64,000 bases of DNA, from NCBI GenBank assembly GCA_045632185.1, contig JAZQWF010000056.1:28168-92167 (forward strand), in the 5' to 3' direction. Made by a program: the position numbers and the translations under genes. Of the stretch, positions 1 through 64,000 are shown piece by piece. This DNA comes from Eubacteriales bacterium (GTDB lineage: Bacteria; Bacillota; Clostridia; Oscillospirales; CAG-272). The notes under the pieces were generated by a model. The model ran no database searches, was not told the DNA's origin, and saw nothing but the letters and a program-made list of their open reading frames with translations. Each line of letters begins with the position of its first letter. Positions within the stretch are counted from its first letter, which is position 1.

Positions 1-8
1 CATATATA

Positions 9-692
9 TCACACCTCGTTTTGCATTTGTGCGGAGATATAAGCCAAAATTGCACGATAGGCGCTGCTTGTCAGGTGGATACCGTCCTCGCTGTAACAGT
101 ATTCCTTTTTCAAAAATCCATTCGTATCGCGTAGCACGCTTTGCGTGTCTAAATAACGCAGATTTCGCTTTTGCGCCAGCGCGCGGATCACGCCGTTGGC
201 GTTATCGATCATCTCGTTCGTGATGCTTTTGCAATCCGCCGTGACAGGGAAGATTGATTGTAAAACGATCCTTGTTTTAGGGGAGGCGGTGCTGATCTCT
301 ACCAGCAGCTTTTCGTAATATTTGGCAAATACACTAAGATCGTTGCGGTAATAATAAACACCGTAATCGATCCCCAGAGTGACGATCAGCGTTTGCGGCT
401 GCACGCGTGCCGCGACCTGTGCGATCCGCTCCTCCTCGCCCGTATCGGGCGCTATGATCTTTGCGTGTGTGATGCGGCTGTCTAAATTCAGATAGCGTTC
501 CTTGGTCGCCCAGATCTGCGCGGGATCGACGTCGGCACGGCTTGCCATGTGCGCGGTGATCGAGTCGCCGAGAAAGATGAGCGAGGAGATCGGATCCTCG
601 CGCGTCGGCTCATCTGCGGCATTGGCGTGCTGACAGCCGCAAAAAAGCAACAAAAATGCCAGAAAAAGCAAAAAAATACGGTTGTAACGCAT
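9..692 (-). CDS. SGNH/GDSL-family hydrolase, probable lipoprotein
   Basis: 227-aa ORF. The signal peptide ends in a lipobox-like LLFCGC. There is a GDS block (FLGDSITAH) near the N-terminus and a DGIHLT block near the C-terminus, as in SGNH hydrolases. Confidence 0.8.
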   Translation of the reverse strand: MRYNRIFLLFLAFLLLFCGCQHANAADEPTREDPISSLIFLGDSITAHMASRADVDPAQIWATKERYLNLDSRITHAKIIAPDTGEEERIAQVAARVQPQTLIVTLGIDYGVYYYRNDLSVFAKYYEKLLVEISTASPKTRIVLQSIFPVTADCKSITNEMIDNANGVIRALAQKRNLRYLDTQSVLRDTNGFLKKEYCYSEDGIHLTSSAYRAILAYISAQMQNEV

Positions 693-735
693 CGGAAATC
701 CTCCTTGTATCGTACAACCGTATTATTCACGTATT

Positions 736-1167
736 TTATTTTTTATATACGCTGTGATATTTTGCTTCGTCGCGCTTGACGCGCTTGATGCGTGCCTTGA
801 TCGTCCAGATCGTGCCCATGATCAGGAAATAAACAACGGTGAAAAGCAGGAACAGGATCAGCATGACCGATCCGCGCTGCTGAGGATCCTTATTGGGCAG
901 ATAGAGGAAAAGAAAGGCGCCGCCAACCGTTAAAACGTAGTGGATCAAAGCTTTCCAGCCAAATCTGATCAGTGTATGGCGATAAACGGTGTTTGCAACA
1001 GAAAAGAAAAAGGCGAAAGGGAGAATGGAAAGCAGGATCACGGGTTGAACGCCGAGCGTGGTGTCAACGTTCAAAACAAAATATAAAAACAGGATAAAGA
1101 ATGTGGCCGCCGTGTAATACACACAAGTGGCAAGCGCGATCTTTTTCGCGTAGTCCTTTGAATTCAT
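736..1167 (-). CDS. small multi-pass membrane protein, function unknown
   Basis: I trimmed the track ORF 736..1305 to the internal ATG (MNSKDYAKK...), giving 143 aa with about 4 hydrophobic helices. The upstream part of the ORF reads like non-coding promoter DNA. Confidence 0.5.
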   Translation of the reverse strand: MNSKDYAKKIALATCVYYTAATFFILFLYFVLNVDTTLGVQPVILLSILPFAFFFSVANTVYRHTLIRFGWKALIHYVLTVGGAFLFLYLPNKDPQQRGSVMLILFLLFTVVYFLIMGTIWTIKARIKRVKRDEAKYHSVYKK

Positions 1168-1316
1168 AAAAAGCTCCTTGAAAACATCATTGCATACATT
1201 GTAGCATAAAACGCGCAAAAAGGCAAGAGAAAACGCGTAAAAAGGCGGGGATTTGTTGACATAAGGCGGAAAAAATGGTAAAATAATAGATAGATACCAC
1301 CGCAAGGAGGGACGAT

Positions 1317-3824
1317 ATGAAAAAGATTTTGGCTGTTGACGGCAACAGCATACTCAACCGCGCGTTTTACGGCGTGCGCCCGCTTTCTACCAAGGAGGGG
1401 CTGCCTACCAACGCGCTTTTCGGTATGGTCAATATTTTGGAGCGCAATTTGAATGCGGTAAAGCCGGATTTTTGCGCGATCGCATTCGATTTGAAGCACC
1501 CGACCTTCCGCCACGAAATGTACGATGCCTATAAGGCGGGCAGAAAGCCGATGCCCGAGGAGCTGGCAACCCAGCTGCCCCTTGCCAAGGAAACGGCAAA
1601 GGCGCTTGGATTTACGCCCTTGGAGCTTGCGGGCTACGAGGCGGACGATATTCTCGGTACGCTGGCAAAAATGGCGGAGGACGCGGATTTTGAGGCGTAT
1701 ATCCTGACAGGTGACCGCGACGCCTTGCAGCTGATCTCGGATCGCGTGCATATCCTGCTTGTGACCAATAACGATACCGTTTTGACGGGAAAAGAGCAGT
1801 TCCGCGAGAAATACGGCGTGGAAAGCACGCAATTTGTGGACGTTAAGGCGCTGATGGGAGATAGCTCGGACAACATTCCCGGCGTTCCCGGTATCGGCGA
1901 AAAGACCGCGCTGAAATTGATCGCCGAGCATGGCTCACTGGAAGGTGTTTACAACGATCTGCCCACGGCGCAGCTCACGCCCTCTGTGCGTCGCAAGCTG
2001 GAAGAGGGCAAGGACAGCGCATTTTTGTCGCAAAAGCTGGCTACTATCTACCGCGAGGTGCCGCTTTCGGGGGATCTGAGCGCTTATGCCTATGAGGGAG
2101 TGAACAAGCCGGATGCACTTGCGCTGTTTACGCGTTTTGAATTCCATAGCTTTATCAAGCGTATGGGGCTTGACGAGATCACGCCCGCCGCAAGCGCCGA
2201 GCAAGCACCGCTGCCCGAGGTTGTCGCGTGTGAAAATATCGCAGATCTGCCCGAGATCGTAGCGCTTGGCGTGTACGAGAGCGGAAATTTCTGCTCGGAC
2301 GGTGAAAGTATCCGTGAAATTACCGATGAAAGCTTAAAATGCTTGCTTGCAAGCAACAAAAAGATCGTTTGCCACGATGCCAAAAGCTTGTATAAGACGC
2401 TTGCAGCGAAGGGGATCAACTATCGCGGCGCGTATTTTGATACGATGCTGGCGTGCTACGTGTTGAACGCAGGCGAGGGTGCATTTGACCTTTCGCGCCT
2501 TTCTTTGCAGTATCTTGGCAGAACGCCTGCCGAGCCGCCGCACGATCTGCTCTCGGTGATGGCGCTTTACCGCGAGACAAGCGAGCGTATCACGCGCGAG
2601 GGTGCAGAGAAGCTGCTTTTTGACATTGAAATGCCGCTTTGCGCGGTGCTTGCCGATATGGAGCTTGTCGGCTTCAAGCTTAACCGCGAGGGGCTCGTGT
2701 CCTACGGCGAGCAGCTGACCACCGTTGCCGCTGAGCTTGCCGAGCGCATCTATTACCACGCGGGCGGGGAATTCAACATTCAATCTCCCAAGCAGCTGGG
2801 CGAGGTGCTTTTTGAGCGCCTTGGTCTGCCGCACGGCAAAAAGACAAAGACCGGCTATTCCACCAATGCAGAGGTGTTGGAGAAGCTTCGCCCCTATCAC
2901 GAGATCATTGAGGATATTTTGGATTACCGCCAGGTGACAAAGCTTAATAGCACCTACGCAGAGGGCTTGCTCAAACAGATCGAGGCAGATGGACGTATCC
3001 GCACCGTCTTCAAGCAGACGGGAACCGCTACGGGCCGCCTTTCCTCGGCAGAACCGAACCTGCAAAACATTCCGATCCGTACCGAGCTCGGCAAAGAGCT
3101 ACGGCGCTATTTTATTCCCGAAAAGAACGATTATTTATTGATTGACGCGGACTACTCGCAAATCGAGCTTCGTTTGCTGGCTGCACTCTCCGGTGACGAG
3201 CAAATGATCGGCGCGTTTGCAAGCGGCGAGGATATCCATACCGCCACCGCTTCTACCGTGTTCGGCGTACCGCGTGAGGCGGTCACCGCGGACCTCCGCA
3301 AGCGTGCAAAGGCGGTCAATTTCGGTATTCTGTACGGCATGGGCGCGTTCAGTCTTTCCGAGGATCTGCACATTCCCGTGGCGCGTGCCAAGGAGTATAT
3401 CGCCAGCTATTTCGCCGCCTATCCGAGCATTGACGCCTATCTCAAAGGCGTGATCGAGCAGGCGTACCGCGATGGCTTTGTGACCACGCTGTTCGGGCGC
3501 AGACGCTATATTCCCGAGCTGAAAATGCAGAACAAGAACATGCAGCACTTCGGTGAGCGCGTGGCGGTGAACAGCCCCATTCAGGGTACCGCCGCCGATA
3601 TCATCAAGATCGCAATGATCCGCGTGAGTGAAAAGCTGAAAGAAAGCGGGCTTGATGCACGCCTTGTGCTGCAAGTGCACGACGAGCTGATCGTGGAGTG
3701 CCACAAGGACGCGGCCGAGCAGGCCAAGGCCATTCTTGTTGCCGAAATGGAAAACGCCGTTTCGCTTGCCGTCAGGCTCAAAGTAGAAGCCGCCGTTGGC
3801 GAGAACTGGTATGATACGCATTAA
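1317..3824 (+). CDS. polA: DNA polymerase I
   Basis: 835 aa. It has an N-terminal 5'-3' exonuclease region (ILAVDGNSILNRAFYG) and Pol A family motifs (DYSQIELRLLA, RRxAKAVNFGILYGM, QVHDELIVE). An AGGAGGG ribosome-binding site precedes the ATG. Confidence 0.97.
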   Translation: MKKILAVDGNSILNRAFYGVRPLSTKEGLPTNALFGMVNILERNLNAVKPDFCAIAFDLKHPTFRHEMYDAYKAGRKPMPEELATQLPLAKETAKALGFTPLELAGYEADDILGTLAKMAEDADFEAYILTGDRDALQLISDRVHILLVTNNDTVLTGKEQFREKYGVESTQFVDVKALMGDSSDNIPGVPGIGEKTALKLIAEHGSLEGVYNDLPTAQLTPSVRRKLEEGKDSAFLSQKLATIYREVPLSGDLSAYAYEGVNKPDALALFTRFEFHSFIKRMGLDEITPAASAEQAPLPEVVACENIADLPEIVALGVYESGNFCSDGESIREITDESLKCLLASNKKIVCHDAKSLYKTLAAKGINYRGAYFDTMLACYVLNAGEGAFDLSRLSLQYLGRTPAEPPHDLLSVMALYRETSERITREGAEKLLFDIEMPLCAVLADMELVGFKLNREGLVSYGEQLTTVAAELAERIYYHAGGEFNIQSPKQLGEVLFERLGLPHGKKTKTGYSTNAEVLEKLRPYHEIIEDILDYRQVTKLNSTYAEGLLKQIEADGRIRTVFKQTGTATGRLSSAEPNLQNIPIRTELGKELRRYFIPEKNDYLLIDADYSQIELRLLAALSGDEQMIGAFASGEDIHTATASTVFGVPREAVTADLRKRAKAVNFGILYGMGAFSLSEDLHIPVARAKEYIASYFAAYPSIDAYLKGVIEQAYRDGFVTTLFGRRRYIPELKMQNKNMQHFGERVAVNSPIQGTAADIIKIAMIRVSEKLKESGLDARLVLQVHDELIVECHKDAAEQAKAILVAEMENAVSLAVRLKVEAAVGENWYDTH

Positions 3825-3861
3825 AAAATGCGGGCAGAATTCAATTCTGCCCGCATTTTTT
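3823..3861. terminator. bidirectional rho-independent terminator between polA and the NERD gene
   Basis: An 11-bp stem (GCGGGCAGAAT / ATTCTGCCCGC, 3830-3854) with a 3-nt loop is flanked by an A-run on one side and a T-run on the other. Confidence 0.85.
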
Positions 3862-4688
3862 CAATGTGTGGGGAAATTATAATTATTGTTAGGGGATATG
3901 GGGCGAGGAGAGTGTTTGAATTTGCATTTGGGATAGTTAGAACACCCATAAAACATTCCGTTGCTTCCGTTTCGCATCACTAATACGCCACCGCAGCGAG
4001 GACAAATACCGTTGGAAAGCTGGGCGGCTTTTTCTTTTATGTGCGCAACATGCTCCTCGTTAGTTGCAAAGGATTGATTTTGAAGTAACGTCGTATAAAC
4101 TTGATACATTTTATTGTTATCAAGCACAGGCGTTCCATAGCTGATATACCATTTCAATTTGCTTACAGGAATGGTATAAATGGAGGATATGTTTTGCGTG
4201 TTATTCTGAACAAAAACCACAAGCGAAAATACGGGTACATCGGGAATAAGCTTTTGAATTTGTTTCACATGTACTGCGTTTTGTTGAACAGGGCTGTAAA
4301 AGCTGTTTTTTACTTTTCCATAGTTTAATACCTGCGTCCATTCTTTTCGCGTATCATCACCGTAAACTTGTCCGCTATAATTTTTTGTTTCAATTACAAA
4401 AACACCGATCGAGTTGATAAGGATATGGTCTATCTGGGTGCTGAAACCGTTACCTTGAATGAGATAGTTGTTTAATACATATTGTGCGTTCGGGATCGTT
4501 TGGCCAATGATATTGGAAACAAGCATTTCTCCTGCTTCTCCTCTTAGAGCGCTGCTTCTTTCACGGGAAATATTGTTAGCTTTCTTGCCGGAAACATTGC
4601 TTTCCTTGTAAAGAATATAGATTATTGCCGTAAGCGCAGCAATTGCAATCAGGATGATCAGCGCCAATGCAAAGACGATAAAATCCAT
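3861..4688 (-). CDS. membrane-anchored NERD (nuclease-related) domain protein with a C-terminal C4 zinc ribbon
   Basis: 275 aa. There is an N-terminal TM helix (FALALIILIAIAALTAIIYILY). The central region resembles a NERD domain (GEMLVSNII...QIDHILINSIGVFVIETKNYSG). The C-terminus is a topoisomerase-type zinc ribbon (CPRCGGVLV...YGCSNYPKCKF). A TAGGAGA ribosome-binding site is present. The gene is visibly more AT-rich than its neighbours. Confidence 0.8.
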   Translation of the reverse strand: MDFIVFALALIILIAIAALTAIIYILYKESNVSGKKANNISRERSSALRGEAGEMLVSNIIGQTIPNAQYVLNNYLIQGNGFSTQIDHILINSIGVFVIETKNYSGQVYGDDTRKEWTQVLNYGKVKNSFYSPVQQNAVHVKQIQKLIPDVPVFSLVVFVQNNTQNISSIYTIPVSKLKWYISYGTPVLDNNKMYQVYTTLLQNQSFATNEEHVAHIKEKAAQLSNGICPRCGGVLVMRNGSNGMFYGCSNYPKCKFKHSPRPISPNNNYNFPTH

Positions 4689-4739
4689 TTATTTTGTCTC
4701 CTATATCGGTATAGATATTTAAAAATAGAGCAGATTGGA

Positions 4740-5963
4740 TCAATTTTTCGCATTGCGAATACACAAATTCAATACCAGTGCCACAACCGTAAGGGCAAGC
4801 AGCATGATGAAGGTCACCGTATAGCCGCCGCTGAGCTCAAGCACCTTGTTGGATGCGGTAGCAACAAACGAGCCGATCATAACCGTGAAGGTCATCAGCG
4901 CCATATTGTTCGAAAAATGCTTCATACCGAAGCGCGAGGAGGTAAATGCCGCGGTAATGGTGGGGCACGCGCCATAGGACATGCCCGTCAGGCACGCGCC
5001 GATGATGCAAAGCGGGAGAGAGGTTGCCCAAACCGCGCTCAGCGTTACCAGTGCAGCCCCGATGGTCAACAGATTGGCGCAGATCATCGTTTTGCGGCAG
5101 CCAATCACGTCAAATACCGCGCCCGTAAGGATACGCCCAAGACCGTTGCACACAGAAAGGATGCCGACAAGGGAAACGGCAAGTGCCTCGGGTGCGTTTA
5201 CCGACAGGGCAAGATTTTTGGCAAAGCTGATTACCGAGCTTCCCACGGCAGCAAGGAAGGAAATACAAAGAAAAGCCAGCCAGAACGCGGGGGTGCAAAG
5301 CATCTGCTTTGCCGTAAGATCCTGCGTTTTTTCCGTAGTTGCGGCTTTTTTGGCGGTTGCTTGGGGGAAAACAACGTCAGCACCGGGTTTTTTCAGCACG
5401 ATGCCCGCCGCAACAAGCACCACAAGGAGAGAGGCACCAAGCAGAATGTAGGTCACGCGCCAGCCAAGCGTGCTTTTGAACATCGCATCGGCAAGATTGC
5501 CAAGCACCAAGGCGGATGCGCCAAAGCCCATCATAAGGCACCCAGAGCAAAGTCCTTTTTTATCGGGGAACCAGGCGTTTACGGTGGCGATCACCACATT
5601 ATAGGCGATGCCGATACCAAGACCTGCAAGAACACCGTAGGTGAGGTACAAAAGCAGGACGGAGGCGTCCTTCAAGGCGGCTGTCAGCATAAAACCCGCT
5701 GCCGCAAAAACGCCTGCGGCAATCAGAGCCACGCGGTGTCCAAGGCGCTTTGAGATCTGTGCGCCCAAAAGTCCGCCGATGCAGAAAAACGTCATGGCAA
5801 GCGTGAAATTAAGCGCAAGATCGGATACACCCCAGCCAAATTCGGCGGATAAGGGGGAGTTCAATATGGACCAGGCGTAAAGCACACCGGCAAAAAGCAT
5901 AGCGACAACACCGATGACCATATACACCCATCTGATGGATAATTTTTGTTTGACTTCGTTCAC
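4740..5963 (-). CDS. MFS transporter, oxalate/formate antiporter (OFA)-like family
   Basis: About 12 TM helices. The N-terminal signature RWVYMVIGVVAMLFAGVLYAWSILNSPLSAEFGW is typical of OFA-family MFS proteins. I placed the start at the second GTG (5963), 8 nt after an AGGAG. The track ORF starts at 5972. Confidence 0.85.
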   Translation of the reverse strand: MNEVKQKLSIRWVYMVIGVVAMLFAGVLYAWSILNSPLSAEFGWGVSDLALNFTLAMTFFCIGGLLGAQISKRLGHRVALIAAGVFAAAGFMLTAALKDASVLLLYLTYGVLAGLGIGIAYNVVIATVNAWFPDKKGLCSGCLMMGFGASALVLGNLADAMFKSTLGWRVTYILLGASLLVVLVAAGIVLKKPGADVVFPQATAKKAATTEKTQDLTAKQMLCTPAFWLAFLCISFLAAVGSSVISFAKNLALSVNAPEALAVSLVGILSVCNGLGRILTGAVFDVIGCRKTMICANLLTIGAALVTLSAVWATSLPLCIIGACLTGMSYGACPTITAAFTSSRFGMKHFSNNMALMTFTVMIGSFVATASNKVLELSGGYTVTFIMLLALTVVALVLNLCIRNAKN

Positions 5964-5978
5964 AATAAACACTCCTGA

Positions 5979-7364
5979 TTAGTCTTGCTTCGGCGCAAGC
6001 AGCTTCAAAATTTCAAAAATAGAGCCGATGGGGATCAGCTGAATATCCGCCTTGATCTTGCGCTTTTCCAGATTTCTGGCGGGCACCACGGCGCGGTTAA
6101 AGCCAAGGCGTGCGGCCTCCTTGACGCGATGCTCCAAGCCGGAAACGGCGCGGCACTCGCCTGAAAGCCCCAGCTCGCCGATGGCAATGAGATCGTCCGG
6201 CACAGCGCGGTCGGTAAGAGAGGAGATCAGCGCCATCGCCACCGCCATATCGGAGGCGGGCTCGTCCAGATGCAAGCCGCCGATGACGTTCAAATACACG
6301 TCATTCTGCGAAAAGCGCAGTCCAAGACGCTTTTCCAGCACCGCAAGGATCAGACAAAGGCGGTTATAATCAATACCGTTTGAGGTGCGGCGGGGAGCAG
6401 GGAAGGTGGTGGGGGACACAAGTGCCTGAATTTCCGCGATCAGGGGGCGCGTGCCCTCCATCGTGCAAACGGCACAGTTGCCGGGCGTTTCCTTGGGTCT
6501 GCCGTCCAGCAACATTTCCGACGGATTTTCCACCTCGGAAAGCCCCTCGTCCATCATTTCAAACACGCCGATCTCGTTGGTGGAGCCATAGCGGTTCTTG
6601 ATCGCGCGAATGATGCGGTAGGTCTGCTGGCGCTCGCCCTCAAAGTAAAGCACTGCATCGACCATATGCTCCAAAACCTTGGGGCCTGCGATCGTGCCCT
6701 CTTTGTTGACGTGACCGACCAGAATGACCGAGATATTATCGGCCTTGGCGCGGTTGATAAAGGCAAGGGCGGTTTCCTTCACCTGCGTGACTGTGCCTTG
6801 CGTGGAGGAGATCGCGTTGCTGTAAATGGTTTGGATCGAGTCCACGATCAAAACCTCGGGTTTTACGCGCGAAATTTCCTCTAAGATATACTCAATATTC
6901 GTTTCGGTAAGGATAGAGAGGTTCTCACCCTGCACACCAAGGCGCTCAGCGCGCAATTTCAGCTGTCCGTCCGATTCCTCGCCGGATACATAAAGCACCT
7001 TACGGCGCGTCCCCACGATATCCGAGATCTGCATCAGCAGCGTGGATTTGCCGATGCCGGGCTCGCCCGCAAGCAGTACCACCGAACCAAGCACCAAGCC
7101 GCCGCCAAGCACGCGGTCAAGCTCGCCAAGTCCCGTGGCGGTGCGGATATAGGAGGGCATCTCCATTTCCTTGTAGGGAACGGCTTTACGCGTACCCTCG
7201 CGCGCGGTAAGGGCTCTGCGGGCGCTGGGAGCTTCCTTTGACGCTTGCTCCTCTACGTCCTCAACAAAGCTGTTCCACGCGCCGCACGTGGGGCATTTGC
7301 CCATCCATTTTGGGGAGCGCGCTGCACATTCCGAGCAAATGTAAACGGTTTTCAGTCCTTTCAT
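5979..7364 (-). CDS. radA: DNA repair protein RadA/Sms
   Basis: It has an N-terminal C4 zinc finger (CSECAARSPKWMGKCPTCGAWNSF), a Walker A motif (GEPGIGKST), a KNRYG motif and a Lon-like C-terminal domain. The start was moved to MKGLK (7364), which has a GGAGG 6 nt upstream. Confidence 0.95.
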   Translation of the reverse strand: MKGLKTVYICSECAARSPKWMGKCPTCGAWNSFVEDVEEQASKEAPSARRALTAREGTRKAVPYKEMEMPSYIRTATGLGELDRVLGGGLVLGSVVLLAGEPGIGKSTLLMQISDIVGTRRKVLYVSGEESDGQLKLRAERLGVQGENLSILTETNIEYILEEISRVKPEVLIVDSIQTIYSNAISSTQGTVTQVKETALAFINRAKADNISVILVGHVNKEGTIAGPKVLEHMVDAVLYFEGERQQTYRIIRAIKNRYGSTNEIGVFEMMDEGLSEVENPSEMLLDGRPKETPGNCAVCTMEGTRPLIAEIQALVSPTTFPAPRRTSNGIDYNRLCLILAVLEKRLGLRFSQNDVYLNVIGGLHLDEPASDMAVAMALISSLTDRAVPDDLIAIGELGLSGECRAVSGLEHRVKEAARLGFNRAVVPARNLEKRKIKADIQLIPIGSIFEILKLLAPKQD

Positions 7365-7417
7365 TTCGGCCTCCATGTCGTTTTCTGTCTTTATTATACA
7401 ACATTCTGTGTACCATT

Positions 7418-8128
7418 TCAAGTACACGCGCTCAAATTCTCGCAGATCGCATCAAATAAAGTGAGTGCCAGCTTTTGCTGATAAACGGTGCTACATAGCC
7501 GCTCGCACTCCGAAGGAGTGGATAAAAATCCGCACTCAACAAGCACTGCGGGTGTTCTTGCGTGCCGCAGGAGATAAATGCTGCTTGTCGCCGCCTTGAT
7601 CTTGCGGTTGTTGCTTGGTTGCAGATGCTCCTTTACGCTGTCCTGTATCTGCTTTGCCAGTATAGCGGAGCGCTCGTCGTTTTGCGAGTACCATACCTGC
7701 ACGCCCTCGCAAGTTTCCAGCGGAAAGGTGTTCATGTGGATACTGATAAGGACGCTGTTGGGATATTTTTCCGTGTATTTGACGCGATTTTCAAGGTCGC
7801 CCTGCTTTTTGTGGCCTTTGGGCGTGCCTGCATCATAGAGCAAGCGATCCTCGGTGCGCGTTTGCACCACCGAATAGCCCGCCCCGCGCAAAAGATCGGC
7901 AAGCATTCCCGCAACGGCAAGATTGAGATCCTTTTCCAGCGCGCCGTTCACCCCCGTGGCGCCGCCGTCCTCGCCGCCGTGTCCCGCGTCAATAAGGATC
8001 ACGGGGGAATTGCAATCCGTGCTTGCGCTGGCAAGCTCGGGGTGCTCCAAACGGTAAAAAAGCGAGGAAAAAAGCAGCCCGCAGCACACAAAAAGCGCAA
8101 AAAAAGAGATCCAATGTGAAGTTTTCAT
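7418..8128 (-). CDS. cwlD: N-acetylmuramoyl-L-alanine amidase (Amidase_3), CwlD-like germination-specific amidase
   Basis: 236 aa with a single N-terminal TM helix and Amidase_3 motifs (ILIDAGHGGEDGGATG, ISIHMN). Its size and architecture match CwlD of spore formers. Confidence 0.75.
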   Translation of the reverse strand: MKTSHWISFFALFVCCGLLFSSLFYRLEHPELASASTDCNSPVILIDAGHGGEDGGATGVNGALEKDLNLAVAGMLADLLRGAGYSVVQTRTEDRLLYDAGTPKGHKKQGDLENRVKYTEKYPNSVLISIHMNTFPLETCEGVQVWYSQNDERSAILAKQIQDSVKEHLQPSNNRKIKAATSSIYLLRHARTPAVLVECGFLSTPSECERLCSTVYQQKLALTLFDAICENLSACT

Positions 8129-8158
8129 ACGCGCCTCCTAAATTCTTAACACAAAATC

Positions 8159-8187
8159 TTGACGCAAATAGCGAATAGTGTTATAAT
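8159..8187 (+). promoter_or_regulatory. sigma70/sigmaA-type promoter of the metF operon
   Basis: TTGACG (8159-8164), a 17-nt spacer, then TATAAT (8182-8187). The leader to the metF ATG is only about 24 nt, which leaves no room for a riboswitch. Confidence 0.7.
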
Positions 8188-8210
8188 CTATGTATTAGGC
8201 AGGTGATAAT

Positions 8211-9089
8211 ATGAAAATTATCGAATTATTAAAAGAAAAAAAGCTTTCTATTTCCTTTGAGGTGTTTCCGCCCAAGACCGAGAGCAATTTTGAGGGGGTA
8301 AAGCGCGCGACCGAGCAGATCGCGGCGCTGCAACCCTCCTTTATGAGCGTGACCTACGGTGCGGGCGGCGGTACCAGTCAGTTCACCCTGGATATTGCCA
8401 AGAATATCATGGAGCAATACGCCGTGCCGAGCATTGCGCATCTGACCTGCGTGTCCTCTACGCGCCAAACGGTGCGCGAGCAGATCAAGCGGATCAAGGA
8501 GGCAGGCATTGAGAATATTCTTGCGCTGCGCGGTGATATTCCCGAGGAAAAGAAGAACGAGGATCGCTCGGGCTGGGACTACACCCACGCGGTGGATCTG
8601 GTGAGGGAATTGAAGGCAGAAAACCCCGATTTTTGCGTGGGCGGCGCCTGCTACCCCGAAATTCACCCCGAAAGCGCCGATCAGCGCACGGATATCCGTT
8701 ACTTAAAGGAGAAGGTGGACGCGGGCTGCGAGTTCCTGACCACACAGATGTTTTTTGATAACAATCTGCTGTATAATTTCCTTTACAAGATCCGCGAGGA
8801 GGGCGTGACCGTTCCCGTGATCCCCGGTATCATGCCGATCACCAACGGCAATCAGGTGGCGCGAGCCATCGCGCTTTCCGGCTCGTTCGTGCCGCAGCGC
8901 TTCAAGTCGCTTGTAGACAAGTTCGGCACCGATCCCGCCGCGATGAAGCAGGCGGGTATCGTCTATGCGACCGACCAGATCATCGACCTGTTCGCCAACG
9001 GTATCACGCACGTACACGTGTATTCGATGAACAAGCCCGACGTGGCACAGAGTATTCTGCGCAATCTGTCGGATATTCTTGGGAAATGA
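8211..9089 (+). CDS. metF: 5,10-methylenetetrahydrofolate reductase
   Basis: 292 aa. The N-terminus (SFEVFPPKT...SVTYGAGG) and the overall pattern are typical of MetF. It lies directly upstream of methionine synthase. Confidence 0.9.
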   Translation: MKIIELLKEKKLSISFEVFPPKTESNFEGVKRATEQIAALQPSFMSVTYGAGGGTSQFTLDIAKNIMEQYAVPSIAHLTCVSSTRQTVREQIKRIKEAGIENILALRGDIPEEKKNEDRSGWDYTHAVDLVRELKAENPDFCVGGACYPEIHPESADQRTDIRYLKEKVDAGCEFLTTQMFFDNNLLYNFLYKIREEGVTVPVIPGIMPITNGNQVARAIALSGSFVPQRFKSLVDKFGTDPAAMKQAGIVYATDQIIDLFANGITHVHVYSMNKPDVAQSILRNLSDILGK

Positions 9090-9562
9090 GCGTTTTGATC
9101 AAAACGGACGGTCAGAAAAAGGCGGTCTTTTGCACGTTTGATCTGCGGATTGAGGGGGATCTTTGCGATCTCGGTGTGATGCAGATACGCTCGCGCGATC
9201 TCGCCGCGCATCTTGCGGGATGCAAGCGCGTGATGGTGTTTGCCGCCACGCTGGGCGCCGTGTTTGACCGCGAGCTGCAAAAGAGCACGCGCCTCTCACC
9301 CGCCCGTGCATACGAGCTGCAAATGCAGGGCCTTCGTGAGATCGAGGCCTTTTGCGATACGCTTTGCGCAGAGCTTGCAAAACAGCAGGGGAGCGCGCTT
9401 CGTCGGCGTTTCAGCCCCGGCTATGGCGACCTTTCCTTGGAGGTGCAGCGCGAGATATTCCGCGTGCTGGATCCTGCCAAGCACATCGGCCTTTGCCTTA
9501 GCGACAGCTGCGTGATGACCCCCTCAAAATCAGTAAGTGCATTCGTGGGAGTGGAAGAATGA
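9086..9562 (+). CDS. stand-alone methionine synthase activation (AdoMet-binding) domain protein
   Basis: 158 aa. The C-terminal block RFSPGYGDLSLEVQREIFRVLDPAKHIGLCLSDSCVMTPSKSVSAFVG resembles the MetH reactivation domain. Its start overlaps the metF stop (ATGA), and its stop overlaps the metH start. Confidence 0.7.
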   Translation: MSVLIKTDGQKKAVFCTFDLRIEGDLCDLGVMQIRSRDLAAHLAGCKRVMVFAATLGAVFDRELQKSTRLSPARAYELQMQGLREIEAFCDTLCAELAKQQGSALRRRFSPGYGDLSLEVQREIFRVLDPAKHIGLCLSDSCVMTPSKSVSAFVGVEE

Positions 9563-11964
9563 ATAATTTTAAGTCTTTTTTGAATGAAAATATCGTCCTT
9601 TTGGACGGTGGTATGGGAACTCTGTTGCAGGCGCGCGGCCTTGCTGCGGGCGAGCTTCCCGAGCGCTGGAACATCTCGCACCCCGAGGTGATTGTGGATA
9701 TCCAGACGCAATATTTCAATGCGGGCAGCAACGTGGTCTGTACCAACACCTTCGGTGCCAATGCACTCAAATTTGCGGACGAGGAGCTGGAAGCGATCAT
9801 TGCCGCCGCGATCCAAAACGCGAAAGCGGCAAGAGAAAAAAGCACCGCACCGCAGCAAAAATTCGTGGCGCTGGATATTGGCCCTTCGGGCAAGCTGTTG
9901 AAGCCGCTTGGAGATCTGGATTTTGAGGCCGCAGTAGAGATCTTTGCCAAGACCGTACGCCTTGGCGTGAAGCACGGCGCAGAGCTTGTTGTGATCGAAA
10001 CGATGAACGACAGCTATGAAACAAAGGCGGCGCTGCTGGCAGCCAAGGAAAGCTGCGATCTGCCCGTGATCGTGACCAACGCCTATGGCGAGGACGGCAA
10101 GCTGATGACGGGGGCTTCTCCCGAAGCGATGGTTGCCTTGCTGGAAGGCATGGGAGCGGACGCCATCGGCGCGAATTGCTCGCTGGGCCCTGCGCAGCTT
10201 GTTGGCGTGGCCGAGGCACTGCTGCGTGCGGCAAGCGTACCCGTAGTCTTAAAGCCCAATGCGGGACTTCCCGTGCTGCGCGATGGGAAAACCGAGTTTG
10301 ACGTTACGCCGTCGCAGTTTGCCGAGATCCTTGCTGATCTTGCGTGCAAGGGATTGCGCGTCATGGGTGGGTGCTGCGGTACAACGCCCGCGCATATTAC
10401 CGCTTTGCGCGAAAAAACGGCAGGACTTGCGCCCGTGCCGCTTACGAAAAAGAACAAAACCGTCATTTCCTCCTATACCCACGTCGTGGACTTTGCCAAC
10501 GAGCCGATCCTGATCGGCGAGCGCATCAATCCCACGGGCAAAAAGCGCTTTAAGCAGGCGCTTATGGAAAAGGATATGGATTATATCCTGAACGAGGGCG
10601 TGAAGCAGGAGGAAAAGGGTGTTCACGTACTGGACGTGAACGTGGGCTTGCCCGATATTGACGAGGTAGAGATGCTGAAAAGCGCCGTTTGCGAGCTGCA
10701 AGCGGTCACGAACCTGCCGCTCCAAATCGACACCGCCGATCCTGCCGCCATGGAGGCCGCACTGCGCCGCTACAACGGCAAGGCGATGGTCAATTCCGTG
10801 AACGGAAAAGAGGAGAGCATGCGCGCGGTATTTCCGCTTGTCAAAAAATACGGCGGTGTTGTGGTGGCGCTGACCTTGGACGAGGGCGGTATTCCCGCAG
10901 ATGCCAAGGGACGCATCGCCATTGCCGAAAGGATCCTTGCCACCGCTGCAGAATACGGCATTGAAGGGAAGGATATCGTATTTGATACGCTGGCTATGAC
11001 TGTCAGCGCGGACAATCAGGCGGCAAAGGCCACGCTCGGCGCGCTTTCTCATATCAAAAAAGTGTTGAGATGCCACACCTCGCTTGGTGTATCCAACGTT
11101 TCCTTCGGTCTGCCGCACCGCGATGCGGTGAACGCGACCTTCTTTGCAATGGCACTGACAAGCGGGCTTTCCGCCGCCATTATGAACCCGTATTCCGCGG
11201 ATATGATGAAGACCTATTTTGCGTACCGTGCGCTGAACGGTCAGGACGAAAACTGCGCGGATTATGTTGCCGCAGCAGCCGAATTTGCCGTGCAAGCGCC
11301 CGTGTTGACGAGCGATGCACCGCAAAAAAGTGCCGAGGAATATGCCTCTGAGCTGCAAAAAGCCGTGATCAAGGGATTTAAGGAGCGTGCGGGGGAATTG
11401 ACCAAGGAATTGCTGAAAACCGCCTTGCCGCTTGATATTGTGAACGGCGAGATCATTCCCGCACTCAATGCGGTGGGGGACGGTTTTGAGAAAAAGACCG
11501 TTTATCTGCCCCAGCTGCTGATTGCCGCCGAGGCCGCCAAGCACGCCTGTGAGCAGATCAAATCCTGCCTGTGCGCCGCAGATGCGCCTGCGGAGAAGAA
11601 AGCCCCCTTCGTGATCGCCACCGTGCATGGTGATATTCACGATATCGGCAAAAATATCGTGAAGCTTTTGCTGGAAAATTACGGCTTTGCCGTGATCGAT
11701 CTGGGAAAGGACGTGCCGCCTGAGGCGGTCGTTGAGGCCGTGATCGCGCATCACGCGCCGATGGTGGGACTTTCCGCGCTGATGACCACGACCGTACCCG
11801 CAATGGAAGAAACGATCAAGCGGCTGCGCGAAAAAGCGCCGTGGTGCCGTATCGTTGTGGGCGGTGCCGTGCTGACAGCAGAGTACGCCGATAAGATCGG
11901 TGCAGATGCCTACGCCAAGGACGCGATGGAAACCGTGCGCTTTGCGCAGAGCATTGCAGAATAA
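9559..11964 (+). CDS. metH: methionine synthase (homocysteine S-methyltransferase + pterin-binding + B12-binding domains; no fused activation domain)
   Basis: 801 aa. It has the Hcy-binding region (LLDGGMGT...GGCCGTTP), a pterin-binding region, and the cobalamin-binding motif with the His ligand (ATVHGDIHDIGKNIV). Confidence 0.93.
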   Translation: MNNFKSFLNENIVLLDGGMGTLLQARGLAAGELPERWNISHPEVIVDIQTQYFNAGSNVVCTNTFGANALKFADEELEAIIAAAIQNAKAAREKSTAPQQKFVALDIGPSGKLLKPLGDLDFEAAVEIFAKTVRLGVKHGAELVVIETMNDSYETKAALLAAKESCDLPVIVTNAYGEDGKLMTGASPEAMVALLEGMGADAIGANCSLGPAQLVGVAEALLRAASVPVVLKPNAGLPVLRDGKTEFDVTPSQFAEILADLACKGLRVMGGCCGTTPAHITALREKTAGLAPVPLTKKNKTVISSYTHVVDFANEPILIGERINPTGKKRFKQALMEKDMDYILNEGVKQEEKGVHVLDVNVGLPDIDEVEMLKSAVCELQAVTNLPLQIDTADPAAMEAALRRYNGKAMVNSVNGKEESMRAVFPLVKKYGGVVVALTLDEGGIPADAKGRIAIAERILATAAEYGIEGKDIVFDTLAMTVSADNQAAKATLGALSHIKKVLRCHTSLGVSNVSFGLPHRDAVNATFFAMALTSGLSAAIMNPYSADMMKTYFAYRALNGQDENCADYVAAAAEFAVQAPVLTSDAPQKSAEEYASELQKAVIKGFKERAGELTKELLKTALPLDIVNGEIIPALNAVGDGFEKKTVYLPQLLIAAEAAKHACEQIKSCLCAADAPAEKKAPFVIATVHGDIHDIGKNIVKLLLENYGFAVIDLGKDVPPEAVVEAVIAHHAPMVGLSALMTTTVPAMEETIKRLREKAPWCRIVVGGAVLTAEYADKIGADAYAKDAMETVRFAQSIAE

Positions 11965-11970
11965 ACAAAA

Positions 11971-12000
11971 ATGGCGGACGCCGTAGCGTCCGCCATTTTT
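11971..12000. terminator. bidirectional terminator between metH and acpP
   Basis: Hairpin ATGGCGGACGC-CGTA-GCGTCCGCCAT, followed by TTTTT and preceded by an A-run. Confidence 0.85.
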
Positions 12001-12008
12001 ATGTTGGA

Positions 12009-12230
12009 TCAAAGTGCTTCCAGGTAATTTACCACGTCACCGACGGTGATAAACTTGTTGGAATCGGCATCGGAGATCTCGATACCGAACTTATCCTCAC
12101 ACATCATAACCAGGTCTGCAAGGTCGATCGAGTTGATACCAAGATCGTTGGCAAGCTCTGCGTCCATAGAGATGCTATCCTCGTCGATTTGAAGCTCTTC
12201 AACCAGCAATTCCTTCAATTTTTCAAACAT
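12009..12230 (-). CDS. acpP: acyl carrier protein
   Basis: 73 aa after trimming to MFEKLKELLVEE.... The phosphopantetheine-attachment motif DLGINSIDLADLV is present. The rest of track ORF 12009..12554 is promoter or antisense DNA. Confidence 0.85.
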   Translation of the reverse strand: MFEKLKELLVEELQIDEDSISMDAELANDLGINSIDLADLVMMCEDKFGIEISDADSNKFITVGDVVNYLEAL

Positions 12231-12331
12231 AATCAATTCCTCCCAATCCCTTTCGGGATAGTTATTGTTAACACTAATTATACCCAAAAAACAAAATTTG
12301 TCAATACTTTTGCAAAAAAACGCACTTTTGT

Positions 12332-12360
12332 TTGACTTTTCTCGCATCTTGTCGTATAAT
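12332..12360 (+). promoter_or_regulatory. sigmaA-type promoter upstream of comEC
   Basis: TTGACT (12332-12337), a 17-nt spacer, then TATAAT (12355-12360). Confidence 0.65.
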
Positions 12361-12390
12361 GATACAAAATGTTTTGGGGAGGGGAAAGAG

Positions 12391-14658
12391 ATGCGATTGT
12401 TTCGTTGCAGACCGTTGGCAACGGGCTGTGTGCTGTTTGTTTGCAGTTTGATCCTGGCGTATTTTTTGCCCCTTTCGTTGATATTCGGCTTCACGCTTGG
12501 CTTTGGTATCGCCGCGCTTTTGCTGCTTGTGTGGATACTGCTTCGCGGCATCACCTACCCTCGGCTCTTTCTTTTTCTTGCGTTGCTGGGGCTTTTCCTT
12601 GGCTCTTTTCGTACGCTGTGCGATCGCAACGGCGTACAAAAGCAATGGGAGGGCCTGCACGGCCAAACGGTAGAGGTTGAATTTACCGTAAAGGAGGTTT
12701 TGTACGCAAACTCCTACGGCGGTGAGCTTTTGGTGGATATTTGCCAAGTGGAGGAGCGTTCCTTTTCCGCTTGCGCTGTGCTGCGTGGGGAAGAAAATCT
12801 TCCGTTTTATACGCAGGACCGCATTCGGGCCGTCGTTGTGGTGCGCGAGCTGGATTTTGAGGCGTATTCCGATATCGCTGCATACTCCTACCGTGCGCAG
12901 GGCGCAAACGCTTTATTGATCTTGGAGGATACAGGAAGCACCGCTTTACTGGAAAGCGGCACCAACAGCATACAGACCCGCCTTTTGGATCTTCGCGCGC
13001 GTTTGTCGCATCGCATTTCCCGCACGGTAGAGGGCGAGCAGGGAAATCTGCTTGCTGCGATGCTACTTGGCAGCAAGGAGTTGCTTTCGGATCAGACTGT
13101 GCGTAATTTCCGCTTGTCCGGCGTTTCGCACCTGCTGGCTCTTTCCGGGCTTCATCTTGTTATTCTGGCAGGGCTGATAGAACGCTTTTTATATTTACTT
13201 GGTGCAGGCAGGAAATTAAGGATTGCCATACTTTTCCCGTTATGCCTTTTCTATCTTATGCTGACGGGCTGCAATTATTCCTTGCTGCGTGCGATGCTGA
13301 TGCTGGGATTTGTTTATCTGTCTGCTGTTTTTCGGGAGGATCAGGATCCCTTGACCTCCTTACTGATCGCGGCCTGCGGGATCCTTTTGTTTGCCCCATA
13401 CGCCATCTTTTCCATATCCTTCCAGATGACGGTACTGGCTACCTTCGGTATTTTGGCATTTATCAGAATACAATCTTTTTTCGGTTCGCTGCTGCCCAAG
13501 GGATCGCGTATGCCAACACGTCTTTTCTGGCGTTTCGTGCGCTTTTCTTGCAGCTCGCTAATGTTGAGCGTTTCCACCACTGTGGCACTATTGCCCGTGC
13601 TGTGGCTGGAAATCGGCTCTTATTCCTTGATGACACCGCTTTCCAATCTGATCCTGGTGCCCTTTGCGCCCCTGATCCTGCTTTGCGCGATCCTGGCACT
13701 TTTGCCACCGTTCTCCTTTATGGGAGGGGCGCTGGGCGCGCCCGCCTCGCTTCTTCTTTGGCTGGCAGAAAAGCTGGCCGACACACAGGCGGTGATATCC
13801 TTAAACGAGCCGTATATTCCGTTTATCGCGATCCCCACCGTGCTGATCAGCATTTTGCTGCTTATCATTGATTTGAAGAGAAAATACCCGCTTGCGATCC
13901 TGCCGGCCGCGCTTTGTATGATCGCGTTTGTCCTGATCTTTACTGTGTTTTCCGGCTTGGATCAAACCCTTGACGTCGTTTATAGGCAAAGCGGGAAGAA
14001 TGAGGGATTGGTGCTGGTACGCGGTTCTCAGGCGATGATCTGCGATATTTCCGGTACGGGCACAACGCAATTGCGTGCCGATTGGCGGGAGGCGCAAAAA
14101 AGGGGAGCGACCGAGCTTTCTGTACTGATGCTTACGCATTATCACAGCAAAAGCGTTGTAGCCCTCTCGCGCTTTTCGCAAAGCGTGATATTGCGCGAGA
14201 TCTGGGTGCCGTTGCCGCAGGACGAGAGCGAGCGGGAAATTTTAGCCGATCTGCTTCATGTGGCGATCAGACGGAAGATACAGGTCACGATTTTTGATGT
14301 GAACACGGATCTTACCGTATTTGATACGGGAATTTTGCGCATTTCCGATCGCCTTTATCGTTCCCGCTCGGCAGAGCCGGCGTTCTCGCTTTCGCTTACT
14401 TATGGTGCTGAGCAGCTGTGCTATCATACGGCGTCGTATGAGGAATATTGCTCGGCCATGGACATCGCGCATAGCTGCAACGCGTCGCATCTGATCCTTG
14501 GCTCGCACGGTCCTTTGCCGAAAAAGGGAACGGAGATCCCGGCGCCAAGTGCGCAAAGCATTGTGGTGGGGGATGCCGCCTATCTTGCATTCTATCATTT
14601 CCCGCAAGACAAGGAGTATACATTACAGCCAATCAGCTGTTTTTATCAGATGAAATAA
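12391..14658 (+). CDS. comEC: DNA internalization-related competence protein ComEC/Rec2
   Basis: 755 aa counted from MRLFRCRP (a GGGGAGGGGAAAGAG ribosome-binding site precedes it). It is polytopic, with the competence-domain block (SGVSHLLALSGLHLVIL) and a C-terminal metallo-beta-lactamase-like region (LMLTHYHSKS). Confidence 0.85.
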   Translation: MRLFRCRPLATGCVLFVCSLILAYFLPLSLIFGFTLGFGIAALLLLVWILLRGITYPRLFLFLALLGLFLGSFRTLCDRNGVQKQWEGLHGQTVEVEFTVKEVLYANSYGGELLVDICQVEERSFSACAVLRGEENLPFYTQDRIRAVVVVRELDFEAYSDIAAYSYRAQGANALLILEDTGSTALLESGTNSIQTRLLDLRARLSHRISRTVEGEQGNLLAAMLLGSKELLSDQTVRNFRLSGVSHLLALSGLHLVILAGLIERFLYLLGAGRKLRIAILFPLCLFYLMLTGCNYSLLRAMLMLGFVYLSAVFREDQDPLTSLLIAACGILLFAPYAIFSISFQMTVLATFGILAFIRIQSFFGSLLPKGSRMPTRLFWRFVRFSCSSLMLSVSTTVALLPVLWLEIGSYSLMTPLSNLILVPFAPLILLCAILALLPPFSFMGGALGAPASLLLWLAEKLADTQAVISLNEPYIPFIAIPTVLISILLLIIDLKRKYPLAILPAALCMIAFVLIFTVFSGLDQTLDVVYRQSGKNEGLVLVRGSQAMICDISGTGTTQLRADWREAQKRGATELSVLMLTHYHSKSVVALSRFSQSVILREIWVPLPQDESEREILADLLHVAIRRKIQVTIFDVNTDLTVFDTGILRISDRLYRSRSAEPAFSLSLTYGAEQLCYHTASYEEYCSAMDIAHSCNASHLILGSHGPLPKKGTEIPAPSAQSIVVGDAAYLAFYHFPQDKEYTLQPISCFYQMK

Positions 14659-14747
14659 CAAAATCCGACACCAAAGAGGATTTTTCGCATAGGATAGTAG
14701 CAGGAGCCCTATTCTGGCTCTGAGTTCCTAAAAGGAGGAATATTCCT

Positions 14748-15581
14748 ATGGCAGAAAACAAGTTTTCCTGCGGCGGTGGCGGCGCTTCGCGCGAGGCGTT
14801 CGGCATGGAGGTCGGCAGGATCCTGGACGCGTGCCGCGATCGGGATTGCTTTGAGGATATCCGTGTATATCTTTCCGCCTACGGCGAGGATCTCATCGCG
14901 CGCACGGGTAACGTGCGCGTAAAGAGCGCACGCATTTGCGGTGCGAATATCGTCACCGAGCCGGTACAGTTCAACAGCGGCTTTTACGCCGTTGACGTCA
15001 AATTCTATATCAGCGCAAGCTTTGAGGTGTGCGTGCCTCTTGGCACCGCACAGGAATTTGAAGGCGTGGCGGTGGTAGAGAAGCGCGTGGTGCTTTACGG
15101 CGGCGAGAGCAACGTTAACGTGTTCCGCAGCGCGGACGGCGGCAGCTATTGCAGCATTCCCGAATTCGTTTGCTGTGCAAAGAAGCACCCCGAGGCCGTG
15201 GTAGAGGTGCTGGATCCCGTGGTGCTTGGCGCACACATTGTGGACAGCGCTGACGAGTGCCATTGTTGCTGCTGCTTGTGCGATATCCCCGAGCAGATCG
15301 TGGGTCGCTTGGGCTGCTCGCTGGTGGACGGCGGCGAGGGGCGTTATCTGGCTGTTTCTCTGGGGCTTTTCTCGGTGGTACGCCTGGTACGCGACGGTCA
15401 GTTTATGGTGCAGGCAAGCGAATATTGTCTGCCCGATAAAGAGTGCATCTCGCAAAGCGAGAACGATCCCTGCTCGACCTTCCGTCAGCTGCCTTTCCCG
15501 GCGGCTGAGTTCTGTGCGGTGGCGGCAAGCGCGCCCGTGCAGACGCAAAACAGCGCAGGGCGCCGTTGCTGCGGCGGTTGA
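14748..15581 (+). CDS. cysteine-rich protein of unknown function (possible spore-surface protein)
   Basis: 277 aa. A strong AAAGGAGG ribosome-binding site lies 8 nt upstream. By my count there are 21 Cys, including a CHCCCCLC run and a C-terminal CCGG. I chose this over the antisense 311-aa ORF because of the ribosome-binding site and its more protein-like composition. Confidence 0.6.
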   Translation: MAENKFSCGGGGASREAFGMEVGRILDACRDRDCFEDIRVYLSAYGEDLIARTGNVRVKSARICGANIVTEPVQFNSGFYAVDVKFYISASFEVCVPLGTAQEFEGVAVVEKRVVLYGGESNVNVFRSADGGSYCSIPEFVCCAKKHPEAVVEVLDPVVLGAHIVDSADECHCCCCLCDIPEQIVGRLGCSLVDGGEGRYLAVSLGLFSVVRLVRDGQFMVQASEYCLPDKECISQSENDPCSTFRQLPFPAAEFCAVAASAPVQTQNSAGRRCCGG

Positions 15582-15637
15582 CCGATTTTTCCCCGGCGGA
15601 GCATACTCCGTCGGGGGATTGTTGTGAAGTATATTAA

Positions 15638-15666
15638 TTGACAAAAATATAGAATTATGCTATACT
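15638..15666 (+). promoter_or_regulatory. sigmaA-type promoter of the aldehyde dehydrogenase / ABC exporter unit
   Basis: TTGACA (15638-15643), a 17-nt spacer, then TATACT (15661-15666). Confidence 0.7.
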
Positions 15667-15694
15667 ATATGAATGATGAAAGCGAGGGAATAGC

Positions 15695-17080
15695 ATGCAA
15701 AGCGCACAGATCGAAGCGCTGCTTTTGGCGCAACGTGATTTTTTTGAAAGCGGAAAAACGCTTCCCGTAAAATTTCGTATGCAGGCACTGAAAAGCTTGC
15801 AAAAGAGCATAAAAGAGCGGGAAAAGGAGATCCTTGCCGCATTGCGCGCGGATCTTGGAAAAAGTGAATACGAGGGATATATGTGCGAGGTCGGCCTGGC
15901 ACTTTCCGAGATCCGCTTCATGTTGAAGCACGCGAAGAAATTCGCCAAGGAAAAGCGCGTACATACACCGATGGCGCAATTCGCCTCGAAAAGCTATCAA
16001 AAGCCCGTTCCCTTTGGCAACGTGCTGATCATGAGCCCGTGGAATTATCCCTTTTTGCTGACGGTGGGACCGCTTGTGGACGCGATCGCGGCGGGAAATA
16101 CCGCCATCGTCAAGCCCAGCGCATACTCGCCCGCCACCTCTGCCGTGATCGCACAGCTGCTGGCGGCGTGCTTTGCGCCTGAATACGTGGCCGTCGTGAC
16201 GGGAGGGCGTGCAGAGAACGCGGCGCTCCTGGCGCAAAAATTTGATATGATCTTCTTCACGGGCAGTCAGGAAGTTGGAAAAGAGGTTTTGCACCGTGCC
16301 GCAGAGCATCTTACCCCCGCTGTATTGGAGCTGGGTGGGAAAAGCCCCTGCATCGTGGACGAGAGCGCCGATATCCCGCTGGCGGCAAGACGCATCGTGT
16401 TCGGTAAATTTCTGAACTGCGGGCAGACCTGCGTGGCGCCCGACTATATCCTTTGCCAAAAGAGCGTAAAGCCAGCGCTGGTGAGCGCGATCTGCGCCGA
16501 GATCAAGCACCAATTCGGGGAAGAGCCGCTGAAAAACGCAGATTACGGCAAGATCATCTCTCCCAAGCACTTTGCCCGCGTTTGCGCGCTGATCGATCCC
16601 GATAAGCTCGTTTGCGGCGGAGAAATGTGCGAGGCGGAATGTCGCATCGCTCCCACAGTGATGGATCAAGTCACCTTTGAGGACGCGGTGATGCAGGAGG
16701 AGATCTTCGGCCCTGTATTACCGGTTCTGACCTTTGATAAGGTTGAGGAAATTCCCGCTATGATGGCGGACAAGCAAAAGCCCCTCGCGCTGTATCTGTT
16801 TTCTACAAATAAAAAAGCGATCAAGCTGATCACCTCCCGCGTGCGCTACGGAGGAGGTTGTATCAATGACGTTGTGATCCATCTTGCCACCGACCGCATG
16901 GGCTTTGGGGGCGTAGGGGAAAGCGGCATGGGTGCATACCACGGTAAGATCGGCTTCGATACCTTCACGCATCTCAAAAGCATCGTGAACAAGCGAAACT
17001 GGATCGATCTGCCGATGCGCTATCAGCCCTATAAAAAAGGCGGACTTTGCGAAAAGCTGCTGCGATTTTTCTTAAAGTAA
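15695..17080 (+). CDS. aldehyde dehydrogenase family protein (class 3-like, NAD(P)+)
   Basis: 461 aa. It has the catalytic-Glu motif ELGGKSPCIV, the catalytic-Cys region FLNCGQTCVAPDY, and the EEIFGPVLP motif. Confidence 0.9.
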   Translation: MQSAQIEALLLAQRDFFESGKTLPVKFRMQALKSLQKSIKEREKEILAALRADLGKSEYEGYMCEVGLALSEIRFMLKHAKKFAKEKRVHTPMAQFASKSYQKPVPFGNVLIMSPWNYPFLLTVGPLVDAIAAGNTAIVKPSAYSPATSAVIAQLLAACFAPEYVAVVTGGRAENAALLAQKFDMIFFTGSQEVGKEVLHRAAEHLTPAVLELGGKSPCIVDESADIPLAARRIVFGKFLNCGQTCVAPDYILCQKSVKPALVSAICAEIKHQFGEEPLKNADYGKIISPKHFARVCALIDPDKLVCGGEMCEAECRIAPTVMDQVTFEDAVMQEEIFGPVLPVLTFDKVEEIPAMMADKQKPLALYLFSTNKKAIKLITSRVRYGGGCINDVVIHLATDRMGFGGVGESGMGAYHGKIGFDTFTHLKSIVNKRNWIDLPMRYQPYKKGGLCEKLLRFFLK

Positions 17081-17092
17081 GGACAAAAAAGA

Positions 17093-18826
17093 ATGTTGAA
17101 ACGATTTTTAAGCTACTATAAGCCCCACAAAAAGCTGCTCGTGCTGGATATGCTGGCCGCACTGCTTATTTCGCTGACGGGTATGGTCTATCCCATCATC
17201 ACGCGAACCATGCTCAACGATTTCATTCCCAACAAGCTCTATACCTCCATCATCGTGGCGGGCTGTGTGGTGCTTGGACTTTACGTGCTACGCATGTTTT
17301 TGCGCTATTTCGTACAGTATTACGGCCACGTGATCGGTGTGCGTATGCAATCCCAGATGCGCCGCGATCTGTTTGGGCATCTGGAAAAATTGCCCTTCCG
17401 TTTTTACGATAACAACGAAACCGGACGCATTATGACACGCATCACCAGCGACCTTTTTGAGGTCTGTGAGCTGGCGCATCACGGCCCCGAGAACCTGCTG
17501 ATCAGCTCGGTAATGCTGGTGCTTTCCTTCGCGTATCTTTTGACCATTGATTGGGTTTTGACCCTGATCGTGTTTGCCTGTGTGCCGTTTTTGATCCTGG
17601 TTTCCTGGCATTATCGCAAGGCGATGAAAAGCGCCTTTAAGGAGCGCCGCAAGAGCAACGCGACCATCAATGCCGCTGTGGAGAGCAGTATTACGGGTAT
17701 CCGCGTGACGAAGGCGTACACCAACGCCGATCGCGAGATGGACAAGTTCGTCAAGGGGGATATCGAGTTTGTCAACTCCTCGCACGATGCCTATGATGCG
17801 ATGGCCAAATTCCATGCGTCAACCTCCTTTATTACCGACGTTTTTAACGTGATCATTTTGATCGCGGGCGGTCTGTTTTTGTATGCGGGACGCATCAATT
17901 TTGCGGATTATTCCACCTTTATCGTGTCCGTCAACCTCTTTATCAGCCCCGTGACCACGCTGATCGGCTTTATGGAGCAATTCCAGAACGGTGCCAGCGG
18001 CTTCAAGCGATTTGTGGAGATCATGGAGGAGGAGCCTGAGCAGGAAGCTCCCGACGCCAAGGAGCTTTCGGACGTGCAGGGCGTGCTGGATTTCAAGAAC
18101 GTTTCCTTCTATTACGATGACACCAAAGAGGTATTGCGCAACGTGGATCTGCACGTGGAAAAGGGCTGCAAGCTGGCGCTGGTCGGCCCCTCCGGCGGCG
18201 GAAAGACCACGCTTTGCCACCTGTTGCCGAACTTCTACCGCTTGGAGGAGGGAAATGGCAGCATCTGCATTGACGGGCAGGATATCCGCGACCTGAAACT
18301 GGATAGCATCCGCCGCAATATCGGCATCGTGCAGCAGGACGTGTTCCTGTTTGTCGGTACGATCCGCGATAACATTCTTTACGGCCGTCCCGATGCCAGC
18401 GAAGAGGAGATGATGGAGGCCGCCAAGCGCGCCAATATTCACGATTATATCATGACGTTGGAAAAGGGATACGATACCGAGATCGGTGAGCGCGGCGTCA
18501 AGCTTTCGGGCGGTCAGAAGCAGCGTCTTTCCATCGCACGCGTCTTTTTGAAGGATCCTGCGATCCTGATCCTGGACGAGGCAACGAGCGCGCTGGATAA
18601 CACCACCGAGGTGCTGATCCAGCAGTCCCTGGACGAGCTTTGCCGCGGCCGCACCACCTTGGTGGTGGCGCATCGCCTTTCTACCATTCGCAACGCGGAT
18701 GAGATCGCCGTTGTGATGAACGGACAGATCACCGAGCGCGGCACGCACGAGCAGCTGATGGAAAAGGGCGGCACCTACAAGGATCTTTACGCGCTGCAAT
18801 TCCGCGATAACGACACCTTTGAATAA
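17093..18826 (+). CDS. ABC transporter, fused permease/ATP-binding protein (type I exporter)
   Basis: 577 aa. A six-TM N-terminal half is followed by Walker A (GPSGGGKTT), the ABC signature (LSGGQKQRLSIAR) and Walker B (ILILDEATSALD). Confidence 0.9.
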   Translation: MLKRFLSYYKPHKKLLVLDMLAALLISLTGMVYPIITRTMLNDFIPNKLYTSIIVAGCVVLGLYVLRMFLRYFVQYYGHVIGVRMQSQMRRDLFGHLEKLPFRFYDNNETGRIMTRITSDLFEVCELAHHGPENLLISSVMLVLSFAYLLTIDWVLTLIVFACVPFLILVSWHYRKAMKSAFKERRKSNATINAAVESSITGIRVTKAYTNADREMDKFVKGDIEFVNSSHDAYDAMAKFHASTSFITDVFNVIILIAGGLFLYAGRINFADYSTFIVSVNLFISPVTTLIGFMEQFQNGASGFKRFVEIMEEEPEQEAPDAKELSDVQGVLDFKNVSFYYDDTKEVLRNVDLHVEKGCKLALVGPSGGGKTTLCHLLPNFYRLEEGNGSICIDGQDIRDLKLDSIRRNIGIVQQDVFLFVGTIRDNILYGRPDASEEEMMEAAKRANIHDYIMTLEKGYDTEIGERGVKLSGGQKQRLSIARVFLKDPAILILDEATSALDNTTEVLIQQSLDELCRGRTTLVVAHRLSTIRNADEIAVVMNGQITERGTHEQLMEKGGTYKDLYALQFRDNDTFE

Positions 18827-18831
18827 AAATA

Positions 18832-18860
18832 ACAGGGCGAGACTCATCTCGCCCTGTTTT
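18832..18860 (+). terminator. rho-independent terminator after the ABC exporter
   Basis: Hairpin ACAGGGCGAGA-CTCA-TCTCGCCCTGT followed by TTTT. Confidence 0.85.
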
Positions 18861-19051
18861 AATTATAAACTCTTGCAAATTCTACCTAGATGTGTTATAC
18901 TTACGATACCAACTGCAAGCTCAGCCGCATGCTGGAAAAGACCACGAACGGCGTCGTAGTAGCACTTGTTTTTTTGGCGACAGGTGTATATGTTGCCCCT
19001 GCAAGATAATTAATATTGGGAAACGCAGTTATTGAATTTTGGGAGATCATT

Positions 19052-19654
19052 ATGAAAAAAAGCAAATTTCTTTTTGTGATAGTTGTTTTGGTTGGATTAT
19101 CTGTGATTTTGAGCGTTTTTTTGATGACCAATTATTCCAGATACAAACTTTCGCCGGAGTTTTTAAAAATGTGGGTGGATTTATCTCCTGAAGAATTTAT
19201 TACTAACAAGGCCGATGTTTATCCTTTCACTTATGCTAAAATTGATGAAGAGGGAAACTTGATCTTGTGGCTCTCAAAAGATAATATTGCAGCGTGGAAA
19301 AATAATAGTTCGTCGATGCAAGTTCTTCAAAGAGTTTTGGGGGAAGACAGGGATATCGGTGTGCAAATCATTGAACCAGAAGATACCATTATGAAGGAGC
19401 TATATGAAAACGCTCATTTATGCGGATTAGAGGTGTCCGAGGATTACACTAAAATTTATGAATCGCCTGATGATAACCCACGCTATTTTGGTGCAACTAT
19501 TTCGGGATGTATACTGATGCAACTCCTGGAGGGAAAAGATTGCGATCAAATAAGTGTAGAATATACCATATTAAACGAAAAAGGGGAAATTACGAGATAC
19601 ATCATATGGCCAGATGACGTGAACGAAAATGGTGAACTTTTTTATTTATCCTGA
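19052..19654 (+). CDS. hypothetical N-terminally anchored protein, no recognisable domain
   Basis: 200 aa counted from MKKSKFLFVIVVLVG (GGGAG ribosome-binding site). It has a single N-terminal TM/signal anchor. Its codon usage is markedly AT-rich compared with the flanking genes. Confidence 0.5.
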   Translation: MKKSKFLFVIVVLVGLSVILSVFLMTNYSRYKLSPEFLKMWVDLSPEEFITNKADVYPFTYAKIDEEGNLILWLSKDNIAAWKNNSSSMQVLQRVLGEDRDIGVQIIEPEDTIMKELYENAHLCGLEVSEDYTKIYESPDDNPRYFGATISGCILMQLLEGKDCDQISVEYTILNEKGEITRYIIWPDDVNENGELFYLS

Positions 19655-19761
19655 TCCTTTGATAGTAATCACTATGTAGTAATCCCATAATTATTTCAGC
19701 CGCCCTTCGGGGCGGCTGTTTCAAAAGAAACGAGGCAGACCGTTTGGTCTGCCTCGGCTTT

Positions 19762-20739
19762 TTAATTTTCTGCTTCCTTGCGGTTTTTACGCCAGCGGAA
19801 GGGAGAGCACTGATAGCGCTCGCGGAATTGATTGTGGAAGAAGCTGGTGTTTTCATATCCTACGGCGATGATGATATCACCGATGGGCAGATCGGTCTGC
19901 TCCAAAAGACGAATGGCCTCGCGGAAGCGTTCCTCCTGTAATAATCTGCTGAACGTCGTGCCGCACAGCTCGTGTACACGCTTGGATAGATAGGGAACAC
20001 TGAGCCCCAGCTTGTCCGCCAGCTCGCTCAGCGTTGCAGTACGGAAATCGGTGCGCAGATAGTTCTCAATGCGGGCTTGCAAAAGCTCCGCATCCGAGCG
20101 GTGGCGTGCCGTGGTGATGGTACATTCGGGCAGCTCGGCAAAGTAGCGCAGGATCAGGGAAACGGTGTTTTTCAGCGTATCCACACCCGTGATATCGTTA
20201 CCGACCATCGCATAGCACAGGTTTTCAAACAGATTTTCAAGGGGCGGAACACCCTCGGTAGAAAACAGCATATATTCCGCCTCGCCGTTGGAACGGATAT
20301 TTTCCGCCATAAAGGAGGAAAGCGGAGAGGAGGGGGGCAGCGCGGAGGCCAGGGAGTGGAAGCACTCAGTGGCCAGCATCACGTTGATGGCAATATCGCC
20401 CTCTCGCGTTTTGCGAACGCTGTGCTGGGTGTGACGGTTGAGAAGCAGCATATCTCCCGCGCGCATCTTGACCTCGCGGTGCTTGATCACGTGCGTGACC
20501 TCGCCCGAGCAAACGTAGGTCATTTCCACATAGTTGTGACCGTGCGCAGGGAAGTCGGCAAAGCGGGTGTGGCGGCGCAGCGCGATCTGCTCGCCATCCT
20601 GCATCAATCGGTGGCTGTTCACGATAAATTCCTTGGCAAAGGCGGTATAAAGGCGCTTGTTGACGCGATTTTCGCCTTCCAGAATTCTTTTTTCTTCTTC
20701 GTTGATCTGAGATAGCTTGGATAAAATCTCTTCTCTCAT
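19762..20739 (-). CDS. AraC-family transcriptional regulator (cupin sensor + HTH), probable rhamnose regulator
   Basis: 325 aa. There is a cupin-like N-terminal half (HGHNYVEMTYVCSGE) and a C-terminal AraC HTH (IIAVGYENTSFFHNQFRERYQCSPFRWR). It is divergent from rhaA. Confidence 0.85.
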   Translation of the reverse strand: MREEILSKLSQINEEEKRILEGENRVNKRLYTAFAKEFIVNSHRLMQDGEQIALRRHTRFADFPAHGHNYVEMTYVCSGEVTHVIKHREVKMRAGDMLLLNRHTQHSVRKTREGDIAINVMLATECFHSLASALPPSSPLSSFMAENIRSNGEAEYMLFSTEGVPPLENLFENLCYAMVGNDITGVDTLKNTVSLILRYFAELPECTITTARHRSDAELLQARIENYLRTDFRTATLSELADKLGLSVPYLSKRVHELCGTTFSRLLQEERFREAIRLLEQTDLPIGDIIIAVGYENTSFFHNQFRERYQCSPFRWRKNRKEAEN

Positions 20740-20924
20740 ATAGCCCTCCCGCGGGTATAAATATACCCAATAATGCGATAGTTTTTCTCATTATAGCACA
20801 TATTTTTCCAAAAATCAAGTTCTTTTCTTAAAAAGTGGCCTTTTTTTGTGAAATAGTAGTTCTATATTTTGCCATTGTTTTATGATACAATTAAGATGAA
20901 AAATTATGTAAGGGGGTTCTCTAC

Positions 20925-22169
20925 ATGAACGTTTACCAATGGGCAAAAGAAAAGTACGCCGCACGCGGCGTTGATACCGAGGCCGCCATCAAAGCATTGC
21001 AGGATTTTTCCATCTCCATGCACTGCTGGCAGGGTGACGACGTTATTGGCTTTGACAGCAAGCAGGGCCTTTCCGGCGGCATTCAGACCACGGGTAACTA
21101 TCCGGGCCGTGCCACCACTCCCGCCGAGCTGATGGCAGATATGGACAAGGTGTTCTCCCTTGTCGGCGGCAAGCACAAGATCAACGTGCACGCTTGCTAC
21201 GCTATTTTTGAGGACGGCGAGTTCGCAGACCGCGACCAGCTTGAACCCAAGCACTTTGCTAAGTGGGTAGAGTACGCAAAGGCACGCGGCATGGGACTTG
21301 ACTTCAACCCCACCTTCTTCTCTCACCCCAAGGCGGCAAGCGGCCTGACGCTTTCCAACCCCGACGAGGATATCCGTAAGTTCTGGGTTGAGCATGGCAA
21401 GGCATGTATTCGCATTGCTTCTTACTTCGCTAAGGAAACCGGTATTCCTTGCGTGATGAATATCTGGATCCCCGATGGCTACAAGGAAATTCCCGCAGAC
21501 CGTATGGGTCCCCGCGCACGTTACGCACAGTCCCTGGACGAGATGCTGACCGAGCCCTTCGACAAGAACGAGGTTCTGATCTGCTTGGAGTCTAAGGTGT
21601 TCGGCATCGGCGTTGAGTCCTACACCGTCGGCTCCGCCGAGTTCACGCTCAACTACGTAAACCAGAAGGGACTTGTTCCGCTGATGGACAACGGCCACTA
21701 CCACCCCACCGAGGTGGTTTCCGACAAGCTTTCCGCTATGCTTGTATTCCACGATAAGGTTGCTCTGCACGTAACGCGCGGCGTTCGTTGGGATAGTGAC
21801 CACGTGGTTCGCTTTGACGACGAAACCCGCGAGATCGCAAAGGAGATCGTGGCAAGCGGCCGCATGAACGACGTTGCTGTGGCTCTTGACTTCTTTGATG
21901 CCAGCATCAACCGTATCGCTGCTTGGGTTGTCGGTATGCGCAACATGCAGCGCGCTATGCTGTCCGCTCTGCTTACGCCTCACGCTGACTGGAAGAAGGT
22001 ACAGGACGCAGGCGACTTCACCTCTATGCTTGCTCTTTCCGAGGAATTCAAGTCCATGCCCGAGTGCGTGGTTTGGGAGGAGTTCTGCAACCGTTGCGGC
22101 GTTCCCGCAGACGAGCAGTGGCTTGCTGAGGTCAAGAAGTACGAGGCCGAGGTTCTCTCCAAGAGATAA
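20925..22169 (+). CDS. rhaA: L-rhamnose isomerase
   Basis: 414 aa. The N-terminus (AIKALQDFSISMHCWQGDDV) and the overall sequence match the RhaA family. Confidence 0.9.
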   Translation: MNVYQWAKEKYAARGVDTEAAIKALQDFSISMHCWQGDDVIGFDSKQGLSGGIQTTGNYPGRATTPAELMADMDKVFSLVGGKHKINVHACYAIFEDGEFADRDQLEPKHFAKWVEYAKARGMGLDFNPTFFSHPKAASGLTLSNPDEDIRKFWVEHGKACIRIASYFAKETGIPCVMNIWIPDGYKEIPADRMGPRARYAQSLDEMLTEPFDKNEVLICLESKVFGIGVESYTVGSAEFTLNYVNQKGLVPLMDNGHYHPTEVVSDKLSAMLVFHDKVALHVTRGVRWDSDHVVRFDDETREIAKEIVASGRMNDVAVALDFFDASINRIAAWVVGMRNMQRAMLSALLTPHADWKKVQDAGDFTSMLALSEEFKSMPECVVWEEFCNRCGVPADEQWLAEVKKYEAEVLSKR

Positions 22170-22190
22170 TTCGTTACGTTTGCAACGCTC

Positions 22191-22221
22191 AAAACCCCCG
22201 AAATTCGGGGGTTTTTGCGTT
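22191..22221 (+). terminator. rho-independent terminator after rhaA
   Basis: Hairpin AAAACCCCCGAA-ATT-CGGGGGTTTT followed by a T-rich tail. Confidence 0.85.
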
Positions 22222-22412
22222 TTTGCTGCAATTTTCGGCCGCAAAGCGGGGAATTGTTGATTTTTGCAATCTTTTTATATGTAGAAAAAAATCAAAAAAA
22301 TTCACATTTTTTTCGGGAAATTACTTTACAAAATCCAAATTTTTTGATATACTATATTGCGTGATAAAATTTTTATCGTCTGCCTATGGCAGATATGAAG
22401 GAGTGTTGATTT

Positions 22413-23597
22413 ATGAGCCGTATGATCGGTACCGTTTCCCGTGGTGTTCGCGCCCCCATTATCCGTGGTGGAGATAACCTTGTTGATATCGTCACCGAGT
22501 CCATTTACGAGGCCGCTAAGGACGGTGGCTACGAGATCCGCAATCGCGATATCGTGGCGATGACCGAGTCCATCGTTGCCCGCGCACAGGAAAACTACGT
22601 CACTATCGACGATATCGCCGCAGATGTTCGCAACAAGTTTGGCGGCGAAACTGTGGGCATCATTTTCCCGATCCTTTCCCGTAATCGCTTCTCTGTATGC
22701 CTTACCGGTATTGCAAGAGGCGCAAAGAAGGTTGTTATCATGCTTTCCTACCCCTCTGACGAGGTGGGTAACCATCTGGTAAGCTTCGATGCCATCGACG
22801 CCGCAGGTATCAATCCTTACAGCGACGTGCTGGATATCAAGCGCTACCGCGAGTGCTTCGGCTATGAGAAGCACACCTTTACCGGCGTTGATTACGTAGA
22901 GTACTACGAGCAGCTGGTACGCGCCGAGGGTGCAGATTGCGAGATCATCTTCGCAAACGACGCTCGCGCTATTTTGAAGCACACCGATAACGTGCTTTGC
23001 TGCGATATTCACACCCGCGCCCGCTCCAAGAGATTGCTGAAAGCTGCTGGCGCAAAGAAGGTATTTGGCCTTGACGATATCATGTCTGCTCCCGTAGGCG
23101 GCAGCGGCTACAATGAAAAGTACGGTCTGCTTGGCTCTAACAAGGCAACCGACGACAAGGTAAAGCTTTTCCCGCGTGACTGCCAGGGCCTGGTTGAGGG
23201 TATTCAGGAGCGCGTTTTGAAGGATACCGGCAAGCTTGTTGAGGTTATGGTTTACGGCGACGGCGCATTTAAGGATCCCGTCGGTAAGATCTGGGAGCTG
23301 GCCGATCCGGTCGTTTCTCCCGCCTACACCAAGGGCTTGGAGGGAACTCCCAACGAGTTGAAGCTGAAATACCTTGCAGATAACGATTTTGCAAACCTTT
23401 CCGGCGAGGCACTCCGTGCCGCGATCGAGGAAAAGATCGCTCACAAGGACACCAAGCAGGAAGGCCAGATGGGTACTACTCCCAGACGCCTGACCGACCT
23501 GATCGGCTCTCTTTGCGACTTGACCTCCGGCTCCGGTGATAAGGGTACGCCCATCATCTATATCCAGGGCTATTTCGATAACTATACCACTGAGTAA
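22413..23597 (+). CDS. CofE / F420-0:gamma-glutamyl ligase-like family protein
   Basis: 394 aa. The recalled family resemblance rests on GLLGSNKA, YGDGAFKDP and a C-terminal SGSGDKGTPIIYIQGY block. This is assigned from memory of the family pattern, not from a search. Confidence 0.5.
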   Translation: MSRMIGTVSRGVRAPIIRGGDNLVDIVTESIYEAAKDGGYEIRNRDIVAMTESIVARAQENYVTIDDIAADVRNKFGGETVGIIFPILSRNRFSVCLTGIARGAKKVVIMLSYPSDEVGNHLVSFDAIDAAGINPYSDVLDIKRYRECFGYEKHTFTGVDYVEYYEQLVRAEGADCEIIFANDARAILKHTDNVLCCDIHTRARSKRLLKAAGAKKVFGLDDIMSAPVGGSGYNEKYGLLGSNKATDDKVKLFPRDCQGLVEGIQERVLKDTGKLVEVMVYGDGAFKDPVGKIWELADPVVSPAYTKGLEGTPNELKLKYLADNDFANLSGEALRAAIEEKIAHKDTKQEGQMGTTPRRLTDLIGSLCDLTSGSGDKGTPIIYIQGYFDNYTTE

Positions 23598-23651
23598 TAT
23601 CATTTTCCCCGCGATTTTCAAAGATCGCGGGGAATTTTTACGGAGAATTTT

Positions 23652-24308
23652 ATGCTTGATACGGTATTTTTGATCCTGCAATGCGTTGGCGTGTTTTCCT
23701 TTTCCATTACGGGTACGATCATCGCCATGCGCAAGAAAAATGATTTTGTGGGGGCGCTGTTTTTCGCACTTTTGACCTCGTTTGGCGGTGGAATTATCCG
23801 CGACGTGGTAACGGGGAACATTCCGCGCCTTTTCACCCAAAAAGATTATTACATCATGGCGATCGTTTGCATCGCGACCTCGCTTTTGTGCTTCCATCTG
23901 GCATTTATCGAGCCAATCGGTAAATTTATCGGTAAGCACCGACACAACTTCTTTGTGGAGCTGACGGATGCCATCGGTCTTTCCATCTTCTGCGTGCTTG
24001 GCGTAGACGCCACCCGAACAATGCTTGGCGAGGGAACGATACCGCTGATCCTGATCTTCGGCGGCTTTATTACGGGCGTGGGCGGCGGTATGCTGCGCGA
24101 TATCTGCTCGGCACAGATCCCCGCGATCTTCCGCAAGGATATTTATCTGATCCCCGCGGTGCTTGGCTCCACGCTTTACGTTTTTACATACCCCCACTGG
24201 CCGCATCTGTTGGCCGTTGTCGTGGCATCGGCGCTGATCATGACCATTCGTTTGTTGGCGTATTTCTTCAAGTGGAATATGCCGGTACATAAAGAAAAGG
24301 ACGCATAA
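23652..24308 (+). CDS. trimeric intracellular cation channel (TRIC / UPF0126, YadS-YicG) family membrane protein
   Basis: 218 aa with 7 TM helices. The glycine-rich motif is duplicated (FGGGIIRDV and GVGGGMLRDI). Confidence 0.8.
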   Translation: MLDTVFLILQCVGVFSFSITGTIIAMRKKNDFVGALFFALLTSFGGGIIRDVVTGNIPRLFTQKDYYIMAIVCIATSLLCFHLAFIEPIGKFIGKHRHNFFVELTDAIGLSIFCVLGVDATRTMLGEGTIPLILIFGGFITGVGGGMLRDICSAQIPAIFRKDIYLIPAVLGSTLYVFTYPHWPHLLAVVVASALIMTIRLLAYFFKWNMPVHKEKDA

Positions 24309-24321
24309 TGCGTCCTTTTTC

Positions 24322-25092
24322 TTATTTATTCTGATGCAGCACCTCAAAGCCGAGCACGGTGGCAGCAGAGGCAGCGGAAAGGGAACCGCGGAACTCTCTG
24401 CCGTAGTCGATGCGCACAGTCTGGTCGCAAAGTGCCATTACCTCGCGGGAAACGCCGCGTTTTTCGCCGCCAACGACCAATACAAGCGGTTTTTTCAGGT
24501 CTGCCTCGTACATGGAAACCGCGTCGCGGATACCCGCTGTTACGATACGATAGCCCAGCTTTTTCAGCTCGGTCAATGCCGTTAAGGGGTCGCCCGCAAA
24601 GACAGGAAACGCCTCGGAAGCACCCGCAGAGGCGCGTGCTACCACGCCCGCCGCAGAGAGCCAGTTACGCTCGCCGAGCAGAATGGCATCACACCCCGCC
24701 GCGTAAAGCGAGCGCAGAGCATAGCCGAAGTTATAAGGGTCCTCCAACCCTTCCAGATAGCACAAAAAGCCGTTTTTCGGCAGGTTTTGCGCGGTGGGGG
24801 CGGGAAGTGTGCGATCACCGCAAAGGGCGATCACGCCGCCGTGGGTGTTACCGATACAATTTTCCTCGATCGTGGCAGTATCCGTCAGCACAAGGGGAAT
24901 ACCCAGCTCGCGCGTTTTGGCCTGTAAAAAGCCGAATTCGCGCATTTTTTTCTCCTTTTTGGTACGGTCAAACCAGATCTCGTGGATCGGGCGATCATTC
25001 ACGCCCGCCGCCTTGGCTGCAAGCAGCGCGGAGATCGAGGTCATACCTTCCATTATATTAGACGGAACAAATCTTTTTTCTTCTTTGATCAT
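24322..25092 (-). CDS. TrmH/SpoU-family RNA 2'-O-methyltransferase (RlmB-like)
   Basis: 256 aa counted from MIKEEK. It has an N-terminal substrate-binding region and SpoU methylase motifs (LVVGGEKRGVS...IDYGREFRGSLSAASAATV). Confidence 0.85.
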   Translation of the reverse strand: MIKEEKRFVPSNIMEGMTSISALLAAKAAGVNDRPIHEIWFDRTKKEKKMREFGFLQAKTRELGIPLVLTDTATIEENCIGNTHGGVIALCGDRTLPAPTAQNLPKNGFLCYLEGLEDPYNFGYALRSLYAAGCDAILLGERNWLSAAGVVARASAGASEAFPVFAGDPLTALTELKKLGYRIVTAGIRDAVSMYEADLKKPLVLVVGGEKRGVSREVMALCDQTVRIDYGREFRGSLSAASAATVLGFEVLHQNK

Positions 25093-25182
25093 AATTACTT
25101 TCCTTTGTTCTTTTGCGCCGATGCGCCTCATAAGATAAGTATAGCAAATTTTTTGCAATTTTTCAACAGGGGAAAGGGAAAT

Positions 25183-25443
25183 ATGCTACATATTATAGAA
25201 GAAAATCGCTGCGAGGCGTTGGGGCGATATATTGTAAGCTATCAGGCGACCGTGCGTGACACCGCCGCAAAATTTCAGATCAGCAAAAGCACCGTACACA
25301 AGGATGTGACCGCCGTGCTGAAAAATATCAATCGCGGGCTTTATGAGGAGGTCAGTGCCATTTTGCAGAAAAACAAATCAGAGCGCCACCTGCGCGGCGG
25401 CGAGGCCACGCGAAAAAAATACGAGCGAAGCGGCAAAAAATAA
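25183..25443 (+). CDS. spoIIID: stage III sporulation protein D (mother-cell transcription regulator)
   Basis: 86 aa. The sequence MLHIIEENRCEALGRYIVSYQATVRDTAAKFQISKSTVHKDV...SERHLRGGEATRKKY matches the SpoIIID HTH family. A GGGGAAAGGGA ribosome-binding site is present. Confidence 0.9.
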   Translation: MLHIIEENRCEALGRYIVSYQATVRDTAAKFQISKSTVHKDVTAVLKNINRGLYEEVSAILQKNKSERHLRGGEATRKKYERSGKK

Positions 25444-25494
25444 ACGGGGAGGCGAAGAACCCGCCTTATTTGCTTTTTGGCTCATTTATAGATA

Positions 25495-25510
25495 CAATTA
25501 TACAAAATAC
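25495..25510. repeat. left direct repeat (attL core)
   Basis: CAATTATACAAAATAC, identical to 27803-27818. Confidence 0.95.
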
Positions 25511-25638
25511 GGTTTTTGTTTGACTTGAAAGTGGCGGGGGCGCCATTTCCTATCGCGCATTGCGCGGGCGCCTTTCCTTTCCGCCGCTGGGCGCGGGGCT
25601 TGCAACGAGCCAAACCATACAAAAACCCGTATTTTGTA
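25501..25638. repeat. imperfect inverted repeat: left att core paired with an inverted internal copy, enclosing an 83-nt loop
   Basis: Pairing was checked by hand. 25501-25512 pairs with 25627-25638 (12 bp), C25626 is unpaired, 25513-25519 pairs with 25619-25625 (7 bp), and 5 further pairs extend out to 25527/25611. Confidence 0.85.
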
Positions 25639-25771
25639 AGCACATCCGCGCTTCGGCGCGGGTGCGGTTAATTGCCGCGATTTCCGCCACTTGCCGCCGT
25701 CTGCGCGCGCGCGCCCCTCCTTCCCACTCTCCCGCCCGCTGGACAAATATTGCGATTGTGAAAAATCCCGC

Positions 25772-25800
25772 TTGACATTCCACACCAAGCGTGATATAAT
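25772..25800 (+). promoter_or_regulatory. near-consensus sigmaA promoter inside the element, facing rep
   Basis: TTGACA (25772-25777), a 17-nt spacer, then an extended -10 TGaTATAAT (25792-25800). Confidence 0.75.
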
Positions 25801-26138
25801 AAGTGTGCAGATATACCGCATGGTATAAACGCACGCCAAAGTCCACGATCGCGCGCAGGGCTGGGCGCTGTGATCGCGTGCGTAAGCCAAAGGGAGTTCC
25901 CGCAAGGGGGCTCCCTTTTCGCGTCCCCGCGTATGCGGGTATCTGCGCTCCCCCAGCGGGGGACGGGAGGGGGAGAAAACCCGCCCGCGGCGAAACGGGG
26001 TGCAGGGGTACCCCCTGCACGCAAGCCCCCTCGGGGGCACAGCGGAACGGGGGGGGAGGGCGCTCCGTTGCGCCCGTAACTCTCAATGGAGGATTGCAAA
26101 TCCATTACTTGATATATAGGACAGTATGTCATCAAATC
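25801..26138 (+). other. hairpin-dense GC-rich leader (candidate structured RNA or single-strand origin)
   Basis: There are successive stem-loops: GGGAG..CCC-GCAA-GGG..CTCCC (25893-25916), CCCGC-GTAT-GCGGG, CCCCC-AGC-GGGGG, GTGCAGGGG-TAC-CCCCTGCAC (a 9-bp stem) and GCCCC-CTCG-GGGGC. Translations in all frames are low-complexity G/R/P. Confidence 0.45.
26107..26115 (+). other. candidate rolling-circle nick site (phiX174-ori-like ACTTGATAT)
   Basis: There is a 9-nt identity to my recollection of the phiX174 origin core CAACTTG/ATATTAATAAC. The motif lies immediately 3' of a GGATT-GCA-AATCC hairpin and 24 nt upstream of the rep ATG. Confidence 0.3.
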
Positions 26139-26972
26139 ATGCAATTCCAGTCCAGCCAAAAACTAAATTCTTTTTCCGCCCCAGCGGAAAAATTCCACGC
26201 CCGCGCAAAGTACATTCCCGACGGAAACGGCGGCTTAAAACTCGCTATGGTTCAGGGCTTTACATTCCCGATGTTCAATCCCGACGCCGACGCCTCCGCC
26301 GTCAAAAAAAGCGGCGTTGCCGAGGATCCCGCCCCGCGCGATCCTACGGCTTCGCCCGCGCTTGCCGATGTTGAGCGCGCTTCCCGCCGCGCGAAAATTT
26401 CCGCTTTCGATAAAATCCTCTGCAATCCCGACCTTGACACCTTCGCCACATTCACCTATGCTCCCGATTTTGTGACCGATAAAGCCGATTGGGACGCGTG
26501 CTACCGCTATTTGAAAAATTGGCTTTCCAACCGCGTCCAGCGCGATGGCTTAAAATATGTGATTGTTCCCGAGCGTCACAAATCGGGGGATATTCATTTC
26601 CACGGGATTTTGAACAGCAGCGCGCTTGACCTTTCGCGCGCGGTGTCACCGAAAAGCGGCCGCCCGCTTTCCCACAAGGGCAACCCGCTTTTCAACATAC
26701 CCGATTGGCGCGGCGGCTTCACTTCTGCCGAGATTATTCAAGGCGGCGCGCAAGACCGCGAAAAAGTGGCAAAATATATTTTCAAGTACATGGGCAAGCA
26801 AGCGGGCGCGAAAGTCGGCGGGCGGTATATGCTTTCCGGCGGTGATCTTGTTTTGCCGACTTATGTTTACGAGCAGAGTATTGACGCGCTGCTTGACGGC
26901 ACCACGCCCGTTTATGATCGCGCCGTCGATCTTGGGGAGCGGGGTAAATATTTTGAGTACAGTTTTATTTGA
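26139..26972 (+). CDS. rolling-circle replication initiator, HUH superfamily I (two-tyrosine, Microviridae gpA/VP4-like)
   Basis: 277 aa counted from the first ATG after the structured region. Motif I is FATFTY, motif II is GDIHFHGIL (HUH), and motif III is KYIFKYMGK (Y-x-x-x-Y). The start codon is uncertain because no clear ribosome-binding site is present and the ORF stays open upstream to 25803. Confidence 0.75.
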   Translation: MQFQSSQKLNSFSAPAEKFHARAKYIPDGNGGLKLAMVQGFTFPMFNPDADASAVKKSGVAEDPAPRDPTASPALADVERASRRAKISAFDKILCNPDLDTFATFTYAPDFVTDKADWDACYRYLKNWLSNRVQRDGLKYVIVPERHKSGDIHFHGILNSSALDLSRAVSPKSGRPLSHKGNPLFNIPDWRGGFTSAEIIQGGAQDREKVAKYIFKYMGKQAGAKVGGRYMLSGGDLVLPTYVYEQSIDALLDGTTPVYDRAVDLGERGKYFEYSFI

Positions 26973-27109
26973 CAATGTGTCCCAAAAACGGGACGCAAAA
27001 TGCAGCCGCCCGCCGACGGCCGCCGCCCCCGGTGGTTGGCGGTGGGTGGAAGCCGCGCCCGCGCGGCAAAAACCCAGCCAAAAACAATTTAACAGTTTAG
27101 GAGTGTAAA

Positions 27110-27676
27110 ATGCAGAGCAAATACCTTGAAGCCCGCGAAATCTCCGCTTTGCGGCGTGAAGCGGGCGTAGAGTGGTTGCCGCTGGAAGTGGCATTTTTGA
27201 CGGGGCTGCGGATTGGTGATGTGCTGAAAATCCGCCCGTGTGATCTCACGCCGCAGGGCGTAGTTTACACGGCGGAAAAAACGGGCAAGCGTGGATTTGC
27301 GCCCCTGCCGCCAACGGTCTTGGCGGCGTTGCATAAAAATGCGCGGGGAGAATGGTGCTTTCCCTCGCCAAAGGCGAAAGGGAAGCACCTCACGCGCCAA
27401 GCCGCATGGCAACGCATAAAGAGAGCCGCCAAGCGCGCAGGGGTGGAGCCGCGCGGGGTGAGCCCGCACGCCCTGCGCAAAAGTTTTGCAGTGGAGCGCA
27501 TGCACACGGGGGGCTTGCAAGCGGTGCAGGCGGCGTTACAGCATGACAGCGCGGGTGTAACCGAGATTTACGCGCTTTCCGACTGGCTGACGGGGGAAAA
27601 CGCAAACAAGCCGCTTTTGCGCCGCGACCTGCAAGCCATTGCGACAAAAATTGCCGAGTTGCTTCGGGGGGGTTGA
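27110..27676 (+). CDS. tyrosine recombinase/integrase, catalytic domain only (188 aa)
   Basis: An AGGAG ribosome-binding site is present, and an in-frame TAG 12 nt upstream prevents any N-terminal extension. The catalytic signature is complete: Arg (LTGLRIGDV), Lys (EKTGKR), HxxR (SPHALRKSF), His (LQHDS) and the Tyr nucleophile (VTEIY). Confidence 0.85.
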   Translation: MQSKYLEAREISALRREAGVEWLPLEVAFLTGLRIGDVLKIRPCDLTPQGVVYTAEKTGKRGFAPLPPTVLAALHKNARGEWCFPSPKAKGKHLTRQAAWQRIKRAAKRAGVEPRGVSPHALRKSFAVERMHTGGLQAVQAALQHDSAGVTEIYALSDWLTGENANKPLLRRDLQAIATKIAELLRGG

Positions 27677-27802
27677 TTTTTGCGGGTTTCCGTGGTAACA
27701 TAGTGGGGAAAGGAGGTTGTCCTATAAAACAGCCATCTTCCTTTGGAGTTACCGCAAACAGGGGCGCTGTGCGCGCAGGTGGCGGCTTTTAATATGGCGG
27801 GG

Positions 27803-27818
27803 CAATTATACAAAATAC
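27803..27818. repeat. right direct repeat (attR core)
   Basis: CAATTATACAAAATAC. It is embedded in the perfect palindrome TATACAAAA-TACAAG-TTTTGTATA (27807-27830). Confidence 0.95.
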
Positions 27819-27966
27819 AAGTTTTGTATAAAAGAGGGGATCTAAAAAGGGCCTGAATACGGGGGTTTGGTGCGTCTGCGGCCTGATTTATGCTTGGGCG
27901 TGATATTCGGCCTGGATTTTTGATGGTTTTGCCTTCCTACGCAATTTTGATGTTTTTTGATCTGCT

Positions 27967-28108
27967 GCGTTAAAAATTTTTTCTTCAAACGATCAACACC
28001 CCGTACCGCACAATTATTTTTAACGTGCCTTTTTTCTTTGGAGCGCACTTACGGCATAAATTTTTCTTAAAAGCTTATTTTCAAAAAATGAGCGTTAAAA
28101 ATTTTTTC
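27967..28108. repeat. 17-bp perfect direct repeat pair GCGTTAAAAATTTTTTC (27967-27983 and 28092-28108) with inverted partial copies
   Basis: The two copies are exact and 125 bp apart. Partial inverted copies lie at 28016-28025 (ACGTTAAAAA on the minus strand) and 28144-28154 (GCTGCGTTAAA on the minus strand). Confidence 0.8.
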
Positions 28109-28443
28109 CTGTAACGGACTGTGCATCGTTTTTCATCATTTCATTTAACGCAGCAAAACGCCGCCGAGGCACCATCATATAAAATCCGAAAGCAATACAA
28201 ACATCACTTTGTAAAAAAATCCTTTTTCTTCTTTTTGTTAATGTTTTAACAATCAAAAGAAAAGCTTTGAGATTTTTATACAAAACAAAATCTTATAAAT
28301 TGTAAATAGTACCGATTTTTTCGTGTTTGTTCAAAAAAAGATTGCCCTTATTTTAGTTTTATGTTATAATATCTGCGTATGGTTGAAAGTATGCTTTACG
28401 GCAAGCTTTCCTATCAAAAAATTCATCGGAGGTTTACCGAATT

Positions 28444-28869
28444 ATGGCAATCAAAATGCGCGTACTTTACACCCCCACCAAGAAAAAACTGGCTGACATG
28501 GCCAATATCATCAAGGCAGAATACGCCCTGGACGTCAACGCTGTTGACAAGATCCTTCCCGCTTATTCCTGCAATAACGAGCGTATCGTGATCCTGATGC
28601 TCTCCCTCAAAGGCGAGCCCGACGATCAGCTCCGTCGTTTCTGCGGCGAGATGACCAAGGCACGTGCCAACAACACTGCCCTGATCATCAACGGTCCCGA
28701 GGCCGCTGCAAACCGCATGAAGGAGATCCTGGTGGCTGCCGGCACCAAGGTTGTTGACGAGGTATTCTACGTCAAGACCGCATTCCTTTCCTTCCTTGAC
28801 AAGATCACGGATGAGGAAAAGGCAGATCTGCTTGCTTGGACGCACCGCGTTGTTGACGGCTTGCAGTAA
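28444..28869 (+). CDS. hypothetical protein (alpha/beta, flavodoxin-like impression only)
   Basis: 141 aa. A GGAGG lies upstream, and a TTGCCC-17-TATAAT promoter sits at about 28343-28371. A strong terminator follows. I recognised no diagnostic motif. Confidence 0.55.
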   Translation: MAIKMRVLYTPTKKKLADMANIIKAEYALDVNAVDKILPAYSCNNERIVILMLSLKGEPDDQLRRFCGEMTKARANNTALIINGPEAAANRMKEILVAAGTKVVDEVFYVKTAFLSFLDKITDEEKADLLAWTHRVVDGLQ

Positions 28870-28888
28870 TCCGTTTGACACAAAAAAA

Positions 28889-28919
28889 GCCCTTGCCGAC
28901 GATGCGGCAAGGGCTTTTT
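28889..28919 (+). terminator. rho-independent terminator
   Basis: Hairpin GCCCTTGCCG-ACGATG-CGGCAAGGGC followed by TTTTT. Confidence 0.85.
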
Positions 28920-29065
28920 GCTATTTCAAAAAGTAAACATTTTGCAAAATTTCCCCTTCCCGCTTGCTCTTTTTTGCTTATTATGTTATACTATATGGGA
29001 TTATATTTCTAATCGCGAGCGATATGTACGCGCGCGATAAGTTTAAGCAAAGCGAGGTCTTACTT

Positions 29066-30277
29066 ATGAAGTATTTGGTTCTGATCCCCGACGGCATGGC
29101 TGACGAGCAGATCGAGGCACTTGGCGGCCTTTCCCCCATGCAAAAGGCACACAAGCCCGTGATGGACGAGCTGGCAAAAAGCGCGCTTGTTGGCACGGTT
29201 TCCAACGTTCCCGAGGGCATGGTTCCCGAGAGTGATACGGCAAATCTTGCCATTCTTTCCTACGATCCCAAGGAGTTTTCCAAGGGTCGTTCCCCGCTGG
29301 AAGCCGTCAGCATCGGCATCGAGATGCAGCCCGACGAGGTTGCCTACCGTTGCAACGTGGTAACGCTTTCCGATAACGGCGAGGATTACGACGATAAGAT
29401 CATTCTTGACCACAGCGCTGACGAGATCACCACCGCCGAGGCAGACGAGCTGATCAAGGCGTTGGAGGCCGAAATGGGCGACGAGATCAAGAAATTCTAT
29501 ACCGGTATCAGCTACCGTCATTGCCTGATCTGGAAGAACGGTAACGACAAGTACAATTTCAACCGTCCCCACGATATTCTCGGCCGCCGCATCGGCGAGT
29601 ACCTGCCCGATCAGGAAAACGGCAAGGAATTCTACGATCTGATGCGCAAAAGCTTTGATATTCTCAACCATCACCCCGTCAACGAGGCACGCCGTGCGCG
29701 CGGCTTGAAGCCCGCAAACTCCGCTTGGCTTTGGAGCCCCGGCAAGAAGCCGCAGCTTCCCTCCTTTGAGGAAAAATGGGGCTTAAAGGGTGCTGTGATC
29801 TCTGCCGTTGACCTGATCAAGGGCATCGGTCTTTGCGCCAAGATGCGCTCCATTGACGTAGAGGGTGCAACCGGTAACGTACACACCAACTACAAGGGTA
29901 AGGCAGACGCCGCCATCGAGGCATTCCGTGACGGTGCCGAGCTTGTTTACGTACACGTGGAAGGTCCGGACGAGTGCGGCCATCGCGCTGAGCTGGAAAA
30001 TAAGGTCACCTGCATCGAGCGTATTGACGCAGAGATCCTTGCGCCCGTGCTTGCTTACCTGCGCGAGTGTGGCGAGGACTTCAAGATCATGATCCTACCT
30101 GACCACCCCACGCCCATTCGTATTCGTACGCACACCATTCTCCCCGTTCCCTTCATGATCTACTCCTCTACCGAGAGCAAAAACGGTGTCGAGCAGTTCA
30201 GCGAGCAGAGCGCCGAGGCACAGAATTATTATGTGGAGAACGGCTATACTTTGATGGGGCTGCTGACGCAGAAATGA
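29066..30277 (+). CDS. cofactor-independent phosphoglycerate mutase family protein (ApgM-type; some homologues act as alternative homoserine kinases)
   Basis: 403 aa counted from MKYLVLIPDGMADE. It has metalloenzyme-superfamily blocks (HVEGPDECGHRAE, LPDHPTP). Confidence 0.8.
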   Translation: MKYLVLIPDGMADEQIEALGGLSPMQKAHKPVMDELAKSALVGTVSNVPEGMVPESDTANLAILSYDPKEFSKGRSPLEAVSIGIEMQPDEVAYRCNVVTLSDNGEDYDDKIILDHSADEITTAEADELIKALEAEMGDEIKKFYTGISYRHCLIWKNGNDKYNFNRPHDILGRRIGEYLPDQENGKEFYDLMRKSFDILNHHPVNEARRARGLKPANSAWLWSPGKKPQLPSFEEKWGLKGAVISAVDLIKGIGLCAKMRSIDVEGATGNVHTNYKGKADAAIEAFRDGAELVYVHVEGPDECGHRAELENKVTCIERIDAEILAPVLAYLRECGEDFKIMILPDHPTPIRIRTHTILPVPFMIYSSTESKNGVEQFSEQSAEAQNYYVENGYTLMGLLTQK

Positions 30278-30305
30278 TCGTCACACGCTCCGGAAAGGAG
30301 TTAAT

Positions 30306-30914
30306 ATGAGCAAAAAAACTGCCACTTCCGCAAAGGAAAAAGCCCATGCGGGTGCGATACACACCGTGTTTGATTACGTGGAAATGATGGTGTTTACCGT
30401 GGCCGCAGTGGTACTGCTTTTGTCCTTTTGCTTCCGTCTTTGCGTGGTAAGCGGCCCTTCGATGAACAACACGCTGCTCAACGGTGAAAAGCTGATCGTT
30501 TCCAATCTGTTTTACACGCCCGATACGGGAGATATCATCGTTTTTCATCAAACCAGCGACGTGAACGATAAGTTCAACGAGCCGATCGTCAAACGCGTGA
30601 TCGCTACGGGCGGCGAGTTCGTGAAGATTGACTACGCGCAAAACAAGGTTTACGTATCCTCGGATGACGAATTTACCGAGGACGAGGTGCTTGCCGAGGA
30701 TTATATCATTCCCGGAAAGCCGAATTATCTTTCCGCCGTTGCCAACGTCTACGTGTACGAGGTGCCCGAGGGGCATCTGTTCGTGATGGGCGATAATCGC
30801 CCCGTTTCTGCGGATAGCCGCTACGGCGCCGTGGACTTTGTGGACGAGCGCCGCGTGCTTGGTAAGGTGCTGTTACGCGTCACTCCCTTCACTAAATTCG
30901 GAAAGGTGGGATAA
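30306..30914 (+). CDS. lepB: signal peptidase I
   Basis: 202 aa with a TM anchor. The catalytic Ser box is SGPSMNNTL, the Lys box is KRVIATGGE, and the GDNRPVSADSR box is present. Confidence 0.9.
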   Translation: MSKKTATSAKEKAHAGAIHTVFDYVEMMVFTVAAVVLLLSFCFRLCVVSGPSMNNTLLNGEKLIVSNLFYTPDTGDIIVFHQTSDVNDKFNEPIVKRVIATGGEFVKIDYAQNKVYVSSDDEFTEDEVLAEDYIIPGKPNYLSAVANVYVYEVPEGHLFVMGDNRPVSADSRYGAVDFVDERRVLGKVLLRVTPFTKFGKVG

Positions 30915-30915
30915 T

Positions 30916-31800
30916 ATGCCGACAGATATCATTCAATGGTTCCCCGGTCATATGGCGAAAACCCGCCGTTTGATGAAGGAAAAATTAAAGGACGTGGACG
31001 TTGTGATCGAGCTTTTGGACGCCCGTATCCCGCAAAGCTCGCGCAACCCCGAAATTGAAAAGCTGACCGAGGGCAAGCCCCTTGTAACCCTGCTGAATAA
31101 GGCAATGCTGGCGGATCCCGCCGCGACCGATCGCTGGATCGCGCATTACCGCGAAAAAGGTCAGGTCTGCCTTGCTGTGGACTGTGTCAGCGGTAAGGGT
31201 ATGGATCAGCTGATGCCCGCCATTCGTAAAATTCTGGCGGAAAAGATCGCCCGCTACGAGCAAAAGGGTATGAGCGGCCGCCGCCTGCGCGCGATGGTCG
31301 TGGGTATCCCCAACGTGGGCAAATCCTCCCTTATCAACCGCCTTTGCGGCGGCAAAAAGGCGAAGGTGGAAAACCGCCCCGGCGTCACGCTTGCGCCGCA
31401 ATGGGTAAGCACCTCGTTAGGGCTTGATCTGATGGATATGCCCGGCGTTCTCTGGCCGCGATTTGATGACCGTAAGACGGGTGAAAATCTGGCTATTACG
31501 GGCGCCATCAAGGACGATGTGGTACAAATTGAAACCATTGCTATCGCGCTTTGTGCGCGCTTGCGCGTCATGTATCCCACACTTTTCGCTACGCGATACA
31601 AGTTCACCTGGGACGAGAAAACAACTGCCCTTTCCGATTACGATCTGTTCCTGTATATCGGCAGAAAACGCGGATTTTTGATCAGCGGCGGAGAAATCGA
31701 CACCGAGCGATGCGCCAATATGCTGCTGGATGAATTCCGCGCCGCGAAGATCGGCCGTATCACGCTGGACGGCGTGGAAAAGGAGGGCGGATCATGCTGA
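30916..31800 (+). CDS. rbgA: ribosome biogenesis GTPase A (YlqF/RbgA)
   Basis: 294 aa counted from MPTDIIQWFPGHMAKTRR. It is a circularly permuted GTPase (LLNKAMLAD ... VGIPNVGKSSLINRL). Confidence 0.9.
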   Translation: MPTDIIQWFPGHMAKTRRLMKEKLKDVDVVIELLDARIPQSSRNPEIEKLTEGKPLVTLLNKAMLADPAATDRWIAHYREKGQVCLAVDCVSGKGMDQLMPAIRKILAEKIARYEQKGMSGRRLRAMVVGIPNVGKSSLINRLCGGKKAKVENRPGVTLAPQWVSTSLGLDLMDMPGVLWPRFDDRKTGENLAITGAIKDDVVQIETIAIALCARLRVMYPTLFATRYKFTWDEKTTALSDYDLFLYIGRKRGFLISGGEIDTERCANMLLDEFRAAKIGRITLDGVEKEGGSC

Positions 31801-32393
31801 CTTACGAATTGGAGCAAGCGCTTGCAGACGAGGGCTTTGAACTTGTCTGCGGTGTCGACGAGGCAGGCCGAGGCCCGTTGTGCGGTCCCGTGGCGGCTGC
31901 CGCCGTCATTCTTCCCCGCGGTCTTGTGATCGAGGGGCTGAACGATTCCAAAAAGCTGTCGGAAAAGAAGCGCGAAGCGCTTTATGATGAGATCTGCAAA
32001 AATGCGATCGCGTATTCCGTAGTGCTTGGCAGCGTGGAGGAGATCAACGAAACGGATATCCTTTCCACTACCCTGCACGCGATGCGCACAGCCATTGAAA
32101 ATTTGGATCCCAAGCCGCAATTTGCCCTGATCGACGGCAATATTACGCGCGGATTTGAGCTTCCCTGCCGCGCCGTGGTACACGGCGACGCCACCTCTCC
32201 CTCGATCGCTGCCGCGTCCATTCTCGCAAAGGTCACGCGTGACCGCATTTGTGCCGAGCTGGACGAAAAATATCCGCAGTATGGGATCGGCAAGCACAAG
32301 GGATATGGTACCAAGGCGCATATGGACGCGCTGCGCGAGCACGGGCCTTGTGAGATCTACCGCACGAAATTTATCCGTTTTCTTGATAAATGA
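31794..32393 (+). CDS. rnhB: ribonuclease HII
   Basis: 199 aa. The motifs GVDEAGRGPLCGPV, DSKKLS and AASILAKVTRD are typical of RNase HII. Its start overlaps the rbgA stop. Confidence 0.93.
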   Translation: MLTYELEQALADEGFELVCGVDEAGRGPLCGPVAAAAVILPRGLVIEGLNDSKKLSEKKREALYDEICKNAIAYSVVLGSVEEINETDILSTTLHAMRTAIENLDPKPQFALIDGNITRGFELPCRAVVHGDATSPSIAAASILAKVTRDRICAELDEKYPQYGIGKHKGYGTKAHMDALREHGPCEIYRTKFIRFLDK

Positions 32394-32794
32394 TGTTGTT
32401 CAGTAAGCAGGATATCGGGAAATACGGCGAAAAATTAGCCGCCCGCTACTTAAAAAAGAAGGGATACCGCGTAGTCGGTAAAAATCTTCACTTCGGCAAA
32501 AACGAGCTGGATCTGATCGTAAAAAACAAGCAATTTCTGGCCTTTGTAGAGGTCAAAACGCGCAGCTACGAGAACGTTGAGGAGGCCGAGCAAAGCCGCC
32601 CTGCGCTTGCCGTAGATCAGGAGAAGCGCCTGCGCACCGTGCAAGCTGCCAAGGCCTATTTACGTGCCCATTCAACGCATCTTTGCCCGCGGCTGGACGT
32701 GGTGGAGGTCTACCTTGACCGTCAAAAGCGTTTGAAGCCCTTTAAGATCCATCATATCGAAGCCGCCTTTGCCGCAAACGGCAAAATACACTGA
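32390..32794 (+). CDS. yraN: YraN-family (UPF0102) endonuclease-like protein
   Basis: 134 aa. The pattern GEKLAARYLKKKGYRVVGKNLHFGKNELDLIV...LAFVEVKTR matches the family. The order rnhB then yraN is conserved. Confidence 0.85.
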   Translation: MMLFSKQDIGKYGEKLAARYLKKKGYRVVGKNLHFGKNELDLIVKNKQFLAFVEVKTRSYENVEEAEQSRPALAVDQEKRLRTVQAAKAYLRAHSTHLCPRLDVVEVYLDRQKRLKPFKIHHIEAAFAANGKIH

Positions 32795-32839
32795 TTTCAG
32801 TTAAAAATTCCTCACGGAAGAAGTATAAAGGAGTATGTT

Positions 32840-34324
32840 ATGAATTTCCAAAGCACCCGCGACGAAAGCGCCGCAAAATTCTCCGCCGCACAGGTCATCA
32901 AGCAGGGTCTTGCTGCTGATGGCGGCCTGTTCGTGCCCGAAACGATCCCCACGCTGACCGCTGACGAGATCAATGCCCTTTGCAAGGTGGATTACCCCAC
33001 CCGCGCCGCCAAAATTCTTGGCAAGTTCCTGACCGATTACACCGAGGAGGAGCTGCTGGCCGACTGTCGTGCCGCTTACGCTCCCACCTCCTTTGTGGGC
33101 GGTGCCGCTCCCCTGGTTTCTCTGGACGATACCGTCTATTCCATGGAGCTCTGGCACGGTCCTACCGCTGCATTCAAGGATATGGCGTTGCAGATCATGC
33201 CCCGCCTGCTCTCCCGCGCACTGGTCAAGACCGGCGAGGAGCGCACGGCCCTTATTCTCGTTGCCACCTCCGGTGACACGGGCAAGGCCGCTTTGGAGGG
33301 CTACAAGGATATCGAGCGCATCAAGATCGCGGTATTCTACCCCGAGAACGGCGTTAGCCGCGTGCAGAAGCTGCAAATGCAGACGCAGACCGGCGACAAC
33401 GTGTACGTTTGCGCCATCAACGGCAACTTTGACGATGCGCAGACCGGCGTGAAAAAGATCTTCTCTGATAAAGAGGCCGCCGATTACCTCAACGAGAAGG
33501 GCCTGTTCCTCTCCTCCGCCAACTCGATCAACTGGGGCCGTCTTGCACCCCAGATCGTGTACTACGTTTCCGCATACTGCGATCTTTTGAACGCAGGCCG
33601 TATCCAGATGGGCGATAAGATGAACGTGACCGTTCCCACAGGTAACTTTGGCAATATCTTTGCCGCTTACCTTGCCAAGCTGATGGGTCTGCCCGTTGGT
33701 CAGCTGATCTGTGCCTCCAACAAGAACAATATCCTGACCGATTTCCTTGCAAGTGGCACCTACGATCGCAACCGCGCCTTCCATCTGACCATGTCCCCCT
33801 CTATGGACATTCTGATTTCCAGCAACTTGGAGCGCCTTCTGTACTTCACTGCCGGCGCAAATCGCACCGCAGCTTACATGGCTTCTCTCAACAAGACCGG
33901 TGCTTACACCGTTGATGCTGACGTAAAGGCCGCGATCGACGCGTCCTTCAAGGGCTATTTCGCGGACGAGGAAAAGACGGCCGCTACCATTCGCGCAACG
34001 ATGGATAAGTACAATTACCTTGCCGACACGCACACCGCTGTGGCTCTTTCCGCTGCCAACGATTACATTGCAGAAACCGGTGATAAGACCCCCATGGTCG
34101 TGGCTTCCACGGCAAGCCCCTACAAGTTCGCTGCTGACGTATACACCTCTCTTTACGGCGAGCAGCCCACCGAGGCACTTGCGGCACTTGACACGCTTTC
34201 CGCAAAGACTGCTACCGAAATTCCTTACCCGCTTCGCGGCATCGGCGAGCGCACCGTGCGCTTCACCGACGTGGTGGCTTCCGACAAGATGTGGAATGCC
34301 GTTGTGAACTACGTAAACAAGTAA
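32840..34324 (+). CDS. thrC: threonine synthase (long form)
   Basis: 494 aa. The PLP-Lys region is LWHGPTAAFKDMALQ, and the GNFGNI motif is present. Confidence 0.93.
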   Translation: MNFQSTRDESAAKFSAAQVIKQGLAADGGLFVPETIPTLTADEINALCKVDYPTRAAKILGKFLTDYTEEELLADCRAAYAPTSFVGGAAPLVSLDDTVYSMELWHGPTAAFKDMALQIMPRLLSRALVKTGEERTALILVATSGDTGKAALEGYKDIERIKIAVFYPENGVSRVQKLQMQTQTGDNVYVCAINGNFDDAQTGVKKIFSDKEAADYLNEKGLFLSSANSINWGRLAPQIVYYVSAYCDLLNAGRIQMGDKMNVTVPTGNFGNIFAAYLAKLMGLPVGQLICASNKNNILTDFLASGTYDRNRAFHLTMSPSMDILISSNLERLLYFTAGANRTAAYMASLNKTGAYTVDADVKAAIDASFKGYFADEEKTAATIRATMDKYNYLADTHTAVALSAANDYIAETGDKTPMVVASTASPYKFAADVYTSLYGEQPTEALAALDTLSAKTATEIPYPLRGIGERTVRFTDVVASDKMWNAVVNYVNK

Positions 34325-34340
34325 TTTCAGCAAAAAATGA

Positions 34341-34365
34341 GAGTGGCGGCGCTTGGCGCCGCCAC
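34341..34365. terminator. bidirectional terminator between thrC and the DUF1540 gene
   Basis: Hairpin AGTGGCGGCGC-TTG-GCGCCGCCACT, with an A-run upstream and T-rich sequence downstream on the opposite strand. Confidence 0.8.
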
Positions 34366-34376
34366 TTTGAAAAAGA

Positions 34377-34556
34377 TCAGTCCTTTTTCGCCTTAAAAGT
34401 TGCGCAGATCGTTTCTGCACTGGAACAGGCAAAATTGGGGCCTACGTTGATCTTTGTTGCCGTGCAATGGCAATCGCCGGTGTGATACTGGCAGTTCTTT
34501 ACGTCGCAGGTAATCCCCTCGTTAATGCACTTTCCGTTCTTGCAATTCATATCCAT
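34377..34556 (-). CDS. DUF1540 domain-containing small Cys-rich protein
   Basis: 59 aa counted from MDMNCKNGKC (an AAGGAGA ribosome-binding site lies 8 nt upstream). The pattern ITCDVKNCQYHTGDCHCTATKINVG matches DUF1540. Confidence 0.7.
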   Translation of the reverse strand: MDMNCKNGKCINEGITCDVKNCQYHTGDCHCTATKINVGPNFACSSAETICATFKAKKD

Positions 34557-34643
34557 GGCTTGTATCTCCTTTCCTTGGATACTAACAGTATGCGGCACTT
34601 TGCGCTGAATTATTCTATCAAAATTCTGACGAAAGGAGCGCCT

Positions 34644-35366
34644 ATGTCACTTTTTACGATCGCAGATCTGCACCTTTCCGCAGCGACCGACCACCCGATG
34701 GACGTGTTCGGCTCGCGCTGGAAAAACTACACGCAAAAAATTGAAAAAAACTGGCGCGCCATCGTCACAGACGAGGATACCGTGGTGTTGCCGGGAGATA
34801 TCTCCTGGGCTATGAATTTGAGCGAGGCACGCGAGGATTTCGCTTTTTTGAATTCCCTCCCCGGTAAAAAGCTGCTGGGCAAGGGCAATCACGATTTTTG
34901 GTGGGAGACCGCCGCCAAGCTCCACCGCTTTTTTGCGGAAAACGGCTTCACCACGCTTTCCCTGCTTTACAACAACGCCTTCGTCGTGGAGGATTTCATC
35001 GTCTGCGGCACGAGAGGGTGGTTTTTGGAGGAGGAAAAGCAGCTGACCGTGGGCGAGGTGGACTTCGCCAAGATCCAAAACCGCGAGGCCATGCGCTTAA
35101 AGCTTAGTCTTGATGCCGCTAAGGCCCTGCAAAAAGAGGAGAATGCCGACAAGGAACTTCTGGTCTTTTTGCACTTCCCGCCCGTCTGGAACGGATTTGT
35201 GTGGCAGGAATTTATTGAGCTGATGAAGGAATACGGCGTGAAACGCGTGTTCTGCGGGCACATTCACGGCAAGTATAATATCCCCCGCACACAGGTGGTG
35301 GAGGGGTTGGAGATCACGCTGATCTCCTCGGATTTTTCGGATTTTATACCTTATATTATTAAATAA
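34644..35366 (+). CDS. metallophosphoesterase family protein
   Basis: 240 aa counted from MSLFTIADLHLS (AAAGGAG ribosome-binding site). The motifs DLH, GDISWA, GNHDFWW and GHIHG are present. Confidence 0.8.
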   Translation: MSLFTIADLHLSAATDHPMDVFGSRWKNYTQKIEKNWRAIVTDEDTVVLPGDISWAMNLSEAREDFAFLNSLPGKKLLGKGNHDFWWETAAKLHRFFAENGFTTLSLLYNNAFVVEDFIVCGTRGWFLEEEKQLTVGEVDFAKIQNREAMRLKLSLDAAKALQKEENADKELLVFLHFPPVWNGFVWQEFIELMKEYGVKRVFCGHIHGKYNIPRTQVVEGLEITLISSDFSDFIPYIIK

Positions 35367-35464
35367 CCGTGAAATCCGCGGATTTTTCCGCAAAGCACTT
35401 GACAAATGAAGGAAAAATTAGTAAAATATACTTTGTGAAATTTTCTATCTCCGGAGGAAGAAAA

Positions 35465-36943
35465 ATGAAATTGGTAAAAACTGAAAAGCTCGAACACAGC
35501 CAGTACGAGCTCCACATCGCTATCGACAAGGAAACCTTTGAGGCGGCCGTAACCAAGGCCTACCAGAAGGATAGCAAGAAAATGACGATCCCCGGCTTCC
35601 GTAAGGGCAAGGCCCCCCGCTCCATCATCGAAAAGATGTACGGCACGGGCGTGTTCTACGAAACCGCTATCAACGATCTCATTCCCGAGAACTACGAGGC
35701 AGCTGTGAAGGAAGCGGGCATCTCTCCCGTGGCACAGCCCGACTTCGACGTTGTTTCTCTTGATGAGAACGGCCTTGTGCTTTCCGCAAAGGTTTTCGTA
35801 AAGCCCGAGGTTAAGATCGCCGACTACTTCGGCATCGCTGCTACCCGCACTGTTGCTCCCGTTACCGACGAGGAGGTTGACGCTGAGATCAACACCGTTC
35901 GTGAGCGCAACTCCCGCGAGGCAGAGGTCCTTGGCCGCGCTGCTGAGCTTGGCGACACCGCTGTGATCGACTACGAGGGCTTCTGCGATGGCGTTGCTTT
36001 CGAGGGCGGCAAGGGCGAGGATTACGCTCTGAAACTTGGCTCCAACACCTTCATTCCCGGCTTCGAGGATCAGATCGTTGGCAAGAAGATCGATGAGGAG
36101 TTCGACGTTAACGTAACCTTCCCCACCGAGTATCACTCTGCTGATCTCGCCGGCAAGGAGGCAGTGTTCAAGTGCAAGCTGCACGCGCTTACCCGCGTAG
36201 AGCTGCCCGAGCTTGACAATGATTTTGCAAAGGACGTGTCCGAATTTGACACGATGGCTGAATATCGCGCTGATTTGAAGGCAAAGATCGAGAAAAGACA
36301 TGCTGACAGCGCTGAGAACGCCGTTAGCGAGCAGCTGATGGACGCTCTTATTGAGAAGATGGAGGCAGATATTCCTACCCCCATGTTCGACGCTGAGGTT
36401 GAGAACTCCCTTCGTGACTACGACTACCGTCTGCGTATGTCCGGTCTGGACCTTGCTACCTACACCAAGTACACCGGTCTTACCCTGGACGCTCTGCGCG
36501 AGCAGTTCCGTCCCCAGGCCGAGCGTCAGGTGAAGGCCCGCCTTGCTCTTGAAAAGATTGCTGAGCTGGAAAAGGTTGAGGTTACCGAGGACGAGATCAA
36601 TGCCGAGTACGATCGCGCAGCTTCCGCTTACAACATGCCTGTTGATCAGGTAAAGGCCGCTCTTCCCGCAGATGCTATCGTTGAGGATCTGAGAGTGAAG
36701 AAGACCGTGGATCTGATCCGCGAGAAGGCAGTTGTGACCGACGCCGCTCCCGAGGCAAAGAAGCCCGCCGCAAAGAAGACCACCGCGGCTAAGAAGACTA
36801 CCACCACCAAGTCTACCACCGCTAAGAGCACTACTGCTAAGAGCACCGCTGCTAAGTCTACTACCGCAAAGTCCACCACTGCAAAGAAGACTACCACGGC
36901 TAAGAAGACCACTGCAAAGAAAACTGAAACGGACGCAGAGTAA
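35465..36943 (+). CDS. tig: trigger factor with an atypical Lys/Thr/Ala-repeat C-terminal tail
   Basis: 492 aa counted from MKLVKTEKLEHSQYEL. It has the ribosome-binding motif GFRKGKAP and an FKBP-type PPIase region (IDYEGFCDGVAFEGGKG). It lies upstream of clpP-clpX. Confidence 0.93.
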   Translation: MKLVKTEKLEHSQYELHIAIDKETFEAAVTKAYQKDSKKMTIPGFRKGKAPRSIIEKMYGTGVFYETAINDLIPENYEAAVKEAGISPVAQPDFDVVSLDENGLVLSAKVFVKPEVKIADYFGIAATRTVAPVTDEEVDAEINTVRERNSREAEVLGRAAELGDTAVIDYEGFCDGVAFEGGKGEDYALKLGSNTFIPGFEDQIVGKKIDEEFDVNVTFPTEYHSADLAGKEAVFKCKLHALTRVELPELDNDFAKDVSEFDTMAEYRADLKAKIEKRHADSAENAVSEQLMDALIEKMEADIPTPMFDAEVENSLRDYDYRLRMSGLDLATYTKYTGLTLDALREQFRPQAERQVKARLALEKIAELEKVEVTEDEINAEYDRAASAYNMPVDQVKAALPADAIVEDLRVKKTVDLIREKAVVTDAAPEAKKPAAKKTTAAKKTTTTKSTTAKSTTAKSTAAKSTTAKSTTAKKTTTAKKTTAKKTETDAE

Positions 36944-37034
36944 TTCTCTCGCTCGTTGAAACCGTAGCCGCAACGAACCCGTTGCGGCTACACGCATCTA
37001 TTGAAAAAACACGAAAAACGGAGGTTTTTATACA

Positions 37035-37643
37035 ATGATGATGGATTTTAACCGCAAAAATGCACTTGTTCCCATGGTTATCGAGCAGACCGGCCACGGC
37101 GAGCGCTCCTTTGACATTTTTTCCCGTCTGCTGAACGATCGCGTGATCTTCCTTTCCGACGAGGTCAATGATGCCACCGCATCTCTTGTGGTTGCCCAGA
37201 TGCTGTATCTGGAAGCACAGGATCCCGATAAGGATATCGCCTTCTATATCAACAGCCCCGGTGGCTCTGTAACCGCAGGCATGGCCATTTACGACACGAT
37301 GAACTACATCAAGTGCGACGTGTCTACCATCTGCATCGGTATGGCGGCTTCGATGGGTGCTTTCCTGCTCTCCTCCGGCACCAAGGGTAAGAGATTTGCC
37401 TTGCCCAACAGCGAAATCATGATCCACCAGCCCTTGGGCGGCGCAAGAGGTCAGGCCTCTGATATCAAGATCCAGGCCGATCTTATTCTGCGCACCCGCG
37501 ATACCTTGAACCGCATTTTGGCCGAGAACACGGGCAATACGGTTGATCAGATCGCCAAGGATACCGACCGCGATAACTTTATGACGGCTGAGCAGGCACT
37601 TGCCTACGGCCTTGTAGATAAGGTTCTTGCACACCGCGCTTAA
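37035..37643 (+). CDS. clpP: ATP-dependent Clp protease proteolytic subunit
   Basis: 202 aa. The catalytic Ser region is [11 protein letters not shown] and the His region is IMIHQPLGG. Confidence 0.97.
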
Positions 37644-37664
37644 ATTTTTCTTTGAGGTAAACGA

Positions 37665-38996
37665 ATGCCGACGAACAACAACAATAAGGGCGAGCGTACC
37701 GCGCGCCATTGCTCCTTTTGCGGAAGAAACGAAAATCAGGCCAATTTCCTGATCCCCTCGCCCACCGGCCTTTATATCTGCGATTATTGCGTAGATGCGT
37801 GCGCAGAGCTGATCGACGACGCGATGGACGAGATGGACGCCACCGCAGAAGCGGGCTTTACGCTGGATACGCTTCCCCGTCCTTCCCAGATCAAGGCCAC
37901 GCTGGACGAATACGTGATCGGCCAAGATGAAGCCAAGATCGCCCTTTCTGTGGCGGTATACAACCACTATAAGCGTATTCTGTATGCCGATCAGAAGCAG
38001 AAAAAGAACGGCAAAGGCAAAAATGCTCCCGTACAGGACGATGATGAGATCGATCTGCAAAAAAGCAACGTGCTTTTGCTTGGCCCCACGGGTGTAGGTA
38101 AGACCTACCTTGCCCAGACGCTGGCAAAGACCTTGCAGGTTCCCTTTGCGATCGCAGACGCCACCACGCTGACCGAGGCGGGCTACGTGGGCGAGGACGT
38201 AGAAAATATCCTGCTGCGCCTGATCCAGGCGGCAGATTTTGATATTGCTCGTGCCGAGCGCGGTATTATCTATATCGACGAGATCGATAAGATCTCCCGC
38301 AAAAGCGAAAATCGCTCCATCACCCGCGACGTTTCCGGCGAGGGCGTGCAGCAAGCGTTGCTCAAAATTCTGGAAGGCACGGTTGCCAACGTTCCCCCGC
38401 AGGGCGGACGCAAGCACCCCAATCAGGAGTTCATTCACATCAACACAAAAAACATTCTTTTCATTTGCGGCGGCGCTTTTGAGGGGCTGGATAAGGTCAT
38501 TGACCGCCGTAAGGGCCAGCAGACCGTTGGTTTTGGCGGCGAGATCAAGAAAAGCGAGGAAAAGAAAAAGGAAGGCATCTTTAAGGATGTGCTTCCCCAC
38601 GATATCGTGAAATATGGCCTGATCCCTGAGCTTGTAGGCCGTGTTCCCGTGATCGTTTCGCTCACCGACCTTGACGAGGACGCACTGGTGCGCATCATTC
38701 GCGAGCCCAAGAGCTCGCTTGTGAAGCAATACACCAAGCTTTTCGAGATGGACGGCGTGAAGCTGACCTTTACCGAGGACGCGATGAAGGCCATCGCCAA
38801 GCTTGCCGTAGAGCGCAAGACGGGTGCAAGAGGTCTGCGTGCCATTATGGAAACGCTGATGCTTTCCACGATGTACGAGGTCCCCGCCCGCAAGGATATT
38901 GCCGAGGTACAGATCACGGCCGGGGCTGTAAACGGCACGGAAAAGCCGAAATATATCCTTCTGCGCGAGCTGGAAAGCGAAGCAGGGGAGGAATAA
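37665..38996 (+). CDS. clpX: ATP-dependent Clp protease ATP-binding subunit ClpX
   Basis: 443 aa. It has an N-terminal C4 zinc finger (CSFCGR...CDYCV), Walker A (GPTGVGKT), Walker B (IIYIDEIDK) and the GYVG pore loop. Confidence 0.97.
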
Positions 38997-39001
38997 AACG
39001 C

Positions 39002-39029
39002 AAAAAAGCCGACAAATGTCGGCTTTTTT
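39002..39029 (+). terminator. rho-independent terminator after clpX
   Basis: Hairpin AAAAAAGCCGAC-AAAT-GTCGGCTTTTTT. Confidence 0.85.
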
Positions 39030-39109
39030 GCGTTTATCGTTGCTTTTTTCCCCGCTTTGTGCTACAATATATGTAGTTTGATATTTCATTTCCCGAAAGG
39101 ATTTCTGAT

Positions 39110-40153
39110 ATGAGCGAAAAAAAGAAATTCGGCTTTTTTGCAAACGCCAACAGAGCCGATGCCGTAGCGGAAAGCTCCGAGCCCACGCTTGGCTATTTTT
39201 TCAAATTGCTTTGGCGCAAAAGCGGTAGATTGCTCTCCCTCAATCTGATGATGGTGGTGCGCTTTTTGCCTCTGGTTGCCATTTTGCTGATCTATCTGCT
39301 TGGGCAAAAGACCTATACGGTCACAAACCCCGTGTTCACCCCCTTGCTTGGCGTGCATCTGCTGGGCGGAACACAGACGGCAAACGCGTCTAACGTCACG
39401 ACTGCGCTGCTTGGCGTGTTTGGCGGGCAGCAAGAGGCCGCATTCCCCTCTGCCACGGCCATCGGCGTGATGATCGCGCTCCTTGTGTTCACAGTACTGA
39501 CCTGGGGCTGGCAGACGGTTGGCGGTGCCTACAACCTGCGCAGCCTGGTGCGCGGTGACTCCTGCTTTATCTGGTCGGATTATTTCTACGCCATCAAGCG
39601 CAACTTGAAGCAGGGCTTTATTTTCGGCCTGATCGACGTGCTTGCCATCGCGCTGCTGGTCTTTGACTGGTACTATTTCAATACGCTGGCGGGCGCCTCC
39701 TTCGCGTTCAGCATCATGTATTTCGTCATCATCATGCTGCTGATCATCTATGCCTCGATGCGCTTTTATATCTATCCGATGATGATCACCTTCGATCTTC
39801 CCATTCGAAAGCTGATCAAAAACGCCTTCATCTTCTCGATGCTTGGCATCAAGCGCAATTTGTTTGCCATTTTCGGCTTTATCCTTGTGGCGGGCATCAA
39901 CTTTGCGCTGATCTCTCCCGCGCTTTCTATCGGCTTTACCCTGCCCTTGATCCTGCCGCTGTTTTATCTGCCCGCGCTTGGCGGCTTTATATCTATGTAC
40001 GCAGCTTACCCGAATATCCGCCGTTATATGATCGACGGAAAGACCGAGCTCAGCGCCTACACCTTTGAGGAGGACGAGCCCGAGGAGGAAGCCGCAGAAG
40101 AATATGAAGCAGAGGAAGCGGAGCTTACTCCGCCTCCCCAAGAAGCCGACTAA
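39110..40153 (+). CDS. DUF624/YesL-like polytopic membrane protein with an acidic C-terminal tail
   Basis: 347 aa. It has hydrophobic helices and a YesL-like N-terminus (FFKLLWRKSGRLLSLNLMMVVRFLP). I preferred it over the antisense 351-aa ORF, whose composition is R/Q/H/D-rich and unprotein-like. Confidence 0.55.
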   Translation: MSEKKKFGFFANANRADAVAESSEPTLGYFFKLLWRKSGRLLSLNLMMVVRFLPLVAILLIYLLGQKTYTVTNPVFTPLLGVHLLGGTQTANASNVTTALLGVFGGQQEAAFPSATAIGVMIALLVFTVLTWGWQTVGGAYNLRSLVRGDSCFIWSDYFYAIKRNLKQGFIFGLIDVLAIALLVFDWYYFNTLAGASFAFSIMYFVIIMLLIIYASMRFYIYPMMITFDLPIRKLIKNAFIFSMLGIKRNLFAIFGFILVAGINFALISPALSIGFTLPLILPLFYLPALGGFISMYAAYPNIRRYMIDGKTELSAYTFEEDEPEEEAAEEYEAEEAELTPPPQEAD

Positions 40154-40808
40154 CAGTTACAAATTCATAGCCCAACTCTTGCAGCATCGGCAAAATACGC
40201 CGAAGCGCTGCGGGGGTTGGGCTGTTTTTGCCGATAAAATCGTGCATCAGAATGATCGCGCCATCCCTTGCGTTGCTTTTCACGTTTTCGCAGATCTCCC
40301 ACACGGGCGTATGCGCCCAATCCCGCGTGTCAATGCTCCAAAGCACGATCGTCATGCCATTTTGCTCGCAATAGCTTTTTACGTCCTCGCTGCAAACGCC
40401 CTCAGGCGGGCGGAAAAAGCGGATCTCGGTATTTCCAAGCCGCTCCAAGACCTGCTGACAGCTTTCAATATCCGCGCAAAGCTGCTCGCGGGAAAGCTTG
40501 GATACGTGAAAATGATTGTGCGTGTGATTTCCCAGCTCGTGCCCCTCCTCGCGGATACGCTTGATCAGATGCGGATAATTTTCCGCATTGGAGCCGACTG
40601 AAAAAAAGGTGGCACAAACACCGTATTCCTTCAAAATATCCAGTATTTGCGGCGTATAGCGCGGATGAGGCCCATCATCAAAGGTCAGCGCCACACGTGG
40701 CTTTTGAGTACCTCCCGCAAAGCTGTATACGATGCGTGCGGCATGCGTTGGCAAAATCAAGAAGCAAAGTAAAAGGCAGGCCAGAATAACGCTTATGATC
40801 CGCCGCAT
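40125..40808 (-). CDS. polysaccharide deacetylase (NodB homology) family protein
   Basis: 227 aa with a signal peptide. NodB motifs are present (ALTFDDGPHP, HELGNHTHNH, FRPPEG, ILMHD). Confidence 0.85.
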   Translation of the reverse strand: MRRIISVILACLLLCFLILPTHAARIVYSFAGGTQKPRVALTFDDGPHPRYTPQILDILKEYGVCATFFSVGSNAENYPHLIKRIREEGHELGNHTHNHFHVSKLSREQLCADIESCQQVLERLGNTEIRFFRPPEGVCSEDVKSYCEQNGMTIVLWSIDTRDWAHTPVWEICENVKSNARDGAIILMHDFIGKNSPTPAALRRILPMLQELGYEFVTVSRLLGEAE

Positions 40809-41575
40809 AGCTCCTCCAAGGTACCAAAGCGATAGCCCTGCGCCCGTAATTCGTCAATTACGACAGGCAAAACCTCAGCGTTGGTAGCCGACGTGGGGTG
40901 CAACAGGATCACCGCGCCGTTGTGAATGTTATCCATGATACATTGCAGCGCCTTTTGTCGACTTGGCTGGTTGTTGTTGTCCCAATCTGCGTAAGCAAAG
41001 CTCCAAAAAACTGTTTTGTATCCAAGATCCTTTACGCATTGCAGCATATCAAGCGAAAATTTGCCCTCAGGCGGGCGAAAATATTTTGCCATCTCTTCCC
41101 CTGTCAATGCGCTGTAACACGCCTCCAACGTCTGTATTTCCCCCTTGATCCTGTCCTTACTTGCCAGTGAGAGATCCGCGTGCGTGGCTGTATGGTTACA
41201 GACCGTGTGTCCCTCCCGCTGCATACGCCATATCAGATCCGGATTGGCTGTGATCAGGTGCTTCAACACAAAAAATGCGGCGCTTACCTGCTTTTCGCGC
41301 AAAACGTTCAGCACCTTTGCCACGTTGCCGTTCTCATAGCCCGCATCAAAGGTCAGATACACCACCTTATCCCCCTCCTGCGTGCTGTGGGCACGGTCTA
41401 TAAAAAATCCGTTATATTTCTCAACTATGCGAAGATCCTCGCCAAAGATGGGCTGTCTGTGCGCCTTATTTCGCACGGTATACCAGCTGACGGCGCCTGT
41501 GTCGGCGCTGATCTGCAAGACAAGCAAAAGCAGCGTCAAAAGCCATAAAAATACCCCTTGTGCCCCTTTTTTCAT
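40793..41575 (-). CDS. pdaA: polysaccharide deacetylase, PdaA-like (delta-lactam-biosynthetic de-N-acetylase)
   Basis: 260 aa counted from MKKGAQG. The block VVYLTFDAGYENGNVAKVLNVLREKQVSAAFFV...REGHTVCNHTATHADL parallels B. subtilis PdaA as I recall it. Confidence 0.75.
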   Translation of the reverse strand: MKKGAQGVFLWLLTLLLLVLQISADTGAVSWYTVRNKAHRQPIFGEDLRIVEKYNGFFIDRAHSTQEGDKVVYLTFDAGYENGNVAKVLNVLREKQVSAAFFVLKHLITANPDLIWRMQREGHTVCNHTATHADLSLASKDRIKGEIQTLEACYSALTGEEMAKYFRPPEGKFSLDMLQCVKDLGYKTVFWSFAYADWDNNNQPSRQKALQCIMDNIHNGAVILLHPTSATNAEVLPVVIDELRAQGYRFGTLEELCGGS

Positions 41576-41674
41576 CAAATCACTCCCTTCGGCATTTAGT
41601 TTTTGCAAAAAGAAGCGATCTCACCGCCACAATTTCTGTAAAAAAATATCCCGTGCGGCTGCACGGGATATTTT

Positions 41675-42355
41675 TTATTTGGAAAGACGGGATCTTGCCA
41701 CGTAAAACTCGTCAAAATGGCGATCGAGATAGCGCATCATTCTTGCCGCAAAGGTTCGCTTATTCTTGGCAAAAAACAGAGAGATGCGTTCCTGCTCGCC
41801 GGCAAAATTCTTTTTCAAATGATAGATGTAATCCGCCAGCTCACCGTCGCCGCATTCGCTGATCGCGCGGCACAGATAAGTGACGGTCTGCTCACTGGTT
41901 TCGCCAAAGATGGCAAGTGCCTCCTGCGGCTCGCGCGCAGAAAGCAAGGTCAGCATGTGATACATGACCAGCGGACGGAATTGCTCCTCTCCCTCCAACT
42001 GCAAGCGCAAGGGCTTGGGGATCTCTTGCCAGAGCAAGATCTCCTCGCTAAGGAAGGTACGCAGATAGTGAGAGATCGAGTCCTGCACGATATCGATATT
42101 CAGCTCCTCGCGCGGATAATTGCGGCCTCTTCTGCGGTCATACAGGAAATAATGTACCCGCCCCGCATCGCGGCGATTGCCCCAAAACAGCAGGAAACCG
42201 CCGCCAAGAAGGAAGATCACGATCAGTACGATCAAAAAGGCGCGCAGGCCCGTTGAAACGGTCAGTGCGGCAGGAATGAAAAGGAGAAAAGCCGCGAATG
42301 CGCATGAAAAAGCAATCTTTGTCGCATAATTTCTTAAAAAAGAGCTGATTTTCAA
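41675..42355 (-). CDS. hypothetical membrane protein (2 N-terminal TM helices + cytosolic domain)
   Basis: 226 aa with no recognisable motif. It is tightly packed downstream of pcrA. Confidence 0.5.
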   Translation of the reverse strand: MKISSFLRNYATKIAFSCAFAAFLLFIPAALTVSTGLRAFLIVLIVIFLLGGGFLLFWGNRRDAGRVHYFLYDRRRGRNYPREELNIDIVQDSISHYLRTFLSEEILLWQEIPKPLRLQLEGEEQFRPLVMYHMLTLLSAREPQEALAIFGETSEQTVTYLCRAISECGDGELADYIYHLKKNFAGEQERISLFFAKNKRTFAARMMRYLDRHFDEFYVARSRLSK

Positions 42356-42366
42356 AATATCCCTCC

Positions 42367-44772
42367 TCAGATTTTTTGTAATTTAGCGTATGTATGCATC
42401 AGCTTTTTCGTGCCGACGCGGTCAAAAGCGATCTCGTAAAGAACGTCTGCTGCGATCTTTTGTACGGAAAGGATCGTGCCCTCGCCAAAGGTGGCGTGCT
42501 TCACGCGATCCCCTGCCGCAAACACCTCGCGCTTCTGCGCGGGCTGGGCAGCTTGGGCACGGCCGACAGAGCTTCTCTCGGTCGCGGCAAAATTGCCCGG
42601 ACGAGCGCCCGACGCCTTTCCTGCGGCATAGCCGTAGCTCAGCGTTTGACGCTGCGGTGCTGCGGGACGCTCCAACAGCTCCTCGGGGATCTCCTTCAAG
42701 AAGCGGGAGGCGGGGTTATAGCTGGTGCGACCGTAAAGCATACGGTTCTGTGTGTGCAAAATATAAAGAGCTTCCTTTGCGCGTGTGATCGCCACGTATG
42801 CAAGGCGTCTTTCCTCCTCGATCTCGGCCTCCCCTTCCATGATCGTCTGCATACCGGGGAAAACGCCGTCCTCAAAGCCGGGCAGGAACACCTGCGGGAA
42901 CTCCAAGCCCTTCGCGCTGTGAATGGTCATCAGCACCACGGCATCTGCGCTCTCATCATAGCGGTCAACGTCCGCCACAAGCGCGTTGATCTCCAAAAAT
43001 TCAGTCAAGGAGGGCTCCTCGGCCTCCTCCTGGTACTGGATCACACCGGAAATAAATTCTTCCAGGTTGTCAAGGCGGTCGGCCTCTTCCTTGCCCATAT
43101 CGCGGATCATCTGGCGGTAGCCCGTGCGATCCAGCATTTCGTCCACAAAACGGTCCAGCGAGATCTCGTCAAGGCGAGCCGTCAGCGCATTGATCAGCGC
43201 GGTAAATTCCATCAGGGTCTTGGCAGAGCGGGAAAGCGCCACGTAAGAGGCGGCACGCTCCATGACCTCGAACATGCTGCAACCCTCGTAATTGGCGATC
43301 TCCTCTACGGCAGCAAGCGTCTTGTCGCCAAGGCCACGGCGCGGCTCGTTGACGATACGCAAAAGGCGTTCCTTATCATTGTGGTTGTTGATCAGCTGCA
43401 AATATGCCACGGTATCGCGGATTTCCTTGCGATCCGAGAAGCGCGTACCGCCCAGCATGCGGTAAGGCACCGCACTGCGTGCAAACGCGGTTTCCAAGGC
43501 CTGGGACTGTGCATTCGTGCGGAACAGCACGGCAAAATCGCGATAGCATTTCCCCTCGCGCACTTGCTTTTGAATTTCGTCAATAATCGCGCGTGCCTCT
43601 GCGTTCTGGTTTTCGGGATTTAATACGCGGATCTTGCAGCCCTCGCCATGGTCTGTCCAAAGCGTCTTTTTCATCGCCGCATCCTTGCTGTTGTGCGAGA
43701 TCACGGCGTTGGCTGCGTCCAGAATGTTCTGCGTAGAGCGGTAATTCTGCTCCAAGCGCACGATAGTGGCGTCTTTGAACACCTTATGGAAATTACGGAT
43801 ATTTTCAATGGTTGCACCGCGGAAGCGGTAAATGCTCTGATCGTCGTCGCCAACTACCATCAGGTTCTGGCTACCGGCCGAAAGCAGTGCTGTCAGGCGG
43901 AATTGCGCCACGTTGGTATCCTGATACTCGTCCACGGAAATATAACGGAAGCGGCGTTGATACAGATTTCGCACCTCAACATTTTCCTCCAAAAGCTTGA
44001 CCGTGCGGAAGATGATATCGTCGAAATCCAGTGCGTTGGAGGAAGCAAGGCGCTTCTGATATTCCTCGTATACCTTCTGTATCAGATTTTTCGGGAATTC
44101 GTTGCCAAATTCCGCTGCAAAATCCTCCGGAGAGATCAGCTTATCCTTGGCGCGGCTGATGGAGTTCATCACCGTTTTGATGGGAAGCTGTCTTTCGTCG
44201 ATATTCAGGGATTTCAGCACGGCCGAAATGGCCTTTTTGCTGTCGTCCGTATCGTAAACAGTGAAATTTTCCTGCAAGCCCGCTTCTGCGCGGTGACGGC
44301 GCAAAATACGCATGCAGATCGAGTGGAAGGTACCCACCCAAAGATCGTTGGCAACCTCCGGCTCGTCGGGGAAAGCGGCAGTCAAACGCGCCTTCATCTC
44401 CCCTGCCGCCTTATTGGTGAAGGTGATCGCCAGGATACGGTAGGCAGGTGCGGGATCGGCAGAAAACTGCAAAAGAAGCTGTTCCAGCATTTTTTCGCTC
44501 ATCGGCGCCTTCGCCGCCTGCTCCAAGCCCATTACGGTATACTCGTCCAGGTCAAAGGGCACGAAATTGCTGTGGTAAGCGTTACCAAAGCGAATGATGT
44601 AAGCGATACGGCGCACCAGCACCGTGGTTTTGCCGCTTCCTGCTCCGGCAAGGATCAGAAGCGGATCGTGAATATGATAAACGGCCTCGCGCTGGCGTTC
44701 ATTCAGCCCCGCGTAATAGCGGTCGAACAGCGCGCGCTTGGCGGCAAGATAGCGGGTTTGAAGCTGTGACAT
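42367..44772 (-). CDS. pcrA: ATP-dependent DNA helicase PcrA (UvrD family)
   Basis: 801 aa. Walker A is AGAGSGKTT, motif II is ISVDEYQDTN, and the TIHSAKGLEF and VAITRAKE motifs are present. Confidence 0.95.
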   Translation of the reverse strand: MSQLQTRYLAAKRALFDRYYAGLNERQREAVYHIHDPLLILAGAGSGKTTVLVRRIAYIIRFGNAYHSNFVPFDLDEYTVMGLEQAAKAPMSEKMLEQLLLQFSADPAPAYRILAITFTNKAAGEMKARLTAAFPDEPEVANDLWVGTFHSICMRILRRHRAEAGLQENFTVYDTDDSKKAISAVLKSLNIDERQLPIKTVMNSISRAKDKLISPEDFAAEFGNEFPKNLIQKVYEEYQKRLASSNALDFDDIIFRTVKLLEENVEVRNLYQRRFRYISVDEYQDTNVAQFRLTALLSAGSQNLMVVGDDDQSIYRFRGATIENIRNFHKVFKDATIVRLEQNYRSTQNILDAANAVISHNSKDAAMKKTLWTDHGEGCKIRVLNPENQNAEARAIIDEIQKQVREGKCYRDFAVLFRTNAQSQALETAFARSAVPYRMLGGTRFSDRKEIRDTVAYLQLINNHNDKERLLRIVNEPRRGLGDKTLAAVEEIANYEGCSMFEVMERAASYVALSRSAKTLMEFTALINALTARLDEISLDRFVDEMLDRTGYRQMIRDMGKEEADRLDNLEEFISGVIQYQEEAEEPSLTEFLEINALVADVDRYDESADAVVLMTIHSAKGLEFPQVFLPGFEDGVFPGMQTIMEGEAEIEEERRLAYVAITRAKEALYILHTQNRMLYGRTSYNPASRFLKEIPEELLERPAAPQRQTLSYGYAAGKASGARPGNFAATERSSVGRAQAAQPAQKREVFAAGDRVKHATFGEGTILSVQKIAADVLYEIAFDRVGTKKLMHTYAKLQKI

Positions 44773-44824
44773 GGCGTCCTCTCTTAATTTATGCTATATT
44801 TCTACTAAATTTGCAAAATGGGGG

Positions 44825-44857
44825 TGAAAAAGAGCCGGAAATTTTCCGGCCTTTTTT
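44825..44857. terminator. bidirectional hairpin terminator between the micro-ORF and pcrA
   Basis: Hairpin GCCGGAA-ATT-TTCCGGC (44834-44850), flanked by a T-run on the plus strand and an A-run (a T-run on the minus strand). Confidence 0.75.
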
Positions 44858-44985
44858 CAAGAGCGCTTGTTTTGGTTCTGCTCGGGCTTTTTCTGCCCCT
44901 TGCAGTTATTTTTGTTATTTTGCTCGTTTGGCTTGTTGCTTTGCTGATCGTTGCATTGATTTTGATTGCGGTTTTGCTCCTGCAT
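44857..44985 (-). CDS. unannotated 42-aa Gln/Asn-rich small protein (SASP-like impression)
   Basis: This was too short to appear in the ORF track. My hand translation is MQEQNRNQNQCNDQQSNKPNEQNNKNNCKGQKKPEQNQNKRS. An AAAGGAG lies 8 nt upstream of the ATG, and the hairpin terminator follows directly after the stop. Confidence 0.4.
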   Translation of the reverse strand: MQEQNRNQNQCNDQQSNKPNEQNNKNNCKGQKKPEQNQNKRS

Positions 44986-45057
44986 CGCTCATGCTCCTTT
45001 GTGTGTATTTGCGGCCTTGACCGCAACAGAAAGTTTGCACTAAAAGCAGGATTTTAT

Positions 45058-46461
45058 TCAATCAAACATAAATCTTTGCTTGATGGCGCTCAGAATGTTC
45101 GCAAGCAGGGTGGTGAAGATCACGGCGAAAAGCAAGGACGCGCAGAAATCAAAGGCCCAGAAGAATTCCAGCCAGCGCAGCCATTTGCTTGCGGGAAGCA
45201 CCTTCATATAATCGTACACAAAGGAGAAAAGCGCGGCGATCAAACCAAAGATAAAGGTGCGGATCAGTTCCCCGTCAAATTCCTCCAAAAACGCCTCGCG
45301 GCGGCGGGTTTCAAACGCAGAATTTTCGTTGATCGGGATATAACCACCCCATTTATCAACGATACGGCGCAAAAGAAGCAGCACCAGCACAAGCGCCCCT
45401 ATAAACACCAGCATTTCTACAAGTGCGCTGCCCCACATCAGATTGTAGGCGCGGTCGGCAAACTCGTTGTGCCCCACCTGCGCGTTGGCAAACTCCGCAT
45501 AAAAGGCGGAAGCAAAATGGGAGGAAAGCGTAGCGACGACGGCATAGGCAGCAGCCGCACAGGCAGCAATGATCCTTTGATTACGGGAAAGCGCATCGCT
45601 GAGCAACGCGCCCGCCAAAAGGCAGGCAGCCGCCAGCGCATCGGGAATGATGTTGTTAAAATCCAGATAGAAATCCGTCAGCAAAAACGCACCGACAGAC
45701 AAAAGCAAAAAGCAAAGGCGGTAACGGCGTGTTACGGCGTTGCCGGGATGCTTGGCGGCGATTGCCTGCTCTCTTTGCGCCAGTGTTGCGCGAAAATCGG
45801 TCTGCCCTTGCAGCAAACGGAAGTATTTTATGATTTTAACAAGATAAATAATGCCAAAAATCAGGATCACAAATGCCGCCATCAAGCGCATGATACCGAT
45901 GTATTCATACATGTTGATGTAATTGGGGCGCAATTCTCCGGAGGAGCCGGAAAGCGATGCAAACTCGGGAAGCACGCTCAAAATCTCGCGCAATACAAGG
46001 AAGAAAAGCGCATGGCGCATGATCTTTTCCGTCTTGCTTCTTTTGGTGCGGCCAAGCTCGGTGTAAAGCGGAGCGCACCCTTCCTTGACGGAAAGACCGT
46101 AAAAGCCGTCGAAAAGCGCACGGAATGCGGAAAATGCGAACCAAAGAAACAAAAGCGCGGCGGAAAAAGCGATCAGCAAAAGAGAGGTGGCCTTTTCATT
46201 GGCGGCAGAGGAACCCAGCACCACCAGCAGCAAAAGATCCTTGCCGGCGCAAACTGCCGCCAGCTTCAAGAATTTGCCGCGTGCCTCCTGCATAACGGAA
46301 CTGATGCGGGCTGCGCGGGAAAACCCAAAAAACACCAGCATGCAGCCGATAAAATCAGGGAAAAAGTCAAGTAAGGATATGGTAGGATTGAAAAAGAAGC
46401 AAAGCCCCGCCATTACCAGCAAAAAGCTCATACTTCTCTGCTTTTTTTGCCGTAACGTCAT
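45058..46461 (-). CDS. hypothetical polytopic membrane protein
   Basis: 467 aa with many TM helices. I preferred it over the antisense 518-aa ORF, which is K/R/G/Q-rich. Its start overlaps the upstream gene stop by 4 nt. Confidence 0.6.
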   Translation of the reverse strand: MTLRQKKQRSMSFLLVMAGLCFFFNPTISLLDFFPDFIGCMLVFFGFSRAARISSVMQEARGKFLKLAAVCAGKDLLLLVVLGSSAANEKATSLLLIAFSAALLFLWFAFSAFRALFDGFYGLSVKEGCAPLYTELGRTKRSKTEKIMRHALFFLVLREILSVLPEFASLSGSSGELRPNYINMYEYIGIMRLMAAFVILIFGIIYLVKIIKYFRLLQGQTDFRATLAQREQAIAAKHPGNAVTRRYRLCFLLLSVGAFLLTDFYLDFNNIIPDALAAACLLAGALLSDALSRNQRIIAACAAAAYAVVATLSSHFASAFYAEFANAQVGHNEFADRAYNLMWGSALVEMLVFIGALVLVLLLLRRIVDKWGGYIPINENSAFETRRREAFLEEFDGELIRTFIFGLIAALFSFVYDYMKVLPASKWLRWLEFFWAFDFCASLLFAVIFTTLLANILSAIKQRFMFD

Positions 46462-47069
46462 TTTTTATCCTCCTTCAAGGTGTCCTTCATTTTCTTGAAA
46501 TGCGCATCTGCCTTCAAATGCGAAAATTCCTCGCCCTGCGGGCAGACGTAGCGATAGCAAAGATAGATCAGATACATGTTCAAAAAGACGGTGATCAAAC
46601 GCAGCAGCACGGCAGGAAGCGCCAGATAGGACGCCGCCACGCCAAGAGGCAATCTTGCCGCAAGATCAAGCAGCTGTGCCGCCGCAAAAAAGATCAGTGC
46701 CCGAACCGCACCCGCCAGAAGACGCGCGTGTTCTAGCTCGCGGCAAAGCGAATAGACCGCAAACAGCCACAGTGCCGTGAAAAGCAGCGTAAAAACGAAA
46801 TAGATCCACTCTACCGCGGCAAATGCCGCGCCGACTGCCGGCATGGAAAATCCAAGCAATCCAAGGCCGTAGCACGCATAATACAGCGCAAACGGCAAGG
46901 AAAGAAGCGAGAAGAAGAAGGAAACGCGGAAATAGCGCTGATAGGGCGCCAGCTGCCAAAGGCCAAAGATCATCATGGGATAGCCCGCCAGCATCGCAAA
47001 GGACAGCGGCGAGTAGATCGACATTACGGAAACGAAGAAATATCCCACCAAAAACCAACCAAAGCCCAT
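46458..47069 (-). CDS. hypothetical polytopic membrane protein
   Basis: 203 aa with about 6 TM helices. It lies immediately downstream of secA and is translationally coupled to the 467-aa membrane protein. Confidence 0.55.
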   Translation of the reverse strand: MGFGWFLVGYFFVSVMSIYSPLSFAMLAGYPMMIFGLWQLAPYQRYFRVSFFFSLLSLPFALYYACYGLGLLGFSMPAVGAAFAAVEWIYFVFTLLFTALWLFAVYSLCRELEHARLLAGAVRALIFFAAAQLLDLAARLPLGVAASYLALPAVLLRLITVFLNMYLIYLCYRYVCPQGEEFSHLKADAHFKKMKDTLKEDKK

Positions 47070-47105
47070 TCTATTCCCCTCTCTTTCTCATAAAATCAGA
47101 AATTA

Positions 47106-49844
47106 TCAGTTATCGCTCTGCGTAGCGCCGCAGCACTTTTTGTATTTTTTTCCGCTGCCGCAGGGGCAAAGATCGTTGCGCCCCACGCGCTCGGCCTTTC
47201 GCACGATCACGGTCTTCTTCGCGATCGAGCCGTCGGTCAGGTTTTCTTTCAGCGGCTTTGCCACCTGCTCGCGCTTGATCGGCTGCGTGCGCGGCACCAC
47301 GGAAAGGATCATACGCACGGTTTCCGCGCGGATATCCGCCACCATTTCGTCAAACATATCAGAACCTTGCAGGCGGTATTCCACCACGGGATCGCGCTGT
47401 GCGTAGGATTGCAGGCCGATGCTTTCTTTCAAATCGTCCATCACGTCGATATGCTCCATCCAGTGACGGTCAACAGAGCGCAAAAGCACAGAGCGCTGTA
47501 CCTCTGCGTAAACCTCCTCGCCGAAAAGCTCCTTTTGTGCCTCGTAACGCTCATCTGCGCGCTCGTTGAGGTAGGATACAAGATCGCTTGGCTTCCACTT
47601 TTTGATCTTTTTCGCATCAAGCTCGCCTTTTTTCAAAAGGAAGCCCGCGTACTGCTCCTCCAAGCCCTCGATATTCCAGGTATCCGCCCCTTCGTTAGAG
47701 GTGAAGGTCGCAACTGTTTCCTCAAAGGAAAGGCGCATCATAGAGCGAATGGTTTCGCTGACGTCCTCGCCGTCCAGCACCTGGCGACGCTGTGCATAGA
47801 TCAAATTTCTCTGCTGGTTCATCACGTCATCGTAGGTAAGAACATATTTTCTGCGTTTGAAGTTGTTATCCTCAATACGCTTTTGCGCGTTCTGAATGGC
47901 GGAGGTCAGGATCCCTGCCCTGATCGGCTCGTCATCGGGAAGCCCCAAGCGGTCTACAAGACCGACAAGGCGCCCTGCGCCGAACAAACGGAGCAGATCG
48001 TCTTCCAGCGACAGGAAGAAGCGGGACTCGCCCGGATCGCCCTGACGTCCGGCGCGGCCGCGAAGCTGATTGTCGATACGGCGGCTTTCGTGACGCTCGG
48101 TACCAAGGATATAAAGACCGCCCGCCTCGCGCACCTTATCTGCCTCGGGAGCGATCTCCTTCTTAAAGCGCTCTACCAGCGTGCGGAAGGTTTCTCTGGC
48201 GGCACGGATCTCCTCGTCCTCAACGTCCACGGTACCCGTGGCATTATTGATCATTTCCTCGGTATAGCCGTTCTTGCGCATCTCGTTTTTGGCAAGAAAT
48301 TCGGGATTGCCGCCCAGCATAATATCGGTACCGCGTCCCGCCATGTTGGTGGAGATGGTCACGGCGCCGTATTTGCCCGCCTGTGCCACGATCTCGGCCT
48401 CGCGCTCGTGATGCTTGGCGTTCAGGACGTTGTGCGGAATACCGCGTTTTTTCAGCTTTGCGGAAAGCTCCTCGGACTTGTCTACGCTGACCGTACCCAC
48501 AAGCACGGGCTGCCCCTTCTTGTGACATTCCTCGATCTGCGCAATAATGGCATCGTATTTGCCCTTCGTGTTCTTGAACACGTAGTCGTTCTGATCCTTA
48601 CGGATCATCGGCTTATTGGTGGGCACCTCTACCACGTCAAGATTATAGATCTCGCGGAATTCCAGCTCCTCGGTAAGGGCGGTACCCGTCATACCGGAAA
48701 GCTTGCGGTACATACGGAAATAATTTTGGAAGGTGATGGAGGCAAGGGTGCGGTTTTCCTTCTGCACCTCAACGCCCTCCTTGGCCTCGATCGCCTGGTG
48801 CAGACCGTTGGAATAGCGGCGGCCGGGCATGATACGTCCGGTAAAGCTATCCACGATCATGACGCCGTTTTCGTTGACCACGTAATCCACGTCGCGCTGC
48901 ATTACGCCCCAGGCGTGAATGGCTTGCTTGACATGATGGGCGATCTCGGAATTGGCGGGATCGTTAAAGTTTTCCAGCCCGAAGAATTTTTCGGCTTTGG
49001 CGGCACCGCGGGGAGTGATCACACTGTTTCTTCCCTTTTCGTCCACCAGATAATCGGCCTCGATCTCGTCGGTTTCTTCCTTGTTGTCGATCTCCTTGCG
49101 CACAAGCTTGGTCATCGTACGCACCAGATTGTTCGCGCGCTCATAAAGATCGGTGGATTTCTGTCCCTGACCGGAAATGATCAAGGGAGTGCGCGCCTCG
49201 TCGATCAGGATCGAGTCCACCTCGTCCACGATGGCGAAAATATGCTCGCGCTGCACCATATCCTCTTTATACACGACCATGTTATCGCGCAGATAGTCAA
49301 ATCCGAACTCATTGTTCGTGCCATAGGTGATATCGGCGTTATATGCCGCCTTTTTCTCGGCGGGGTTAAGGCCGTGCACCACCACGCCGGTGGAAAGGCC
49401 CATAAAGGCATAAACGCGCCCCATTTCCTCGCTGTCGCGGCGGGCAAGATAATCGTTGACGGTAACAACGTGTACGCCACGTCCCGTCAGCGCGTTAAGA
49501 TAGGCAGGCATCGTAGCCATCAGGGTCTTACCCTCGCCCGTTTTCATCTCTGCAATGCGGCCTTGGTGCAAAAGGATACCGCCCAGCACCTGCACGTGGA
49601 ACGGACGCTTGCCAAGCACGCGGGCATCTGCCTCTCGCACGGCGGCGAAGGCATCACACAGAATATCCTCTAACGTTTCCCCTTGGGAAAGGCGCTTTTT
49701 GAGCGCAGGCGTTACAGCGGCCAGCTCCTCGTTGCTCATCTGCTCGTAGGTAGGCGCCAGCGCCTCAATGCGGTTGGCAAGGCGGCTGATCTTTTTGATC
49801 TGACGGCTACTGTAAGTGCCGAATATTTTTTTGAAAAGTCCCAT
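47106..49844 (-). CDS. secA: preprotein translocase ATPase SecA
   Basis: 912 aa counted from MGLFKKIFG (GGAGGG ribosome-binding site). It has the DEAD-like motor (MKTGEGKTL, DEVDSILIDEARTPLIISG) and a C-terminal zinc-binding tail (CPCGSGKKYKKCCG). Confidence 0.97.
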   Translation of the reverse strand: MGLFKKIFGTYSSRQIKKISRLANRIEALAPTYEQMSNEELAAVTPALKKRLSQGETLEDILCDAFAAVREADARVLGKRPFHVQVLGGILLHQGRIAEMKTGEGKTLMATMPAYLNALTGRGVHVVTVNDYLARRDSEEMGRVYAFMGLSTGVVVHGLNPAEKKAAYNADITYGTNNEFGFDYLRDNMVVYKEDMVQREHIFAIVDEVDSILIDEARTPLIISGQGQKSTDLYERANNLVRTMTKLVRKEIDNKEETDEIEADYLVDEKGRNSVITPRGAAKAEKFFGLENFNDPANSEIAHHVKQAIHAWGVMQRDVDYVVNENGVMIVDSFTGRIMPGRRYSNGLHQAIEAKEGVEVQKENRTLASITFQNYFRMYRKLSGMTGTALTEELEFREIYNLDVVEVPTNKPMIRKDQNDYVFKNTKGKYDAIIAQIEECHKKGQPVLVGTVSVDKSEELSAKLKKRGIPHNVLNAKHHEREAEIVAQAGKYGAVTISTNMAGRGTDIMLGGNPEFLAKNEMRKNGYTEEMINNATGTVDVEDEEIRAARETFRTLVERFKKEIAPEADKVREAGGLYILGTERHESRRIDNQLRGRAGRQGDPGESRFFLSLEDDLLRLFGAGRLVGLVDRLGLPDDEPIRAGILTSAIQNAQKRIEDNNFKRRKYVLTYDDVMNQQRNLIYAQRRQVLDGEDVSETIRSMMRLSFEETVATFTSNEGADTWNIEGLEEQYAGFLLKKGELDAKKIKKWKPSDLVSYLNERADERYEAQKELFGEEVYAEVQRSVLLRSVDRHWMEHIDVMDDLKESIGLQSYAQRDPVVEYRLQGSDMFDEMVADIRAETVRMILSVVPRTQPIKREQVAKPLKENLTDGSIAKKTVIVRKAERVGRNDLCPCGSGKKYKKCCGATQSDN

Positions 49845-49986
49845 AACAAGCCCTCCGATAAACAATAATACATATATTATACTACATATTACATTAAAAT
49901 TCTATATGTACGGCAAAAAATTTGCAAATAATTTTCCAAGCCCTTGCGCGGGAGCGAAAAATCGGCTATAATGATGCTAATATCAC

Positions 49987-50517
49987 GTGAAAGCGAGAAA
50001 AAACGTGTCAAAGATCAACATTGTACTTTTAGAGCCCGAGATCCCGCAAAATACGGGCAATATCGCACGCACCTGCGCCGCCACGGGCGCTTCTCTTCAT
50101 CTCATTCGTCCGATGGGCTTTGAGATCGATGACAAAAAGCTGAAACGCGCGGGGCTTGATTACTGGGATAAGCTGGATATCACCTATTATGACGGGCTGG
50201 CCGATTTCATGGCCCGCCACGAGGGCGCATGTATCTATTATTTCACCACCAAGGCCCCCCGCTGCTATACCGAGGTGACCTACCCCGACGAGGTCTTTAT
50301 TATGTTTGGCAAGGAGAGCGCAGGACTGCCCGAGGAGCTGCTGTTTGCCAACCGCTCGCACTGCGTACGCATTCCGATGCGGGAAACACTGCGCAGCTTG
50401 AACCTTTCCAATTCCGTGGCTATCGCGGTATACGAGATCCTGCGTCAGAGCGAGTTTGCCGATTTGCAGGAGGCGGGCACGCTTACCCGCTTTGATTGGA
50501 GCGACGCCCATGAATGA
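49987..50517 (+). CDS. trmL: tRNA (cytidine/uridine(34)-2'-O)-methyltransferase TrmL
   Basis: 176 aa from a GTG start; an alternative GTG lies 18 nt downstream. SpoU-TrmD fold motifs are present (LLEPEIPQNTGNIARTC, FGKESAGLP, LNLSNSVAIAVYE). Confidence 0.85.
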   Translation: MKARKNVSKINIVLLEPEIPQNTGNIARTCAATGASLHLIRPMGFEIDDKKLKRAGLDYWDKLDITYYDGLADFMARHEGACIYYFTTKAPRCYTEVTYPDEVFIMFGKESAGLPEELLFANRSHCVRIPMRETLRSLNLSNSVAIAVYEILRQSEFADLQEAGTLTRFDWSDAHE

Positions 50518-51541
50518 TAAGATCATGGTCGCAATGAGCGGTGGCGTGGACAGTGCCGTTTCCGCCGCACTTTGCGCAAAAAAATATACCGCCGCGGGCG
50601 TTACGATGCAGCACTTCACTGCTTGCGGTGAAAAGGACGCCGCAGATGCCGCCGCGCTTTGCGCGATGCTGGGTATTCCCCATTCCGTAGCGCATTTGGA
50701 AAAAGAGTTTGAAAAAGAGGTCATTCTCCCCTTCATCGCCGCCTACGAGGCGGGTGAAACGCCCAATCCTTGCGTGCTTTGCAACAAAAAGATCAAATTC
50801 GGCGCGTTGCTTGATTACGCGATCAAACGCGGCTTCGACCGCATCGCCACGGGACATTACGCCCGCATTGAGCATACCGACAGCCGCTCGCTTGTCCGTA
50901 TGGCAACAGATGCAAGCAAGGATCAGACCTATATGCTCTACTCCCTTTCGCAGGACGTGCTTTCCCGTGCGGAATTCCCGCTTGGCACGCTGACAAAGCC
51001 CGAGGTGCGCGAGCTTGCCACCTCGCTGGGCTTCCCGATGGCACAAAAGGGCGACAGTCAGGATATCTGCTTTATTCCGGACGGCGATTATGCCGCTTTT
51101 ATTGAAAGATTTACGGGAAAACGCCCCGAAAACGGTCAATTTCTCTCCACCGACGGTAAGGTGCTTGGCACGCACAAGGGCCAGCTGCACTACACCATCG
51201 GTCAGCGCAAGGGGCTTGGTATCGCACTTGGAGCGCCTGCCTACGTGGTGGCAAAATCCGCCGAGAATAACACCGTAACGCTTGGCACAAACGAGGATCT
51301 TTTCACCACCCGCTTGGTGGCCAAAAATATCAATTTTATCCCCGAGGATACCCTTGCCTCCCCGCGCAAGCTGCTTGCCAAGGTGCGTTACAGCCAGAAA
51401 GCCTCGCTTGCCCGCGTAGAGCAAACGGGTGCAGATGAGCTGACCGTAGAATTTGATACACCGCAGCGCGCCATTTCAAAGGGACAATCCCTTGTTCTTT
51501 ATGAAGACGATTACCTCTTTGGCGGCGGTATCATCTGTTAA
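50510..51541 (+). CDS. mnmA: tRNA 2-thiouridine(34) synthase MnmA
   Basis: 343 aa counted from MNDKIMVAMSGGVDSAV (PP-loop). The motifs CNKKIKFG and KDQTYMLY are present. Its start overlaps the trmL stop. Confidence 0.95.
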   Translation: MNDKIMVAMSGGVDSAVSAALCAKKYTAAGVTMQHFTACGEKDAADAAALCAMLGIPHSVAHLEKEFEKEVILPFIAAYEAGETPNPCVLCNKKIKFGALLDYAIKRGFDRIATGHYARIEHTDSRSLVRMATDASKDQTYMLYSLSQDVLSRAEFPLGTLTKPEVRELATSLGFPMAQKGDSQDICFIPDGDYAAFIERFTGKRPENGQFLSTDGKVLGTHKGQLHYTIGQRKGLGIALGAPAYVVAKSAENNTVTLGTNEDLFTTRLVAKNINFIPEDTLASPRKLLAKVRYSQKASLARVEQTGADELTVEFDTPQRAISKGQSLVLYEDDYLFGGGIIC

Positions 51542-51553
51542 AAGGAGTTTTTT

Positions 51554-52240
51554 ATGAAAATTCTGACGTTCAGTTATGATGATGGCACAAAACAGGATAT
51601 CCGCTTGGCGGAATTATTCCATCAATACGGTATGAAAGCCACCTTCAATCTCAATTCCGGCCTTTTCGGCCACGAAAAGGAGCTGATCCGCTGCGACGTC
51701 CCCGTGCGCTGGGATCAGGTACAGGCGGCAGACGTCAAGCATATCTACGCAGGACACGAGGTGGCGGCACACACGCTGACGCATCCTTTTCTCCCCAATC
51801 AAACGGATGAAGAGGTCATCCGCCAGGTAGAAAACGACCGCCTTGCGCTCTCCGAGCTTTGCGGCTATGAGGTCGTGGGCTTTGCTTACCCCGGCGGCGG
51901 CCAGAACCACGACGAGCGCGTGGTGGATCTGATCCGCAACAATACGGGCGTTCGCTATGCGCGCACCATTATCCCCTCCCTGAGCTTTGAAAATCAGGAG
52001 GATCTGATGACATTCAAACCCACCGTTCACCATTTCGCGGGCTGGGAGCAGCTTTTCGCACTTGGCGAGCAATTCCTTGCCCTCCCCGCCGACGCAGACG
52101 CGCTTTTCTACGTATGGGGACATTCCTTTGAGTTTGATATTTTCAACGACTGGGATCGCTTTGAGGAATTTTTGCAGATGATGGCGAACAAAAAGGATAT
52201 TCAATATCTGACCAACAAGGAGGCACTTTTACATGAATAA
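51554..52240 (+). CDS. polysaccharide deacetylase family protein (cytoplasmic type)
   Basis: 228 aa. NodB-like motifs are present (TFSYDDGTKQD, HEVAAHTLTHP, AYPGG). Confidence 0.8.
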   Translation: MKILTFSYDDGTKQDIRLAELFHQYGMKATFNLNSGLFGHEKELIRCDVPVRWDQVQAADVKHIYAGHEVAAHTLTHPFLPNQTDEEVIRQVENDRLALSELCGYEVVGFAYPGGGQNHDERVVDLIRNNTGVRYARTIIPSLSFENQEDLMTFKPTVHHFAGWEQLFALGEQFLALPADADALFYVWGHSFEFDIFNDWDRFEEFLQMMANKKDIQYLTNKEALLHE

Positions 52241-53147
52241 GCCCATTGAAAGAACGCGCGCAAACGGCAGTTCTATTGCCAAAACGCTTGCATACGACGT
52301 ATTTTGCGCGGTATTTGCAGGACTTGTCGTCGGTACAGCCTATCACTTCTTCCAGAACAGCAACGGCTTTGCACCGGGCGGCGTGGGCGGTCTTGCCACC
52401 ATTACGCACTATCTGGTACAAAGCGCCGTGCCGTGGTCGGTGCTGATGATCGCCTTCAATCTGCCCATCTTCGTGCTTGTCAGTGCCTTTATCAACAAAA
52501 AGCTGGGCCTGATGCTCAGCATTTACATGTGCGTGCAATCCTTCACCCCCGATCTGTGGGAGCTGTTCGGTATGCAGCCCTACTCGCTTGCCAACAGCGG
52601 CGAGGATTTCAACATCGTTTTTGCCTGTATCGCAACGGGTGTGATCTCCGGCTTCGGCTTTTCTTTGATGCTGCGCCGCTTCGGCGCCAGCGGCGGCACG
52701 TACGGCATTTCGGCGCTGCTCAAAAAAGCAAGGCCGGAAATGAACATTGCCTACGTATCCTTTATTCTGGACGCCTGCGTGGTTTTCGTGGCCTTTTTCG
52801 TATACGGCAATAAATTCACCCCCGCGCTTTGTACGCTGATGAACCTTTTTGTGGCCAATATCATCGTGGATCGCGGACTTGGCGGTATGAAAAACGGATA
52901 TAAATTTGAGATCATCACAGATCACCCCGACGAGATCGCCGCAGAGCTGATGCGTGAGCTAAAACACGGTGTGACCCAGATCCGCGTACGCGGTATGTAC
53001 TCGAATACCGACAAATATATGCTGATCTGCATCATCAACAAGCGTCAGATCGGCGAGATGATGAAGCTGTTGAAGCGCTATCCCAACACCTTCGCCAGCT
53101 TTGAAAAGGTCAACGAGGTATTTGGCAATTTCAAGCGAAAAGTATGA
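52233..53147 (+). CDS. YitT-family membrane protein (with C-terminal DUF2179)
   Basis: 304 aa. A polytopic N-terminal part is followed by a soluble C-terminal domain (GVTQIRVRGMYSNTDKYMLICIINKRQIGEMMKLLKRYPNTFASF). Confidence 0.8.
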   Translation: MNKPIERTRANGSSIAKTLAYDVFCAVFAGLVVGTAYHFFQNSNGFAPGGVGGLATITHYLVQSAVPWSVLMIAFNLPIFVLVSAFINKKLGLMLSIYMCVQSFTPDLWELFGMQPYSLANSGEDFNIVFACIATGVISGFGFSLMLRRFGASGGTYGISALLKKARPEMNIAYVSFILDACVVFVAFFVYGNKFTPALCTLMNLFVANIIVDRGLGGMKNGYKFEIITDHPDEIAAELMRELKHGVTQIRVRGMYSNTDKYMLICIINKRQIGEMMKLLKRYPNTFASFEKVNEVFGNFKRKV

Positions 53148-53169
53148 CCTTTTGAAAGCGAGATCTTCT

Positions 53170-53754
53170 ATGAAAACAAATATGAGTGGCTCGGCACTTT
53201 TCATGTATATCGTGATCTTCCTGTGTATTCTGCTTGCCGCAACCGGGCTTTGCGTGTATTACACGGGCGTGTGGACGCATGCAGCCGTACTGTGGACGGG
53301 TATTACCACCTTCACCATCCTCTACCATTTCGGCGGCAGGATCCTGCTTGGCAAGCTGACGCTTCACTTGCCGCTTAACCACCAGCACTTCTGGTTCCGC
53401 CAAAAGCGCTTTGAGCGAGAGCTTTATAAGCTGCTTCGCGTCAGAAAATGGAAGGAAAAGGTACTGACCTTTGATCCCGACGCCTTTGATCTTTCCAAGC
53501 ACACCTACGAAGAGCTGGTAAATACGATGACCAAGGCAGAAACAGATCATTGGATCAACGAGCTGCTTTCCCTTACCACCCTGCTTTTCGCCTTGCTTTG
53601 GGGGCATTTCTGGCTGTTTTTCGGCACCGCCGTGGCCGCCATGCTGTTTGATGCGCAATTTATTGTGGTACAGCGCTATAACCGCCCCGTTTTGTTGCGC
53701 GTGATCGCCGGGAAAAAGGCGCGCGAGGAAAAAAGAGCCGCACTCCACACCTGA
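53170..53754 (+). CDS. hypothetical membrane protein (possibly related to the CrtO-type acyltransferase family)
   Basis: 194 aa counted from MKTNMSG, with 4 TM helices. The central block YKLLRVRKWKEKVLTF...KAETDHW reminded me of the glycosyl-diaponeurosporenoate acyltransferase family, but the recall is weak. Confidence 0.45.
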   Translation: MKTNMSGSALFMYIVIFLCILLAATGLCVYYTGVWTHAAVLWTGITTFTILYHFGGRILLGKLTLHLPLNHQHFWFRQKRFERELYKLLRVRKWKEKVLTFDPDAFDLSKHTYEELVNTMTKAETDHWINELLSLTTLLFALLWGHFWLFFGTAVAAMLFDAQFIVVQRYNRPVLLRVIAGKKAREEKRAALHT

Positions 53755-53765
53755 AAGGAGCTACC

Positions 53766-54629
53766 ATGCAAAAGGATCTGTTTGGCAACACGCGCTATCG
53801 CGTGAATTTACATACGCACACCACGGTATCCGACGGTGCCGCCACGCCCGATGAGGCGATCGCGTGCTACCGCGACGCTGGCTACGATGCGCTGGCGTTG
53901 ACCGACCATTGGGCATTTGGTGAGAGCCGAATGGCAGAAAACGGGCTTTTGCTGCTTTCCGGCATAGAATACGATACCAAAACCATCACAAAAGACGGGC
54001 TTTTTCATATCGTCGGCATCGGTATGCAAAAAGATCCCTGCCTGCCGCGCGACGCCACCGTACAGGAAATGATCGATGGGATCAAGCGTGCAGGCGGCTT
54101 TGCGGTACTGGCTCACCCCGCCTGGTCACTCAATTCCCCCGAGCAGATCCTGCCGCTTCGTGGCGTAGATGCCACCGAAATCTATAACTCGGTATCCGGC
54201 GTACACATGTCCCGACGCCCGGACGCCTCTCTCATCGTGGATATGCTGGGCGCGCAAGGTCGCTTATACCCCTTACTTGCCTGTGATGATACGCATTATT
54301 ACGATAACGATGCCTTTGCCTCCTGGATCATGGTGCGTGCCGAGGCCTGCACGCAGGAAAAAATACTGGACGCACTTTATCGCGGAGACTTTTACGCCAC
54401 GCAGGGCCCGGAGGTACATCTGCACCGAGAGGGTGATGAATTCATCGTGACCTGCTCCCCTTGCAGGGAGATCGCGTTTCTTTCCGACCGCCCGTGGTCC
54501 AAGCGCATTTTCACGGGTGAGGGGCTGACGAAGGGCTATTATACCCTCATCGCAAATGAAAGCTTTATCCGCGTACAGATCACCGATGAAAACGGTAAAA
54601 TGGCGTGGACAAATCCCATCAGGATCTAA
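53766..54629 (+). CDS. PHP domain-containing phosphoesterase
   Basis: 287 aa. PHP motifs are present (VNLHTHTTVSDG, LALTDHW, LAHP, CDDTHY). Confidence 0.8.
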   Translation: MQKDLFGNTRYRVNLHTHTTVSDGAATPDEAIACYRDAGYDALALTDHWAFGESRMAENGLLLLSGIEYDTKTITKDGLFHIVGIGMQKDPCLPRDATVQEMIDGIKRAGGFAVLAHPAWSLNSPEQILPLRGVDATEIYNSVSGVHMSRRPDASLIVDMLGAQGRLYPLLACDDTHYYDNDAFASWIMVRAEACTQEKILDALYRGDFYATQGPEVHLHREGDEFIVTCSPCREIAFLSDRPWSKRIFTGEGLTKGYYTLIANESFIRVQITDENGKMAWTNPIRI

Positions 54630-54630
54630 C

Positions 54631-54666
54631 AAAAAAGAGGTGCAAACGCACCTCTTTTTTTGTTTT
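54631..54666. terminator. bidirectional terminator between the PHP gene and PBP1A
   Basis: Hairpin AGAGGTGC-AAAC-GCACCTCT, flanked by an A-run and a long T-run. Confidence 0.85.
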
Positions 54667-57039
54667 TTAAGCCCCCTCGCGCCGCTGCCAAAAGCTGTCC
54701 GCCGTGTGCATCTGACAAGCGTGATTATATGGCACAACGTCTTTTCCGATGCCGTATTTTTGCTTGCAATCGTATTTTACAGCATAATACGGTTCATTAT
54801 AGGTGAAATTTCGTCCCATATCAAGAGCGTTCCCGTCCCAGGTATAACCGGCGTCCTCCACGGCTACGGCATACGGAAAGCGCCTTTTCACACGCAAAAG
54901 CGCGGTCCTGAACAAACACTCGCAAGGGCAGCATTCCGTTGCGACACCGCCGTGATCGCAATACTCCACGCAAACGTGCCGATCGCATTTTTGTGCGGGC
55001 TCCGTTCCCTTTTTGAAATAGCCGTACTCCAATCGGTTGCCGCGCGGGTCCAGCAGGCACGCCTCGCACGGCAGCTTGCCGGAGTCCTTGCAATAGCGCA
55101 CTACAACGATATCATCCGGCGTTTCAAACTGCTTTTTTTGCGGCTCCCGCACAGAAAGCACCTCGCCCATTACCGCGTCAAATACGGCAAGCGCCGGATT
55201 TCCCTTTACGTCATTCAGCGGCTCCGGATACTCGTGTCCGTACCACACGCCGCAAAGCAGCTCCGGAGTGTAGCCCACGAACCATTTATCGCAATTTTTT
55301 CCCGTTGTACCCGTTTTCCCGGCAACGTCCGTCACGCGCTTTAAGGTCAGCGCTCGCCCAGTGCCGTCCTGCACAGCGCCGCGCAGCATCATCGTCAAGA
55401 TCGCGGCATCTGCCCGTTCCAACGCCCGCGTGCCGGCATCGCCGTTTTCCAAAAGCACGTTTCCGCGACTATCCTCCACGCGGTAAAAGCTCCGCGTTCC
55501 CGTATAAATCCCGTCATTTGCAAGCACCGTATATCCACCCACGACCTCGCGCAAGGTAACGCCCGTATGCTGCTGCCCCAGCGCCAGCGCCGCCGCGCCG
55601 AGATCGTTTTTCTCGCTCAGCGAGTAAAATCCAAGCTTTTCCTTCAAAAAAAGGTAGGAATTCCGCGCTCCCAGCTTTTGCAATATCTCTACGCAAACGG
55701 TGTTGACGGAATGCTTGACGGCCGTATTTACCGTGGTGAGCCCGCGGTAGATATTCGGTGCGTTGCGTGGCCAAGGCGCGCCGTTTTCCTTGAAATTCAG
55801 CGGAATATCGTCAAAAACTGTACCGTAGGTGATCAGATTGCGGGCAAGTGCGGGTGCATAAACGGAAAGCGGCTTGATCACAGAGCCCGACGGGCGCTTG
55901 CTATCTGCGGCAAAGCTTTGCACGCGATTGGAGGATTTTTGCCCGATCCCGCCCGCTACGGCAAGAATATCACCCGTATGCGGATCCACCAGTAAAAGCG
56001 CGCTCTGCGCCCGCTTTTCGCCCTTGTGCAACGGGAAATTTTCCTCTTTTTCATAGTAATCACTTACGATCCTTTGCAATTCGGGTGAGATCGCCGTATA
56101 GATTTTAAGCCCTCCGCAATACAGCATACGTGATGCTGCTGCCTCGCTCATTCCCTTTTGCGCCACCAGTGCTGCGATGACGTCATTGATCACCATATCC
56201 GCATACCAGGAATTTACCCGCCCTGCACGCGCCCGCTCGTTGACGCGCAAGTCCGTTCCAACGGATATTGCCTGCAAATACGTCTGCTCGTCTATACGCC
56301 CTTGGCCCCGCATCTCACCAAGGATCACGTCGCGTCGCGCACGGTTATTTTCCGCGTGGCGCACGGGATCGTATTTGGCGGGATTGTTGGTGATCGCCGC
56401 AATGGTCGCGGCCTCTCTTGCATCCAGCTCCGCCGGCTCCTTGGAAAAATATACGTTTGAGGCGGTGCGCACACCGTAGCAATTCTGAGCCAGATTTACC
56501 ACGTTCAGATATTGCTCTAATATTTCTTCCTTGGATAGCTTTTTTTCCAGATCTGCGGCGCGCAATATCTCCTCCACCTTGCGACGCACGCTGCGCTCGC
56601 TGTCCCCTGTCAAATTTTTTACCAGCTGCTGTGTGATGGTAGAGCCGCCAAAGCTCCCACCACCGCGTGCATATTGCCATACGGCCGCGCCGGTACGCCG
56701 CCAATCGATCCCGGCATGCTCAAAAAAGCGCTTATCTTCAATGGAAATAAAAGCGTCGATCAGATGCGGCGACATTTCCGAGAGCGGACACCACAGCGCA
56801 TTTTCGTAGCCGCTGACACGGTCGTCCGCAAGCTCGCACGCGTTCCCCGCGCTATCATAATAGTATAAGCGCGTCGTGCGATCGCCGGATAACAGCATCC
56901 CCTCGTCTATTTCGCCGTCCAGCGCCGTTCCCGCCCAGAAACCAAGCCCCAGCACAGCGAAAACGCCAATAACCGTTAACACAAGTCTTGCCGATAAATA
57001 AAAACGCAAAAGTCCCCTTCCGAATTTTCTAAACCACAT
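54667..57039 (-). CDS. class A penicillin-binding protein (PBP1A: glycosyltransferase + transpeptidase) with a Cys-rich C-terminal extension
   Basis: 790 aa counted from MWFRKFGRG (TM anchor). GT51 motifs are present (EDKRFFEHAGID, GGSTITQQLVKN), as are the transpeptidase motifs SVIK, SVN and KTGT. Confidence 0.9.
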   Translation of the reverse strand: MWFRKFGRGLLRFYLSARLVLTVIGVFAVLGLGFWAGTALDGEIDEGMLLSGDRTTRLYYYDSAGNACELADDRVSGYENALWCPLSEMSPHLIDAFISIEDKRFFEHAGIDWRRTGAAVWQYARGGGSFGGSTITQQLVKNLTGDSERSVRRKVEEILRAADLEKKLSKEEILEQYLNVVNLAQNCYGVRTASNVYFSKEPAELDAREAATIAAITNNPAKYDPVRHAENNRARRDVILGEMRGQGRIDEQTYLQAISVGTDLRVNERARAGRVNSWYADMVINDVIAALVAQKGMSEAAASRMLYCGGLKIYTAISPELQRIVSDYYEKEENFPLHKGEKRAQSALLLVDPHTGDILAVAGGIGQKSSNRVQSFAADSKRPSGSVIKPLSVYAPALARNLITYGTVFDDIPLNFKENGAPWPRNAPNIYRGLTTVNTAVKHSVNTVCVEILQKLGARNSYLFLKEKLGFYSLSEKNDLGAAALALGQQHTGVTLREVVGGYTVLANDGIYTGTRSFYRVEDSRGNVLLENGDAGTRALERADAAILTMMLRGAVQDGTGRALTLKRVTDVAGKTGTTGKNCDKWFVGYTPELLCGVWYGHEYPEPLNDVKGNPALAVFDAVMGEVLSVREPQKKQFETPDDIVVVRYCKDSGKLPCEACLLDPRGNRLEYGYFKKGTEPAQKCDRHVCVEYCDHGGVATECCPCECLFRTALLRVKRRFPYAVAVEDAGYTWDGNALDMGRNFTYNEPYYAVKYDCKQKYGIGKDVVPYNHACQMHTADSFWQRREGA

Positions 57040-57084
57040 AAAAAAACACCCCCGCTCATTGCAATTTTTCGCAATGATCGGGGG
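57040..57084 (-). terminator. rho-independent terminator of dnaE, abutting the PBP1A start
   Basis: On the minus strand the hairpin reads CCCCCGATCATTGC-GAAAAATT-GCAATGAGCGGGGG and is followed by TGTTTTTTT, which runs directly into the PBP1A ATG. Confidence 0.75.
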
Positions 57085-57124
57085 CTTCATTCTGCATATT
57101 TTATGGTGACTTTTGCGCTTTTTG

Positions 57125-60100
57125 TTATTTGGGGACAACGTTTTCAGCACCGAGAATTTTTTGCAGCTCGCGCAACGTATACGGGGTGCAATCAAATCCC
57201 ATTTCCTGCTTGTGATAGGTCTTTGTGGACGCGTCAAACACGGAAACGGGGGTATTTCCTTCAAAAATGTCCAGCAAATTTTTGGCGCGCAGGAACACAT
57301 CGGACACAAGATCCGGCACGCGCAAATACAAAATTTTCACGTTTTGAGGCGTCACAGACGCCGCTTTTGCGGAATTTGGTGCCTGTATGGGCGCTTTTTG
57401 CACGGGCTGCGGACGATTTTTCATCGTTTCGTTGTCATAAAGCTCCTCTATGCGTGAAACCATGATCTTGGGATTTTCCTCCTCACGCACGGAAAGATTG
57501 CCCTCCACGCGCACAACGCAATCCTCGCGCAGCACGTGACCGTAATCCTGCATAGCTTTCGGGAAAACGATGCACTCGATCTCGGCGTAGCGATCCTCTA
57601 CGGTAAAGAAGGCCATTCTCTCGTCGCGCTTGGTCGTTTTGCGGGTGATGGAGGTAATAATCCCCGCCACGCTGACGCGTGTGCGGTCTGCCATCACAAG
57701 CTCGCCCTCCGTATCCGTTTCCAAAACGTCACGGATCTGCGTGATGCCGGGCGCGGAAAGCGCCGTGGAAAAGCCGTCCAGCAAATGCCCCGAGAAATAC
57801 ATGCCCGAGGCCTCCTTTTCCTGCATCAAAAGCTCACGCAAGGAAAATTCCGGCAGCTGCGGGTACTCGATCTGCGGGCGTTCTACCCCGCCCATCGAGA
57901 AAATATCCAGCTGGCCTGTCAGCTCCGCACGTCCGCGGCTCTGAATGCGCTCCAAAAGCTGATCGCACACGGCAAGCAAACGACTGCGATAAACACCGAG
58001 CGCATCAAATGCGCCCGCCTTGATCAGCGCTTCGATCTGGCGCCGGTTCAAGTCCGAGCCGACCAAACGCTCCAAGAAATCATCAAAGGAGGTATATTTT
58101 CCGCCTTGTGCGCGTTCGCGCACAGCATTTTCAAGGAAATTTCTGCCCACGTTCTTCAAAGCAAGCAATCCGAAGCGGATATGATCGCCGCTGACGTGGA
58201 AATCCGCATTGGAGGCGTTGATATCCGGCGGCAGCACACGCACGCCGTATTTCCCTGCATCTGCAATATATTCCGCGATCTTGGGCATATTTCCAAGCTC
58301 GGAGGTCAGCAGCGCGGCAAAATACGCCTTGGGATAGTGCGCTTTGAGATACGCGGTGCGATAAGAGATCACAGCGTATGCCGCAGCGTGGCTCTTGTTG
58401 AACGCATAATGCGCAAAATCAGCCATATCCGCAAAGATCGCCTCGGCATCCTCTGCGGCAATACCGTTTTTCGCGCAACCGGCAAGGAACGCTTCGCGTT
58501 CCGCCTCCATCACGCCCGCCTTTTTCTTGGACATGGCGCGACGCACCACATCGGCGTGGCCGAAGGTATAGCCCGCCAGCTCGCGGAAGATCTGCATCAC
58601 CTGCTCCTGATACACCACACAGCCGTAGGTATTTTTCAAAATCGGCTCCATGGCAGGCGCGCGATAGGTGATCTTTTCCGGATTTTTTCTGTTTTCAATG
58701 AAGGTGGGAATGGAATCCATCGGGCCGGGACGGTAAAGCGCGATCGCCGCCACAATATCCTCAAAGGAGGAGGGCGCCAAATTCATCAGCATTTGCCGCA
58801 TACCGCCGGATTCCAGCTGGAAAAGCCCCGTTGTGCCGCCTTTTGCGATCAATTTATAGGTCGCGGGATCGTCCAGCGGGATCTTTTCAATATCAAAGCT
58901 CGGCTCGCTTTCGCGGATCTGCTGCACCGCATCGTTGATGATGGTCAGATAGCGCAGACCAAGGAAATCAAATTTCAAAAGTCCCAGCTCCGCAATGGTA
59001 TCCATATCGTATTGCGTCAGCGTTGCACCGTTACTGGTAGCAAGGGGCAGATACTCGGAAAGCGGACGCTCGGTGATCACCACGCCTGCGGCGTGAATGG
59101 AAAGATTGCGCGGCATTCCCTCCAAGGCCATTGCGAGGTCGATCAGGCGTTTATACTCGCTATTTCCCGTATAAAGTGCCTTCAAATCAGGCAATTGCAA
59201 CGCATGTGCAATGGTAATGCCCAGCTCGCGCGGCACGGCCTTGGCCACCGCATCTACGTCGGAATACGGCATGCCCAGCACACGTCCCACGTCACGGATC
59301 GCCGCACGTGCCGCCAGCGTACCGAAGGTCACGATCTGGCACACGCGCTCTCTGCCGTACTTTTCGGTCACGTAAGCGATGACCTCCTCGCGGCGGTTGT
59401 AGCAGAAATCCATATCAATATCGGGCATACTGACGCGCTCGGGGTTCAAAAAGCGCTCGAACAGCAGATCGTGATACAGCGAATCCACGTCGGTAATGCC
59501 AAGGAAAAAGGCCACAATGCTCCCCGCACCGGAGCCACGGCCGGGTCCTACGGGGATCTTGCGCGAGCGGGCGTAGTTGACGTAATCCTGCACGATCAGG
59601 AAATAGTCTGCGTAGCCCATCTTCACGATCACGGAAAGCTCATATTCCATGCGGTCCAGATACTCCTGCTCGCTATGACGGTCAAAATGAAGCAGTCCCG
59701 CATTCTTTCTGGCCTCGTACCCTTGCGCGGCCAAGGCGCGCAAATGCGTTTCGGCGCTCTCACCCGCAGGGCACGGGAATTTTGGAAGATGCGTCTTGGA
59801 AAAGTCAAAATCAAAGTTACAGCGCGCGGCGATCCTGGCGGTATTTTCGATCGCGCCCGCGTATCTGCCGAACAGCATTTCCATTTCATTGCCGTCCTTA
59901 TAGTAAAACTCATCGGTTTCAAATCCGATGGGGCGGCCGTTGTCCAGCTGGTTGTTCGTCTGGATGCAAAGCAGCACCGCTTGCATCTCGGCATCGCTTC
60001 TGCGCAGGTAGTGGCAATCGTTCGTTGCCACCAGCGGAAGGTCGCAATCCTCGGCCAGCTTCACAAGGTCGGGAAGGACCTGTTTTTGCTCTTCAAGGCC

Positions 60101-60631
60101 GTGGTTTTGCAATTCTATATAAAAATTGTCCTTTCCAAAGATAACAGACAACTCTTTTGCATAGTTGCACGCAGAGGTATAATCCCCACGCAAAAGCAGC
60201 TGCGGGATACGTCCGGCAAGACAACCGGACAGCGCGATCAATCCCTCGTGATGGTCGCGCAGCAATTCCAGATCCACGCGCGGCTTGCTGTAAAATCCCT
60301 CAGTGAAAGCGCGGGAAACAAGGTGTGTGAGATTGCGATATCCGACCTCGTTTTCGCAAAGCAGCACCAGATGATGGGGGTGCGCATCACCGCTCCCCTT
60401 TTCAAAGCGAGTGCGCGGAGCCACGTAGATCTCGCACCCGATGATCGGCTTGATCCCCTCGCGCTTGCAAGCGCGGTAGAACTCCACCGCCCCGTACATC
60501 ACGCCATGATCGGTCAGGGCCACGGCGGTATGGCCGCACTCCTTGGCGCGCTTCGGGATCTCGCTCGTGCGGCAAGCGCCGTCCAACAAGCTGTATTCGC
60601 TATGCAAATGCAAATGGACAAAATCCGACAT
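57125..60631 (-). CDS. dnaE: DNA polymerase III alpha subunit (DnaE type)
   Basis: 1168 aa counted from MSDFVHLHLHSEYSLLDG (PHP domain). It has the polymerase core (PDIDMDF) and a C-terminal OB fold. Confidence 0.97.
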   Translation of the reverse strand: MSDFVHLHLHSEYSLLDGACRTSEIPKRAKECGHTAVALTDHGVMYGAVEFYRACKREGIKPIIGCEIYVAPRTRFEKGSGDAHPHHLVLLCENEVGYRNLTHLVSRAFTEGFYSKPRVDLELLRDHHEGLIALSGCLAGRIPQLLLRGDYTSACNYAKELSVIFGKDNFYIELQNHGLEEQKQVLPDLVKLAEDCDLPLVATNDCHYLRRSDAEMQAVLLCIQTNNQLDNGRPIGFETDEFYYKDGNEMEMLFGRYAGAIENTARIAARCNFDFDFSKTHLPKFPCPAGESAETHLRALAAQGYEARKNAGLLHFDRHSEQEYLDRMEYELSVIVKMGYADYFLIVQDYVNYARSRKIPVGPGRGSGAGSIVAFFLGITDVDSLYHDLLFERFLNPERVSMPDIDMDFCYNRREEVIAYVTEKYGRERVCQIVTFGTLAARAAIRDVGRVLGMPYSDVDAVAKAVPRELGITIAHALQLPDLKALYTGNSEYKRLIDLAMALEGMPRNLSIHAAGVVITERPLSEYLPLATSNGATLTQYDMDTIAELGLLKFDFLGLRYLTIINDAVQQIRESEPSFDIEKIPLDDPATYKLIAKGGTTGLFQLESGGMRQMLMNLAPSSFEDIVAAIALYRPGPMDSIPTFIENRKNPEKITYRAPAMEPILKNTYGCVVYQEQVMQIFRELAGYTFGHADVVRRAMSKKKAGVMEAEREAFLAGCAKNGIAAEDAEAIFADMADFAHYAFNKSHAAAYAVISYRTAYLKAHYPKAYFAALLTSELGNMPKIAEYIADAGKYGVRVLPPDINASNADFHVSGDHIRFGLLALKNVGRNFLENAVRERAQGGKYTSFDDFLERLVGSDLNRRQIEALIKAGAFDALGVYRSRLLAVCDQLLERIQSRGRAELTGQLDIFSMGGVERPQIEYPQLPEFSLRELLMQEKEASGMYFSGHLLDGFSTALSAPGITQIRDVLETDTEGELVMADRTRVSVAGIITSITRKTTKRDERMAFFTVEDRYAEIECIVFPKAMQDYGHVLREDCVVRVEGNLSVREEENPKIMVSRIEELYDNETMKNRPQPVQKAPIQAPNSAKAASVTPQNVKILYLRVPDLVSDVFLRAKNLLDIFEGNTPVSVFDASTKTYHKQEMGFDCTPYTLRELQKILGAENVVPK

Positions 60632-60651
60632 TTTCTTCCCTTTCCCCACCC

Positions 60652-61530
60652 TTAATCGGCGGATTTTTTCTGTTCTTGTGCTTCTTCCTTAGCCAGTGCC
60701 TCGGCACCTGCGGCCAGAATTTTTTGCAAACGGTGATTAAGCCCCGATTTGGTAATGGGGGGATTGTGTAAATAAGCCAGCTCTTTGAGCGAGGCGGAGG
60801 GATTTTCCACGCGCAGCGTGGCCGTTTCTTGCAGCTCCGCCGGCAATTCCGGCAACAGGTTCATACGCTTTAACACCTCAATCGCATCACGCACGCGGGC
60901 AGAGGCGTCCACAGCACGGGCAATATTGCTGGTTTCGCAGTTGGTAACGCGATTTTCCGCATTTTTGATCTCATGCTCGATCTTGGCATTGATCAATCCG
61001 AACAGGGATTGATTGGCCCCTAAGGTGCTCAGCATATCCTCGATCACATTACTATTCTTGATATAGATACCAAGGCCGCCGCCTTTTAACTTGCGGCACC
61101 CTGCATTCCATTCCTTTTTTTCCAGCAATTCCGCCAAAAAAGCCACCTTTTCGGGATTGGAAAGACGAAATTCCAAGTGATATCCCTTCGCAGGATCGGT
61201 GGCAGAGCCGCAGGAAACGAAAAGTCCGCGCAAAAAGTTAGCCGCGCAATGCTCACAGGCAAAAACGGGCGGATTTTGATATTCTGCGTAAAGCTCTGCG
61301 GAGGGAAAAAGCAATGCGGTACCGTTGAGCAGCGCTGTTCGGCGGTATTGCTCACGGAACGCTTGCGCACACTCACGGCGCGCCGCTGCACCCGAAAGCA
61401 CCAGCACAAGACAGTTTTCACGCAGCTCGCGCACGTCATACAGCAGTCCCTGCGCATAGGCGCGACGGCAGCATTTGCCACGCGGTGCGCCGTCAATCAG
61501 TTCTTCCTTTAAAATAAGTGAATAATTCAT
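60652..61530 (-). CDS. whiA: DNA-binding protein WhiA
   Basis: 292 aa. There are degenerate LAGLIDADG-like repeats and a C-terminal HTH (LKELAYLHNPPITKSGLNHRLQKI). Confidence 0.9.
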   Translation of the reverse strand: MNYSLILKEELIDGAPRGKCCRRAYAQGLLYDVRELRENCLVLVLSGAAARRECAQAFREQYRRTALLNGTALLFPSAELYAEYQNPPVFACEHCAANFLRGLFVSCGSATDPAKGYHLEFRLSNPEKVAFLAELLEKKEWNAGCRKLKGGGLGIYIKNSNVIEDMLSTLGANQSLFGLINAKIEHEIKNAENRVTNCETSNIARAVDASARVRDAIEVLKRMNLLPELPAELQETATLRVENPSASLKELAYLHNPPITKSGLNHRLQKILAAGAEALAKEEAQEQKKSAD

Positions 61531-61532
61531 GC

Positions 61533-62438
61533 TCAGTTTGAAATGATCCTGATCTCGCTTTCAAGGATCATTCCCCTTTCCTTTTCTGCTTTTTTCTGTA
61601 TTTCCTGCATCAATTTTTTGACGTCTGCGGCGCTTGCATCGCCTCGGTTCAGGATAAATGCGGCGTGCTTTTGCGACACCTCAGCTCCGCCAATACGCAG
61701 TCCCTTGCACCCCAGCTCATCTAAAAATTTTCCAATGGAAATTTCCTCGCAGGGGCGCTTGAAAGCGCAGCCCGCGCTTGGCAAATTCAGGGGTTGTGCC
61801 TCTTTCCTGAGCGCCTTTAAGCGCTTTATTTCGGCAAGCAGATCGCACGGATCCGCATTGCCGTTCAATGTAAGCTCCGCGCTCAAAAACAAGGCGTTTT
61901 TGTATTGATTTCCGCAATTTCTATACAATGCGTTCTTTTGGAAATTAAAATCGGTTTTTATTTCACCCGTGGTTAAATACAAGAGCTTCACGCATTTCAC
62001 AACGTTTGAAAGCTGTTTCCCATGCGCCCCCGCATTCATGGCAAGTGCCCCACCAAGTGTGGCCGGAATACCGCAAAGCTCTTGTATTCCCGAAAGGCCG
62101 TGACGGGCGGCGACGTTGCAGATCAGCGGCAAGGAGGCGCCGCAGCCGGCGCGGACCCCCTTTGTTAAGACGCGGATATTGTGAAGCGCTGCCGTGCGGA
62201 TCACCGCAAGGTGAAGATAGCCGTCCTCAAACAGCACGTTGCTTCCGTTTCCCAGAATTTCAAAGGGATAATCCCCCCGCTTGCAAAGCGCGATCGCTTC
62301 GCACAATTCCCCCTCACAGCGCGGCTCGATCACAAGCGCCACCGTACCGCCGATGCGAAAGGTGCACAGTTCTCTTGCCGATACGTCTGCACGACACGGA
62401 ATATCCCGTTCCTTTAACCTCTTTTCAAGCGCCCTCAC
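61533..62438 (-). CDS. murB: UDP-N-acetylenolpyruvoylglucosamine reductase
   Basis: 301 aa. It has the FAD-binding region (FRIGGTVALV...ILGNGSNVLF) and a C-terminal MurB domain (PSAGCAFKRP). Confidence 0.93.
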   Translation of the reverse strand: MRALEKRLKERDIPCRADVSARELCTFRIGGTVALVIEPRCEGELCEAIALCKRGDYPFEILGNGSNVLFEDGYLHLAVIRTAALHNIRVLTKGVRAGCGASLPLICNVAARHGLSGIQELCGIPATLGGALAMNAGAHGKQLSNVVKCVKLLYLTTGEIKTDFNFQKNALYRNCGNQYKNALFLSAELTLNGNADPCDLLAEIKRLKALRKEAQPLNLPSAGCAFKRPCEEISIGKFLDELGCKGLRIGGAEVSQKHAAFILNRGDASAADVKKLMQEIQKKAEKERGMILESEIRIISN

Positions 62439-63127
62439 TCGCCAAGCACCAGGGAGATCAGCTCCTCGGGTGCTGTGATCGTGTAGGTGATGGGAAGGTC
62501 TGCGGGTGCGGGCTTTCCGGCGGGATTGAACCAGCAGGTATCAATTCCCGCACCGATGCCGCCGCGTATATCGGAGGAAAGCGAATCCCCTACAACAAGC
62601 GCTTTTTCGCGCTCAAAGTGTGGAATACGCGCCGCAACGGTATCAAAATAGAGCAAGCTCGGCTTTTCTGCGCCGATCTCCTCGGAAATAAAGATCTCCT
62701 GCACGAGCTTTCGCAAGGGAGAGGGCTCAAAGCGTCCGCGCTGTACCGAGGCGATGCCGTTGGTGATGATATACAGCTTGCAATGCTTGGCAAGCTCACG
62801 ACAAGCTTCCAGCGCTCCCGAAATCAGATATCCTTTCGTAGAAAGGGCGTCGGTATAACCGGTGGCAAGGCGCGGTACGTCGATCTCAAACCCATAATGA
62901 CGGCAAAATTCCGCAAAGCGGGCCACGCGAAGCGCAGATTTTTCGATCTCTCCGCGTTCCAGCATCTTCCAGAAGCGGTCGTTGATGGTGCTGTAAGTGG
63001 CGACCATCTCCTCGTTCGGCTCAATTCCCGCCGCACGGAGCGCATCGCACAGTGCGTCATGCTCGCAGCGCGCAAAATCAAACAGCGTTTGGTCTGCGTC
63101 CAGCAGCAAAAACTCGTATTTTGCCAT
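62435..63127 (-). CDS. HAD-superfamily hydrolase (subfamily IA, YjjG-like)
   Basis: 230 aa. Motif I is LLLDADQTLFDF, motif II is ITNG and motif IV is VGDSLSSDI. Confidence 0.85.
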   Translation of the reverse strand: MAKYEFLLLDADQTLFDFARCEHDALCDALRAAGIEPNEEMVATYSTINDRFWKMLERGEIEKSALRVARFAEFCRHYGFEIDVPRLATGYTDALSTKGYLISGALEACRELAKHCKLYIITNGIASVQRGRFEPSPLRKLVQEIFISEEIGAEKPSLLYFDTVAARIPHFEREKALVVGDSLSSDIRGGIGAGIDTCWFNPAGKPAPADLPITYTITAPEELISLVLGE

Positions 63128-63273
63128 ATTCTATCACCTGCCTTTTTCTCATTATAACGGATTTTGCCGAAAAATTCAATACAAATCGCCAAGTTTCTCA
63201 TTTTTTGTATTGCAATATATTAAATTTTGTAGTATAATATACGATGTATATTTTTATTCAGGAGGTTGCTGAT

Positions 63274-64000
63274 ATGTCTAAGATGAAAAATGAGATCCGT
63301 GTTGGTCTTGTCGGCTACGGCTTCATGGGAAAAACGCATGCATGGGCGATCGCCAATCTCCCCTTTTTCTTTGAGGAGCTCCCCTTTACCGTAAAAATCA
63401 CAGGAGTGGTCACGCGCTCGATGGAAAAATCCGAAGCCGTGGCAAAGGCACTTGGCGCAACTGCTTATGAGAGCGAGGACGCGCTGATCGCCTCTGACGT
63501 AGACGTGATCGATATCTGTACGCCCAATATCTGCCACGCCGATACCGCGCGCAAGGCCTTGCTTGCCGGAAAGCATCTTTATTGCGAAAAACCGCTGGCC
63601 GACACGCTTGCAAACGCCAAGGAAATGGCCGATCTTGCCGAAAAATCGGGTAAGATCTGCACGGCGGTCTTCAATAACCGCCATATGGCGGCCGTCTGCC
63701 GCGCCAAGGAGCTGATCGATGAGGGACGACTTGGCCGTATCCTCACCTACCAATTCGATTATCTGCACAATTCCTGTGCCGATCCCGAAAAAAAGGCCGG
63801 CTGGAAGCAGACCGCCGAGATCTGCGGCGAGGGCGGCGTGCTGTTCGACCTCGGATCTCATATTTTAGACCTTGCCGTATTCCTTTGCGGCACGATCAAA
63901 GCCGTCAACGGCAAAAGCCAGATCGCATTCCCCACCCGTACGGGCATGGACGGCAAGCCCTGGCAAACGGACGCCTCCGAGGCGTTTTATATGCGCACGG
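63274..64000 (+). CDS. Gfo/Idh/MocA-family oxidoreductase (3' end beyond the window)
   Basis: This is absent from the ORF track because there is no stop within the window. My hand translation from the ATG at 63274 (AGGAGG ribosome-binding site) is MSKMKNEIRVGLVGYGFMGKTHAWAI...DVIDICTPNICHAD...GKHLYCEKPLA, showing a Rossmann fold and the EKP motif. Confidence 0.85.
   Translation, partial: MSKMKNEIRVGLVGYGFMGKTHAWAIANLPFFFEELPFTVKITGVVTRSMEKSEAVAKALGATAYESEDALIASDVDVIDICTPNICHADTARKALLAGKHLYCEKPLADTLANAKEMADLAEKSGKICTAVFNNRHMAAVCRAKELIDEGRLGRILTYQFDYLHNSCADPEKKAGWKQTAEICGEGGVLFDLGSHILDLAVFLCGTIKAVNGKSQIAFPTRTGMDGKPWQTDASEAFYMRT

Follow-up and report, generated by a model that had tools for sequence, protein, structure and literature searches.

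The window analysed here, a stretch of 64,000 nt from an Eubacteriales bacterium, contains an integrated element of 2.3 kb that lies downstream of a host spoIIID-like gene and is bordered by a 16-bp direct repeat (Table 1). The element carries a gene for a rolling-circle Rep and a gene for a small tyrosine recombinase, and it has no virion genes. The Rep matches the Pfam model REP_ORF2-G2P with 51.8 bits (cut-off 27.8) and has both the HUH and the tyrosine motifs. When the element was compared by BLAST with phage and plasmid collections, no match was obtained. A scan of IMG/VR with the Rep profile gave no confirmed relatives, and a search of positions 24000–30000 against Rfam gave chance matches below threshold only.

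Table 1. Positions of the host and element features around the insertion, numbered from the first letter of the window
Feature	Position	Strand	Remarks
Host spoIIID-like gene	25183–25443	+	From ORF translation; context
Terminator-like hairpin of spoIIID-like gene	25449–25467		Upstream of the insertion site
16-bp direct repeat CAATTATACAAAATAC, left copy	25495–25510	.	Host left dif arm (putative) and 3 spacer nt
attL hybrid (site 1), TATACAAAA-TACGGT-TTTTGTTTG	25499–25522	+	Left arm from the host, then the common TAC; the spacer half GGT and the degenerate right arm TTTTGTTTG come from the element
Integrated element, 2,308 bp	25511–27818	+	Boundary set after the shared TAC; free circles with the same gene content exist
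G+C-rich distal domain of predicted attP fold	25523–25616	+	Between site 1 and site 2; compensatory pairs in helices 4–5
Site 2, ATACAAAA-ACCCGTA-TTTTGTAA	25617–25639	+	Inverted partner of site 1
Small hairpin within the "bottom strand" of the folded left arm	25641–25667	+	Helix 6; compensatory changes in 4/5 pairs
TAATTGCC	25669–25676	+	Complement of the element outer left arm GGCAATTA (27801–27808); helix 1
Promoter-like consensus site TTGACA-17-TATAAT with upstream TG	25772–25800	+	12/12 matches; 340 nt 5' of rep
HUH rolling-circle Rep, 277 aa	26139–26972	+	HFHGIL and YIFKYMGK motifs; Pfam PF23343 REP_ORF2-G2P, E 1.1e-13; PHROG rolling-circle initiator
Tyrosine recombinase, 188 aa, Xer-like	27110–27676	+	Catalytic domain only; PF00589
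Element's own left arm and TAC (GGGCAATTATACAAAATAC)	27800–27818	+	Left half of the palindrome that integration would regenerate
attR, intact palindrome TATACAAAA-TACAAG-TTTTGTATA	27807–27830	.	Putative host dif regenerated by integration

The anatomy of the two junctions can be read directly from the window. The right copy of the direct repeat lies at 27803–27818, and the two matches of CAATTATACAAAATAC compare with 0.02 expected, a number that was reached in none of 100 shuffles; within this 16-bp identity the crossover cannot be placed more finely from sequence alone. The initial annotation had described the junction sites as collinear and as differing only in the 3' half of the spacer. The collinearity, the common left arm with TAC and the difference of GGT versus AAG were confirmed, but the right arms differ as well, in their outer 3 nt (TTG versus ATA). 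The right junction is, as had been stated, a perfect palindrome of 9+6+9 nt. The pattern ACAAAA-N6-7-TTTTGT occurs three times in the window against 0.02 expected, and its third copy, which had been missed, lies at 25619–25637 within the element.

Relatives of the element are also found in a free form. The Rep has 473 homologues, the majority of them on contigs of 2.2–2.9 kb, and the contigs of six relatives that were fetched have identical ends of 26, 30 or 141 nt and are therefore closed circles of 2.26–2.61 kb with the same genes. The circles come from the metagenomes ERZ27297462 and SRR29277964. A Rep above the gathering score, its motifs and a free circular form with terminal overlaps are the features of an HUH rolling-circle replicon. 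The circle junction runs from the element right end CAATTATACAAAA through the spacer and TTTTG to the element left end (L001 reads GGCGGGGCAATTATACAAAATGCCCGTTTTGTTTGACTTGAAAGG). When compared with one another, the circles show little or no variation in the left arm; the spacer begins with TGC or TCA and is variable thereafter, and the right arm is degenerate past TTTTG. The attP that had been reconstructed from the two junctions has the form seen in closed circles whose Reps are 97–98% identical to that of the window, which read GGCGGGGCAATTATACAAAATGCCCGTTTTGTTTGAC (L001) and ...CAATTATACAAAATGCCGCGTTTTGTG (L002); this confirmation comes from relatives, and the spacer allele of the window (TAC followed by GGT) was not among the circles recovered. 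L003 and the Rep relatives that have full-length integrases (L006–L011, L017) occupy other insertion sites.

Independent insertions were collected with the Rep profile from one genome per species, which gave 24 loci, nearly all in Clostridia MAGs, and five further occupied sites came from a metagenome scan. Ten insertions had both ends, and the shared spacer nucleotides were counted from ACAAAA inward. The left arm and exactly 3 spacer nt were identical in 7 of these ten, with triplets that vary between insertions: TAC in the window, GGA in L012, GAT in L013, TGC in L024, L025 and L026, and TAA in L051. One insertion each shared 2 nt only (L050), 5 nt (L021) and the whole spacer (L004); full spacer identity, as a further exception to the 3-nt rule, was also seen in L005. 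At spacer positions 4–6 only about 3 of 21 comparisons matched, attL and attR being read by eye. In all ten insertions attR is a perfect palindrome and attL is a hybrid, and several attP spacers are 7–8 nt long, compared with 6 nt in attB. The element left arm of L026 follows the host-specific variant CAACTATAC. An asymmetry of the GGT/AAG type, noticed at first in one copy, is therefore constant in most independent insertions while the triplets differ. Identity of attP and attB over the whole overlap, a feature of canonical integrases, was not found in the window (GGT versus AAG) and is recurrently absent in relatives; the homology to the host site is confined to the spacer bases beside one arm.

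An empty and an occupied allele of the same species (L073 and L051, flanks 98.5% identical) show this directly. The uninterrupted site of L073 is AAATTATACAAAA-TAAATG-TTTTGTATAATTT. In L051, an insert of 2,855 bp is accompanied by a duplication of 15 bp (AATTATACAAAATAA); the spacer reads TAA followed by CCAG in attL and TAAATG in attR. The empty allele thus carries the attR-type spacer and not that of attP, which agrees with the earlier assignment of the perfect palindrome to attB, and the homology in this pair is again limited to the bases beside one arm. About 110 further unoccupied perfect palindromes were found on metagenome contigs. An exact look-up of the host SpoIIID protein for empty alleles gave none on record, and the contigs returned by a look-up of the downstream 141-aa protein all end about 190 bp short of the site, so that neither look-up yielded this host's own empty allele (spacer TACAAG). 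The inserts of L090 and L147 have the opposite orientation to L051 relative to the conserved host flanks, as judged from short flank matches to L086 and L097. Since both orientations occur at a palindromic site, the few bases (3 nt) beside one arm would set the direction of insertion.

The host palindrome has the form (CAAT)TATACAAAA-N6-TTTTGTATA(ATTG), and it appears to be the chromosome dimer-resolution (dif) site of the host. When the window was divided into 1-kb bins without the element, the mean GC skew was +0.041 on the left of the site and -0.043 on the right (p = 9e-7), and this plus-to-minus polarity is, as far as skew can tell, that of a replication terminus. The best change point of the skew lies about 4.5 kb to the right of the site. 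A scan of metagenome contigs for TTATACAAAA-N6-TTTTGTATAA gave at least 120 loci. Among the 120 loci listed, the flanking genes are unrelated, the spacer is usually T-N4-A/G and the inner arms are AAAA/TTTT. Long contigs (up to 1.5 Mb) have a single match each on the stored stretches, among the matches listed. In at least 55 of the 120 loci listed, a gene of the Xer family (about 335 aa) starts 50–450 bp from the palindrome and is transcribed away from it; in L073 it lies at 3369–4376. Its product has scores under the equivalog cut-offs with the XerC, XerA, XerD and XerS models, and among structures it matches those of XerD and XerH; NCBI calls it XerC in MAGs of Oscillospiraceae and Ruminococcaceae. 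In at least one species, a XerD-like gene is also near the site. For the skew analysis, the loci were oriented first by the perfect palindrome with short flanks, then by a GGGRA motif and finally by the xer gene. With the last, the left skew exceeded the right skew in 16 of 16 species-level groups (Wilcoxon p = 3e-5), the left skew being positive in all 16 and the right skew negative in 14.

The skew switch, the Xer linkage and the conservation of the site amid varied flanks are all consistent with integration at the host dif, and the insertions would mark a candidate dif/Xer module for Oscillospiraceae-type genomes. Of the features of a single-recombinase Xer/dif module, the adjacency of xer and the terminus position were seen; the copy number was taken from contigs, and the window and several MAG loci have the palindrome with no adjoining xer gene. 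Neither a canonical Firmicutes dif nor, by tblastn, another tyrosine recombinase or Xer gene was found in the 64-kb window. The palindrome is also occupied in L022, by an inovirus-like prophage of 4.9 kb with a Rep, a Zot-type ATPase, an HTH repressor and no recombinase. This prophage shows whole-spacer identity and has no inverted partner site.

A second ACAAAA-N-TTTTG site was present in 20 of 21 elements at 30–160 nt from site 1, and the spacers of the two sites are related as reverse complements. In the window, the reverse complement of the site 2 spacer is TACGGGT, which matches TACGGT of site 1. The use of site 2 as a direct repeat for a second crossover was considered and dropped, because the spacers are reverse complements and the stems outside the arms covary. 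When the circle junction of the window was folded with DNA parameters, the plus strand gave a minimum free energy (MFE) of -52.2 kcal/mol (z = -6.4) with site 1 paired to site 2, and the minus strand gave -46.0 kcal/mol; the fold is specific to the plus strand because of G-T pairs. The pairing of site 1 with site 2 was found in the MFE structure of every circle.

Covariation was counted in an alignment of seven elements with Rep identities of 71–98%. Their consensus structure has 53 pairs with 93.5% of the cells paired, and 21 pairs show compensatory changes, compared with 9.3 ± 1.9 in shuffles (0 of 500 reached 21) and 0–9 in slid controls; prediction of the structures and counting of the pairs used the same seven sequences. 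In the stem, the inner left arm and positions 2–3 of the spacer are paired, with compensatory changes among G-C, A-T and C-G. The remaining spacer is mostly a bubble, and compensatory changes are seen once more in the paired segment of TTTTG and the extension of the right arm. Just past the inserted hairpin, the distal TAATTGCC pairs with the outer left arm GGCAATTA, so that the whole left arm is rebuilt as a duplex. Of 20 elements, 15 have an exact complement of their own outer arm downstream of site 2, against a chance of about 0.017 for each, and five versions of arm and complement covary (GCAATTA/TAATTGC, GAAATTA/TAATTTC, TCTATTA/TAATAGA, CCAATTA/TAATTGG and GCTATTA/TAATAGC). Integration puts 2.3 kb between the two halves of the left-arm helix, and the fold would therefore form only in the circular single strand, the product of an HUH Rep. 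The computed folds, the covariation and the outer-arm complement agree in giving an attP made by intrastrand pairing of two inverted dif-like sites in plus-strand ssDNA, and the covariation strongly supports a predicted attP fold that resembles attP(+) of CTXphi. A structure of this kind could also serve another purpose, for example as a single-strand origin.

The 188-aa protein aligns to residues 136–278 of XerD and has no core-binding domain; the layout of core-binding and catalytic domains of a canonical integrase is therefore absent. The protein matches NCBIfam Xer models, and its AF2 model (pLDDT 92) is closest to the folds of XerH, IntI4, XerA and lambda Int, the match (TMt about 0.4) being confined to their catalytic halves; against isolated catalytic domains, TMt is about 0.7. 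R34, K57/K60, H120-x-x-R123, H145 and Y154 are invariant in 35 sequences with identities down to 51%, and the C-terminal motif D158-W159...G162...P168..R171.D173 is invariant in the same sequences. Its 484 homologues are 138–227 aa long, nearly all of them 185–227 aa, and nearly all are encoded on contigs of 2–3 kb. The recombinase is thus conserved in the whole element family, with purifying selection on the catalytic residues in hundreds of elements. Matches to integron-integrase models are partial and far below the cut-offs, the features of integron IntI and attC were not found, and the site architecture of the element is dif-like.

Taken together, these results point to a rolling-circle mini-replicon of 2.3 kb whose integration at the host dif is a Xer-type reaction with exchange of only one strand pair, a reading to which we assign a probability of about 0.6. 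The proposal of single-strand exchange in the initial annotation is supported, with a mechanism that we infer from comparative sequence. The attP would consist of a perfect copy of the left arm, the first 3 spacer nt of the host allele (TAC here), an unrelated remainder of the spacer and a degenerate right arm. The HUH Rep would displace a circular plus strand in which attP folds: site 1 would pair with site 2, which is inverted and lies at a distance of about 100 nt, and the distal TAATTGCC would pair with the outer left arm, leaving the full left arm and 3 nt as duplex and the rest of the spacer as a bubble. Recombinase protomers on both left arms, provided by the host Xer, the 188-aa protein or both, would then cleave the top strands at the border of arm and spacer, and the 3 nt would pair with the partner before the strands are ligated. 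The second exchange would be blocked because there is no homology and, in the hairpin, no continuous second strand, and replication would convert the junction into the prophage. The expected products are a hybrid attL at 25499–25522 and an intact dif as attR at 27807–27830, so that the host would keep a working dif. That the regenerated dif would take its left arm from the element explains why this arm is a perfect copy. The lack of a Xer gene in the 64 kb of the window, the distance of about 4.5 kb between the skew change point and the site, and the departures of L004, L005 and L050 from the 3-nt rule are points against the main reading.

As for the catalyst, the host Xer may carry out the chemistry, since the integrase-less inovirus-like prophage uses the same site, and a self-sufficient reaction is possible because the element encodes its own recombinase. 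Candidate roles of the 188-aa protein are a catalytic partner or activator of the host Xer, a self-sufficient enzyme, an excision factor and a relaxase like TcpM or MpsA. A more detailed proposal, which we offer tentatively and doubt more than we believe, is that the protein is a Xer paralogue reduced to the catalytic domain, which joins host Xer protomers on the synapse of folded attP and dif and licenses FtsK-independent single-strand exchange (a "plug-in" subunit between XafT and an integrase), and at the same time that the palindrome is a dif not described before, on which the linked "XerC" acts in Oscillospiraceae and their relatives, a large clade of gut Clostridia.

Single-strand exchange at dif could also take place on duplex DNA, with the double-stranded replicative form recombining through site 1 alone before replication, and with the fold acting as a single-strand origin or a regulatory structure. 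Several observations favour this variant. As a duplex, site 1 offers an entire left arm and, in the window, a spacer of 6 nt; L022, the prophage with no integrase, does without an inverted partner site; VGJphi demonstrates that homology on one side suffices on duplex DNA (PMC4246890); and a folded single-strand origin is a requirement of rolling-circle replicons. A duplex core site, however, fits poorly with the many attP spacers of 7–8 nt that face 6 nt in attB, and the fold rebuilds exactly the Xer-binding left arm with a covarying distal complement that a replication origin would not require. Mainly because of this covariation and the long spacers, the fold as substrate (CTX type) is rated above a duplex attP (VGJ type), which we regard as a serious but rather improbable candidate. 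A different possibility concerns the palindrome, which might be a dedicated attachment or operator site upstream of the Xer-like gene and not a dif, with the 188-aa recombinase alone performing integration. The retention of all catalytic residues under purifying selection in hundreds of elements, the overlap of the palindrome with a -10-like TATAAT and the loci without an adjoining xer gene, the window included, would fit this idea. It is made distinctly unlikely by the GC-skew switch, which all 16 groups and the window show, by the conservation of the site whatever the flanking genes, by its use by an integrase-less inovirus and by the missing core-binding domain of the 188-aa protein.

Canonical two-strand exchange would require a crossover inside the 16-bp identity, where its position is open as far as the sequence goes, or tolerance of the spacer heterology, and the whole-spacer identity of L004, L005 and L022 could be cited in its favour. 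The perfect palindrome of attB, however, implies cleavage that is symmetric about the spacer and an overlap that includes the whole spacer, and a 3-nt identity therefore cannot support such an exchange. With no inverted symmetry around any stretch of 6–8 bp of the left arm, and with identity ending at 3 nt in 7 of ten insertions and few matches beyond (about 3/21), we consider two-strand exchange very improbable. The Rep, the only other DNA-cleaving enzyme encoded, might instead nick in the loop after spacer nt 3 of hairpin-forming sites and join the strands of element and host, as in single-strand transposition. Such a reaction would explain the sharp boundary after 3 nt and an ssDNA intermediate, but Reps that are 97–98% identical adjoin different putative nick sequences (TAC^GGT, TGC^CCG and TGC^CGCG), boundaries of 2, 5 and 10 nt are also seen, and the sites have the two-arm layout with a 6-nt spacer of tyrosine recombinases and copy a Xer-linked host site, which leaves this idea with even less plausibility. 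Practically no weight is given to drift after integration as the origin of the GGT/AAG difference. The window provides a single copy only, which would allow it, but the empty allele L073 has the attR spacer, the opposite of what drift predicts, free circles carry spacer halves that differ from attB, and the pattern recurs in 9 of ten insertions; for the relatives, drift is refuted.

To our knowledge, the biology of one-strand integration at dif by IMEXs comes very largely from work on Vibrio and a small number of other Proteobacteria. The present findings point to the same strategy, with a CTXphi-like folded attP, in abundant gut Clostridia, where it would be used by hundreds of mini-replicons of 2.3–3 kb and by at least one inovirus-like prophage. 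In the literature searched, whose coverage was incomplete, no description was found of this dif-like site, of IMEXs in Clostridia or of catalytic-domain-only recombinases on such elements. The association of a conserved recombinase of this kind with dif-targeting elements raises a testable question on Xer activation outside cell division, and the short attP/attB pairs with their natural spacer variants are a ready panel for the 3-nt homology rule. By definition, an IMEX integrates through the host Xer and encodes no recombinase, and the classic IMEXs encode none. Judged by its gene content, the L022 prophage has this defining feature. The element of the window is IMEX-like and would work like an IMEX, but it falls outside the strict definition because it encodes a conserved recombinase of its own, reduced to the catalytic domain.

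The initial annotation compared the element with CTXphi and Xer, and the likeness is closer than was known then: attB behaves as the host dif, and attP is, by computation, a folded two-site structure. The mechanism of one-strand integration is established for CTXphi and VGJphi (PMC4246890; PMC5357621). Like the element, the CTXphi-type IMEXs of Vibrio cholerae (CTXphi and RS1) are rolling-circle replicons of inovirus ancestry that integrate at dif (PMC4246890; PMC5357621). In CTXphi attP(+), two inverted sites about 90 nt apart are paired on the dif-matching side and unpaired on the other (PMC4246890). Shared with this type are an attP of two inverted dif-like sites about 90–120 nt apart that folds in the plus ssDNA, a homology to dif beside one arm only and the regeneration of an intact dif on one side. 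In contrast, the element here lives in a Gram-positive gut Clostridium, and its putative target dif is perfectly palindromic, which points to a single recombinase. The left arm is rebuilt in two pieces across an inserted hairpin, and the element is 2.3 kb long, without virion genes and with its own catalytic-domain-only recombinase. The VGJphi type has a duplex attP with one-sided homology, and the TLCphi type has a degenerate second arm with full spacer homology; L004, L005 and the L022 prophage look like the TLC pattern. In TLCphi, Xer is activated by XafT, a protein factor that the phage itself supplies (PMC6744903; PMC9226527). Unlike XafT, which is no recombinase, the 188-aa protein has an entire recombinase catalytic domain, including the tyrosine nucleophile.

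In the integron reaction of attC with attI, one partner is a folded single strand and the other a duplex; one strand exchange joins them, and the product is resolved by replication. The scheme proposed here is alike in the folded strand and the single exchange, but attC-type extrahelical bases and the IntI-specific insertion are absent and the protein has half the size of IntI. MpsA of SGI1 and TcpM of pCW3 are relaxases with a recombinase fold that act on a G+C-rich inverted-repeat region and are not integrases (PMC6414798). A similar task is an alternative job for the 188-aa protein, which differs from both: its active site is of the canonical XerD-like kind, and its sequence clearly resembles Xer. 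The host site itself resembles those of XerS/difSL, XerH/difH and XerL/dif, which have a near-palindromic site with AAAA/TTTT inner arms, a 6-nt spacer and the recombinase gene alongside at the terminus (PMC5357621; PMC9765430). Unlike these modules, the linked gene here (about 335 aa, "XerC") stays below the equivalog cut-offs, and at least one species has a XerD-like gene nearby. In Legionella, it was likewise a dif-mimicking mobile element that revealed the XerL/dif system (PMC5357621; PMC9765430).

At the empty site L073, the palindrome is followed by the motif TTnAGGGRA and then by a Xer-family gene, and the GC skew switches there. This arrangement of palindrome and Xer-family gene recurs in at least 55 of the 120 palindrome-bearing metagenome loci listed (L030-L149). 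Together, the palindrome and its linked gene are a candidate dif/Xer module for Clostridia of the Oscillospiraceae type; no description of such a module was found in the literature searched. In one species (L043), a XerD-like gene lies 2.5 kb from the site, besides the site-linked gene; its TIGR02225 score was 312 bits, slightly below the cut-off. The site-linked gene is present as two ORFs in the contig examined, a split reflecting either a frameshift or a sequencing error.

Coordinates of features in the window and in the compared loci (L-numbers)
Feature	Location	Remark
Candidate dif palindrome TTATACAAAA-N6-TTTTGTATAA	L073:3285-3312	perfect palindrome
Xer-family gene linked to palindrome, ~335 aa	L073:3369-4376	
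XerD-like gene and site-linked Xer gene, one species	L043:2387-3295 and 4427-5394	
Other perfect palindromes associated with integrase-bearing Rep relatives	L009:28-53 and 2394-2419; L010:925-950	
XseB gene (exonuclease VII small subunit, PF02609)	L002:1401-1586; L150:2283-2450	between rep and recombinase gene
G+C-rich stretch, 240 nt	window 25840-26080	between promoter and rep
Hydrophobic ORF, 27 codons, MLGRDIRPGFLMVLPSYAILMFFDLLR	window 27889-27972	start 60 nt past palindrome
Repeated stretch in L021	L021:4002-4290 vs 10070-10358	
Inovirus-like prophage, 4.9 kb	L022:4637-9550	in same palindrome as above, beside coaX

Where Rep relatives encode full-length integrases, the associated perfect palindromes have other sequences, CAAATCGGCA-GACGTC-TGCCGATTTG and CAAATTCGCA-AGCGCT-TGCGAATTTG (L009, L010), and are possibly further attachment sites. 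The small XseB gene was found in some mini-circles only, and is an odd cargo given the 2.5-kb replicon.

In the window, the very G+C-rich stretch upstream of rep contains several strong hairpins and is possibly a double-strand origin or leader; its Rfam int-alpA match is weak and sub-threshold (22 bits). The hydrophobic ORF sits in an A+T-rich gap of 600 bp, in which there is no further gene.

Copies of the element right end (50-82 bp) were observed directly left of attL, the hybrid left junction, in four occupied insertions (L021, L024, L025 and L050). L021 also holds a further copy of the element, whose attL-type junction, the second in this locus, lies 2.2 kb past attR and beyond coaX. These copies and the second junction may be remnants or tandem arrays of the CTX/RS1 kind, or an assembly artefact.

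The inovirus-like prophage in L022 encodes a Rep of 285 aa, a Zot-type ATPase and an HTH repressor, and has no recombinase gene in its 4.9 kb. Immediately past coaX (L022:3764-3800), two copies of the half-site TTTTGTATAAT stand in tandem 20 nt apart, possibly as scars left by earlier integrations. The identity at the prophage attachment site extends over the whole spacer and the second arm is degenerate, and in both respects its attP resembles the TLC type.
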